This document shows, one piece after another, positions 1 through 64,000 of a DNA stretch of 64,000 nucleotides; the stretch's first letter is position 1; each line of letters begins with the position of its first letter. Below the pieces are notes generated by a model. It did not search any database, had not been told where the DNA came from, and saw nothing but the letters and a program-made list of their open reading frames with translations. A program made the translations under genes and the position numbers. Origin of the DNA: Raja brachyura (Eukaryota); NCBI GenBank assembly GCA_963514005.1, contig OY740789.1:69192001-69256000 (forward strand), in the 5' to 3' direction.

Positions 1-1353
1 CAACTAAAAAACACCTTGAGGAAAAAAAAGCACACATCGAATTAAAAAAACACAAGAGCTCGAGTAAAAAGCCTGCCTCGGCTAAGCAAACATCCATCTC
101 CAACAAATCGCTGGAAACAAATCGCATGTAAAATTCCCGCCCTGACTTAAAAAGACACACCTTGAGGAAAAAAATGTTAAAACTCCGCTTCACACCTCAA
201 ATAAAAATCGCACCGAGATTTAAAAAAAATACCTCTAGTAAATAAAACGAGTAAAAAGCCCGAGTTAAAAAGTTTTTTAAAATGTAACTGGAGTAAAAAG
301 CACATCGAGGTAAAAAAAAATACGTACTGCGCTTAAAAACAGTATCCAATGTGTAACACGGGCTAACGATGAGCTGGTGACCACGACGTTCTTTAACCAA
401 AGTGGCAGCAGGAGGCGGGACCGTCCCTCTTACACCACCCGCCCCCCAACTCTATTCTCCTCCGGCTTCGTTCAATCTTCAGGAACGGATTTTTGAGCGG
501 GAAACAGAGGTGGTCCACCCCTCATGTAAACACCCCCCCCCCCAACTAAACAGTTACAAAAACACCTCGAATAAAACCAACCGAGCTAAAGAAAAAACGA
601 ATAAAACAAAAGACCGCCTCGACTAAATAAACATCCATCTCCAATAAAAAGTTGGCTTCGACTAAAAATCACAATTAAAATGCCCCCGTCATGTAAACAA
701 CCTGCTCCAGTAAACCACCCCGATTAAACTAAACAACCGTCCCGACCAAACACCTCGAGTAAAACATCCAACGAGTAAAAAAGGAGAAAACCTCAGCTCG
801 AAGAAAAAAAACCCTCGAGTTTTGAACGCATGTCGAGTAAATAGAAACCAAAACTAAAAACCTCGCCTCGACTCACCCCCCCCCCCCCCCCCCACCTCGA
901 GTTAATGAAAGCACGCCGAGTAAAATATACCAATACAAAGCCAGCCTCGAGTAAATCAACACCGTGAAAAAAGACACAAAAAAAACACCTCGAGTTAAAG
1001 CACACGCCTCGAGACACAAAGAACGAGTTAAATTCCCCCCTTGACTAAAAAACACACATCGAGTAAAAAGCACATCGAGTTACAAAACACACCCCGAGTT
1101 TAGATTTTAAAAAACGAGTAAAAAGCCCCCCTAAAGTTAAAAAAAAACTGAACTCGAGTAAAAAGAACATAAGAGTTATTTTAAAAAATGCCTCGAGTAA
1201 AAACAAGAGTAAGAAGAAGAGTCCTCGGGCTTCGGCATGAGGGGATTTTTGAACGGGAAACCGAAGCGGAGAAAGTTTTCGCTGTCGGCGAAACCCGCGC
1301 CCTCCACAAGTACCGCACTGTAGTGGACAACCCCTCATGTAAACAACCTGCCC

Positions 1354-1448
1354 AGGACTGAAGAAGGGTTTCGGCCAGAAACGTCGCCTATCTCCTTCGC
1401 TCCTTAGATGCTGCTGCACCCGCTGAGTTTTTCCAGCCTTTTATGTAC
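1354..1448 (+). mobile_element. 95-bp 3' end of a Penelope-like element inserted in the satellite
   Basis: Near-identical to 8027-8115; flanked by CCTGCCC at 1347-1353 and 1449-1455. Confidence 0.85.
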
Positions 1449-1599
1449 CCTGCCCCAGTAAACACCCACCCGACTCAACATCAGCCTCTCAACAACCACC
1501 CCGACTAAACAGTTACAAAAACTCCTCGAGTAAAACAACCAACTCGAGCAGAAAGCACAGGTCAAGTAAAATCACACGAGTTCCTCACCTCACATGCAT

Positions 1600-1806
1600 G
1601 TTTAAGAAGGAACTGTAGATGCTGGAAAATCGAAGGTAGACAAAAATGCTGGAGAAACTCAGCGGGTGAGGCAGCATCTATGGAGCGAAGGAAATGGGGG
1701 ACGTTTCGGGCCGAAACCCTTCCTGTCTGAAGAAGGGTTTCGACCCGAAACGTTGCCAATTCCCTTCGCTCCATAGATACTGCCTCATCCGCTGAATTTC
1801 TCCAGT
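1600..1806. mobile_element. Palindromic (inverted-arm) Penelope-terminus element
   Basis: Left arm is the reverse complement of the right arm; right arm has CTGAAGA...GAAACGTT at 1727-1754. Confidence 0.8.
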
Positions 1807-4623
1807 TAAAAACGCATGTCGAGTAAATAGAGATCACTTGTAAAAAGCTCGGCTCGACTAAAAAACCCATCACGACTAAAAAACACACCTTAACACACAA
1901 CGCACCGAGTAAAATAAACTAGGAGATAAAATAAACAAAGGCTAAAAAAAACACACCTTGAGTTAAAAAAAAACACACGCCGAGTCACAAAGAACGAGTA
2001 AATTTCTCATCTTAACTGAGAAACAAGTCTCGAGTAAAAAGTACATTGAGTTGCAAAACCGTGAGTTTTAAACAAGCACAAGTAAAAAGCCCGCCTCGAC
2101 TAAGCAAACGCACATCTCCGGTAAAATGGGAGATGGTAAATGGTAAAATCCCATCTTCAACAAAAAAAACACATCTTGAGGAAAAAAAATCACTTAAAAA
2201 TAGCCGCTACGACTAAAAATCACACCTCGCCTAAAATTCCCACCGTGTTAAAAAAAAACATACCTCGAGTTGAAAAGAGCTGGTGACCACGATGCTTCTT
2301 CCCCAGGGCGGTTCCGGTCTGGAGGCGGGAACCGGACCCGTCCGCCTTCTAAACACTCGCAGCACCAACGCTGATCGGACCCCGAGCTTCGTCCAATTAG
2401 CACGAACGGTTTTTTGAGCGGGAAACCGTGGCGGAGAAAGTGTTCGAAGCCCGCGCGCGTCGCAAGTACAGCTCGAGTGGACAACCCCTTATGTAAACAA
2501 CCTGCTCCAGTAAACATCCAGCCCGCCTAAACATCCACCCCAGACCAAACAACCACCGCTCAGTTACAAAATCACCTTGAGTAAAACAACTAACGAGTGA
2601 AAAAAAACGAGCAAAAGCACAGTTCGGGTTAAACCAATTTCCCGAGTTAAAAGAAACCAGTAGTATTAAGCCCGCCTTAACTAAAAAAAAACACATCTAA
2701 AGCCAGGCTCGAGTAAAAACATACGTTAAAATACCCCGAGCAAAAGGAAACCACGAGTAAAATGCCCACCTCGAGTAAAAACACCAGTTAAAAATTACAC
2801 CTCGAGTAAAAATCCAACCTTTCCAATACAAAAAAAACGAGTAAAAAGCTCGCCTCGACTAACAACAAAGTTTTAAACAAAAAAAAACACACCACGGATA
2901 GAAAGAGTAAAAAGCCCCCTCTGACTAAAATTATACTTCGAGTAAAAGATAACAGGGCTAAAAAGCCCACCTCGACTAAAAACACACCTCAACTAAAAAT
3001 CACATTTCGAATAAAAAAAAGCAGAGTTAACACACAAATCTCGAGCAAAAGAAACGAGTTAAAAAGCCCGCCTCAAGTAAAAAAACTAATCTCGAATTTT
3101 AAAAAACCCACCTCGAATAAAAAATCCACGAGTAAAAAACTAACATGGACTCTAAAGCCACCTCGAATTTAAAAAAAACGCACTTCGAGTAAAAATGGAC
3201 GAATAAAAATGACGCCTCGAGTACAAAAAAAAACACCTCGAACACAGTTCTCATAAAAAGAAACGAATGAAAAGCTCGCCTGGACTTTCGTCACCTTGTG
3301 TTAAAAAACACACCTGGAAAAAATCCCACATAAACATACATCGAGTTAAAAAAAACACATCGAGTATTTAAAAAAAACGAGTATAAATAGCCCGCCTCAA
3401 ATAAAACTCACGAGTAAAAAGCCCGCCTCGACTAAAAAACACACCTCAAGTAAAAAAACTCACATCGACTGTAAAGCTACCCCGAGTAAAGAAAGAAACA
3501 TCGAATAACCAACCACCTCCATTGAAAAATACTTGAATTTAAAAAAAAACGTCGAGTAAAACATGATTTCGACACTAAATCTTATTGTTGTTCAGAAATA
3601 AAATGTGAGCATTTTAGAATGCTCGTTGTCAGGACCCTATATGTTGTCGATATATCTCAGTGCTAATGGGCTTTGTAAATTGAACATATTGATTTGATGA
3701 CACAATGTAATGTAATGTATTCATGTAACATATTTCCTGTATCATGTACGTGTTTTATGCATAACATTAAAAAATAATAAAGATATCTTACATATTTGCA
3801 CAGCCCCCCCTCCCTCAGCCGAATTCACGCTTGCTGACCAAGGTGCCGATCTAACCTAGTCTCTTGTGTAACTTGTATTTGGCCCACATCTTTCTAACCC
3901 TTTCCAATCTAAGGACACACCCAAAAGCCTCTTGAAAGTTGTAATTGTACCCACTTCTAACACTCCCTCTAGCAATTCATTCCATATACCCTCAAGTAAA
4001 AATCACACCTCGAGTAAAAACACTCAACAAGTTACAAATAAAACAAGTTACAGTAAAAAAACACAAGGAAACGATCCACCGCGCCTAAAAACACACCTGG
4101 AGTTTTTAAAAAAACGAAATGTGGAAAAAATGGTTCCCCCAGGCAGATCCCTTTAATTCTTTCAACTTTTATCTTAACCAGTCCCCTCTAGTTTTTCAAC
4201 TTCATTGCCCTTGAAAAAGCCCGCCCGATCAGATCATCACCTTTAATGCACAGCTTCTGCCTCTCGCCAATCGCAGCTTGCAATTGAGTTGGCTGAGGTG
4301 CGGATAAGACAGTTGTCTTCCCATCTTTAATAACAAAATTTAAAATACATTTGGACAGGCGAATAGATAGAAAAACTTTGAAGGGTCTGGGCCAAATGAG
4401 ACTCACCGAGAATAGGCATCTTGGTCGTCGAGGTCGAACTGGGCTAAAGAGACTTTCCTATCTACCCTATGTGACTCTGTAACTGTTTACCAAGAAGGTC
4501 CAGCGAGGGGTTTGGTTGTTGTTGTCACGGCACCGCGCACTGATGGAAAGGACTGCAACGCAGGATCCTACTACCACATGCTACTGAGGGGCGGATCCTA
4601 TGTAACAGCCTATGAAAAATACA

Positions 4624-4845
4624 CGGAGGTAGACACGAAATACCGGAGTAACTCAGCGGGACAGACAGCATCTCTGGAGAGAAGGAATGGGTGACATTTC
4701 GGGTCAGCCTGACTTTGAAAAAGGGTCTCGACCCGAAAGGTCACCCATTCCTTCTCTCCAGAGCTGCTGTCTGTCCCGCTGAGTTACTCCAGCATTTTGT
4801 GTCTACCTCCGATTTAAATCAGCATCTGCAGTTCTTTCCTACACA
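4624..4845. mobile_element. Palindromic Penelope-terminus element
   Basis: Inverted arms at ~4624-4706 and ~4730-4811, plus a ~35 nt one-sided extension. Confidence 0.8.
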
Positions 4846-5804
4846 TTTGAGAAATACTCTATTGATACTTAAAGATGAAACATTAGTGGAGTATTGCTAC
4901 CATACAACATTGTTTCCACTCACCTACACATTGAAAGGTAAGCAAGACATAACATTATAACTCCAATTAGTCTGGCACGTTTTCGATGTTACAATAGTGT
5001 CGCCAGAATTATATGTTCGATAATATATCAGACTGGGCGATTGACAGGGTTTGAAGGGTCCTAACTCAAAATGTCGCCTGTCCATTCCCTCCACAAATGC
5101 TGCTGACGGATTGTTCCTCCAGCACTTTGTGCAGAGTTGATTTGTGCATGTTTTCAGCTGACAGAAGCCAACATTGTAATGGATTTTTTGAGCCAAATAA
5201 CTGAACGATCTCCTGATGCAGAATTTTAGCCCAAAACATCGACTACCCCTTTGCCTCCACAGATGCTGCCCGCTGAGTTCCCGGAACAACTTTTGGTTTG
5301 CTCCAGTTTCCAGCATCTGCAATTTTTGAATTATCCTCTCATTATTTCAGTCTCGCAGATATCCGTTTTGCTTGAAGTCCTTTTCTTATTTCCAAGCTTA
5401 GTTTTATCGTCGAACGAACCAATATTAGGCAAATTATACGTCAAGCCTATTGCCATCTGTTCAAATACGGAGAGGTACATGTGATGAAAATCTTATTTGA
5501 AAGTTAAAAAAATATAACTTCAGATCTTTGCCTGTTTTGTATCTTGAATATTCAATTTATTCTGAGAACCGTGTAAAAGATTTAATGTTAATTGTGAATG
5601 TTAATTACTGCTGTTTTATTTGTGCATCCATTTTTCATGTTCTATTAAGTAATTTGTTTGAACTCAAAATACATCTATTTAACTTATCTTTCGCTAGAAG
5701 TTTATAATACAAGTCCCATTTTTCTGAAGGAGAATTTTTGAATATTTATTCAGGTGTATTTTTCCTGATTGGTTCTTTGTTAATGTTGCATTTTGTGTTT
5801 CAAG

Positions 5805-5872
5805 GTACTGGGCAAGCCAGAAACTGCTGTGGACTTAAATAAATCCAAGTATTAGCTTATTACATGATGTTG
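5805..5872 (+). pseudogene. CHUK: Disabled CHUK/IKKalpha-like exon, VLGKPE/NCCGLK*IQVLA/LLHDV
   Basis: AG/GT bounded, 68 nt; matches CHUK LLNKPENCCGLKESQILSLLSDIG but has two 1-nt deletions and a TAA where Glu is expected. Confidence 0.8.
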
Positions 5873-6493
5873 GTAGTTTTTTTTTAAATGCCTATTTATA
5901 ATTTAATAAGATTTCTTACAGAAGATGTTGATGGTCTGGTCAGGTGGGCAGGAAAGTGGAAAATGAAATTTAAACTCGAGACATGCGACACATTGCCCTA
6001 GGGGACATGCAACGAGGCAAGGCAATGCATTGCAAACAGGAGGATGATGGGAATTGTAAAGGAGAAGAGGGAACTTGGGGTGAATATCCATAGGTCCTTC
6101 AAGAAAGGATGGATATATTAGAAGGCTGAACGACATATGGAATGCTTTTGTTTATTAGCAGATGAAAAGAATACGCAGGAAACAAGATTACGCTGGAAAT
6201 GTACACAATGCTTGTTCAGCTTGCCTATTGTGAATCATTCTGGTTATTGCATCATAGGCTGGACATATTTTCACTGAGAGGGTTCAGATCTCATATGAAA
6301 TGAACTGTGAAATTAGTGAAAGCACTGGGGAAAGATTGCATCCTGAGGTTGTTTTATTTTGGAACCGATTAGCCAAATGGCCTCATAATCTCATGAATAT
6401 TCTGTGATCTGATCAATATAAAGACACAAACACACATTCTCTATTTAAAACAAATCTGCCTTCACCCACCATTTTGCATTGAATTTTAACCAG

Positions 6494-6582
6494 GTTCTGG
6501 CATTGAATATTTACGTAACCACAGAATTATCCACAGAGATCTGAAACCTGAAAATATTGTGTTGCAAGAAGATAATGGCAAG
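6494..6582 (+). pseudogene. CHUK: CHUK/IKKalpha-like catalytic-loop exon, [30 protein letters not shown]
   Basis: 89-nt exon with ccag acceptor and gtaag donor; [12 protein letters not shown] is the IKK signature. The frame is open, but the preceding exon is disabled and no further exons were found. Confidence 0.85.
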
Positions 6583-6868
6583 GTAAGAGAAATGTAAAAG
6601 TACTTAAAAAAAAAAGTTTGAACTCTTTCCTCTGTGGTTTTCCTACCACAATTTAAGAGAAATGGGGATATACACTTTATTGTATTGCCAAATACCAGCT
6701 AACCTCTTTCTTCCTTTAAAATCAGCATTCCCTTCCCAAAATTTTACTTTTGTTCCTCTATTCACAATAATCCCAACAATGCATTTTTGTCCCTTTATTC
6801 TTGCAACTATTGCACCATCTTCAGTCTTTGCTTCTCTGCAAGATGCTTGATTGTACTATCAAATCTGA

Positions 6869-8116
6869 CTCTATTGCAGGTGATGCACTCCTGACTGACA
6901 TCCACTACAAACCAACTGATTCCCACAGCTACCTGGACTACTCTTCCTCCCACCCTGCTTCCTGTAAGGACTCCATCCCCTATTCCCAATTCCTCCGTCT
7001 ACGGCGCATCTGCTCCCAGGATGACGTGTTCCACACCAGGTCATCGCAAATGTCCTCGTTCTTCAGAGAACGGGGTTTCTCCTCCCCCACTATAGATGAG
7101 GCTCGCACCAGGGTCTCCTCCATACCCCGCAACACTGCCCTCTCTCCCCATTCCCCCACTCACAACAAGGGCCGAGTCCCCCTGGTCCTCACCTTTCACC
7201 CCACCAGCCAGCGCATACAACAGATAGTCCTCCGCCAGTTTCATCACCTCCAACGTGACCCCTCCACTCGCCACATCTTCCCATCTCCCCCCCTGTCTGC
7301 CTTCCGCAAAGACCGCTCCCTCCGCAACTCCCTCATCAATTCTTCCCTTCCCTCCCGCTCCACTTCTTCCCCGGGCACTTTCCCTTGCAACCGCAAGAGA
7401 TGCTACACTTGTCCCTTCACCTCCCCCATCCACTCCTTTCAGGGACCCAAGCAGTCATTCCAAGTCCGACAGAGGTTCACCTGCACTTCCTCCAACCTCA
7501 TCTACTGCATCCGTTGCTCCAGATGCCAGCTGATCTACATCGGTGAGACCAAGCGGAGGCTGGGCGATCGTTTCGCCGAACACCTCCGCTCGGTCCGCAA
7601 TAACCAACCCGACCTCCCGGTGGCTCAGCACTTCAACTCCCCCTCCCACTCCGTATCCGACCTCTCGGTCCTGGGCCTCCTCCACGGCCAGAGTGATCAA
7701 CACCGCAAGTTGGAGGAACAGCACCTCATATTCCGCTTGGGGAGTCTGCATCCTCTGGGCTTAAACATTGAATTTTCTCAATTCTGTTAACCCAGACTGC
7801 CTCCCCCCCACCTCTCCCTCAGCCCTCTGGCCCTGACATTCCTTCTCCATCTCCCCCCCCCCCCCCACCCCCCCCAGTCGCACTAGCTTCTCATTTTCAC
7901 ACCACAAATAGCTTACAATGGCCTGCTTCCTTTATCACCAATACTTTTTTGCATATCTTTCACTCATTGTTCCTTATCTCTCCACATCACTGTTTATATC
8001 TCTCGTTTCCCTGATCCCTGACCAGTCTGAAGAAGGGTCTCGACACGAAACGTCGCCTATCTCCTTCGCTCCTTAGATGCTGCTGCACCCGCTGAGTTTC
8101 TCCAGCCTTTTGTATA
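6869..8116 (+). mobile_element. 5'-truncated Penelope-like (Poseidon-type) retroelement: RT C-terminus plus GIY-YIG endonuclease
   Basis: Frame open to TAA at 7790 (YKPTDSHSYL; NLIYCIRCSRCQLIYIGETKRRLGDRFAEH). 14-bp TSD ACTATCAAATCTGA at 6855-6868 and 8117-8130. Confidence 0.93.
8027..8054 (+). ncRNA. Minimal hammerhead ribozyme-like motif in the Penelope terminus
   Basis: CUGAAGA-A-[GGGU CUCG ACAC]-GAAA-CGUC. The copy at 1727 has a perfect GGGU-UUCG-ACCC stem. Activity is not shown. Confidence 0.6.
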
Positions 8117-9249
8117 ACTATCAAATCTGAGCCTACTTCTCAAGCCTCATCAATAGGTTTCCATCATATTTAAACCTCAGCTTACACAATGTCGAATGAA
8201 TGACAGTGGCACGTTTTCCATTCCAGACAAGGTACTAGACCATTCTTCTATAGCACCTCTTTTGTACAATTTAGTTGAGCTGCCTTTGCTCTGTTCCATT
8301 CTTGCTTGTCTATTCGTATCCAGGGATTCACTGGCTGTGATTTATTCCCGCATGCCTGATGTTAGTTATCAACGTTCCACATACATGAAGCTTGGCCCAC
8401 TTCCTGGTTCACTTCATGACTGAGTTCCTGTTGGTGTGGTCTGAGTTGCTTTCATTGAAGCCTACCATAGCACTTGTCAGTGATGAGCAGACAATACTCT
8501 TCCAGACATTACACACTGTACCAGTAAACTTGGATGTAAAAATAATCCTTGGCAACTATGTAATTCATTTATGTTCAAACATTTATCAAGAACTGCTGAG
8601 TTATTTTTGTTCCTGTGAATTAACAGTATACTATATCACCAAAACTATGTGATTCAAACTGATCTCTTACATATATTTCAATGATTTTTTTCTTATTTTC
8701 AATATTTTTATTTTTATGGGACTAATTTCACGAAAGGCTCTTCAGGTACACAAGATTGCAGTGGCAGTAGTATTGGCTTCATTCACCAAATTGTAGTCCC
8801 ATCAATGCTTCATCATCAATCTGAGTTTTAATTTCTTATATAATTGAATAGCAGAGTAGACTTGATGGGCCAAATGGCCTAATTCTACTCCTATCATTTA
8901 AGATCTTATGACCGTATAGTGAGATGATGGTGGAAGAACATCACAGTAGTTACATTTTATTGGTAAAAGGCACGACAGCATGGATGACCCACATAACAAC
9001 ATTTAATTTTTATTGAAATTGTTCATTCACATGCACATACGCACACACACACACATGCACATACACACAAGCATATACACGCACTCACTCCTTTAGGTTT
9101 ACTTCCCACACCCCACTTCCAACCACCAGTCCATGAGACAGTCTCCAGCTCCCAGGACATTTAGTTCAAACGATAATTAGGATTAGCAATCAGTGATATC
9201 TAGATTATGTTGATTATCACCTTTTAAAAACTACAGGCATTTAATGCGC

Positions 9250-10085
9250 TTATGCAGAACTGCAACGTCCAAGTTCAGGAACAACTTTTTCCCTGCAGCC
9301 ATTAAACACAATAACCTCAAATAAGCTCTGAACTACATAGACTATTATTTAGAAGATTAATACGGAGAGTTGGTTTGTCAAGGAGGACTCTCTCTAACCT
9401 CTACAGGTGCACAGTAGAGAGTTTGCTGACCGGTTGCATCGTGGCTTGGTTCAGCAACTTCAGCACCCTGGAGCAGAAAAGACTACAGAAAGCAGTAAAC
9501 ACTGCCCAGTCCAGCATTGGCTCTGACCTTCCTTCCATCAAGGGGATCTATCGCAATTGCTGCCTCAAAAAGGCTGGCAGCATCATCAAGGACCCACACC
9601 ATCCTGACCACACACTCGTCTCCCGGCTACCTTGAGGTAGAAGGTACAGGAGCCTGAAGACTGCAACGACCAGGTTCAGGAATACCTACTTCCCCACAGC
9701 CATCAGGCTATTAAACTCGGCTCGGACAAATCTCTGAACATTAATAACCCATTATCTGTTTATTTGCACTTTATCAGTTTATTTATTCATGTGTGTATAT
9801 ATTTATATAATGGTATATGGTCACACTGATCTGTTCTGTAGTCATGCCTACTATGTTATGTTGTGCTGAGGCAAAGCAAGAATTTAATTGTCCTATCAGG
9901 GACATACGACAATAAACTCTCTTGAATCTTGAATCTTATGGAATCACACACTGAACCTTTTTTCCTCTCTCTTGTTTATTATATTGTTTACAGTGTACTA
10001 TGTTTACATATTCTATGGTGCTGCTGCAAGTAAGAATTTCATTGTTCTAGTGGACATATGACAATAAAACACCCTTGACTTGACT
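9250..10085 (+). mobile_element. Nested Rex1/Babar-type LINE 3' fragments
   Basis: YRCTVESLLTGCIVAWF...IIKDPHHPDH peptide, homologous to 29326-29817; GACAATAAA followed by short-repeat tails. Confidence 0.75.
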
Positions 10086-10879
10086 CTGAGCTGGCCTTGC
10101 TCCCTTGTTTTGCCCAAGGCAGGAATTAAGGTTTCTAGATTGATGTTAATTGCAAAGGTGACCCTGTCTGGCTGCGATTTTTACAGCAAGAAGTGGACAA
10201 ACTGCCTTGACTCCTGGCAGATGGGATTCATTTAATCTGTCAACACGGTTCACATAGACATGTTGTGATGAAGAACCTGTTCCTGTGCAGCACCGTTCTA
10301 CATTATAACTAAGTTTTGCCTCTCTTGATTAATGCACCATTCTGTGACATTCTTGTTGATTATTCCCTGTATTGGTGTCACAGTTGAATGAATGTCAAAT
10401 GTCACTTGTGAGAGAGAGTTACCAACATCCATCCCTCATAGCTGTAATTTGTGGCCCATCCACTAAACCCAGATTCTACAATCAGTTGAAATATCTTATG
10501 TTGTTACTCGTACAATTGACAATTAACTGTTCCTGATCCTCTGGACTCTTGATGTCACACAGGTGCCCCCTAAAATCATCCTTTAATCATGTAACTTTAG
10601 AGGATTCGTCTACTTTGGCTACAGTCTGTGCAAAAACATTGGTGACCAAGTATCATTCTTTTAACATCCTCAACAATCAATATATATATCCACGGTGTGG
10701 GCTCAAGTATGGAGTGTGGTCTTCTCGGTATGATTTGCGTCATCTTTCCAACTGAATTGTTCCACAAGGGGCAAGTTAAATAAACTCCATGAAATCCTAT
10801 TGACAAGATTTTGCCATGGACCAATTGCTCTCCATTCCTCAGTCTATTTCATTTATCAAATATAGGAACAGAGATCAAT

Positions 10880-11178
10880 GCAGCATGGTGGTGCAGTGGT
10901 AGAGTTGCTGCCTTACAGCGCAAGAGACCCAAGTTCGATCCTGACTATGGGTGCTGTCTGGACGGAATTTTGTACGTTCTCCCCGTGAGCAATCTCCGAG
11001 ATCCTTGGTTTTCTCCCATACTCCAAAAATGTACAGGTTTGTAGGTTAATTGGCTTGGTATAAATATAAATTATTCCTAGTGTGTGGAAGAAAGTGTTTG
11101 TGTGCAGGGTTCGCTGGTTGGTGCGGACTCGGTGGGCCGAAGGACCTGTTTGTCATGTATCTGGAAACTAAATTAAAT
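10880..11178 (+). mobile_element. tRNA-derived SINE (HE1/V-SINE-like); other copies at ~12743-13070, 14809-14876 (head only), 25303-25545, 40999-41297 and 55035-55350 (-)
   Basis: A-box TGGTGCAGTGG and B-box GTTCGATCC, shared core, and CR1-type tail TGGGCCGAAGG. Confidence 0.85.
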
Positions 11179-12197
11179 TCAAAAATTCAACTATGTACTG
11201 AAGATTAACAAGCAAAGACATCAATTTCTTTGTGAGATATCCAGTTTATTATGTTTTCTTACATTTGTTTCAAAAATGCTCAACAAAATTAATCTCAACC
11301 ATCAACTGCACAATTGTGTCGTTGTTCAACTGAATCCAGTCAGTGAATGTTCCTCAGGGAAAATATTTATTTTAATTATTGTACAGACATTACTATTATT
11401 TACAATTATATTTACTCCAGTAGTAATCAGACTATTAACAGCAATACCTTCCTGTTCGTAATCTGTGATATACCAATGTCAATACTGTTGACCAATTGTT
11501 TTTGTTCCAGATTGAACAAAAATATTCTAGTTTTAAACTACAAGAGCAACTACCAACTCGTAAGGGTTGTGCCATTACCCAGCACTGTTTTAGACCATTG
11601 ATATTTTAACTGGAGCTCTGGTGTTTTCTCCTTAAGTCCTATTTTAGGATTTATCTAGTCTGAAGAAGCAAATTCTCTGCTGGGAAGATCGCTGGACAAC
11701 CTGGGCAAGAGGGGAGATGGTGATGGGGGATCAAGCAGAGAGGAACTGGTTGTGAGTGAAAGGAGGGGGTTGAAGATGGAATGCGTTTCAAAATGAACTG
11801 AAGCATGTTGTTGGGATCAGTGCAGCTTTTATGGCTATTTCAATAGTGACAATCTCAGACCGAAATAGGTAATCCATGATAGACACCATTTTTGGGTGGT
11901 CAGTCCACGTTGTCTTGTTTGATAATGCCCAAATGCTGAGGATCTAGCCTTTGGTCTTAACAAGAAAAGAAACAACAGTTCCCACATCATAACGAGGAAC
12001 CACTGTGTTAAGCAGAGAAACCTGTATGTTAAGGCTGGGAAACCACCACTCTAACGACAAAAGGCCACTGCCAAGCCAACTGCAGGGGAGAATGGGGTTA
12101 GGAGGGAGAGATAGCTCAGCCACGATTGAATGGTGGAGTATACTTGATGGGCTGAATGGCCTAATTTTGCTCCTATCACCAATGAATCCCCAGTTAT

Positions 12198-12673
12198 TAT
12201 TATTATTATTTTAAAAATATTTTTATTAGAAGCAATGCATATTGTCTAAGGTACAACAGTTCTTCAAATACAAATTAGACTTGTCACAAAAATTGTACAG
12301 ATGTTATGGAATAATTTATGTATGCTTCTGTTTTGTTTTTTTTTGGAAAGTAAAGTAGTGGTAAAAAAGTAAAACTATAGATCAATAATCAAGAGATGGT
12401 GATTAAATAATAATGATTATATTAAAAAATGATAATAATAAAAAAAATATATAGAAATAAACAAATAATTAAAAAAAAACACAATTATATAATAAAAAAA
12501 TAAGGAATACATCTTAACAATGAATGGAGCAATTTCACATAACAATATCTATAGGGACGTGTATACAAATCCCAGAATACATCTTTTCATCTAATCCTAC
12601 ACCACGGTACTTATTAGGTTACAATGCTGAGCTCAGCTACCCCTTTAAATAATCAATGAATGGAGATGTACCA
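12198..12673 (-). mobile_element. L1-type LINE 3' end
   Basis: Minus strand reads SPFIDYLKG*, then a T-rich 3' UTR, AATAAA and a (TAA)n tail; TSD CCAGTTAT at 12190-12197 and 12674-12681. Confidence 0.6.
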
Positions 12674-13684
12674 CCAGTTATGCTTGCAGCAGGCATTTCT
12701 GTGAATGTCATGATGCATCATACTTTAGCAAACAACAGTATGAGCGGCACGGTGGTGCAGTGGCGTAGTTTTTGCCTTACTGCACTTGCTGCGCTGGAGG
12801 CCCAGGTTCGATCCAGACTACGGGTGCGGTCTTTACAGAGTTCGTATGTTCTCCCTGTGACCACGTAGGTTTTCTCTGAGTTCTTCGGATTCCTCCCACA
12901 TTCCAAAGATGTACATGTTTGTAGGTTATTTGGCTTGGTTTGTACACTTAGTATAAGTGTAAATTGTCCCCAGTGCGTATAGGGATGTGTTAATGTGCAG
13001 GCATCACTGGCCGGTGCGGAATCGGTGGGCCGAAGGGCTTGTATCCGCGCTGTATCTCTAAGACTACATACTACAACAGGAACTAAAGGAATCTATTCAA
13101 CCTTCTCCCCCCCCCCACACTCCGCTATCTGACTCATTCGCAAGAGATGGGACATTGATGTCCATTGGATTACAGGTGAATGTAAATATTTACAACACTT
13201 TCATGAGTGTAGGTGAACTGTATGTGAGTGATGAAATGGCAGCTTCAGGGCTTTCTGGATCGTTTTCCAGATTTGTGCAGTCAGGCTGCAGTCACATTGA
13301 CTCCTCTGGCTTTGTGCAGGGGTGAGTGAAATCCAGGGAAATTCATTGTAAGGATCCATTGTTTTACCCCTGGGAAATTCCAGGAAATAGATTTTCCAGG
13401 AAATCAGCAGCTTTCATGTTGTTTGTCAACCCTCAGATACTGGAATCTTAAGCAAAACACAAGGTGCTGGAGTAACTCAGCGGATCAGGCAGCATCTGTG
13501 GAAAAAATGGATAGGTAATGGGGTGGGGGGGCAGAGTGACAGGTCAGTGGAGAGTAGCAGTAGCAGCAGCAGCAGTTACATCTGTGGCATCAAACTTGGC
13601 TCAAAGGCACAGAGAGGAAGGGTGAAGTTTGATGTTAGTGTTATGATGATAGAAGACACATTAGTTAGGGGAACAGTTAGAAGG

Positions 13685-14712
13685 TGACCTCATTGAAACA
13701 TATAGAATAGTGAAAGGCTTGGATAGAGTGGATGTGAAGCGATGTTTCCACTAGTGGGAGAGTCTAGGATTAGAAGTCATAGCTTCAGAATGAAAGGATG
13801 TTATTTTAGGAAGGAGATGAGGAGAAATCCTTTCATAGCAAAGGGATTTGAGTATAGGAGCAGGGAGGTTCTACTTCAGATGTATAGGGTCTTGGTGAGA
13901 CCACACCTGGAGTATTGCGTACAGTTCTGGTCTCCAAATCTGAGGAAGGACATTATTGCCATAGAGGGAGTGCAGAGAAGGTTCACCAGACTGATTCCTG
14001 GGATGTTAGGACTGTCTTATGAAGAAAGACTGGATAGACTCGGTTTATACTCTCTAGAATTTAGGAGATTGAGAGGGGATCTTATAGAAACGTACAAAAT
14101 TCTTAAGGAGTTGGACAGGCTAGATGCAGGAAGATTGTTCCCGATGTTGGGGAGGTCCAGGACAAGGGGTCACAGCTTAAGGATAAGGGGGAAATCCTTT
14201 AGGACCGAGATGAGAAGGACTTTTTTCACACAGAGAGTGGTGGGTCTCTGGAACTCTCTGCCGCAGAGGGTAGTTGAGGCCAGCTCATTGGCTATATTTA
14301 AGAGGGAGTTAGATGTGCCCTTGTGGCTAAGGGGATCAGAGGGTATGGAGAGAAGGCAGGTATGGGATACTGAGTTGGATGATCAGCCATGATCATATTG
14401 AATGGCGGTGCAGGCTCGAAGGGCCGAATGGCCTACTCCTGCACCTAATTTCTATGTTTCTATGTTTCTAAATTTCATTAGTCAGAGGGTGGTGAAGGTA
14501 TGGAATTCGCTGCCACAGAAGGCTGTAGAGACAAAGTCAGTGGATATTTTTAAAGCATAGATAGATAGATTATTTATTACTACAGGTGTCAGAGGTTATG
14601 GGGAGAAGGCAGGAGAATGGAATGAGTAGGGAGAGATAGATCAGCCAAAATTGAATGGCGGAATAGACTTGATGGGCTGAATGACCCAATTCTACTCCTA
14701 TTCCTTATGACC
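13685..14712 (+). mobile_element. Nested CR1 LINE 3' fragments: a younger copy at ~13830-14470 inside an older one
   Basis: LVRPHLEYCVQFWSP...RRLRGDLIETYKI peptide; (TTTCTATG)n tail. Confidence 0.88.
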
Positions 14713-16339
14713 TTAAGATTCTGTGACAATAAATGGGACTCCAGGATGGTCCAGTGCCTCCTTTGTGTCAGTGTCCACAATGTCTCTGAGTGGTTGCAGA
14801 ACATTATCGTCACAGTGGCGCAGCGGTAGAGTTGCTGCCTTATAGCTCTTGCAGCGCCAGAGACCCGGGTTCAATCGCCCTCCACCCTCATTGAACACCG
14901 CACCGCCAACGCAGGTCTACCTCTGTCACCGCCGCAGCTCCACCAATGCATGCGGTTCCACCGCTGCCGGCAGGCCCCGTCGGCTGCAGCCGATGCTTCT
15001 CTCTGGCTTCTCCGTGGCCTCCTGGGAGGCGTTTATAAGAATAATAAGAAGGAACTGCTGATGCTAGTTTATACCAAAGATAGACAAAATATGCTGGAGT
15101 AACTTAGCAGACAGACAGCTTCTCTGGAGAAAATGAATAGGTGACATTTCGGGTCGGGACCCTCCTTTTGACTGGTCTTAGCCTGACCCACTGAGTTACT
15201 CTTGCATGTTGTGTCTATCTCTGTCTTTATGTGTGTTTTGTTTCTGCAAGGCAAACACTCTCTGCAAACCCCATCCTGCAAAAGTACTGTTGGACACCAG
15301 GATCTGCAGAAGTGCAGAACGCAAAGTGCTGGAGTAACAGCGGCTCAAGCAGCATCTCTGGAGCACGTGGATAGGCCATGTTTTGGGTCGGGGCCCAACT
15401 TCAAACCGATACTTCTGTTATTCAGGTCCTCATCTTCCATCAGGCTCTAGCTGAATATGCTAATGTATACAGTTGAAGCTGCTATATAGTATAATCATAT
15501 AATGGTTATTTGGCTTGACACACAATAAAACTACATAGTTATCTGTTTCATTTTCCTTCGACAAATGCCAATCTCTGTCACCATCCAGTGCACTGATCGA
15601 TCAAGTGAGGAAGGATGGGAAGAATAAAGCCAGGGATACCCCGTGGCCTCTTTATGTCCTTCTAATTCCATTTAGTTTTGATTAGAGACATAACACATGC
15701 TGGGCAGATTCCTCTGGTAATCTGGGCTATATGTCATCCCTCAATCAGCATCACTGAAAACAGGTATTCTGAATGTTAGATGGACACAAAAAGCTGGATT
15801 AACTCAGCGGGACAGGCAGCGTCTCTGGAGAGAATGAATGGGCGATGTTTCGGATCAAGACCCTTCTGGACGTTATAACATTGTAGTGTTCAGGAACTAT
15901 TGTACGCAGATTGGCCTTGAATCTGCAGCCATTGATGAGCCATCCATGCTCATCGTCCCAAATCCTCTCTATGGAAATCACTTTATCAGGCTTGGGACAT
16001 CCCGAGTGTCCGTGTGTAACTGCTAGACTTTCCTTTTGGAATCATGTCACAGGCAACAGAGTTGACGTTAGAGTTCACTCCAATCCAATTACTTTCAATT
16101 CGATCCAACATTTATTGCTTCATAAAGTATTTTAATTACTTTAAGAACAAATCTTCATGCTATATATTTTTATGCCATTTTTCTATGTAATTTAAAAATA
16201 TCAGGTCTCAGCAAATTAAAACCCTCTTATTTCTAATACACAGTTGCAGTTCATAGAACTCACAGCCTGTCACTGGGAGAGCTCTCCAGGATTCAATCAA
16301 TGGTGTGCACAATGTCTGAGCAAGCACAGTCCTCTCATA

Positions 16340-16795
16340 GAGTCATAGAGTGATAGTGTGGATACAGGCCCTTCAGCCCAACTTGCCCACACCAGCCAAC
16401 ATGTCTCAGCTACACTAGTCCCCCGTGCCTGCGTTTGGCCCATATCCCTCCAAACCTGTCCTATCCATATACCTGTCTAACTGTTTCTTAAATTATGGGA
16501 TAGTCCCTGCCTCAACTACCTCCTCTGGCAGCTTGTTCCACCCACCACCTTTTGTGTGAAAAAGTTACACCTCAGATTCCTATTAAATATTTTTCCTTTA
16601 CCTTACCTATGATCTCTGGTCCTTGATTCACCTTCTCTGGGCAAGTGACTCTATGCATCTATCTACCTGATCTATTCCTCTCATGATTTTATACACCACT
16701 TTAAGATCACCCCTCATCCTCCTGCACCCCAAGGACTAGAGACCCAGTCTACTCAACCTCTCCTGATAGCTCAGACACTCTAGTCCTGGCAACAT
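16340..16795 (-). mobile_element. CR1 LINE 3' fragment
   Basis: Reverse complement of the CR1 tail (GGGCTGAAGGGCCTGT) and of the RGDL region. Confidence 0.75.
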
Positions 16796-16809
16796 TTCAT
16801 ATTTCAATA

Positions 16810-17675
16810 GTCCAGAGTTCGACTTCGCAAATTAAAATACCAGAAGACAGCTTGTCCTCACAGAAGGATCTGGATGCTCTCTGTGAGTGTCATTCAATAC
16901 AACCAAATGTCATACCATGCATGTCTCACACAAGATTAAACCACTTTTATCGGAATACAACATTGCTTGCTGTCAACCATCACCCATATCTAGGAGTCGA
17001 ATTAAGCAGAGATTTAAGTTGGGCGACGCATATTAGTCAAGTGTCTAATAATGCAATTAGAACTCTCGTCCTTCTCAAAAGAAATTTTCACGCATGTAGT
17101 ACATCCGTCAAAGAGAATGCCTACAAGTCCTTGGTCAGGCCCAAATTGGAGTATTGTGGAGCCGTGTGGGATCCTTTCAACAACAACACCAAGATCACCC
17201 TGGAGAAAGTACAACGTCGAGCAGCCCGCTTTGTATGTAATGACTACAAGCGCAAATCAAGCGTGAATAATATGCTGACCTATCTTGGGTGGGATACCTA
17301 GAGCTCCGCAGAATCAGGCTAAGACTTATTGTAATTTACAAGGAGAATCACAAATTCACATCATCAAATCTCCCATCATCCAAGAGCACCAACTGCCATA
17401 AAACAAGACAAAATAACGGTCCCTACATCATCAACTCGCTAAATTTCAATAAACGTTGCTACCAATATTCCCTTTACCCAAGGACGATAAGGGAATGGAA
17501 TTACCACCCAACACATTTGCTGCTCCCGATGTTAAGCCATTTAAAAAGGGGATTGGGCAACTAGATCTCCTCAACTTGGTCAAAAAGGCTCACTTCAAAG
17601 TTTGATCACTACTCACTCCGACCTGCGCGAGATAGCCACTGATGAGGTGGTTGCGCAGTAATCAACCAGAACATC
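16810..17675 (+). mobile_element. CR1/L2-group LINE 3' part from a lineage distinct from the local CR1s
   Basis: HPYLGVELSRDLSWATHI...YKSLVRPKLEYCGAVWDP...LEKVQRRAARFV...SLYPRTIREWN. Confidence 0.8.
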
Positions 17676-18427
17676 TTCATGAATTCTCGATGTTAGCATT
17701 TGTGGCAGCTCTGTCACTGAATATTGGTGAACTCTTGCTCTCTGTGGAAAGCAAAATATGTGGCAAACAGGCAGGAGAGGAGGCTGTTAAACAGGAACCC
17801 CCTCTGATTTTTCCTACACATTCAGTCTCAAGCTGACTCAATGGGAGAGTGGATGGGTTCCTATTTCCATTATTGTTTGAAGGCCTTGAATCTTTAATCA
17901 CCTCTGTGGGTACATATGCCACCAGATATTTTCACTTACAACTCTGATGTTTGTTTGTAAAGAATCTCACATTACATAGCAGAATCAATTGTACATTAGA
18001 TCTTATTTCCCCAGATGAACCATTTCAGATTGTCTGAAAACCAGTTCCACATTTTGCGGCTGGCCCACGGGACACAGATATTTCACAATGGTGACTCCGC
18101 TCCTGAGGATTATAATAAATAGGGAGCAACCCCTGGGCTGAAACACATGAGTTAAAAGAAATGGAACATTCTCTAACTTGCTGCAAAATTGGGTATCTTA
18201 GATTTATTGTTGCACATTAACAGATGTCATGTCCTAATTGTGAAGAGATGAAATGGTAGAAACGTGCTTGTGCACGCTGGGTGGGATAATTATTTGTCTG
18301 TTGCTTTGATACAACACAAACATGTAAAAATCAATTAAATATTGACTTTTACACAAGGATTCTCAGTCTGGATGGTTTAAATCTGCCAACATTACTTTTC
18401 TAACACGACTCTGTGTGCTTACCGATC

Positions 18428-18912
18428 TATTCACGAAGTTAATTCCCGGGATGGCGGGACTGTCCTATGTTGAAATAATGGAGCGACTGGGCTTGTATAC
18501 ACTTGAATTTAGAAGGATGAGAGGGGATCTTATTGAAACATATAAGATTATTAAGGGATTGGACACGCTAGAGGCAGGAAACATATTCCTGATGTTGGGG
18601 GACTGCAGAAACAGGGGCCACAGTTTAAGAATAAGGGGTCAGCCCTTTAGATTGGAGATGAGGAAAAGCTTTTTCACCCAGAGAGTTGTGAATCTGTGGA
18701 ATTCTCTGCCTCAGAAGGCAGTGGAGGCCAATTCTCTGGATGCTTTCAAGAGAGAGTTAAATAGAGCTCTTAAAGATAGCGGAGTCAAGGGATATGGGGA
18801 GAAGGCAGGAACGGGGGTACTGATTGTGGATGATCAGCCATGATCACAGTGAATGGCGGTGCTGGCTCGAAGGGCCGAATGGCCTACTCCTGCACCTATT
18901 GTCTATTGTCTG
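18428..18912 (+). mobile_element. CR1 LINE 3' fragment
   Basis: LIPGMAGLSY...RRMRGDLIETYKI...FFTQRVVNLWNSLP. Confidence 0.88.
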
Positions 18913-19275
18913 TTCCTCTCACGGTTTTGTATACTTTTATAATTCCAGCCGCTCACTTTAGCTCAGGCCCTTGAGTCCTGGCAACATCCTGGTAAATCTC
19001 TGCACCCTTTCCAGCTTCAATCCCACTGCTTCACCAGCACAGTACTCCTACATCAGGTGATGTTGTTGGTCCTACCCTTTACCCACAATCTGTTGGTTTT
19101 AGTAAATGAACAGATACCCTGCATCTTTACCAGAGCACACATCATGATAACACTGGAGCTGTACGCTGCCCTTGCAATGTAGGGAGAAGAGCAAGAGGGT
19201 CAATATAGACCGCAGTCTCGTACAGTAGATGCCAGCAGAAGAGGTTGATCCAGCCCCAGTCTCATAATTTCATTT

Positions 19276-19439
19276 GTGTTGGAAAGAACTGCAGATGCTG
19301 GTTTAAAATGAAGATAGACTCAAAATGCTGGCATTATTCAGCAGGACGGGCAGCATCTCCGGAGAGAAGGAATTGGTGATGTTTCCTTATCTCCAGAGAT
19401 GCTGCCTGTCCCTTTGAGTTACTCCAGCATTTTGTGTCT
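19276..19439. mobile_element. Palindromic Penelope-terminus element with a 17-bp TSD
   Basis: Inverted arms; GTCTCATAATTTCATTT at 19259-19275 and 19440-19456. Confidence 0.85.
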
Positions 19440-20694
19440 GTCTCATAATTTCATTTCTGTTCAATTGAAACTGTTGCAAATACTCAACAAGCCAGGCTGT
19501 GGAGAGTGAAATGGTCACTGTTTCAGGTCAATGACCTTTCTTTCGAATGAGAACGATTAGAACTTGTCATCATTTGGAGAGGAGTGGGGACAATGAGCTA
19601 TCTTACTTTGGCTGTAACTGCAGCTTTTTGCTTTCTGACAACTTCTACAGAGCTACAGAATTGTACGTGGAGTACCAGACTGCTGCCTGGCCGGTCCTCA
19701 GCGCTGAATCTGGCCAGAACAGTCACCCACACTGCACCAGTAGGAAATGTGAGCATCTTCTTCAAAGGTCAGAAACATTGTGGTCTCCAGATTCCTGGTC
19801 TCTTGGTGAATATCTCCAATGCTCAAGTACCTTACTTCCACTTGCTCCACAGGTTAGTAGGTTAATTGGCTTGGGTTTCTACACTTGGTATAAGTGTAAA
19901 TTGTCCCCAGTGCGTAGAGGGTAGTGCTAATGTGCAGGCATCGCTGGCCGGTGCAGACTCCGTGGGCCGAAGGGCCTGTATCCGCGCTGTATCTCTAAAA
20001 CAAAATACTAAAAATAGGAACCTTCTACCCCCACCCCACTCCGCTACCTGACCCATACGCAGGAGACGGGACATTGATGTCCATTGGATTTACAGGTGAA
20101 TGTAAATATTTACAATACTTTCATGAGTGCAGGTGAACTGTACATGAGTGATGAAATAGCAGCTTCGGGGCTTTCTTGATCTGACTTAAGTTTTGGTTTC
20201 CAGATTTGTGAAGTCAGGCTGCAGTCACATTGACTCCTCTGGCTTTGTGCAGGGGTGAGCAAAATCCAGGGAAATTATAAGGATTAAGCCCCTGTGTTTT
20301 ACCCCTGGGAAATTCCAGGAAATTTAATTTTCAGGAAATCAGCAGCTTTCATGTTGTATGTACACCCTCAGATGCTGGAATCTTGAGCAAAACCCAAGGT
20401 TCTGGAGTAACTCAGTGGATCAGGCAGCATCTGTGGACGAATGGATAGGTAACACCCTTCTTCACACTGATTGTGGTAGTGGGGAGAAAGCTGGAAAGCT
20501 TTCTACCCACCTATAATCATTTTGAAGAAGGATCCCAACCTAAAATGTCACTAATCCATTCCCTCCACAGTTGCTGCCTAACCCGCTGAGTTACTCCGGC
20601 ACCTTGTGTTTTGATCATATTGTGTGTAGTTTTCCAGATCAAAATTTGCCTTTGCTCCTGTCTGCTAATCACTGGCAACTTATTATGCAACCAG

Positions 20695-21490
20695 ATACCA
20701 ATGCAGTCTGGGCATTATGCTGCCCTTGCATGATGTGGAAGGCCAGGGAGCCTCTGTGTGTGTCCCTGAGGATACTCCTGTAGGTGGTCCGTCCACCTGC
20801 AGCTCCTGACTGACCCACCAGCGGGAACGGGTGCTGTGACTGCATGACCTCAGCATCATCCGGGAGACAGAGATAGCAATTACAGTGAGGTGGTCACGCC
20901 TCAGGTGCAGGCAGAAAGTAGATAGGTGTCCACCAGGACATGGAATGGGCAGACTGTGCAGAAATCCCCTGTGGCCATTCCCTTCCAAAACAAGTATACC
21001 CTTTTGGATGCTGTTGTGGAGTGAGGAGGGGGTTGGGGGATGTTGAGTGGAGGGGAGTGACAGGTCAGTGGAGAGCAGCAGTAGCAGCAGCAGCAGCAGT
21101 TACATATGTGGCATCAGACCTGGCTCAGAGGCACAGAGTGGAAGACATCAGACACGGTGGGCCGAAGGGCCTGTTTCCGCGCTGCATCGCTAAACTAAAC
21201 TAAATCCAAATTTGAGGTCCTGCAGAGTGAATACAGTGAGTTAGACAAAGGGTTAAAAAAAGCAGGGTAGTAATCTCTGGATTACTCCTGGTGCCACGTG
21301 TTAGTGAGCGTTTAAATAGTAGGATAGGATGGATGAATGCGTGGCAGGGGCGTTGGTGCAGGGGGCAGCGATTCGGATTTTTGGACCATTGGGATCTCTT
21401 CTAGGGCAGAGATGACCTGCACAAGAGGGAGGCGTTGCATCTGAAGTGGAGGATGATCAATATCCTTGCAGGGAAGTTTCACAAGTGTTA
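20695..21490 (+). mobile_element. Decayed CR1 ORF1 (Cys-rich N-terminus and SGNH esterase)
   Basis: CCPCMMW...HLQLL...DLSIIRETE, then VVISGLLLVPR...FLDHWDLF...LHL. Confidence 0.7.
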
Positions 21491-22105
21491 TTCAGGTGAA
21501 CTAGAGATGTTTCAGATGTGATGCAGAGGGAGGTAAAAGAGGTGGAAGAGTAGCTTCACTAATCAGGAAGAATATCACGGTGGCACTCAGACGCAACAAA
21601 GCGTAGAGTTCGTCCTGAAGCGATATGGGCAGAGATGAAAATTAAAAATGTGCAATCACTAATGGGATTACAATGGGATTATATGGCTTTGTAATATCAA
21701 GCGGGAGATAGAGGAGATCAGGAGACACATATGTGGACAGATTACAGAAAGATGCAAATGCAACCTCGGATGGTCAGTACGTAGAAGCATTTCAGGGCGG
21801 AGAGAAGAAAGGCATTTGGTTATTATTCTCACGTGTACTGCAATACAGTGGCAAATTTTGTTTAGTGTGTCAATCAGTCAAATCACGTCGTACATGAGTA
21901 CCATCATGGATCCATGGGCAGAGAATACATGACCCAAGATCACATAGTGACTGGCAAAGACAGAGAACGTGAGTGAGCTCAAGCTGTAGAATTTCATGTT
22001 GGGGCCGGAAGGCTGCAAACTGCACAGTGAAGAGGTGCTGCAGCTCAACTTTGAGTTGGGCCTCGTTCTAACAGTGCAAGTGGCCACAGACAGTTGAGCC
22101 AGAGT

Positions 22106-22161
<56 letters not shown>

Positions 22162-22269
22162 GGAGGGATACAGGACAGGATCAGTCCATGCACTGATTTT
22201 AGATGGTCCGGGGAGCAATAGCCCAACCTTCAAAGTTCAGCAAATCACATTCTGAACACCATATGCAGG

Positions 22270-23839
22270 TAGGGTTGCCACTTTCTCACTCACCAAATAA
22301 TGACAAAAGGTGGCGTGCTGCTGCGGTGTGGGTATGGTGCAGGCCCGGGGTGAAGTGAAACCGTGTCAGCCTTTCCGTGGGAGGAAGCGACGAGGGAGTG
22401 GCTTGTGAGGGATCTTGCAGGAGGCGAGATGGACATCGATCTGATGAGCCGTTCGATAAAATCTCAGAGCTGCTACCTGCTGTGACAATTCACCATGAGC
22501 TCACTCCTGCCGGGGCTGCCATTCGGGAGATTTAAGGGGTGTCGGTGTTCAGGGAATTGGTGAGCGCTCCGACCGGTGGTGGGAGGTTGAGAGATGCCAT
22601 AGAGATTTCATAATTAAAACGTGGAAATTAAAAACACTCCCAGAGACAGAAGAGAGAGAGGGAGGGGGAGGAGCAGAGGAAAACTAACCCGGAGAATGAA
22701 AACCCACAAGCGCCTGGTGGTCCAACACTGAGCACAGGGCCGGATTTGGATGACGAGAGGCCCAAGGCTATTTCACGTGTGAGCCTCCCCCTCCCCCACG
22801 ACTAGAGGACCATGACTACCCGACAGTGACATTGTGACACTTTTAGATCCTACTGTATGTTGTCATTAAACAGTTGGTTTTCAAATACATATTGGAATCA
22901 CCGCGGAGCAGGCGATGCCTTACCTGGATCGCCGTTTGAAGCTCTGGAGTGTTGGGCCTGCTGCTTCAAGATCAGAGCTGTGGTTTCCGGAGCTCCCAGC
23001 CTCGGGCCGCGCTGATTTCAACATCACGGAGCCCTGGGATCCTTTTGCAGAGAGCCGCCAGCGTGAATGTCTGCACAGCTCAGCCTGTGGACTTCGGGAG
23101 CCGTGGTCTCCGGTAGGAAGTGGCCGATTCGGAAGTCCAAGTCGCTGAGGGTGTTCTTTCGTTTCGACGTCGTAGCTCCATCATCCCAGTGAGAGGGCCT
23201 GAGCATCGGGCCGCCCGTAGCGACGATTGTGGGAGGGCTCGAGAGGAGGGGGTCCGTTGGAGATTGTAGTGTGGGTGGGGAAGAGCTGGGGACACATGGA
23301 TTGAGGGGGATGGGGAAGACCTAGTGGCACTAGGAACCAGCGCAGTCAAACCCAGGGGAGTGGGAGTCTGCAGCGTGGAAGCTTCAGGCCCAGTGCTGAG
23401 TCCAGGCTGCAGGTAAGGCGATGGCTGTGGGCTGCTGGAGGGTGGTGGAGTGGTGAAGGTCGGTGGAATCAATGGTGGAAGACCGCGAGGAGTGCCACTG
23501 ATGGTAGGTTTTGTAACAACGCCACTATGTCAAAAGTTTTATATGCGAGGACGAGGCCCCGCTAGATCTCGAGGCCTTAAGTTTAAGCTTGTGAAGCTTA
23601 TACGTAAATTCGGCCCTGACTGAACACTCTGGTGATGGTAGGTTAGGTGTATATTAAATGCATTTTCGACACAATATATTCGATTTACGATGGGTTTATC
23701 GGAACGTAACCCCATCGTAAGTTGAGGAGAACCGGGTAGTAGCAGTCAAATACGGGACAAGCGCGGTCCCGTATGGGACAAACCAATTTAGGCCAATATA
23801 CGGGATGTCTCGGCTAATACGGGACAGTTGGCAACCCTA
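22270..23839. mobile_element. Non-autonomous hAT element (TAGGGTTGCCA terminal inverted repeats, TIRs)
   Basis: Perfect 8-bp TSD TATGCAGG at 22262-22269 and 23840-23847. Confidence 0.9.
22735..23618. mobile_element. Second hAT element (CAGGGCCG TIRs) nested in the first
   Basis: TIRs CAGGGCCGGATTT and AAATTCGGCCCTG; TSD ACTGAGCA/ACTGAACA (7 of 8 match). Confidence 0.85.
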
Positions 23840-24224
23840 TATGCAGGAGACCAGACTGGAAGAGAAGGAAGTGAGTCTCCGCTTCATCTGGGAGGACTCC
23901 TTGGGTCCCTGTATGGTGTGGGGGAAATAAGTAAAAGGACAGATGTTCAATCGCACTTTAAATTTTCACTTTCTATCCTGAATTAACTCAATGATGGAGT
24001 TTTAAAGGCCCTTCAGGGGACGGAATTCCCACACACCAGTCATATCCTCCAAGAGAGGCACAGAGTGCTAGAGTAACTCAGGCGGTCAGGCAGCATCTCT
24101 GAAGAACATGGATAAACATTTCAGGTTGAGAGAATTCCCTCCCCAATTCATCCCTCTTTTCATAGAAAAATCCCACCACCAGTCATACCTTCTCATCCCC
24201 AGGCCTTACCATTTTCCACAGAGA

Positions 24225-24775
24225 CACTACACTTCCTCCCATCCTGCCTCTTGCAAAGACAGCATCTCCTTCTCTCCATTTCTCCATCTCTGCTCCCAAG
24301 AAGAGGCTTTCCATTTTAGGACGTGAAATATCCTCTTCCTTTAATAACCGCGGATTCCACCGTTGACAGAGATTCTTCACCTGCATCAGTGACCCATAGT
24401 TCTGTCCCCGCTGCCTGTTCCCCCCAGTCAGAACAAGGATAGAGTTTCCCCAGTCCTCACCTTTCCACCAGCCTCTACATCCAACACATCATCCTCTAAT
24501 ATTTCCACCGCCTTCAGCATGATCTCACCACGTCACATCTTTCCATCCCCACTCCTTTCCACTTTCCTTAGACTGCTCCCTCCACAACTCCTTGGTTCAC
24601 TCATCCCATCCAACCACCCCCTTCCCGAGTGCTTTTCCCTGCAACCACAGGAGACGTAACACCTGTAGCTATACTTCTTCCCTCACATCTATCCACTGAT
24701 CCCAGCAGTCCATGCAAGTGAGGCAGAGGTTGACATGCATCTCCTCTAACCACATCGCCTGCATTCTGTGCTTCC
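24225..24775 (+). mobile_element. Decayed Penelope-like fragment
   Basis: YTSSHPASCKDSI and downstream sequence collinear with 6940-7520. Confidence 0.8.
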
Positions 24776-26084
24776 GCTATTTTCACTTGGATGGTGAACC
24801 TTTGGAACCCTCTAAGCTGTAGGCTTTTAGAAGTCAAGTCATTTTGAGACCAGGGATAGATTTCTGGACTATTACCAGCTGACAACCTAGCCAGCTTGTC
24901 TCCTACTAGTTTATTTTCCCACTCTTACCCGATTCCTTTCTTACCGTTTAAAATATTGTCAGTAGAGGAATGGCCTGATTTTCACCTCTCAGGGAAGCAA
25001 AGTAGTAAATGGGGAAGGAGAGTGCAGGAGGGGTGGAGGAAAAAACGTCTTTACTACAGTGAAGGATTGATGCATGCAATCAATATTCCTGCACAAATTG
25101 TGAGCAAGAACCTTTGGGGAATTCTAACATTGTTATTCTTTTCTTAGTGCCTTTTCAAAACACCATGGCAATGGTCATCCAGGGCCATTCAATGCAGCGT
25201 GTAAATGATGGATATCACCAGAATTGAGACAATAATGTTCCAATTTAGCCATGTATTCCAAGATGTGCAGATGTAAAGGCAAACTGGTGAGATCGTGTTG
25301 ACGCATGTTGGCTCAATGGTAGATTTGCTGCCTTACAGCACCAGCAACTCGGGTTCAATCCTAACTATGGGTGCTGTCTGTACATTCTTCGTGTGGGTTT
25401 TTTCTGGTTTCCTTCCACATTCCAATGACATACAGGTTAATCGGCATTGGTAAGTTGTAGTCCCTAATGCATGTACGGGGTGATCGCTGATCAGCATGGA
25501 CTCGGTGGGCTGAAGGGTCTGTTTCCGCACTGTACCTCTAAAAAAAGTCTAATTGATAATGTCCTCATAAAATTAATGAATTATTCAGCGCAAGAGTTTC
25601 TTCAGATCATCGCGCCTGCTCTGGCTCTTTCCATTTACACCCAGATCACTGTTCTCACCCTGTGATCTCAATGAATTAACTAACTCGATTAATTAACTCG
25701 ATGAAAAGACTATGTCTAATTTGCTAGTTGTACAATCTATTTTCAGTGCCATCCATGCAATTAAAAACCTTGCATAGTCCAGGAGGGAAACATGGCAACA
25801 ACGATTTTCAGATTATTTCTGTTGCCTCACGACTATGATAAAGCACATTAAGCCTCGAGTCATCATTGGCTAACTAGGTCCATGTCGGGTGCATTCGAGA
25901 TAATTTGATTTCCTGTGCAAAGCTCGTTTTGGAGTGCAGCAAGAGAACCTGCACTGCATTGCCCAGCAACAATCAACATTATGCAACTCAGGGCAAGCTG
26001 ATTTTTTCAGTTTTAGAGGTACAGCGCAGAAACAGGCCTTTCGACCCACTGAATCCGCACCGACCAACGATCCCCGCACACTAA

Positions 26085-26854
26085 AGGGGCCGTACCACCG
26101 CGGCGACCTAATCTGCGAGTTTAGACGAGTTTGCCCTCAACTCAAACTAGCAGCATGGTCAACACGTGATCCTAGGAAGTCCTATGAGGTCACTGGAACT
26201 CTCCTTCATGCTCGAGGGAAGTTCCCGAATACTCGTGGCCTTTCAGCATGTTGAAAAATTTTCCGCGAGAAAAATTTGGTTGGCATGGTTCTTTTGAACT
26301 CGTAGTGCAGTGGAGTGGGGTCGCTATTTAGTTACAGGCAGTCGAGGGCAGCCGTAGTCAATCTCCTTCGCTGACCGGGCATTTTGATTGGCTCATTGGA
26401 GTTTACAAGACAGGAAAAAAACAACCGGTAGGTAAAATATCCACTAAACTTTATTAAACTTCTTAAAAGTGTCTCTACTCCCCCCCCCCCCCCAAAGGAC
26501 TTACCTTACACTGTGCAGCCGTCTTTAACCTTCCTCTTCATTNNNNNNNNNNNNNNNNNNNNNNNNNNNNNNNNNNNNNNNNNNNNNNNNNNNNNNNNNN
26601 NNNNNNNNNNNNNNNNNNNNNNNNNNNNNNNNNNNNNNNNNNNNNNNNNNNNNNNNNNNNNNNNNNNNNNNNNNNNNNNNNNNNNNNNNNNNNNNNNNNN
26701 NNNNNNNNNNNNNNNNNNNNNNNNNNNNNNNCTCCCGGTTTCAATGCTGATGGTCGATCCAGCTCGAGCTTTTCCAGGTGAGTGCCCTCGAGCTTGCAGG
26801 TTGAACACACTCTTCTTAACTCGCGGATTAAGTTGCCGCAGTGGGACAGCCCCT
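26085..26854. mobile_element. PIF/Harbinger-like MITE inserted in a minus-strand SINE (26009-27035); contains an N gap
   Basis: ~37-bp imperfect TIRs starting AGGGGC; TAA TSD at 26082-26084 and 26855-26857. Removing it restores the SINE. Confidence 0.85.
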
Positions 26855-28013
26855 TAACACTATCCTACACACACGAGGGACAATTTACATTTTATACCAA
26901 TCAAATAACCTACAAACCTGTACATCTTTGGAGTGTGGGAGGAAACCAAAGGCCTCAGAGAAAACCCACGCAGGTCACGGGGATAACGTAAAACTCCGTA
27001 TAAACAGCACCCGTAGTCGGGATCGAACTCTATCACTGCAGGCCCAGGCGAAGACTTGCTTCACTTTCATCCATTGACCTCTCTCCTCAAGACTGTATGG
27101 ACTCCCACATAACCCACCCACTCACAGGCTTTGTTGCAGACTTACAATCCCAAGGCACGTCTGTAGACTGCTGATCTCTAGACCCCCCCCCATCTAAAAT
27201 CTGACCTCTCAACCCTACCAAAAAACCACTACCACATCCCACTGAAGTTCTAAGTGGAGGTCTTCATCTTTTTACTTTCCCTCTACAACTCCCCCTCTAT
27301 ATTACTTTCCTCAGCCCTACACTGATCCTGCATGTATTTCCTTTTCTCAACCGCACCCCCTCACCTAAGGTCACCAACTTGCTTCCCCCTCTTACAAGGT
27401 ACAGAGTTCCCCTCCCATACCGCTTCTGATAATTCCCACCATCTCAGGACACCTCCCCCCCCCCCCCCCCCACCCCGCTATCCTCAACAAAGCCCAAGCC
27501 AAACATGGTCCCCTAGCCAGCCAGCCAACTAACAAGATCCTTGCAGAAATTCATCCTCCACCAGAACATTGATCTTTGGCCAGAGCATACCTAGCTGGAA
27601 CAAATGCAATTTTACAGTCATTGCTTTTCCATTGTAATCAAAAACAAAAAACAGCCAATTTGATTCAAGAAACGGTTTAAAATATAATTTTATGGTCACT
27701 ACAAGAGGCGAAGGACACTTCTGCATACTTTTTCTCACCTCCTCTCTTCAGAGGTACTGTGACTGAAACATGATTGCAATGATACAGCAATTTAACAACC
27801 AACCACAACCCAATTGACAGTGAATAATAAATCACTGTGGGTGGGGAAGCTTTACAAATTAACCTGGATGACACACCAACATTTTATCATCTTTGATGCA
27901 AGGTATCAGCTACAAGGATTCTGTTCAAAGTTAAAAAGAGAGAGAGGTAACCAAATCAACTAACAACTCCTACCCAAACCCGAGACAGGTGGGAAATGTT
28001 TATGTACTGTTGT

Positions 28014-28019
28014 TTTATT
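28014..28019 (-). promoter_or_regulatory. Candidate VPS39 polyadenylation signal (another at 28603-28608)
   Basis: AATAAA on the minus strand in repeat-free sequence downstream of the stop codon. Confidence 0.35.
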
Positions 28020-28773
28020 AAGTAGGATGTTAAAGTGAAAAAATACAAAGTGGCAAGACATACAAGAAATGTTCGGCATTTCAAAATTTGGGGTTTTAAG
28101 CATATTTACCCAACTTTTTAACATTTACAGATTCAAGATCTTAAATAGAATGATCGTTCAATGTATTTTATAGCATTAGCACAAACTCTAAATATAGTCT
28201 TGCACCATAATTAAGTAGATTATTCTGTACAATGCATTGCTTAGGGAGCGCAGTAGTTTTTCATAGATGAAGGCACACACTCAAATAAACAATAATTATG
28301 TGAAAATAAAAATCAGGAGTTGCCAACGAAAAGTGCTATGAGTAAGGGCTTGGGGCATGATGTAAATGAGAACAATACTCAAAATGTCATCTGCCTTTGC
28401 CAAGCTAAAAATCAACAGCCCCTTTAACAAAGTACATCAGCACAGTGCTTCCAGACCTGGGGATTTATCATCATGTAGTGCAACTGTCTTCATAAAGTGG
28501 CAGAAGTCAAATATACAACTTTACACAGGAAACAGTTTCCAGTTTTATACTAATCCCCCAATGTAAGCAGAAAGCTAACATGCCAGTAATAGTATATACA
28601 GATTTATTAATAAAATCATTAATATTAATAGTATATTATCACACACGGTGCGTGTTTGTTGCCCAGCAGTTGCTCATCCTTCAGTGAAAGGCAGGATACC
28701 TGCCCAAACCATCTTATCCAAATGTCCATCCTGACAGCAAATAGATTCCTGCATTTCAAATGAGCTGGCACGT

Positions 28774-28855
28774 TCACGTCTCTGTGGGACAAACATTTCG
28801 GTCTTTGCAGCAGAAATAATGGACGACAACACCATTGGGATAACGGGCAAACGCA
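28774..28855 (-). CDS. VPS39: VPS39 terminal coding exon, (S)AFARYPNGVVVHYFCCKDRNVCPTET*
   Basis: AG acceptor, phase 2, TGA at 28776-28774; matches the VPS39 C-terminus. Confidence 0.95.
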
Positions 28856-29157
28856 CTAGAGAAAGAGAAACAATGTGGAATAACCACTCTGAAGAGAAAA
28901 CATTAAAAACAAATCACAAATGGGAACAAGCTAATTAAGCAAGATATTTAATTCTCTGAAGGAGGGCATGATATAAATTGAAAATCAAAGAGTGAAATAT
29001 TTAATTGATCATGAGATGAGCCAGCCTAACCTGGTATTATTATGTAGCTGTTTTATCCTCTTCACCGCATTATTTTCTTACCATTATTGCTCATGCTTCA
29101 GCACCAGGTATTCAGTGGGAAGGTGTAGAGCTACTACAGTGCATTCAGTGCATTCAG

Positions 29158-29984
29158 TGGCCTCATCACGATGAGTCGGCCTACAGGGAGGAGGTCCAGC
29201 ACTTAGCAGCATGGTGCGCTGACAACAACCTGGCCCTTAACTCCAAGAAGACCAAGGAGCTCATTGTAGACTTCAGGAAGTCCAGGGGCGGCACGCACAC
29301 CCCCATCCACATTAACGGTACGGAGGTGGAACGTGTTTCTAGCTTCAGGTTCCTGGGAGTCAACCTCTCCGACGACCTCTCTTGGACCCACAATACCTCA
29401 ACTCTGATCAAGAAGGCTCACCAGCGTCTCTTCTTCCTGAGGAGACTGAAGAAGGTCCATCTGTCTCCTCAGATCCTGGTGAACTTCTACCGCTGCACCA
29501 TCGAGAGCATCCTTACCAACTGCATCACAGTTTGGTATGGCAACTGCTCTGTCTCCGACCGGAAGGCATTGCAGAGGGTGGTGAAAATTGCCCAACGCAT
29601 CACCGGTTCCTCGCTCCCCTCCATTGAGTCTGTCCAAAGAAAGCGTTGTCTGCGGAGGGCGCTCAGCATCGCCAAGGACCTCTCTCACCCCAACCATGGA
29701 CTGTTTACCCTCCTACCATCCGGGAGGCGCTACAGGTCTCTCCGTTGCCGAACCAGCAGGTCCAGGAACAGCTTCTTTCCGGTGGCTGTCACGCTACTCA
29801 ACAACGTACCTCGGTGACTGCCAATCACCCCCCCCCCCCCCCCCCCCCCCCCCGGACACTTATTGTTATTTATTCAAATCATTTGCTGTGTCGCTCTTCC
29901 AGGGAGATGCTAAATGCATTTCGTTGTCTCTGTACTGTACACTGACAATGACAATTAAAATTGAATCTGAATCTGAATCTGAAT
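29158..29984 (+). mobile_element. Young 5'-truncated Rex1/Babar LINE
   Basis: Open frame to 29817 (FRFLGVNLSDDLSW...FYRCTIESILT...LLPSGRRYRS); (GAATCT)n tail; splits the left Tc1 TIR. Confidence 0.9.
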
Positions 29985-30158
29985 CAGAAGGTATTCAGAC
30001 CCCTTCACCTTTTCCACATTTTGTTACGTTACAGCCTTACTTTAAAATTGATTAAATTCATTTTTTTAAATCATCAATCTACACACAATACCCCAGAATG
30101 AAGAGGCGAAAACAGAAATTTTTGTCTAGGCGTCTAGAAATTTTTGCCAAGTAATTAA

Positions 30159-30832
30159 GAATCTGAATCAGATTTTATTCGCCAAGTATGTTTTGCAACA
30201 TACGAGGAATTTCACTGGCCAGGTCAGTCATACAATTAAAAGCAACAGACACATTTTAACATGAACATCCACCACAGTGACTCCTGCACATTCCTCACTG
30301 TGATGGAAGATGAAATAAAGTTCTTCCTTGGTCGGGGGCCTCGAGCCCTCCGTTGACGAGACGGTCTTGACTCCCGTAGTCGGCGGCGCTCGGGCCCTCC
30401 GCGTCGAGGCGTTCAGCTCCTACATCGGGCGGTTGTCAGCACCCCCACGCCGGGGCGATCGAACTTTCTGCCGCATTAAAATTTCAGACTAGCCTCTCCC
30501 GAGACTACGAACCCTTGTAAGTTCGCAGGCCGCGGTGGGAGCGATCCCAGGCAAGGGATCCGCTCCGATGTTAAGTCCACACCCTGCAGTGGGGTTCACG
30601 ACAATCCGAGGAGGCCTCCAGCTCCAGCGATGGTAGGCTGCAGAGCACGGAGAATGTGATCCGAAAATTGATCACATCTCCGGGAAGGTAGGAACTTGAA
30701 AAAAGTTCCCCCCGATCCCCTCTCCCTCCCCCCATATAAAAAAAACTGAAGTACATTAAAACAAACTTTTAACAAAAGCTAAAAATAACAAAAAGATGAA
30801 AAAACGAACAGACTGCCGGCAGGGCTGCCATC
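30159..30832 (-). mobile_element. Non-coding GC-rich retroelement with a Rex-like 3' module
   Basis: Minus strand starts AGATGGCAGCC and ends AATAAA plus (GATTCA)n; 3' module shared with 42841-43483 and 59553-59725. Confidence 0.6.
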
Positions 30833-33135
30833 TGAATCTGAATCTGAATCTCCCCGAAGCCCCTGGTGGCTAAACAATAAATTAAAATATATTATAAATA
30901 AGTAACTGAAATATCACATTTACATAAGTATTCAGACCCTTTGCTATGACACTCAAAATTGAGCTCAGGTTCATCCTGTTTCCATTGATTATCTTGAGAT
31001 GGTTCTACAGCTTGATTGGAGTCCACCAGTGGTAAATTAAATTGATTGGACATGATTTGGAAATGCACACACCTGTATATAGGTTCCACAATTGTCAGAG
31101 CAAAAACTAAGCCATGAAAACGAAGGAAGTGTCCCTAGACAGGATTGTGTCAAGACACAGATCTGGGTAAGGGTATAAAACAGTTTCTGCAGCATTGCAA
31201 GTCCTGAAGAGCACAGTGGCCTCTGTCATTCTTAAATGGAAGAACTTTGGAACCACAAGGACTCTTCATAGAGCCGGCTGCCCAGCCAAACTGAGCAATC
31301 AGGGGAGAAGGGCCTTGGTCAGGGAGGTGACCAAGAACCAGATGGTCACTTGGACAGAATTCCAGAGTTCGCCTGTGGAGATGGGAGAACCTTCCAGAAG
31401 GACAACTATATCTGCAGCACTCCACCAATGAGGCCTTTATGGTAGAGTGGCCAGACGGAAGCCACTCCTCCGTAAAAAACACATGAGCTTGGAGTTTGCC
31501 AAAAGGCATGAGAAACAAGATTCTCTGGTCTGATGAAACCAAGATTGAACTCTTTGACCTGAATGCCAAGTGTCACATCTGGAGGAAACCAGGCACCGCT
31601 CACCACCTGGCCAATACCATACCTTTGGTGAAGCATGGTGCTGGCAGCATCATGTTGTGGGGATGTTTTTCAGTGACAGGAACCGACAGGATTGAGGGAA
31701 AGATGAATGGAGCAAAAGTACAGAGAAATCCTTGATGATAACCTGCTCCAAAGCGTTCTGGACCTCAGACTGAGGTGTAGGTTCACCTTCCAACAGGACA
31801 ACTACCCTAAGCACACAGCCAAGACAACGCAGGAGTGGCTTTGTGACAAATCTGTCAATGTGCCTCAGTGGCCCAGCCAGAGCCCGGACTTGAACCCGAT
31901 CGAACATCTCTGGTGGGACCTGAAAATAGCTGGGCATTGACACCCCCCATCTAACCTGACAGGGCTTGAGTGGATCTGCAGAGAAGAATCGGAGAAATTA
32001 CCCAAATACAGGTGTACCAGGCTTGTAGCGTCATACCCAAGAAGACTTGAGGCTGTAATCGCTGCCAAAGGTGCCTCAACAAAGTACTGAGTAAAGGGTC
32101 TGAATACTTATGTAAATGTGATATTTCAGTTAATTCTCTTTAATTACATTGCAAACATTTCTAAACACCTGTTTTCACTTTTGTGTGTAGATTGATGATT
32201 TAAAAAAAAAGAATTGAATCCATTTTAGAATAAGGCTGTAACTTTAACAAAATGTGGAAAAAGTGAAGGGATCTGAATACTTTCTGAATGCACTGTATAT
32301 CTGCATCAATACTGTCTCTTCAGTTATTAATTAACAAAATAGAACAGCCTGAAATAACTGTGCATTGCATCCCCTGCTCACCCTCCACAGTAAGGGCACT
32401 TGATTGCAGTACAATAATAACAGAATATTTTGACCAAAGTTTCTGCCTCTCTGATCGTCTAAAGTTCCATTACCTTGCCATTCTTCTTTATCCTTACTGG
32501 AACATGCCAGTCTTGAACTCTGATCAGCTGGCTTTAAACAACTTCCCCATGTCTGACAAGAGGCATCCAATAACTACTCCCAATTTACTCTCCACAGCTC
32601 CTGCTTAATAATGTTGTAATCTCCTTTACCTTGGTACCTTCCCTCATGAGCTCCAATCAGTGAAACACAACTCTTGGACATTGTTTGTGTAAGAAAGAAC
32701 TGCAGATGCTGGTTTAAATCAAAGGTAGACACAAAATGCTGGAGTAACTCAGCGGGAGAAGGAATGGGTGATGTTTCAGGTCCCAAACTTCCATCTTATC
32801 ATTTCTTCAAATGAGAGAAATAAAATGACATTCTGCAGTTCAATAAATCAGAAGGTTGACCAGGGAAGCCTGCAAAGAGCTGCTGCGACCACTGTTCCAC
32901 CCATGCTCATGTGCAAATTCCTCTTTGCCTATCACCCATGTTTATTGACAGACATCAATTTCCAGTCAACAGACACTTTCATTTTAAGGTGCATATACTT
33001 CACAGCCACACTTCTCATCACTCCAACCTCCCAAATCATCACCACCACACCCTGCCCCTCCTCAATCCCCATCAACCTACCCTCAAGACAGCTATTATTC
33101 CATGATTCTTGCAGATCTCCAATCCACCATTAGTA

Positions 33136-33499
33136 CAGGACCACCACCAATTTTCCAGCAACTGTCCTTTAATCTGGACAGAATTACAAGTGCACTTTAA
33201 ATCCCCCCTGGATGTCCCGTTGAAAATGTGGAGCCTGGGCCAAGTGAGGCGGCCAACCTCGACCTCGTTGTTACTTCCTCGGCCAATCGGCAGGATGAAT
33301 TTGCCCCCGGCGGCCAGGACTCTGGAACTGTGGCCTGACCGGTGTTGGCAGATCCGTTCCCAGAGGCAATTTTTGAGGCCGAACTGTGGGCCTGTATCGC
33401 CCCCTGTTCAACTCCTCTCGGAGGCCGTGATGTCTGGCAAAACTGATAATTCAACAAGGCTCTGGAACCAAGGGTGCTGGAAAATCGATGGTGGACCTG
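33136..33499. mobile_element. Tc1/mariner (pogo/Tigger-like) MITE
   Basis: ~25-bp imperfect TIRs CAGGACCACC...TTTTCCAGCA; TA on both sides. Confidence 0.75.
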
Positions 33500-35600
33500 T
33501 ACTGATGTACTTAGATACAGGGTAAAAGGAATAATGTTCAGTGCAAGATAAAGTCCGATATAAAGATAGTCTGTCTCCAATGAGGTTGATGATAGGTCAG
33601 GACCATTATCAAGTTGGTGATAGGATGGTCCAGTTGCCTAATGGCAGCTGGGAAGAAACTGTCCCTGAATCTGGAGGTATGCGTTTTCACACTTGAGTAT
33701 CTTTTGCCTGACGGGAGAGGGGAGTGCTTCCGATGCCAAGTGGAGGCCAGACCGTCCGTGTGCAGATTTTCAGGGTTATTTGCCGGAAAACATTTGGGTT
33801 AGCTTAGAAATAAATTCCCAATGTATTTTACACCATCATCCAAATCATTATTTCCCACTGCCTATCTTTTCTTTCATCTTATAATATTTATTGGTTTGTG
33901 TTTTTAAATAGGCAAAGTAATTCCCTTGTTGGTTTTACTTATGAAATGAACATGGTATTAGAGCCGCAAAGAATGTGAAAATGTCTGTGTTTTTGTCAAA
34001 TTGCTTCACATTTGTCGGCTGTGTTTCCCTCAATCTCGAAGATAGACACAAAATGCTGGAGTAACTCAGTAGGACGGGCAGCATCTCAGGATAGAAGGAA
34101 TGGGTGGTAGAAGATGCTGGTAAAGGACACACGCAGCTCCGACTTGTCCAGATTTCCAGAGCCATGGTTGCAGGGAGATAATTATTTTACATCAAACAAT
34201 GCAATTATGCAAAAGTACTTTGATCGGAACTAAGGACAAAGCCTTTCATATCTGGACAATTGGTATTATCTGGATGCTTGCTTCAAGCCCGAAGTTGCAC
34301 TCAGTCAGTGTCTTTGCAGGAGGTCATGTTTCCTGCAGCAGTTATAAAACTTCAAATACTTAAATACAGAAACCTGTCGAGGATGAGAGGCATGGACAAG
34401 TGAGGGCCAAATCGGTGGAAATTTATAGCACTGGAGGCCATTCAGTTGGCTGGACAAAGTTACCCATACTAATTCTACCTTCCAGCTTATGGTCAACGGC
34501 AGTTATGCAGATCTCAGGTTTTCCACCACTGTTTAAATCTGATGTTGATATCAGTTTCCACCATCCTTTCAAGCAGTGCGTTCCAAATCACTGTCTGGGT
34601 GAAAACATTTTTCATCATCTCCCCTTAATTCTGGCTGCCATTGGTTAATCTATTCTACCAGGTCCGAGGAATTGCCTCCTTCCGCTTAATCAAGCCACCC
34701 CCACATTCCAATAATTTTGTATATACTTCAATTAAGTAAAACTTTGCATGCCTCGATTCCAAGAAAAAAACGTGGTTTATCCAATGTGACTTGACAGATG
34801 TAATTCTCCAGTCCTAGCAACATTCTTGTAAATCTCTCTGTGACCTCTCCAGTGGATTATGGTACAAAATAAGACACACTCTTCCTTGATCATCCTCTTT
34901 CTCTAAGTTCTCATCAAACCACTTCGGATTTCCTTCCCCAATTTTTAAATTCCTTACTTTTCCTTTCAATTTCACGTTTTTTCCTAGGTTTTTTACAATA
35001 TTAAACTACCAGGTGCCCGACAAGCTTTTTTTTGTTACCTTACCCTCATCATCAAGGAGGCTTTATATGACAGCTCCATAACGGTTCCTTTGTGGAATTC
35101 CTTGAATGCTTTCTAATGCTCTGAAATTGATTTACACTTAAGTTTTTACAAGTATACTTTTGCTAATTTACTTATAAATCTTGTAAAATTGGCATTCCTT
35201 TAACTTTAAACCTTTCCTCTAAATTTCATCTGTGCAATACCTGGATTTTAATCTTAGAAAGGAGTAGACACAATGGAGAGTTTTTGCACGTTAAAATCTC
35301 ATCCGATTCTAATCCGATCATTTTAATTCACTGCCCTGGTTCCTGATTCATCGCCCCCAGTTACTTCTAGCCTTAACCATCGGTGTCTCGTTCATTCTGA
35401 TTAAAAGGGTAGACAAGGCTCACAAGTGAAAATCCATGTTACTACTACTGGTAGATATTCCCAGATCAACTGGATACATAATAAAAAGTATTATTTGTTG
35501 AGAAGGATCTTCAGATTTCAAGCTCAACTACTTGACTACATTAATAACTATTATCTTTAATAACTATTAAACCATTCAATGCGGAATAGAGTGACCAAAC

Positions 35601-35692
35601 CTGTTTCCGATTTTTTTCTTGCAGACACGACAGATTTTCTCTTCAGTAATGATGCATTTCACCTCCTGATGGTAAATCCTCTGCTCCTGGAT
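35601..35692 (-). CDS. VPS39: VPS39 exon IQEQRIYHQEVKCIITEEKICRVCKKKIGN(S)
   Basis: 92 nt, AG/GT, phase 0 to 2. Confidence 0.95.
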
Positions 35693-36267
35693 CTGTCAGA
35701 TAATGAAGCTTAGAATTTGCATTTATACGTCATCTTTCACGATGCAAAGGTAGACCAGCGTGGATAACAAACAGTGAAAATCATTTAAGATACATTTGCA
35801 AAGCAGACATCAGTTTTCTGTACAATAAGGTCCATGTAAAACAATTGCAATCTAACATAATATTTTCACTATAAGATATGATATTAGAACAGAGAGCAGG
35901 AAATCTCTATATATTTTATAAAAAACCACCATGAATTCTTTTGTGCATCTACCCAGTGGGCGTTTGGTTTACTATCACATCTAAAGCTTCAGTCCTCCCT
36001 TAATATTGCAGAGATACCAGCATCCCACCTGTAGATTAGCTTCAAGTTGAATTTCTTCATCACTGGTACAAATGTTAACATTTACTTAAGCTCGAAATCT
36101 AAGCTGTAGAGCAAAGGCTGAGGCCCTGAACATCTGCTTATCTCATATTCATGGAGTCCCGTGTGCCAATTCAGTGATGTTTTAGCACTTGGGCTAAGTA
36201 CGATGGACCTGCTTCAGGTTAACCCGGCAACTGAAATTGACAACTATGGACAAAAGAGCAAATACAA

Positions 36268-36334
36268 GCCTGGCTAGCTCAGTGGGTAGAGCATGAGACT
36301 CTTAATCTCAGAGTCGTGGGTTCGAGTCCACGTT
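36268..36334 (+). pseudogene. 3'-truncated tRNA-Lys(CTT) copy fused to a SINE body
   Basis: GCCTGGCTAGCTCAGTGGGTAGAGCATGAGACTCTTAATCTCAGAGTCGTGGGTTCGAGTCCACGTT; the 3' acceptor-stem end is missing. Confidence 0.88.
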
Positions 36335-36690
36335 CTCCCTATAAACACTTGGGTTTTCACCAGGTGCTCCGGTTTCCTCCCACACTCCAAAGTCATACAA
36401 GTTTGTAGGTTGTGTAGAAAGGAACTGAGGGCGCTGGTTTACACCAAAGATAGACACAAAATGCTGGAGTAACTTAGTGGGTCAGGCAGCATCTCTGGAG
36501 AAAAGGAATAGGCGACATTTTGGGTTGAGACCCTTCCTCAGACCTACAGGTTTGTAGGTTAATTGGCTTCGGTAAGTTGTGAAATTGTCCCGAGTATGTG
36601 CACGTTAGTGTACGGGGCGATCGCAGGTTGACGTGGATTCAGTTGGCCGAAGGGCCTGTGGTCATGCTGTATGTCTAATGTACAAGGTAA
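36330..36690 (+). mobile_element. SINE body and tail, interrupted by a minus-strand Penelope terminus at ~36412-36545
   Basis: SINE core GGTTTCCTCCCACACTCCAAAG; the insert is flanked by a TACA(A/G)GTTTGTAGGTT duplication. Confidence 0.8.
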
Positions 36691-37173
36691 ATGCACTTAA
36701 ATAAAGTAAGAAAGAACATTAATTGGCACAGCAGCTGCATATGCTGGAACGAGACCCTATAGACAAAGATAATATCTCAATTTGTGGAGTACAGAGGCAA
36801 ATGAATAAATGATGTATCTTTGGCCCAAACATTATGGAGGGCACTGTGGTTGGCGCAATTGTAATCGTGTATAGTCATTCTGCTGGCTGGTTAGCATGCA
36901 AAAAAAGGCTTTTCACTGTACCCCGGTACACTTGACAATAAACTAAACTCACTACAATTACAATATACATTGAAATATAAGCGCTTAGAAATATAAAATG
37001 GAAAACGATGCAGCGGCTGAAAGAAGTAATTTTATCAATGGGATTTTAAATAGTCAGAGGAAATGGGAAGCACTTTATTTGGTTAGGATGCTACATATTG
37101 ATTCTGGATATGGAATATCTAGATTCTAGAAGCAATACATTTTATTAACTTGCAATCAGATGTAATGACTTAC

Positions 37174-37308
37174 ACGAAGGAATTCTGCATGAAGAAGACT
37201 TTTCTTAATTTGATTGGATCGTCGCCTCTGAGCATTTCCTTCAAGCACATTCTCCAGAAATACCTGAATTTCTCGAATTTGTGTGTTGGCAGGAAGCAGA
37301 TTCAAAGC
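37174..37308 (-). CDS. VPS39: VPS39 exon ALNLLPANTQIREIQVFLENVLEGNAQRRRSNQIKKSLLHAEFLR
   Basis: 135 nt, AG/GTAAGT, phase 0 to 0. Confidence 0.96.
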
Positions 37309-38250
37309 CTATGTAAAGAGTAAAACATTACAGAAAGAATCAACTCTCCTTCATGTAAACAGTGTGAAATGTCAGTCTACGACTATAACCAAATCCAAAG
37401 CTCAACTTCGGTGTAATCCCCAATCTATTATACAACAAATAGCCACTTTATAATCAGAAGAACTGATATTGGAATGTTAGAGAGCTTCAAAGCTTCCCCT
37501 TACTGATGAATGCTGCTCTTAATTGAAAATATGTTTGAATGGTGCAAACTAATGGAGGAATCTTGGACCAGAGGCTGCACTGTTTGATCAGCCTACTATA
37601 GGGAAGGTGCCATTAAGCTGGAAATGATGTAGAGAAGATTCATGAGAATGTTGCCAAGACTCAAAGGCCTGAGCTATAGGGAGAGGTTGGGCAGGATAGG
37701 GCTTTATTCCATGGAGTGCAGAGGGCTGTGGGGTGAATAAAACCCAAAGTCACATTGTTAAAAAGAGTGGGAATCCTGTACGGCAAATAGGAGCAGAGAC
37801 AGTGTGAACATTCACATATAACACAGGGAGGGGCAGTGTGGTGAATACAGGTAAATGGTTGACTTACCCATAACACATTTTATCAGGTAATTAGGAAAGC
37901 AGCAATGAGCCAAACTGATGGAATAAATGTTCAAATTGGACAACTCCAAGGTACGGGAGTCATGCGAAGCAAGTGAAAGAGTAAGAGTGGGTGAGAGTGC
38001 AAGGAAGGAGCAAGTATTTCAAGTTTGCTTTGGAAATTAAGTGATGTTGGCATTGCTCTGAAGGCCAGCATTTATTGCACATTGTAAATGCCAACTATCA
38101 CAATTAACAATGAAAGGAGTATAGGCACTGGTTTTTGTTATTATGGCATATCCTCAAAGCTAAGAGAGAGCAACAACAAACTGTCACCTCTCACTGTAAG
38201 AGTATACAGATAGTGAGGGAATGGGTGATAGTCAGACAACAAGCAAGATA

Positions 38251-38432
38251 TGTGTAGGAAGGAACTGCAGATGCTGGTTTAAACTGAAGAGAGACAAAAA
38301 ATACTCGAGTAACTTGGCGGGACAGGCAACTTCTCTGGAGAGAAGGAATGGGTGACGTTTCGGGTCGAGACCCATTCCTTCTCTCCAGAGATGCTGCCTG
38401 TCCCACTGAGTTACTCCAGCATTTTGTGTCTA
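38251..38432. mobile_element. Palindromic Penelope-terminus element
   Basis: Inverted arms meeting at ~38370; AACAAGCA on both flanks. Confidence 0.8.
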
Positions 38433-38912
38433 TTAACAAGCAGGGATAGGCAGGTAATGCAAGAGTTATTCTAAGTGCACAAAATTCTGGTGTGGGCAGT
38501 CGTTGTGGAAATACATCCAGAATCAATGCACAGAACCTTGAGGAGCAGTGGGGGTTGGGTGAGGGGGCATCATATAGAGGTCAGCTGGAGGTCAGCACTC
38601 CCTTTTTCANNNNNNNNNNNNNNNNNNNNNNNNNNNNNNNNNNNNNNNNNNNNNNNNNNNNNNNNNNNNNNNNNNNNNNNNNNNNNNNNNNNNNNNNNNN
38701 NNNNNNNNNNNNNNNNNNNNNNNNNNNNNNNNNNNNNNNNNNNNNNNNNNNNNNNNNNNNNNNNNNNNNNNNNNNNNNNNNNNNNNNNNNNNNNNNNNNN
38801 NNNNNNNNNNNNNNNNNNNNNNNNNNNNNNNNNNNNNNNNNNNNNNNNNNNNNNNNNNNNNNNNNNNNNNNNNNNNNNNNNNNNNNNNNNNNNNNNNNNN
38901 NNNNNNNNNNNN

Positions 38913-40164
38913 CTAGACCACAGCCTTCCCGCCTGCAACTGGGCCTGATGCGGAGACTGCTGCCGCGTGGGCTGGATTTGTGCATGGAGTTCGAGTGAGG
39001 GTGGGGCTTGGGATGGGGCCGTGACCAGGGCCGTAAAAGAAGCCACCCGGTGGAACCAAGGCGAGCCTAGGATCAGGAGACAGTGAAGTCGGAACCTGCA
39101 CAGGAGCCCAGGCGGCGACTGAGCTGATAGCTGATGCTGCCGCTGGAACCAAGGATGTGCCTGGGTCTACAGCCAGGGCCGGGTCGAGTACAAAGAACCA
39201 GGCCCTGGGGCAGTGAATGGGAGGGGAAGAGGATGAGGGAGATGGGGAAGAGGGGGGGGGGGCGGGGGGAGGATGGAGATGCCCCCTCCCTATTATACAG
39301 CAAATAGCCACTTTATAATCAGAAGAACTGATATTGGAATGTTAGACAGCTTCAAAGCTTCCCCCTTACTGATGAATGCTGCTCTTAATTGAAAACAATG
39401 TTTGAATGGTGCAAACTAATGGAGAAATCTTGGACCAGAGGCTGCATTGTTTGGTCAGCCTACTATAGGGAAGGTGCCATTAAGCTGGAAATGATGTAGA
39501 GAAGATTCATGAGAATGTTGCCAAGACTCAAAGGCCTGAGCTATAGGGAGAGGTTGGGCAGGATAGGGCTTTATTCCATGGAGTGCAGAGGGCTGTGGGG
39601 TGAATAAAACCCAAAGTCACATTGTTAAAAAGAGTGGGAATCCTGTACGGCAAATAGGAGCAGAGACAGTGTGAACATTCACATATAACACAGGGAGGGC
39701 CAGTGTGGTGAATACAGGTAAATGGTTGACTTACCCATAACACATTTTATCAGGTAATTAGGAAAGTAGCAATGAGCCAAACTGATGGAATAAATGTTCA
39801 AATTGGACAACTCCAAGGGGGGGTGTGGAGGATGGAGACGGGGAAGGGTGGAGGATGGAGATGCCCCCTCCCTATCTACCCCCTCCAATTCCACCCTCTC
39901 TACCCCCTCCCTCTCTGCCCCCCCTCCCCCTCCCTCTCTACTCCCCTCTCTACCCCCTTCCCCCTCTCTGCCCCCCCCCCCTCTAGGGATTGAAGAGGGA
40001 GGGTGAAGAGGAGGAGGAGGGAATGCTGGGGGATGAGGAGAAATGAGATGCACCTGTACAGTTGGGGGCTATGTGTGAGTGGTGCAATATTGCGTTGGGG
40101 AAATGGGTGAGTGGTGGAATCCTGCGTTGGGGGAGCAGACCCAATGCGTCTGCACTTGGTCTAG
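38913..40164 (+). mobile_element. Non-autonomous Helitron; 5' end probably in the N gap at 38610-38912
   Basis: Hairpin GCAGAC-N7-GTCTGC at 40135-40153, ending 11 nt before the end of a terminal CTAG that is followed by T. Confidence 0.65.
39291..39817 (+). repeat. Near-identical copy of 37426-37951
   Basis: Direct comparison gives about 10 differences over ~530 bp. Confidence 0.95.
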
Positions 40165-41744
40165 TATTTCCTAAATTCTTTACAAAATGGGGGAGAACAC
40201 GAGGTCCAACAAGTGTATGTCAGCGCTCAGAGCATCCCCATCAGCCACTTTCCCCCCACTTATATTCCTGTAACTTATTTTCTCTCACATACCCAACAAC
40301 TCATGTCACTCCCTTACGCTACCTACCCACATCTTGAAACATGGAGGAAATGCACACAGCACAGTAAGAATCATTCATGCCCCACTTATTCAGCTCTGGA
40401 TGTCAAGGTAAAACCTGGTCACTGGTTCTATGTGGCAGCAGCATTTATTGCTGAACCACTCTGCCATCCAGTTACAAGCTGGTCTGTTGTCTTTGCATTG
40501 TCAAGGTCAAGGATGTTATCAGTTAGTAGAAGGACATGGTTTAACCAGTAAGGGTCCACTACTGGATGTCATAATTCATATTAGTCATTAATGGCATGAC
40601 TATAAACAACGTTTTTTAAAACCTCACAGAGATCTTCTAAGTAGTTACGAAATAAATTCATAAGCAGAAGACTACATTCTATGTTTGACACACACCCACT
40701 CCCCTGACATCAGTCTGAAGAAGGGTCTCAACCCGAAATGTCACCCCTTCCTTCTCTCCCGAATGCTGCCTGCCCTGCTGAGTTAATCCGGTATTTTGTG
40801 CCTACTTGCCATATAACCTTGGCCTTATAATTTACTTACTGGTCTAATATTGAATACCTTGACAATAGGCTGTGTCAAATTCACTATATGCGACTCCACA
40901 CACATCAATGTGGTCAAAGTGGGATGTGCTAAAAATTAATTTAATAATAGGTAATTGTGTTAAATTCAAAAAGTTGAAAATAAACCAAAAATACTTGTGG
41001 GCAGCACAATGGCACAGTTGATAGAACCGATGCCTCACACCACCAGTCACCCTGGTTCGATCCTGACCTCGGCTGTTGTCTGTGTGGAGTTTGCACATTC
41101 TCCCGGTGACTGTGCGGGTTACATCCAGGTGCTCCAGTTTCCACCCACATTCCAAAGATTGGTAGGTTAATTGGCCTCTGTAAATTGCCGCTAGTGTGTT
41201 GGGAGTGGATGAGAAAGTGGGATAACATCGGACTAGTATGAAGGGGTGATCGATGGACGGCGTGGGTAGAAGGGCTTTAACATGCTGCATCTCTAAAGTA
41301 ATCAACGTGCTCCAACTCCTTATGAAGAGCAACCCGTGAAATCTCAGGTGTTCATAGGGAGAGTGATCCATATTTTGCCAAGTGTGAACAACTGGGTCTT
41401 TCATTCAAGAACACTGGAGAGCACTGGTATCAAGGACCAGTTGAATCACAGCTGCAGCACTACATTTCTAAAGAAATCAGAAAGCAGTCTGAAGAAGGAC
41501 TTCGACCTACAATGTCATCTGTCTATTTCCCTCCACAGATGCTGCCTACTGCATGTGGGGAGAGAATCCAGAAATCGGAGGTCCAAAGGGACTTGGGAGT
41601 GCTGGTGCAGGGTTCCCAAAATGTTACTTTGCAAGTTGAAACGGTAGTAAGGAAAGCAAACTCAATGCTTGCATTTATTTCAAGAGGGTTTGTGGACAAA
41701 AACACGGATGTAATGCTGAGGCTCTAAAAGGCACTGGTCAGGTC

Positions 41745-42657
41745 ACCTGAGGAACCAAGAGGCTAACCATCAACTACATGTTACATGGTCTGGACTCTGA
41801 CTAACACATTGCCCAAACCCAGTCTACCTTGGAGTCACACTCGACCGCTGCTTAACATTCAAGGCACATGTGGAAAAAACTAAAGCAAAGATGGGCACCC
41901 GCAACAACATATGGAACAAACTCACCAACACCAAATGGGGTGCCAACCCAACAACAGTACGTACTACAACCTTAGCACTCTACTTCTCTGCTGCAGAATA
42001 CACCTCCCCTGCTTGGGAGAGATGTACACATGCAAAGAAGATTGACTCATCCTTGAGTGCCAGCTGCCGTAGCATCACTGGTTGCCTCCGATCTACGAAC
42101 ATAAACAACGTATATACCTACTGGCTGGCATCGCTTCCCCAGCCATCAGGAGAGCTGTTGCAAGTAGGACAGAGCATCTGAAACAACTGACAGACGATAG
42201 ATACCCATTACACAACTATGTGCCCCCTCCTAGCCGGTTAAAATCTCAGAAAGAGCTTCCTAACCAGCATCACCCCATTAGAAACAACACCAACTGAAGC
42301 TCGCCTCCAGATGTGGAAGAACAGACTAGCCACTGTCCCTATTTCTACCAAGATGGCAATACCAGCAGCAGACGCTTACCACGTGGTGTTAATGAACACT
42401 GGCTGAACTGGAGATGTCTCAAACGACTGCGAACCGGGGTCGGGAGGTCAAGGGTGTCAATGCACAAATGGGGCTACATCGAGGGTACAACAACCTGTGA
42501 CCGTGGCACACAGACCCAGGCAATGCAACACCTACTGCAATGCCCGTTACTGGATAATTCATGTACTACTGCAGACATTGCACTTAACACTCCAATAGCG
42601 CAACGATGTGTACAGCAGTGGCAAGCCACTATATAGCATAAGAGCACGAAAGAAGAA
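41745..42657 (+). mobile_element. Vingi/Ingi-like LINE 3' part
   Basis: YLGVTLDR, KWGANPTTVRTT, ITGCLRST, RLRTGVGRS and QHLLQCP motifs; (GAA)n tail. Confidence 0.75.
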
Positions 42658-42840
42658 GGCCGCATTTGGAATATTGTGAGCAAATGTGGGCACCATATCT
42701 GAGGAAGGATGTGCTGGCTCCGGAGAGGGTCTAGAGGTATACAAGAATGATCACAGGAAAAAGTAGGTTAACATATGATGAGTGTTTGACGGCACTGGGC
42801 CTGCACTCTTTGAAGTTTAGAAAAATGAGGGGGGACCTCA

Positions 42841-43483
42841 AAGGACAAAGGACATTTATTGTCACATACACCAATTGGTGTAGTGAAATTTGACTTGCCA
42901 TGCAGCACACAGATAAAGATAAGACACAACACTAAAGAATTAACAATGAACATAAAAACATCCCCCCACAATGGTTCCCACTGTGGGGGAAGGCACAAAG
43001 TCCAGTCCCATCTCCATGTCCACCCATAGTCGGGCCTATTGAGGCCTCCGCAGTCGGCGCTACGGCGGCCCGATGTTTTAGGCCTTCTCGGCGGGTGATG
43101 GTGCTCCGGCGTCGGGAGAGTCCTCACAGCGGCTTGGGACACCTGGAATGGCCGCTACCTTACCGGAGTCTGTGGTTTCCGAAGCCAACAAGGCCGCGCT
43201 GGATGGAGCTCCACAACTGGTGATCTCGCCGAGAGGTCCCAGGCTCCCGATGTTAAAGTTCAGCGCTGCCGCCCGCAGCTGGCCGCCCCACAGTCCCACA
43301 GCTCCGCGATGTTCACCTGCGGTCTCAGCATACCGGAGCTCCAGCGCGGCAACCCAGACAAGGTATCGCCCACTCCGCTCCACGATGGTGATCCAGCCTC
43401 CGAATCCGAGGTTCTGGCCAGTTCCCTCAGGAAACGCCGCTCCAGGCCCGCTGGTAAGCCGCGAGGACGAATGTGGGAGAATC
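42841..43483 (-). mobile_element. Non-coding GC-rich retroelement with a Rex-like 3' module
   Basis: Minus strand ends GTGACAATAAA plus a short repeat; inserted in a CR1. Confidence 0.6.
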
Positions 43484-43821
43484 TAGGACTAGAGATCATA
43501 GCCGCAGATTTAAAGGACGTTCTTTTAGGAAGGAGATGAGGAGAAATTTCTTTAGTCAGAGGGTGGTGAATCTGTGGAATTCTTTGCCACAGAAGGCTGT
43601 GGCAAAGATAGATTGATTCTTGATTAGTACAGGTGTCGGAGGTTATGGGGAGAAGGTATGAAAACGGGGTTAGGAGGGAGAGGTAAATCATCTATGATTG
43701 AATGGCGGAGTAGTCTTGATGGACCGAATGGCCTAATTCTGTTCCTATCACTTATGATCTACTGACTGAGTTCCTCTGGGTGTTTGTTTTACAGAAGAGT
43801 GTAACACAACCCTACCAGTAC

Positions 43822-43971
43822 CTTTGTCGTGTCCAGTTTGTTATGGTGCAGTTCCAGCACTCGCAATGCAGCCTGTAGGTTTGCCTGTGGCTCTGGTACC
43901 TCCAATCGGATTGGTCCCACACAATGAATGTCAGGTGGTGATAGGTACATACGCAATAAAGAAAGGTACAC
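43822..43971 (-). CDS. VPS39: VPS39 exon VYLSLLRMYLSPPDIHCVGPIRLEVPEPQANLQAALRVLELHHNKLDTTK
   Basis: 150 nt, AG/GT, phase 0 to 0. Confidence 0.96.
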
Positions 43972-45298
43972 CTGAGTGGAAAAAAGACAATGCTCGAATA
44001 TCCAGTCTCTGTTCCATGTGTGAACAAGAACTACATCCAAAAGATCCTCCTACGCACATCTTTCTTGCCACACCCTGTCACCCAGTTCTTCTCCCCTTCT
44101 CCACCTCTTTCTTTTATTGACTATTTGCTTCTACCCCTATACAAGTTTATTTTCTCTTTTTCCCAGTTCTGACAAAGGATCGTTGGCTTGAAACATTATT
44201 GCTAGTTTCTCTTCCCACACACCAGACCTGCGGAGTATTTCCATTATTTTCTCTTTTTATTTTAGTCTACTTGTAAATTATGCTTTTTTTAAAAACGTTC
44301 ACCCATTCACTCCATCTATCTATATCCTTTGTAGAAACACGATGTCTTAATTACGACATGCCCTTCCACCTATTTTCTTATCATTGGCAAATTTGGCAAC
44401 ATTGTGTTCTGTTCTTTCTTAGAGGTTATTAATATAAATAGTAAACATTTGAGGATCAAGAATTGATCCATGGGGTACTCCACTATTTGCATTCTTCCAG
44501 GCTGAAAAGGACCTATGGATTCCAATTCTATTTTTCTACGTGAGAGCCAGTTTTCAGTCATGTTAACACTTCCGCCAATATCATTGCGTTCTTAATTTAT
44601 GCTCCAGCCTATTGTATGGCACCTTGTCAAATGCCTTTTGTAAATCAAACTACACCACATCTACTGGTTTCTCTCTATCAACTCTCCTTGCCACATCCTC
44701 AAAGACTTTAAGCAAATTTGTGAAACTGATTCACCTTTAATAAAACCACTTGACCAGGTTTGATGATATTCATCTTTCCTAAATGATTAGTTGTTTCCTT
44801 AGTTGTTATTGACTCTAGCATCTTTCCAATCATAGATGCGAAGCTAACCGGCCTATTGTTCCTTGCCTTTTGTCTTCCTTTCTAAGGTAGTTACGTGAGC
44901 TGTTTTCCAACCTACTGTTACTCTCCCTCCTGGAACTCAAGAGTTTTTCAAAACTTTCAAACAATGGGTCCACTTGCTCTGTAGTGGCATATAAAACTCT
45001 GAATATTAACAAACACAATAGTGTCATGTTCATCAACCATAGAATATAATGGTTCTAATCATTTGCTCCAATCTTCCTCTCCTCCTACCACAATAGAGAA
45101 GTTATAAAGCAAACTGCTTGATAACTGCGTCAGCATGTAGTCTGAGTTCAAACTTTGAGCGAGTCTGCCAATGACTTATTTATGTGCTGCCCTCTACACA
45201 GTACAACACCAACCCCTGCTTTCCATGCTCTACACAGCAACAGAGCAAGGCTGAATGCTAAGTTCCTCACCACTAGAATTAGAAATATTTGTACTCAC

Positions 45299-45344
45299 AT
45301 CTTTGTTACCATCTCTGTTCCAGTCATAATGCGTGTGACAGTAT
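45299..45344 (-). CDS. VPS39: VPS39 exon (E)YCHTHYDWNRDGNKD
   Basis: 46 nt, AG/GTGAGT, phase 2 to 0. Confidence 0.94.
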
Positions 45345-46227
45345 CTGAAATCATAGAATAAGACTGTTAAATTAAAATCAGCTCAAAATTAATTTTCTGA
45401 AGTGGGCGAAGCTTGATAGAACTTGGCAAGAATACTGAGAAATCAAGCCAACAGGTATTTTTCAACCACCATGTCTGCACATGAATGTTTCAATAGACAG
45501 CAGATAAAACATACAAGCTCCTCTACATCTAATCATTTAGAAATATGAAAAAACACTAAAATGAACCACTTGTTGTCACCTTGATGTATACTAGGTGTTT
45601 TATTCATAAATTAATGTAGTCTGATCAAAGGACGTGCAGACTGCAGTTGGCACAAGAAACATTTGAAGAGCCTCTCCAAATCAGCAAATCATTGCAATCT
45701 CACCATGTTTGTTCTGATACAGAAAGCTTTCCAGGCAGCTCCTAATCCAGCCGAATTTGTGGAGAATGTGATGTTTTGCACTGGTTTGCCAGATTACATC
45801 AGATTTTTGGGGATAAAACAAGTCTAAATTTTAGTCCCACCTCCACAACATCTACGCAGCCTCTGCTCACCATCCTCAAACACACATGGACACATATTAC
45901 TGTACAAGCTGAAGTTTGTGGAGCAAAGGAATAGTCGACTGATGCAGAGTCCCAACTTGAAACACTAACTATCCCTTTGCTATGTGGCACACCGAGTTCT
46001 TTCAGCAGATTTTGTACGCCAGAATCATGCATCTGCACTCGGGTGTCTCCATCTAAACACAAGGGTAGCCAAGCTTGTTCATTGTTGGGTGTTAGATGTA
46101 ATGTTTAAATCCAAGTATTACAGAACCAAAACTTACACAAATAAAAGATTGAGACATTAAACACTTAAAATCAGATCATATTGAAAGTCAAGGAATTTTT
46201 AATATCAATGTCTGAGAATATACTTAC

Positions 46228-46330
46228 TCCTCTGCCATTTTAATATTTTTTAATACGTGCACGTAAATAAAAAGAGCTTGTTCGTGTAGACCCATTTGAC
46301 CCATCAGCAGCGCTCGCTCTTCCAGCAATC
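46228..46330 (-). CDS. VPS39: VPS39 exon (G)LLEERALLMGQMGLHEQALFIYVHVLKNIKMAE(E)
   Basis: 103 nt, AG/GTAAGT, phase 1 to 2. Confidence 0.96.
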
Positions 46331-47162
46331 CTAAAATACAACCAGAATTAGAGTTATCAATCAGTTCTATTCCACTTTCTGCCATGAAAGGCATAATTGC
46401 AAACCAAGGAGCAATGTGTTATGAAATTGCGACGGCTAAACAGCATCACTGCATGTGTGCCAATAGAAGCAATTGCTTGTCAATTTCGATAGCTGGCCAC
46501 GGTTGATGAAGCGGCTGTGTTCTTAAAAGACTGCCGTGTCTGATTGCTGACGGAAGGTTACATGGAAATATAATTTTCTCCCCCGCTATACTGCTTAAAT
46601 CTAAGACAGCTTTTATTCTGCTTGTCAATTTTCCAAAGTAACTTTTGAACGGCTTAGCTCTCAATCAAAATAGCTTTATAATTAATTCAGCCCACCTAAT
46701 GCAAATAGTACTCCCTAATTCATCACTATCCAATTCAAGTTATGGAAAATTGCATTAGAGCTGTTTTACAACCTACTGGTACCCTCCTGGAACATTTTGA
46801 AAATGTATTCTACCTGTTGTTGAGGCTCCACCATGGATCCCACATTATTGTCAATCTAATAATGGCCCATTTATTCTAATTCTCGAGTGCTTTTACCTTG
46901 TGTACTGACCTTACATGGCAGCTTGGTGAATGCCATCCAAAATATCTCAATGTACAGCATGTACTAGTCCTACCATATGCATTCAAATGATGAATTCTCA
47001 AAGAATAGCAAATTTATCAAACACGATTTTCCTTTCATAAAACCACATTGAATCCGTTCAATTGTGTACCATTTTCTAAATGTTCTGCAATTACATCCTT
47101 TGATTATTTTCACAGTGGCTGAAGCTCGACTAGCTGGCCTGTCATTCTTCTTTCTTAAATAG

Positions 47163-50100
47163 TGTTGCGATGTTGCTATTCAAATAACTGAAGCCTTACA
47201 CTGTGATAAATGTCCAAAGACTTTATTAACGTTACAGCGTTGGTAACTTCATGCCAGCACATTTCTCTAATAATGTGGGAACCAGGCAGGGAGGGTTACT
47301 GTAAAGCTAGTGGGCGTAACTACAAAGTATGACTCATAACATGAGTGACACTGATCTATATCCTCCCTCTTAAAGAATTAAACATCAGTACGAAACCATT
47401 AACTAAGTAAAGCATGCATAGCAATTGATAATAAACTGGAGGAAAGTCAAACATAGCCCAGGTACTTCACAACCGGCTTGCAAACACGACCAGCACGTGC
47501 ACGATAAAGACCATCTCTGTTCTTTCCCCCCGGGGACAGAGCAGGTGGCTTCACAGATGTGGAACACTGAACCAGCATTCCCGGAGACGAAACAGGAGAC
47601 TGTGGAGCAGGCAAAGTCGTCACTGGCAGACGAGCCATTGCAGACGTGGGTTGTTGTGCTGATATAGGCGGAGTAGTGCCGCTAGACACAGACGGAAGTA
47701 TACTTGTACGGTCCGGATAATACAGAGCTGGAACTGGCTCGTTCAAAGGCAAGCTATGTTGTCTGTTACGCCTGTAGGTGCTGCCATCGGCACTGACCAT
47801 ATACGAATGTGGCTCAGAAGCAACTCCAGAAATCACACCAATATGGTCATGACCTTTGTCAGTCTGTAAACGAACCACCTGCCCCTTGGTCAATGGTGGC
47901 AGTGGCCTACTTGTTTTGTCAAACCATTGTTTTTGAATGTCATGCTTTTGTTGTAACCTGGACTGAACCTCCTCAGGTGGGACCACCTGTGGGATCAATG
48001 CTTGATCCACCACAGGCACCGTGGCACGGGTCTGCCTCAACAATAAATGTTGAGCAGAGGAACCCAAAATGGGGTCACGGGAGATGTTGCGTAACTTGAG
48101 CAGATCCAGGAACACGTCGGAATTAGCTCTGTGTGAACGTTCCATGAGCTGTTTGGCACTCTTGACAGCCCGCTCAGTCAGTCCATTCGACTGTGGATAT
48201 CCAGGGATGCTGGTAATGTGACGAAAATTCCAGCGTGTAGCTGGAATTGACTGCCGTTGTCAGTTAACAGCCTACCTGGAGATCTGTGGACTGAAAAATG
48301 GCGAGATAACTTCGAAACCACCCTGTGGGAAGTGGGGCTGCTGAGAAGATCAATGTCAAACCATCCTCAATATGAAGCAACGAGTACCAGGTGCTGCTTG
48401 CCATGCCACTCAAATGTCAGTTGCCACTGTAGACCACGAGAGTGCAGGAACCGGATGTGAAAGAAGTGGTTGCTTTTGTTGGTGAGGTGCCAAGCTGTTG
48501 CACACTGCACAGGATGCCACATTCTCGGTGATGTAGTCAGCCATGCCAGGCCAGTAAAACATGCTTCTTGCCCGTAAGACAGTAGCTTCAGCGCCTGGGT
48601 GCCCTGCATGGACAGCGTTAAAATACTTGTTGTGCAGCTAAGCAGGGACCACAGCCTTGTGTCCTTTTAAGACAATGCCATCCTGCAGCACTATCATCAC
48701 GGACGGCAAAGAAAGGCCGGACTGGCAGCGGAACGTTGTAGTGTTTGTCTGGCCAGCCGCGCTTAATGACGGAGGTAAGCGACTGTAGAGTACTGTCAGC
48801 AGCAGTGTTGGCAACCAAATCCTCCATACAGGACGAGGGGATAAAAGACACGGCCATTATGATAAAGTCATGATCCGGCAAAGGCGAGAGAGTGTCAGCC
48901 AGGTGCATATCCTTACCACGTTTGTGGATCAGAACAATGTCATATTTTTGAAGTTGCAGCAACATCCGCTGATCGGTTTGGTAAAAATGCTGATCAGAGG
49001 TTGGTGATCAGTTTCAATCGTGACCGTGTGTTCAAAGATAAAATCGTTGAATTACCTGCAGGCGAAAACAACTGCCAACAGCTTGTTCTCAATTTGGACA
49101 TACCGTTGTTCTGTGTCAGTCATGGTGCACGAGGCATAGGCAACAGGCTTATTGCCGTTACCATCATTTTGAAGACATGCTGCGCCCAGTCCGTGTTGTG
49201 ATGCATCACAAGTCTGTGTGAGCGGTAGTTTAGGATTAAAGTAAGCAAGAGTAGGAGCACAAGACATCTGCTGCATAAGAGTGTCGAACACCTTCTGTTG
49301 TTGCTCGTGACAGGTCCAAGCAGTGTCTTTGTGTGTAAGCTGGCGCAATGGGGCTGATATTTCGCTGAAACACGGAATGAATATGCTCAAGTAGTTAACC
49401 ATGCCAAGAAATCTCTGTAAACTTAGCACGTCTGTGGGTGCTGGGAGCTCGTTGATTGCACTGGTTTTCGCTGGATCAGTTTTTAGGCCGTCTTTGGTAA
49501 ATACATGGCCTATGTGTTTCACCTTATTCACCCTGAATTTGCATTTTTGAGGGTTCAGCTTGAGATTGATGGCCTTGGCACAATCCAAGACCTTCGTCAG
49601 ATTGACATCGTGTTCTTCGACCATTCGTCCTGCAACGAGGATGTCATCCACTATGATGGAGCATGGGTAGCCTGCAAACAACTGCTCCATAGCTGGTTGA
49701 AATACTTCCCTAGCAGAACTTATTCCAAAGGGCATGTGAAGAAATCTGTAACGCCCGAACGTAGTGCTGAAAGTAGTTAACTTGGAGTTGTTATATTCCA
49801 GCGAAATCTGCCAGAATTTGGCATCTAGCACCGTGAATACAGTTGCCTTAGCCATCTCATCCACAGTGCACATAGGATAGTGGGGTCGTTTGATTGCTGT
49901 ATTTAAGTCCTTGGGGTTGATGCAAATCCGTATCATGTCTTTATTCTTCTTGGTAGCCACGACCATGATGGAGACCCAATCCGAGGGGTCAGCGACAGGA
50001 GCAATCACACCTAGAGACACCATTCTGTTAAGTTCACCTTGAACATGGTCCCGCATAGCGTGGGGAATCTTATGAGCTGGGCGAACAACTGGAATTGCCT

Positions 50101-51720
50101 CAGGGTCAATGGTAATCGTATACCTGACAGGCAACCTGCCCAGCTTATCGTCAAACAAAACCTTGTATTGTGTCAGGATTTGATGGTTAAAGTCACAGTC
50201 TGTAGTCAGATGACAAACAAATGGGCTGAAAGAAATCAGACCCCAGCAGAGGGCACATTTTCATGAACCACATAAAAATCCAGGTTGTGGACAAGCGAGT
50301 TAAGACAGCAGCGTAATTCAACTTGACCGATAGGGTGCACTCGACCGCCTGCAAATGGAACAAGTGAGGCAGCCGTTGGAGAAACAATCTCCGTTTTTCG
50401 TAACTTTTGGAACACAGCCAGGCAAATGACGTTGCAGCGGGCCCCTGAATCTACTTTCAGATAAAGAGTTTTGCCATTAATGAGCAAAGCGAACTTGGGG
50501 TCTAGTTGTTTATGCATTAAATCAGACAAAGCATGCACATCGACATCAAAACATTCGCCAGCTGCCTGTAAATCCATGGGAGCTGGTTGTGAGAATTCTG
50601 AGAAGGAGCTTTCACGGCCAAGCGAATTAACAGATTGTCTTGTTTGAACTCTGTTGTTACGTGAACGACAGCACTTAAGGAAATGGTTTATTTTGTTGCA
50701 AAATCGACATAATTTTCCATACGCAGGGCAACGGTTACGAACAGCAGCATATGAACCCCCACAGTTAAAGCAATTGTCAATCAATCTCAGCTTAGCATCA
50801 GGCACTTGAGGAAAACAAGGAGAGATTTGATAAGACATACCAACAGCATTAATTTCACGAGCAGTAGAGTGTTCCAAAACTTTGAAGTGAGCATCAGCCA
50901 TTTCAGCAATGCGACAGCAGTTTTCAGCAGCCTCTAGTTTAAGGTCAGCATCCCGCAGTAGCTCGGCGCGTAATTTAACATTGCGGATGCCATGAACCAA
51001 ACGGTCACGGATAAGGCTATCACATATATCTCTGAAATCGCACTGACTGGCGATGTACTTCAGTGCACTGACGTACAACTCCACAGGTTCCCCCTGTCTC
51101 TGGCACAGTGAAAAAAACAGATGCCGCTCAATAACTAAATTGGTACGTAACTCACATAATTGTCGAAATTTGCGCAGTAGGCAGTCAGGATCTCAAATGG
51201 ATTTAGCAGGAGTAATCTGGACACCAGCCTGGTCAAGTCTAGCCGGTTCATAGTGAAATCTTCTGGCACGACGAGCAACTTCTATGCCTGCCAAATTAAG
51301 AAGGATTGAGGCTCGAACACCAGGATCAGCAGTAGGGTGAGCCGCTTCAATGTAAATTGAGAAATCATCTTCAAATACACACCATCGTTCTGCGAGATCC
51401 TCATCAATTACCAGGACCTCTGGTTTTCTGAGAGCAGAAGCCTTTGCAATACAGTTGAAAAAAAAAACTAAAATAAAAGCAATACAATTAAACAAGGAGT
51501 GAGTGTGTATACTCTGACACCATGTTGCGATGTTGCTGTTCAAATAACTGAAGCCTTACACTGTGATAAAGGTCCAAAGACTTTATTACCGTTACAGCAT
51601 CAGTAACTTCATGCTAGCACATTTCTCTAATAATTTGGGAACCAGGCAGGGAGGGTTACTGTAAAGCTAATGGGCATAACAACAAAGTATAACTCATAAA
51701 ATGAGTGACACTGATCTACA
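47163..51720 (-). mobile_element. Full-length decayed Ty3/Gypsy LTR retrotransposon (Mag-like)
   Basis: 198-bp LTRs at 47163-47360 and 51523-51720; primer-binding site TGGTGTCAGAGT (tRNA-Leu-like) at 51522-51511; polypurine tract next to 47361; gag-PR(DSGA)-RT(IVDD)-RNaseH(DAS)-IN order; TSD AATAG/AATAC. Confidence 0.95.
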
Positions 51721-52334
51721 AATACTATTGTGATATTTGCAATCTTCAGCGGCGTCTCTTGAATCCTACATTTCTTTATAGTGTAGGAGGCAGTCAATTC
51801 AGCCCATTAACGCAGGCTCTCACAGAAATCCCACTAGTCTTTTACTCAATTTATTTTGTTGCAAGTTATCCTTGTAGATTACACGTTTGAAAGAATACAA
51901 ACCATTCCTTCTTGTCACACGTACTTCAACATTTATTACACAAACAGATGCTTATATTGATTCCTGTCAACATCCGTGTCGAATAAGAGTTTGGTTGATG
52001 ATCAGACAATCGAGTTTCTAGGTTTCCGGCTTTAACGTAAATTTTGATCCACTTTGAATCACGTTTGTAAGGGGCACAATCGGAGCATTATGAAGCTATC
52101 AAACTAACTATCAAAGAGCCATATTGTAATCTTAAAATTAAATTAAAACAACATGGAGGAATAAAACCAATCTTCTTAGCTGGCCAGACTAACTAAAATC
52201 AAGATACAACTTTAACTTGCATGCATTCTCCATTCCTTGCCCTAATTGTACAAGACGAGAAAGAGTGCTTGACGTAACAATGCCTGTACAAATCACAAAT
52301 GAATGCAACGTCGCAGCACCTTTATCAATCCAAA

Positions 52335-53853
52335 TCTAGCAGGATAGACTAAGGAGAGTCAGTGGATGTTATTTACTTGGATTTTCGGAAGGCTTTTGAT
52401 ATAGTGTTGTATGTGAGGCTGCTAAACAGGATTAAAGCCCATGGTATTAAGTAAAGATACTAGCATGGATAGAAGCTTGGCTGGATGATAGAAGGCAAAT
52501 AATGGGAATAAAAGGGGACTTTTCTGGTTGGCTGCCGGTGACTAGTGGTGTTTCACAGGAATCAGTGTTGGGTCTACGACTCTTCATGTCGTTTATTAAT
52601 GATTTGGTTGATGGAATTGATGGGTTGGTGGCAGAGTTTGCAGGTGATACAAAGATAGCTGGGGGGCCGGGTAGAGTACATGAAGCAGGGAGTCTGCAGA
52701 GGACTTGTAAAGGTTGGGAGAGTGGTTAAAGAAGTGGCAGATAGAATACAGATAGTTGAGTGTGTGATCATGCACTTTGGAAGTAGGAATAAAGGCTTAG
52801 ACTATTTTCTAAATGGCGAGAGGATTCAGAAATTGGGAGAGTTGGTGCAGGATCTCCAAAAGGTTAATTTGCAAGTTGAATTGGTAGTAAGGAAGGCAAA
52901 TGCAATGTCAGCATTTATTTTGAAAGGACCATAATATAAAAGTAGCGATATGATGCTGAGGCTTTATAAGATACTGCACAGGCCGCATTTGGAATATGCT
53001 GAGCAGTTTGTGCCCCATGTCTGAGCAGGGAATTTACTGGTGTTAGAGAGGATCCAGAGGAGACTTACAAGAAGGATCCCAGGGACGATTTGGTTAACAT
53101 ATGATGAGCATTTGACAGCTCTGGGTCTATACTCACTGGAGTTTAGAAGGATGAGGGAGGATCTCATTTAAACTTACTGAATAATGAAAGGCCTGGATAG
53201 AATGGAAGTTGAGAGGATGTTTCTACTAGTGGGATAATCTAGGACCAGAAGGCACAGCCTCAGAATAAAAGGACGTACCTTCAGAAAGGAGATGAGGAGG
53301 AATTTCTTTAGTTAGGGAGTGGTGAATCCGTGGAATTCATTGCGGAATTCAGTGGAAGGACAAGTCTCTGGGTATTGATAGATTTCTGATGAATAAAGGT
53401 TACATGGAGAAGGCAGGAGAATGGGGTTGAGGGGGAAAATAAATATCAGCCATGACTGAATGGCATAGTAGAATGGCATAGCATCTGCTCCTATGACATG
53501 AACTTGCATCTATGTGCACAGTATGCATAAAACAATATAATTCTTGGAAGATTGAAAGGTGTAAATAGACATAGCAAGATGAAAGCTGCCATTTGGAATT
53601 GAGATGAGGCAAAACTTTTACACCCAGAGTTATGAATCTGTGGAATTCTCTGCCACAGAAGGCAGTGGAGGCCAATTCACTGGATGTTTTCAAGGGAGAG
53701 TTAGATATAGCTCTTAGGGCTGCCAGATCAAGGGATATGGGGAAAAAGCAGGAGCAGGGTACTGATTTTGGATGATCAGCCATGATATTGAATTGCGGTG
53801 CTGGCTTGAAGGGCCAAAAGGCCTACTCCTGCACCTATTTTCTATGTTTCTAT
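52335..53853 (+). mobile_element. Two CR1 LINE fragments (~52335-53500 and ~53595-53853)
   Basis: VDVIYLDFRKAFD, VTSGVSQESVLG and FAGDTKI motifs; CR1 tails. Confidence 0.85.
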
Positions 53854-54339
53854 GAAAAGCTGGTCATTTGGTAATCATTGCTCTTCAATTTTGAAAGGTT
53901 TGCAACCACAAAAGGGGATTCTTATCATTAATAAACAGACTAGGATTTTTAAACCTGATGCTGTTTCTCATTTCAACTATTGGTTAATAAAGCATTAAAC
54001 AGGAAGTTTGTGGAAAAAAAAACCCAAAGTCACGCAAAAGACAAACAAAGAGTTTCACTGTATTTTGGTACACGTGACAATTATAAACCAATACAAAATA
54101 CATAAATGGCACTTTTAGATTAAACTGGCAACACTATTTCTGATTAAAAAATGTAAAGAAAGGGAACATCGATTTGAACTGTTAAAAGCTTTTTAGCATT
54201 ATCAACCATGTTTGGGCAAAGTTATTATTTGGCAGATTACTTTCTTTAACCTGGCAAAATTCTGAGAACCACAAACAGCCATCTACACAACCACAAAACA
54301 ACAAAAGGTGCATTTTATACTAGATATGTGATTACTCAC

Positions 54340-54468
54340 CATCAAATGGGAAGTCACTGATGAGCTTGCTGGGCTGATAATGTGATGAGATATCTAAAAA
54401 TGCCAATAGCTTGTTTCTATATTCTCCCAACTCCCCTTCTTCCTTTCCAGCAGGAACTGGGATCTCAT
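54340..54468 (-). CDS. VPS39: VPS39 exon (D)EIPVPAGKEEGELGEYRNKLLAFLDISSHYQPSKLISDFPFD(G)
   Basis: 129 nt, AG/GTGAGT, phase 1 to 1. Confidence 0.96.
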
Positions 54469-55432
54469 CTGCAAAAAAACAACTCAACACAATTATAATC
54501 CATTTGTTATAAACACGCATGTTATTAGAGAAAGGAAACAAACAATTCAGGGTGTTCCAAAGCACTTAACAGAAATAAAATATCTTGTAATATATGAAAT
54601 GTGGCATCCAATTTTGGCAAATAAAGCTCCCTCAACAACCCAGATAATCTATTTTTATAACTCTGCTTGCACAATAAATACTATGAATGAGGATTAATTG
54701 CCTTGTTCTCCTTTGAAATAAGGTAATGGAATTGTTTGGGATTGAGTGGGAAAGATAGATCAGGCATGAATGAATGACGGAGGTAGACTTGATAGCCCAA
54801 ATGGCCTAATTCTACTTTTACAACTTATGAACATATGCCATGTATGATCTCTGATCTTGGCACTGTTGAATACACATGTTATGAGACGTTTTAAAATTGA
54901 ACTATAATGTGTTAAATTGCAAACAGATATTTGAAATAAAAAGAACATTTAAATATCACCCTGTCATAAATATTTACATAAAACAGCTAATGGCAATTGC
55001 CCTAAAGAGTGGTAAATATTGGCTGTCTCAATCTTAGAGACATGCAGCATGGAAACAGGGACTTCAGCTCTCCAGTCCGTCTCGACCATCAACCATCCAT
55101 TTACACTAATCCTATATTACCCCATTTAAAAAAAAAATCCCAGATTCTACCAGTCACCTGCACACAGGAGGCAATTTAGAGGCCAATTAACCGACCGTCC
55201 CGCTCATCTTTGGAATGTGGGAGTAAACTGGAACATCCAGAAGAAACCAATGCAGTCATATGGAGATTCCAAACAGCACTTGAGGTTGGGATTGAAACCT
55301 CATTACCAATGTTGTGAGCCAACAGTTCTACAAGCTAGACTTGCACCACACTCTGTATTGAAGATACCTTTCTTCATATATCCCCTCACTTTCAAAAATC
55401 TCATAACTGCACATCCAGGTTAAAGGTTATAG

Positions 55433-56469
55433 TAGGTATGTTACAATACCTACCTTTAGCAGCGCTGCAGTTCTGTCGCTCCCCGTGTGCGCGACTTTGG
55501 CGCCTTTCAGAGGGGGGGCGGGTTTAAAATGTCGATTTTTTCTAGGCAGTCCAAATCGATCCATGTCGGGCGATTTCGTCGCTAAAGAGAAATCGCTCCG
55601 ACATTTCATTCATAAAGGTATTTTTAAACTATGCTAGATTATTTATTAATTAGAGTAGTTTAAAAATCATCTTCTAAAGCTCTGAATGGTGACAGCGGAA
55701 CAGACCTAAGGTAGGTGAAAAAAGAAGCTACACAGTTTATTTTTACATAAAAACTTGGTTTTTAGGAAGGCTTTAATCATATTTTCATGTTGCGAAAAAG
55801 GGACCAAAAAAAATGTATGAACCGGCTGTATTTTTCATACTGACTTCATCGCAAACCGCAACATTCCAATCCACCGCATTCCACTACAACCCACTCGCTA
55901 GTTGATTTAAATGGCCATTAATTTACAGGCATTAAACACTAAATTCCTTCCATTTGGCCTATAAATTCATGAAAATTAGATTTTTAAATTATGTTATATT
56001 GTGGATTATTGTGTGAATGTTATTTGGACACTTAGGCAATTTAAGAAAACGTTTATCATTTCTTAAGAAATGGATAGATGTTTAGATCTACTCATTGAAT
56101 TTTGTAATTAGCTACAATTAGACAACTAACTAATTATATGCTTTAATTTCAGGTCATCCAAGTAAGATTGTTTCATATTTGTTTCAGAATGCTTCAATCT
56201 ATAATAACTGAAAATTTCATTGAGTTCTCTTAATTTTTAAGAAAGTTATGGGCTTTTAACTGTTCTAGATCACAACTTTTGAGTTAAGTCAATTGACAGG
56301 CGATGGGGAACAAGATGCTAATTTCCGAGTATGAAAATGGTCATAACTTTCTTAATACTTAAGATATGAAAGTGAATTAGGTGTCAAATTAAACTTCTTT
56401 TTATGCTTTATCTGGTGGGATAAATTGCAGGCTTGATTTTTAAAATCTCAAAATGTTGTGACATTGCTA
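55433..56469. mobile_element. Non-autonomous DNA transposon with TAG...CTA termini and a 7-bp TSD
   Basis: Imperfect TIRs TAGGTATGTTACAA and TTGTGACATTGCTA; GTTATAG at 55426-55432 and 56470-56476. Confidence 0.75.
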
Positions 56470-56931
56470 GTTATAGGAGGAAAGATACAAGAGAAAAAGG
56501 AAAACTAACAAGAAGTCAAATGATGCAAAATTCATTGCCACTTCCCAGTGTTACATTATTCACTTTCCACTTAAAATGTAACCTGGTATAATTTTCTTTG
56601 AAAGGAAGAAGGACAATGTGACAACATAATATTCATGCTATTGGTTAAAGCATTGATGGAAGATGATTGTTTAGTTCTACCTCCCACAATATTATGGTAC
56701 AGTGTTAATGCAGAATGGCTGGGGGTCATATTTATGTGATAAGATGCACCAAGTTGGGAGCAATGGCGATCAGTGCAACATCACCACAATGGTGATCAGT
56801 GAAATTCTTCAAGGAAGTCCTTTCATGAAAGAGGAGTTGAAAAATTGGCAACATAAACCAAATCATTTTGTTCACAACTGAGAAAATAGCATTGTTCTCC
56901 AGCAGAGATCCTCTGCTGACCTGGTCCTTAC

Positions 56932-57049
56932 CCTCAGGTAGAGAGTTCAGGTAGTCCTTCATGAGGGCTTGTACTTTTTCACGGTACAATTGGATCAGGC
57001 AGTTGTGGAAGACTGACCCCGTTTCATCCCAGGTATAAATGATGTGTTC
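56932..57049 (-). CDS. VPS39: VPS39 exon EHIIYTWDETGSVFHNCLIQLYREKVQALMKDYLNSLPE
   Basis: 118 nt, AG/GTAAG, phase 0 to 1. Confidence 0.96.
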
Positions 57050-57204
57050 CTTGGAAAGAAGATAAACAAAATAATCACAAAGACCTAACATAGCAATTGA
57101 TTGGTAAGAGGGCATTGATGAACTGCATCTCAGGTCCAAAGTAATGACATACAGCCAATTTTCACTGTATCAGTTTTCGCAAAGAATTATAGTGAAATGT
57201 AGTT

Positions 57205-58220
57205 TCTGGATGAGATTTATGAGTCGTTAATAAATACAGGCGAGGTGCCGGAAGACTGGAGGGTGAATGTTGTGCCTCTATACAAAAAGGGCTGCAAGGA
57301 AAAGGCTGGGAACGACAGGCCAGTGAGCTTAATATCTGCGGTCAGTAAGTTACCAGAAAGTATGCTGAGGTATAGGATATGCGTACATTTAGATGGACAA
57401 GGGCTGATTATGGATAGTCAACATGGTTTTATAGGTGGGAGGTTGTGTCTCACAAATCTGATTGGTTTTTGAGCATGTGACCAAAAACGTCGATGAAGGC
57501 ACAGCTGTGGACGTTGTATACATGGATTGCAGTCAGGCATTCGATATGGTTCTGCATGGCAGGCTGCTATCGAAGGTTAGATCCCATGCGTTACAAGGAG
57601 AGATAGCTGAATTAATAGAAAATTGTCTCCATCGAAGGAATGAGGGGAAAATTTTGGAAGGTTGCTTTTTGGACTGGAGGCCTGTGACCTGTGGTGTGCC
57701 ACAGTTGGGTGCTGGTCCCATTGCTGTTTATCATCTATATCAATGATTTGGATACAAACGTACATGGCATGATTATCAAGTTTGCAGATGTCACAAAAAT
57801 GAGTGATATTGTAGTAAATAGTGAAGATGGTAGTCAAAAATTGCAGCAGGATCTTGATCGGTTGGGCAGGTGGGCTGAGGAATGGTTGATTGACTCGAGG
57901 GCCTGAGCTATAGGGAGAGATTGAGCAGACTATTCCTTGGAGCACAGGAGGATGAGGGGTGATCTTATAGAGGTGTACAAAAACATGAAAGGAATAGATC
58001 GGGTAGAAGCACAGAGTCTCTTGCCCAGAATAGGGGAATCGAAAACCAGAGGACACAGGTTTAAGATACTATCGTAACCTTTAAGAAACATTAGGAAGAT
58101 GGAAAATGTACATGGAAAAGACAGATTTTTGAGGGATTTGAGCCAAACGCAGGCAAGTGGGACTGGTGTAGATGGGACATGTTGGCCGGTGTGGGAAAGT
58201 TGCTGTAAGACTCTATGACT
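57205..58220 (+). mobile_element. Decayed, internally deleted CR1 RT fragment; other CR1 remnants at ~5920-6300, 44370-44870 (-), 58680-59825 (-) and 63410-64000
   Basis: PEDWRVNVVPLYKKG, QHGF and LFIIYINDLD motifs. Confidence 0.82.
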
Positions 58221-60030
58221 AGGAAATACTGAAATGTTACGTCACAGAAATCAAACCTGAGAGCACCTTCACAGAAGTTGTAATCCTTTCTATGTTTGTT
58301 TTAAATTAAATGCAAGCGCTCAATCAGGAAAAACAGCTTAAAGAGGCTGCAGAAGAAAGAAAACAGAGTAAACTTCAATTTGGTAATGAGGAGCAGTGAA
58401 GCAGAACATGTGGTGGAGGGCATGGCCAGGAGGGGAGCCATTAATTAGGTTTACATCAGGTTCATGCAATTATCCACAGTGCTTTAATCCCAAAGCAAAA
58501 CTCGACAGATGCTAGAACACTGAAATAAAACAAAATAATGCAAATATTCAGCAAGTTAGATAGCCTAGGAAGAGAGAAACCGTGTTGACATTTCAACTGA
58601 TGTTCTTTCATCAGAACAGTGAAAAAGATATATATAATGTTTTAACTTGCAGAGAAGGGGGGCAGAAAAAGATAAACCTATAGAACAAATATCAGTCCAG
58701 TACAGGAACAGACCATTTGACCCATGATTCCTGTGCCAAACAGATATGCCAAACTAATTCCTTCTGCCTGCACATGACACATATCCCTCCATTCCCTGCA
58801 TATCTATCTGCGATAATCTAAAAACCTCGTATTGTATGTGATTCCACTACTCCTGGCATCATCTGCCAGGCACTGATCACTATGTCTACAAAATACTGCA
58901 CATTTCCTTTAAACATTCCCACTCTCATCTTAAAACTATGCCCTCAAGTATTTGACATCTTCACGCTGGGAAAATGATCTGACTGTCTATCCTATCCATG
59001 CCTCTCATAACTTTATTAACTTCCGTCAGGACTCCCCTCAGCCCCTGGATTCCAGAGAAAACAATCCAACCTCTCCCTATCGCATACCTTTTAATCAATG
59101 CAGCATCCTGGTAAAACCTTTCTGCACCCTCACCAAAATCTCCATATCCTTCCTGTAATGGAACAACCAAAACTGCACACAATATTGCAAATGCAGCGTA
59201 AACAAAGTGTTTTAAAGTTGCAACACAACTCCCTGACCTTTATATTCAATGCCAAACCCAATGAAGACAAGTATACTATACACCTTTGTTTAACCACTAC
59301 ATCTATTTGGGTTGCCACTTTCAGGGAGCCAAGTACCTGGATCCCAATGTTCCTCTGTACCTCAATGCTGTTAAAGATTCTGCCATTTACTGTATACTTT
59401 TCCTATTTTGTTTGACCTCCCAAAATGCAACATCTCGCACTTGCCCAGATCAAACTCAGTCTAGCATTTCTCCGCCCATAACTGTAGCTGATCTACATTT
59501 TGACATCCTGATGACATCGGGAGGAGAATGGGGAGTGTAGGGGAGAGATAAGACTTTGCCTTCCATCACAGTGAGGAGGAGCTTCACTGTGATGGATGTT
59601 TATGTAAATTGTGTTGTGTTTTGGGTTTTTTTCTTGTTTGTATGACTGCAGAAACTAAATTTTGTTTGAACTTCAATGAGGTTCAAATGACAATAAACGG
59701 TATTGTATTGTATTGTATTGTATTTACTGTATCCTTTGACAGCCGCCTTCATTGCCGCAATTCCACCAATTTTTGTTTTGTCTGCAAATTTACTAACCAA
59801 TCCATCTACATTTTCATCCACATCATTTATGATCTCTGTGATAGATTAAGGACATGAGAGATTAAATGACAAAAATGGTGCAAGATAAAAGGCGGTAAAA
59901 GCATCTGTAGATAGAAAAAGTTAGATCCGGTGCTGATGTAAGTAGGGTTCATTGGAACATTGTAAGAGGCTGAAGGTAGATACAGTGCAAGTAGCGTGCA
60001 GACTTCGAGTGACAGACAAATAGTTATGGG

Positions 60031-60800
60031 CAGGGCCGGCCTTAGGAGGTGCGGGGCCCAATTGGGAACAATTTTGGTGAGCCCCTGGTTCCCAGCCAAG
60101 GTCTGTAGATTCATAGAACTATAATTAAAGTCTATTATAGACTTTATATCTCTATGGTAGAATGGAAAGTAATCAAAATGTGCGCTTAAAAAGTGCATGT
60201 GACTTAATGGACCAAACAGATCTAAGCTACATTTTAATATAAAATTGCATACATATAAGCCTACAAGTAACAAACAAAATGTGTAGATCACCTCTGAAAA
60301 GTACATAGTTACAATATCATTTGTTTTAGTGAATGAAATGGAAAAAAAGTGATTTAATTAAATAAATCCTGGAAAACCAATAACCATTGGTGAAAAACCA
60401 GTCCAGCCATTACATTTTGGGCTTCAGCACCATCATAGCCTTTGGGCCTCTACCCCATCCTAACTGTGTGTTAGTTATCTGTGCGTAATGTGTGTGTGGG
60501 AGGGAAGGAGAGAAGGGAGGGAGGGAGAGAGGGATGGAGGGAGGGAGAGAAGGGAGAAAGGACAGAAGGGAGGGAGGGAGGGAAGTAGAGAAAGGAGGAA
60601 GGAGAAAAAGAAGGGATGGAGCAAATGAAAGAAGGGAAAAGTGAGAGGAAGGAGGGAGGGAAGAAGGGAAGGAGAGAAGGGAGGGAGAGGGCCGGCGGCA
60701 GGAGCGAATGCCAGGAGAGTAGATTACCCTGGCGCGGGGCCCCCTTACTCGCGGGGCCCAATTAGGAGCAATCAGTTCAATCGGCTTAAGGCCGGCCTTG
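60031..60800. mobile_element. Non-autonomous hAT element
   Basis: TIRs CAGGGCCGGCCTTA and TAAGGCCGGCCTTG; perfect 8-bp TSD GTTATGGG. Confidence 0.92.
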
Positions 60801-61881
60801 GTTATGGGTCACCTTTGCACATTTTACAAAGGTGCTTTGCAATGCAGATGTGCAATCTGCAATTAGTTTCCCTATTGCGGAGAAAAATTTTTGAGCATGA
60901 ATGTAGCATATTAAATTGAAGGTAGTGCACAAAAGTTGTTTCACCAAGAAAGTGTTCATGGTGCCTTGTTTGATCAGGAGAACTAAAAGGACAGGTGTGG
61001 TATTTGCTGCAAATACATGGAAAAGTGCCAATGGAAGGGAAACTAGCATTGATGGATACAAGAGGGTGAACCAGAATGCACCAGAGATTGCGGAAATGGG
61101 TGTCACTAAACCTGCAGTAAACACATATTTATTTAAATCTATAATAAAGGGATACATTCTTTGTAAAGGCAGTTTTGTAAACTTCACACAAAGATTTTGA
61201 CCAAACATAATGTTGTAGTACACTGTGAGGAGCCAATGGCTCTGCAAATGAACCTTTATTTTTTAAACAAAAGAGGCTCTTAGCCAAAGGAAACGTGGGC
61301 CAGGCAGTCAGGTATTAATTGAAATTTAACTCTCACCTTTGAACCCATATCTTTGGTTGCCAAAAATGTACAGAAATAAAGGAACCTCCGCTTGAATTCT
61401 CCAAATGCCTTTGCAAATGTATAAGCTCATAATATTGCTACTGCGAAACACGTTGGTTGGAGGCCACTCCACCCCCTCAGGTGGATGGTGCTATTTTGAA
61501 GAGCAAGAGATATCCTGGCTTTCTGGCCAATCCTCATCTTCCAATCAACATCATTAATATAGCTTCAGCCATTATCTCATTGCCACTGAGAGAGCCTGCT
61601 GTGCATGCTTTGAACATGAGAATAATAGCAGCAGCTCCAAAGATATTTACCTGGCTGCAAAGTTATTTTTCTCAAAGTTATGGACCAATGCAGTGTATTT
61701 TTTTATATTTCCATCTCCATCAATTGCTCCTCCACCCTTGTCTACATGCATCACCTTGGGGGGGGGGGGGTTGGTTTGGGCCGTGTGAAAGCCAAGTGAC
61801 ATGTTTGTATAGGCTGTTAGTAAAGTGGGCACATTACTTCAAGTGATGTTAATACCATCTCTAATTATGAACAGTCCTTAC

Positions 61882-61980
61882 CAGATATGGAATAGCAAGG
61901 TCCTTGCAGCTTTCCTTCAGGAATTCCAATACTTTGTCCCTTGGTAGATTTTCCACTTCGGGGAGATCTTCTGTAAATAC
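61882..61980 (-). CDS. VPS39: VPS39 exon VFTEDLPEVENLPRDKVLEFLKESCKDLAIPYL
   Basis: 99 nt, AG/GTAAG, phase 0 to 0. Confidence 0.96.
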
Positions 61981-62298
61981 CTAAATGAAAGGAGTCATGT
62001 GAACCAATTTAATGTATTCTTTGCTCAACTAATCTGGATACTTAAACTCTGAGACTCTGCTCCAAACAGACTTTGGTTTGTCACGCCACAGTGTGATGAA
62101 GTCCCAACACTTTATCACAGTGCCGCTGCTAAATAGCACCCGCTCACTATTAAACTCTATCAAACAATGTCAAATAACATTAACAAATTACATGTATTAA
62201 AGCAGATGGCAGAAATCAATGGGAAGTTACTGTAATTATAGTAAAAAAAACTATTATACATGTTATTAAACAAATAAGAACCAAAACAAAACACCTAC

Positions 62299-62372
62299 CT
62301 TTAATCCATCTTCAGGACACGCTTTGAGGACCCAGAGAGAAAATTCAAAAATAATATTCAAGTTTTCTTTCC
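62299..62372 (-). CDS. VPS39: VPS39 exon (G)KENLNIIFEFSLWVLKACPEDGLK
   Basis: 74 nt, AG/GTAGG, phase 1 to 0. Confidence 0.95.
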
Positions 62373-62849
62373 CTGCAAATAAACACAATAGAAAGCAGGT
62401 TCAAGAACATTTATTCTACAATATATACAATGCATAGATTAACTGTAACAAGTTAAAATGAATCAAATTTCAAATGTAAAAACTCCAAAAGGCTATCCAA
62501 ATGATAATATTCTCAAAACCCTTCCCTTCAGCTTCTGTATGCAAGTTTAATTATGGGCACAGATTAAGTATTAATACTGACATAATTTGAACAGAAGTGC
62601 TCGTCAACAACGCTTCAAAACTCAATCTCTGCATTCAATGTCCGCATAGATATACTATTCAGAAGTTACTGCACAGGGTGAGCAGCAGTTTCCTTCTTCA
62701 TTGCCCATAATTGGAACCTGAAAACTACAGCTAGACAGCTCACCCAAGGCATTTATTCACGTCTCAGTTATTTAATTGGTTTCTTCATGAGGTCATTGAG
62801 ATAGAAAATATGCACATATGCTATCAATATGCACATAACTATTACTAAC

Positions 62850-62936
62850 CCAGTCTTTGCAGGTATTGCACAGTTCGCTCATGTCCTTTCAATGGTGAAT
62901 TGGCTTTTTTTGCCTGATCTAGCAGGACTTGCAAAG
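62850..62936 (-). CDS. VPS39: VPS39 exon (A)LQVLLDQAKKANSPLKGHERTVQYLQRL(G); the gene continues beyond the window
   Basis: 87 nt, AG/GTTAGT, phase 1 to 1. Confidence 0.95.
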
Positions 62937-64000
62937 CTGCAAGGAAACCACAACAGTAAATGAAACATTATTTAATAACAAGGAAAGGGGTGGTAGACAC
63001 AGCTAGAATGGAAAATACAACCACAACACAACTTTTAAAATTGATGACGATGTGCCATAGACCAGTCTTTTATTCATGAATACAAAGTGAAAAGGGTAAT
63101 CCCATTGTGCTGTTTCATATGATGAGACTATTCAACAGCATTCTTAGAGAGAAACTATTTCCTCTTGTGTTAAATGACCTCAAAACTGATTCCAGAGAAC
63201 ATTGTTTCACGCAAATGCAAGAAAAAGCAATTGAGAATGGGTCAATTAAAAAAGTTCCAAAACTGACTTGAAGCTCGGTTTGGCATGGTGAATTAGGTTT
63301 ATAGAACCATATCAAATAGCTTTCATTTTCTTATCGACAGGATGTGCACGGATGGCAAGGTCAGCATTTATTGTCATTCCAAATCATTCTCAAGAAAGGG
63401 GGGGTGAGTTCACTTGTTTGAGATGTATATACAAATGATTTGTATGAAAATATAGATTGCCAGAGTTGTGGATTGTGAGGAAAGTTATCAAAGGAAATTT
63501 GGGCAGAGAAGTGATAAGAGTTTAATCTGGGCATGTGTGATGGGTTGCAGTTTGGAAGATCAAATGCAAGAGGAGAGCGTACAGTTAGTAACAGGATCCT
63601 TAAGAGTATTGGTGTACAGTAGAATCTTGTGGTGAATGTCCATAGTTCTTTGAAAGTGGCAATACAAGTGGATAGAGTGGTAAAGAATAGTAAGATTTGT
63701 TTGCCTTCATCGGTTGGAGCATTGAATACAAGAGGTAGAAAAGCTTGTTGCGGCTGTGTAAAACATTGCTTAGGCCATATTTGGAGTATTGTGTGCAGTG
63801 ATGGTTACCACATTATAAGAAGGATGTGAAGGTGTGGAGAAGGTGCAGAAGAAATTCAACAGGATGTTTCCCAGATTAAGGAATATTCAATTTAAGGAGA
63901 GGTTGGACAAACTTAGATAGTTTTGTCTGGAGTGTCGGAGGCTACCTGATAGAAGTAGATAAAATTAGGACAGACAATGATTGAATAGGTAGACAAGGTC

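What the first reader, a model, noticed from the sequence alone, without database searches (positions are those of the whole stretch)
19259..19456. Palindromic Penelope-terminus mini-elements inserted as single units
Seen: inverted pairs of the Penelope terminus at 1600-1806, 4624-4845, ~15048-15222, 19276-19439, ~20369-20612 and 38251-38432. This one has a perfect 17-bp TSD enclosing both arms. In the clear cases only one arm carries the ~35-nt terminal extension, and the arms join at or near the hammerhead motif with a different junction each time. Known: Penelope elements form inverted pseudo-LTRs with a short tail. Inference: these are ORF-less hairpin insertions generated repeatedly by inversion at the ribozyme, possibly re-mobilisable, and they would seed dsRNA hairpins in pre-mRNAs such as VPS39. 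This is the best candidate for an under-described system here.
Basis: partly seen in the sequence, partly recalled or inferred. Interest (0 to 1): 0.7.

Follow-up and report, generated by a model that had tools for sequence, protein, structure and literature searches.

The report
Head-to-head Penelope retrotransposon insertion stub
This 164-base DNA hairpin is two back-to-back end pieces of a Penelope-type jumping gene inside one 17-base target duplication, a known layout that is very common in this genome and is likely rebuilt at each insertion, when both cut DNA strands would each prime a short copy of the element's RNA.

Summary
Real, but a known layout. 19276-19439 is a head-to-head pair of the ~95/130-nt terminus of a Neptune/Nematis-type Penelope-like element (RT + GIY-YIG), inside a perfect 17-bp TSD. 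In 1.59 Mb of evenly spaced genome samples there are 117 such pairs against 14 tail-to-tail. All 43 classifiable TSD-bearing pairs join one tailed to one tail-less arm, with 43 different called junctions. The focal junction (3-nt microhomology) recurs elsewhere in both tail polarities among unrelated copies, so this is no amplifying family. Kilobase-long inversions obey the same rule, and in two of three their arms look like one source lineage. Junctions gather at the head of the unit, not at the predicted hammerhead cut (0 of 86 arm ends), and the focal copy has lost the ribozyme core. It lies ~8.6 kb beyond VPS39's likely poly(A) signal; only the 38251 pair is inside VPS39. Best reading: both target strands prime reverse transcription at the element's two internal start sites, and the short cDNAs are end-joined. 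Inverted pLTR, one-sided tail and TSD are in print; the strict one-of-each rule was not found in my searches. This scan noted the same thing before in this genome and at least 30 genomes.

The parts
19259..19275 (.). Left copy of the 17-bp target-site duplication
19276..19385 (-). Tailed arm: unit positions 132 back to 23; the ~36-nt tail is 19276-19311; keeps only GAAACATC of the hammerhead-like motif
19383..19385 (.). TTC microhomology shared by both arms at the junction
19383..19439 (+). Tail-less arm: unit positions 36 to about 92; no hammerhead sequence
19440..19456 (.). Right copy of the 17-bp TSD
1601..1805 (.). Head-to-head pair, subfamily B; tailed left arm, short arm cut at position 81; no convincing TSD
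4624..4845 (.). Head-to-head pair, tail-less left and tailed right; 10-bp candidate TSD with 1 mismatch
15045..15221 (.). Head-to-head pair, tailed left arm to position -1, short arm from position 57; no TSD found
20369..20611 (.). Older, divergent head-to-head pair with a 44-nt spacer; 14-bp TSD with 2 mismatches
38251..38434 (.). Head-to-head pair with 8-bp TSD and ACCC microhomology; the only one of the six inside the VPS39 gene span
6864..8128 (+). 5'-truncated parent-type copy: ORF remnant 6864-7787 (97% to residues 248-555 of the L057 protein, incl. GIY-YIG), then UTR and tail-less terminus 8026-8128
28774..28857 (-). Last coding exon of VPS39 (zf-Vps39_C match 28801-28857, stop 28776-28774); AATAAA at 28019-28014; context only

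Best explanation
The hairpin is the smallest class of ordinary inverted insertion of an endonuclease-bearing Penelope-like retrotransposon, likely made anew at its site when both nicked target strands each prime a short cDNA on the element's RNA leader. Shown: the ~130-nt unit is both the 3' terminus of the element and the leader just upstream of its ORF; insertions end at two fixed points (about +95 and +130); TSD-bearing inverted pairs use one of each; one TSD encloses both arms; junctions vary; long inversions follow the same rule. Known from the anole element in vitro (PMC11167929): both strands are cut and extended, and RT starts at two internal sites that bound the tail. Inferred: staggered nicks 8-19 bp apart; one strand primes at +95 and the other at +130, probably on RNA from one source locus and possibly one molecule; a transcript starting near position 0 limits most cDNAs to 95-130 nt; the two cDNA ends are joined by microhomology or end-joining (here TTC). 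The focal copy is an old, decayed, ribozyme-less scar with no shown function.
For: Parent ORF with RT, DKG, CX4CX2C linker and GIY-YIG lies 90-265 nt upstream of both A- and B-type termini. In full-length young copies the unit is followed by a 1,204-aa open frame from position 130. 117 head-to-head against 14 tail-to-tail neighbours. 43 of 43 classifiable TSD-bearing pairs, and 76 of 90 classifiable pairs overall, are tailed/tail-less against 50% expected. 43 different junction calls in 43 pairs; 24 of 43 have an arm reaching -4..+5. The same TTC junction occurs with the tail on the position-23 arm (6 loci plus the focal) or on the position-36 arm (7 loci); identity within 84.8% and 85.0%, between 85.3%. 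Three long inversions (3 of 18 long copies whose ends were fetched) are all tailed/tail-less with 14-15-bp TSDs, and each arm holds sequence the other lacks. L151's arms share 13 non-majority variants over 2,677 sites, 11 of them rare; L147's arms are identical over 351 sites. 91 of 131 single copies reaching the head share no upstream sequence with another copy.
Against: No transcription start was measured; position 0 as RNA 5' end is inferred from copy boundaries and an initiator-like CCAGT/TCAGT (consensus recalled). L136's arms differ at 10 of 718 sites, no closer than to other copies, although they share one private change; L151's arms (0.71%) are barely closer to each other than to one other copy (0.75-0.79%), so one molecule against one lineage is not resolved. 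Among 76 old pairs the arms are only modestly more alike than random arms (82% against 78%), which subfamily age alone could give. The junction caller is noisy on decayed copies (29 of 43 calls include unassigned letters), which inflates distinctness. In the focal copy the tail-less arm is nested within the tailed arm, so fold-back is not excluded for this copy. 14 of 90 classifiable pairs break the rule (none has a TSD) and 70 of 117 have no detectable TSD. In vitro, start sites did not differ between strands (PMC11167929), so the one-of-each rule is not explained by published biochemistry.
Confidence: 0.75

Rival explanations
1. Self-priming or fold-back: one cDNA (or an antisense template) folds back, copies itself, and the endonuclease resolves the intermediate, leaving the tail on one side (proposed in PMC3846280 and PMC8557442).
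For: Would give the one-of-each rule and shared variants between arms. The focal short arm is nested in the long arm. Some centres are palindromic or sit in the self-complementary stem.
Against: In 25 of 43 pairs the tail-less arm reaches further 5' than the tailed arm, and by hundreds to thousands of bases in 3 of 3 long inversions, so neither arm is a plain copy of the other without later resection. The +95 end occurs alone in 11 of 15 non-inverted long copies and matches a direct RT start site in the anole work.
Confidence: 0.15
2. The palindromes are a non-autonomous family that is re-mobilised as a unit.
For: Some junctions recur: 22 genome matches to a 24-nt pattern of the focal junction; 7/38 and 2/47 junctions also recur among top hits.
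Against: Recurring junctions are microhomology sites used in both tail polarities; no excess identity within a polarity; the focal copy is 78-87% identical to them and shares 0-2 variants with each; its best full-length genome hit is 86% among 40 candidates scored of 5,074.
Confidence: 0.04
3. Hammerhead self-cleavage sets the inversion point.
For: A minimal-hammerhead-like motif fills positions 3-30 of the unit (consensus; type described in PMC4209133), and many junctions fall within positions 1-30.
Against: 0 of 86 arm ends at the predicted cut (position 31); the peak is at the head of the unit (33 of 86 ends at -4..+5); long inversions turn far away; hammerhead mutants did not change insertion in vitro (PMC11167929).
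Confidence: 0.04
4. Two independent insertions side by side, or an assembly artefact.
For: Copies are dense (412 arms per Mb); 3 of 117 close pairs mix subfamilies.
Against: One 17-bp TSD encloses both arms; strong orientation bias; arms differ at 11 of 57 sites, unlike a read-chimera palindrome; contigs of two other runs cross both flank-arm borders.
Confidence: 0.02

Closest known systems
EN+ Penelope-like insertions with inverted 5' pLTR, one-sided 30-40-bp tail and TSD (Adineta vaga Pen2a, PMC3846280, passages and Discussion read; general scheme PMC8557442, passages read; D. virilis Penelope, PMC2377424, passages read)
   Same: Head-to-head orientation, tail at one end only, one TSD around both arms, 5'-truncated inverted copy.
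   Different: Here both arms are cut to 57-130 nt with no ORF, and the numbers (about 74 pairs per Mb) reveal a strict one-tailed/one-tail-less rule that the papers describe only as 'often' or 'optional'.
Anole Poseidon element PAc in vitro (PMC11167929, parts 1-2 of 4 read: all results and discussion)
   Same: Both target strands extended, two internal RT start sites bounding the tail, hammerhead just upstream and dispensable for insertion.
   Different: PAc is Penelope/Poseidon clade and its start sites lie inside the ORF; here they lie just before the ORF of a linker-Zn-finger element. The paper does not model inverted pairs and saw no strand difference in start site.
Dual minimal hammerheads on opposite strands ~100-700 bp apart in Schistosoma PLEs (PMC4209133, parts 1-2 of 4 read)
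   Same: Short opposite-strand pairs of PLE termini, most copies being truncated PLEs.
   Different: Noted in passing there without TSD, tail or junction analysis; the focal copy has lost the motif.
L1 twin priming
   Same: Works like it: both target strands prime, inverted segment, microhomology join.
   Different: L1 twin-primed segments do not overlap on the RNA; these arms overlap over up to 2.7 kb and start at two fixed sites ~35 nt apart.
Non-LTR retrozymes (bioRxiv 10.64898/2026.07.22.740005, search listing and 4 passages read)
   Same: ORF-less, hammerhead-bearing, PLE-related short sequences.
   Different: Retrozymes are tandem head-to-tail units; these are head-to-head, without a shared junction.

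Membership tests
EN+ Penelope-like element (parent) | Single ORF with RT and C-terminal GIY-YIG endonuclease | tested here: met
   RVT_1 E 3.5e-5 and GIY-YIG E 5.6e-4, both below Pfam cut-offs but in the expected order; 1,204-aa open frame
EN+ Penelope-like element (parent) | DKG motif and CCHH finger with two cysteines between GIY and YIG | tested here: met
   KPADKGG and LIYCIRCSRCQLIYIG...EH...QH read by eye; definition from PMC8557442
EN+ Penelope-like element (parent) | Partial tandems (pLTR), inverted 5' copy, optional 30-40-nt tail, variable TSD | tested here: met
EN+ Penelope-like element (parent) | Minimal hammerhead in the pLTR | tested here: inconclusive
   CUGAAGA...GAAACGUC with a stem II in the consensus; no Rfam hammerhead match at E<=1; helix I only 2-4 bp; cleavage untested; absent from the focal copy
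Neptune/Nematis clade | CX2-5CxxC finger in the RT-EN linker | tested here: met
   CNRKRCYTC before the GIY-YIG domain
Neptune/Nematis clade | Placement in an RT phylogeny | not tested
   No named reference PLE proteins were on hand
Non-autonomous amplifying family (SINE-, MITE- or retrozyme-like) | Fixed internal structure shared by descent across loci | tested here: not met
   43 different junction calls in 43 pairs; recurring junction in both polarities without relatedness
MITE (class II) | Symmetric terminal inverted repeats and fixed short TSD | tested here: not met
   Ends are asymmetric in 43 of 43; TSD 8-19 bp, 37 of 47 at 11-15
L1-type twin priming product | Inverted and direct segments do not overlap on the template | tested here: not met
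   Arms overlap over 351-2,677 compared sites in long cases; it works like twin priming but is not this product

The most novel reading that the evidence does not exclude
Each inverted Penelope insertion is the footprint of an obligate two-active-site machine: a protein dimer on one RNA starts one cDNA at +95 from one target strand and another at +130 from the other, so the unexplained tail and the inverted pLTR are one event, recorded about 200,000 times in this genome.
Probability: 0.45. Interest if true: 0.65.

Novelty: new member of a known kind. Interest (0 to 1): 0.38.

Why it matters
How Penelope-like elements build inverted ends and the one-sided tail is stated as open in PMC8557442 and PMC11167929. 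The one-of-each rule and the overlapping arms give a sharp prediction for an existing in vitro system. About 74 such hairpins per Mb could also be a large source of intronic dsRNA in this animal, but nothing here shows that. The focal copy itself is an old scar without a shown role, and the layout is not a new system.

Tried and rejected
Untemplated GC at the head of short copies: striking among top hits of a query that carried it, rare in the unbiased sample; rejected as query bias. Cap-derived extra G: not seen as a consistent letter among 34 of 177 single copies with a TSD (the TSD search looked only at -12..+3, so it cannot itself prove a flush start). Leading/trailing polymerase (tail-less arm runs further): 28 against 8 by HMM ends but 25 against 15, p 0.15, with the junction caller; left as weak. 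Splice acceptor at the head (pyrimidine tract, CTGAC, CAG): no clean intron joint among those shown (28 more not shown), and young copies keep bases upstream of the AG. Empty allele: none among the joints shown (158 more not shown); inconclusive. Expression: no RNA holder listed on record and only contigs were available, so start sites, editing, small RNAs and circRNA were not testable; two probable RNA contig sets had no cover on the unique flanks, which is no evidence either way. Host gene around the focal site: 0 of 125 open frames in 1-28 kb reached a Pfam cut-off; a short-exon or non-coding host is not excluded. No solved structure matched the ORF. Whole 10-kb regions around the long copies were not obtained; only 18 of 25 had their 3' ends read, so other inversions may be missed. 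Literature: searches found no paper stating the one-of-each rule or two-strand priming for inverted PLE ends; subscription papers, Repbase/Dfam entries and all supplements (not opened) may hold it.

Full report
Observation. The 17-mer at 19259-19275 recurs exactly at 19440-19456 and encloses a 164-nt insert. The insert folds as a hairpin (-79.7 kcal/mol, z -8.8). On a coordinate axis for the repeat's terminal unit (position 1 = G of GTCTGAAG; HMMs), the left arm is positions 132 back to 23 on the minus strand, the right arm 36 to about 92 on the plus strand, joined through a shared TTC. The arms agree at 46 of 57 sites, so the insertion is old.

Parent element. Long copies in genome samples carry an ORF with RT, a DKG motif, a CX4CX2C linker and a GIY-YIG domain with CxxC and two histidines (Pfam scores below cut-off). 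By the definitions in PMC8557442 (passages) this is a Neptune/Nematis-type Penelope-like element; no tree was built. Both terminus types (A, like the focal copy, and B) lie 90-265 nt behind the GIY-YIG end at many loci, and the window holds such a remnant at 6864-8128. In full-length young copies the same unit also stands in front of the ORF: a 1,204-aa open frame begins at position 130. The two recurring 3' ends, about +95 and +130, are therefore internal to the RNA leader, like the two RT start sites that bound the tail in the anole element (PMC11167929).

Frequency and single origin. I sampled 159 evenly spaced 10-kb stretches (160 asked). They hold 655 arms; within 60 nt there are 117 head-to-head neighbours of 172, 14 tail-to-tail of 145, and 31 tandem of 200. 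That is 74 pairs per Mb (61-88), about 200,000 if extrapolated. A TSD scoring 8 or more flanks 47 of 117 pairs against 2.3% of 800 mismatched flank pairs; lengths are 8-19 bp, 37 of 47 at 11-15.

The one-of-each rule. Of 90 pairs with both ends classifiable (27 were not), 76 are tailed/tail-less, 9 tail-less on both sides and 5 tailed on both. Among the 47 with a TSD, all 43 classifiable ones are tailed/tail-less (4 unclassifiable), against 50% expected. Three long inversions among 18 long copies whose ends were read behave the same, with 14-15-bp TSDs. Of the other 15, 11 end tail-less and 4 tailed, so either site can start a first strand.

De novo or family. The 43 TSD pairs give 43 different junction calls, although the caller is noisy on old copies. 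The focal junction does recur: 22 genome matches to a 24-nt pattern. Six have the tail on the position-23 arm as the focal does, seven on the other arm, and nine are doubly tailed, truncated or not pairs. Identity is the same within (84.8%, 85.0%) and between (85.3%) polarities, and the focal copy is 78-87% identical to them. The junction is a microhomology hot spot, not a clone.

Role of the hammerhead. The unit's positions 3-30 read like the minimal PLE hammerhead of PMC4209133; Rfam gave no match; the cut after position 30 is from recalled hammerhead numbering. No arm end of 86 falls at 31, whereas 33 fall at -4..+5. Single copies share that boundary: 91 of 131 that reach the head have no upstream sequence in common with another copy, and several repeat the first bases of the head, as expected from run-off and re-priming. 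The boundary resembles an initiator (recalled consensus); no RNA data could test it. The focal copy lacks the CUGANGA box on both arms.

One template or two. L151's arms overlap over 2,677 sites, share 13 non-majority variants (11 found in at most 3 of 17-23 other copies) and differ at 19 mostly private sites. L147's arms are identical over 351 sites. L136's differ at 10 of 718 and share one private change. In 76 old pairs rare variants are shared at 8.1% (36 of 446) against 2.6% for random partners. This points to one source lineage, but does not separate one molecule from two sister RNAs. Plain fold-back (PMC3846280 Discussion) fits poorly because the tailed arm alone has the tail while the tail-less arm reaches further 5' in 25 of 43 pairs and in all three long cases; it stays possible for the focal copy.

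Host context. VPS39 runs on the minus strand from beyond the window's right end to a last exon at about 28.8 kb with AATAAA at 28019-28014. The focal insertion is about 8.6 kb further downstream. Only 38251-38434 lies in the gene; it would fold strongly in the pre-mRNA sense (-104.5 kcal/mol, z -13.5), but editing or small RNAs were not testable.

Comparison and verdict. Inverted pLTR, one-sided tail and enclosing TSD are described, and short opposite-strand hammerhead pairs were noted in Schistosoma. My eight literature searches did not find the strict rule or a two-strand priming model for these inversions. My reading was written down before I looked at earlier notes of this scan, which report the same thing 152 times by word match in at least 30 genomes and many times in this one; they are not independent evidence. 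Verdict: a new member of a known kind, interest 0.38; the value lies in the testable mechanism, not in this locus.

Noticed in passing
window 6864-8128 (+) and 23840-24777: A young 5'-truncated copy of the parent element, and older ORF remnants of the same class.
   Followed up: partly
L131-L154: A very young subfamily (about 99% identical copies, 3,943 first-look candidates) with partial tandems and a 1,204-aa open frame in L148; likely recently active.
   Followed up: partly
window 36275-36331 and 36332-36666: Truncated tRNA-like match (40 bits) next to a SINE-like repeat that carries a tailed terminus at 36411-36543.
   Followed up: no
window 39809-40036: A hairpin-prone stretch that weakly matches many miRNA models, all far below their thresholds.
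   Followed up: no
window 18997-19738: Two public contig sets hold a second version of the flanks, 4-7% divergent (about three times deeper in one set), also running into the arms: a divergent haplotype or a duplication.
   Followed up: no
L177-L206: A subset of young short copies begins with an extra GC, partly as microhomology with the target; some palindrome centres read TGCA. Rare in the unbiased sample.
   Followed up: yes
L068:1931, L119:2245, L234:6797, L262:1408, L262:6349: Single copies repeat part of their own head upstream of position 1, as if RT re-primed at the second GTCT after running off.
   Followed up: partly
L205:1499-1929: A head-to-head pair with about 190 nt of what reads like the element's own ORF sequence between the arms, a possible template jump.
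   Followed up: no
L171: Tandem head-to-tail repeats of part of the terminus, retrozyme- or satellite-like.
   Followed up: no
upstream of unit position 1 in long copies (e.g. L148): Pyrimidine tract, CTGAC and CAG resemble a 3' splice site directly before the hammerhead-like motif; D. virilis has an intron end there (PMC4209133).
   Followed up: partly
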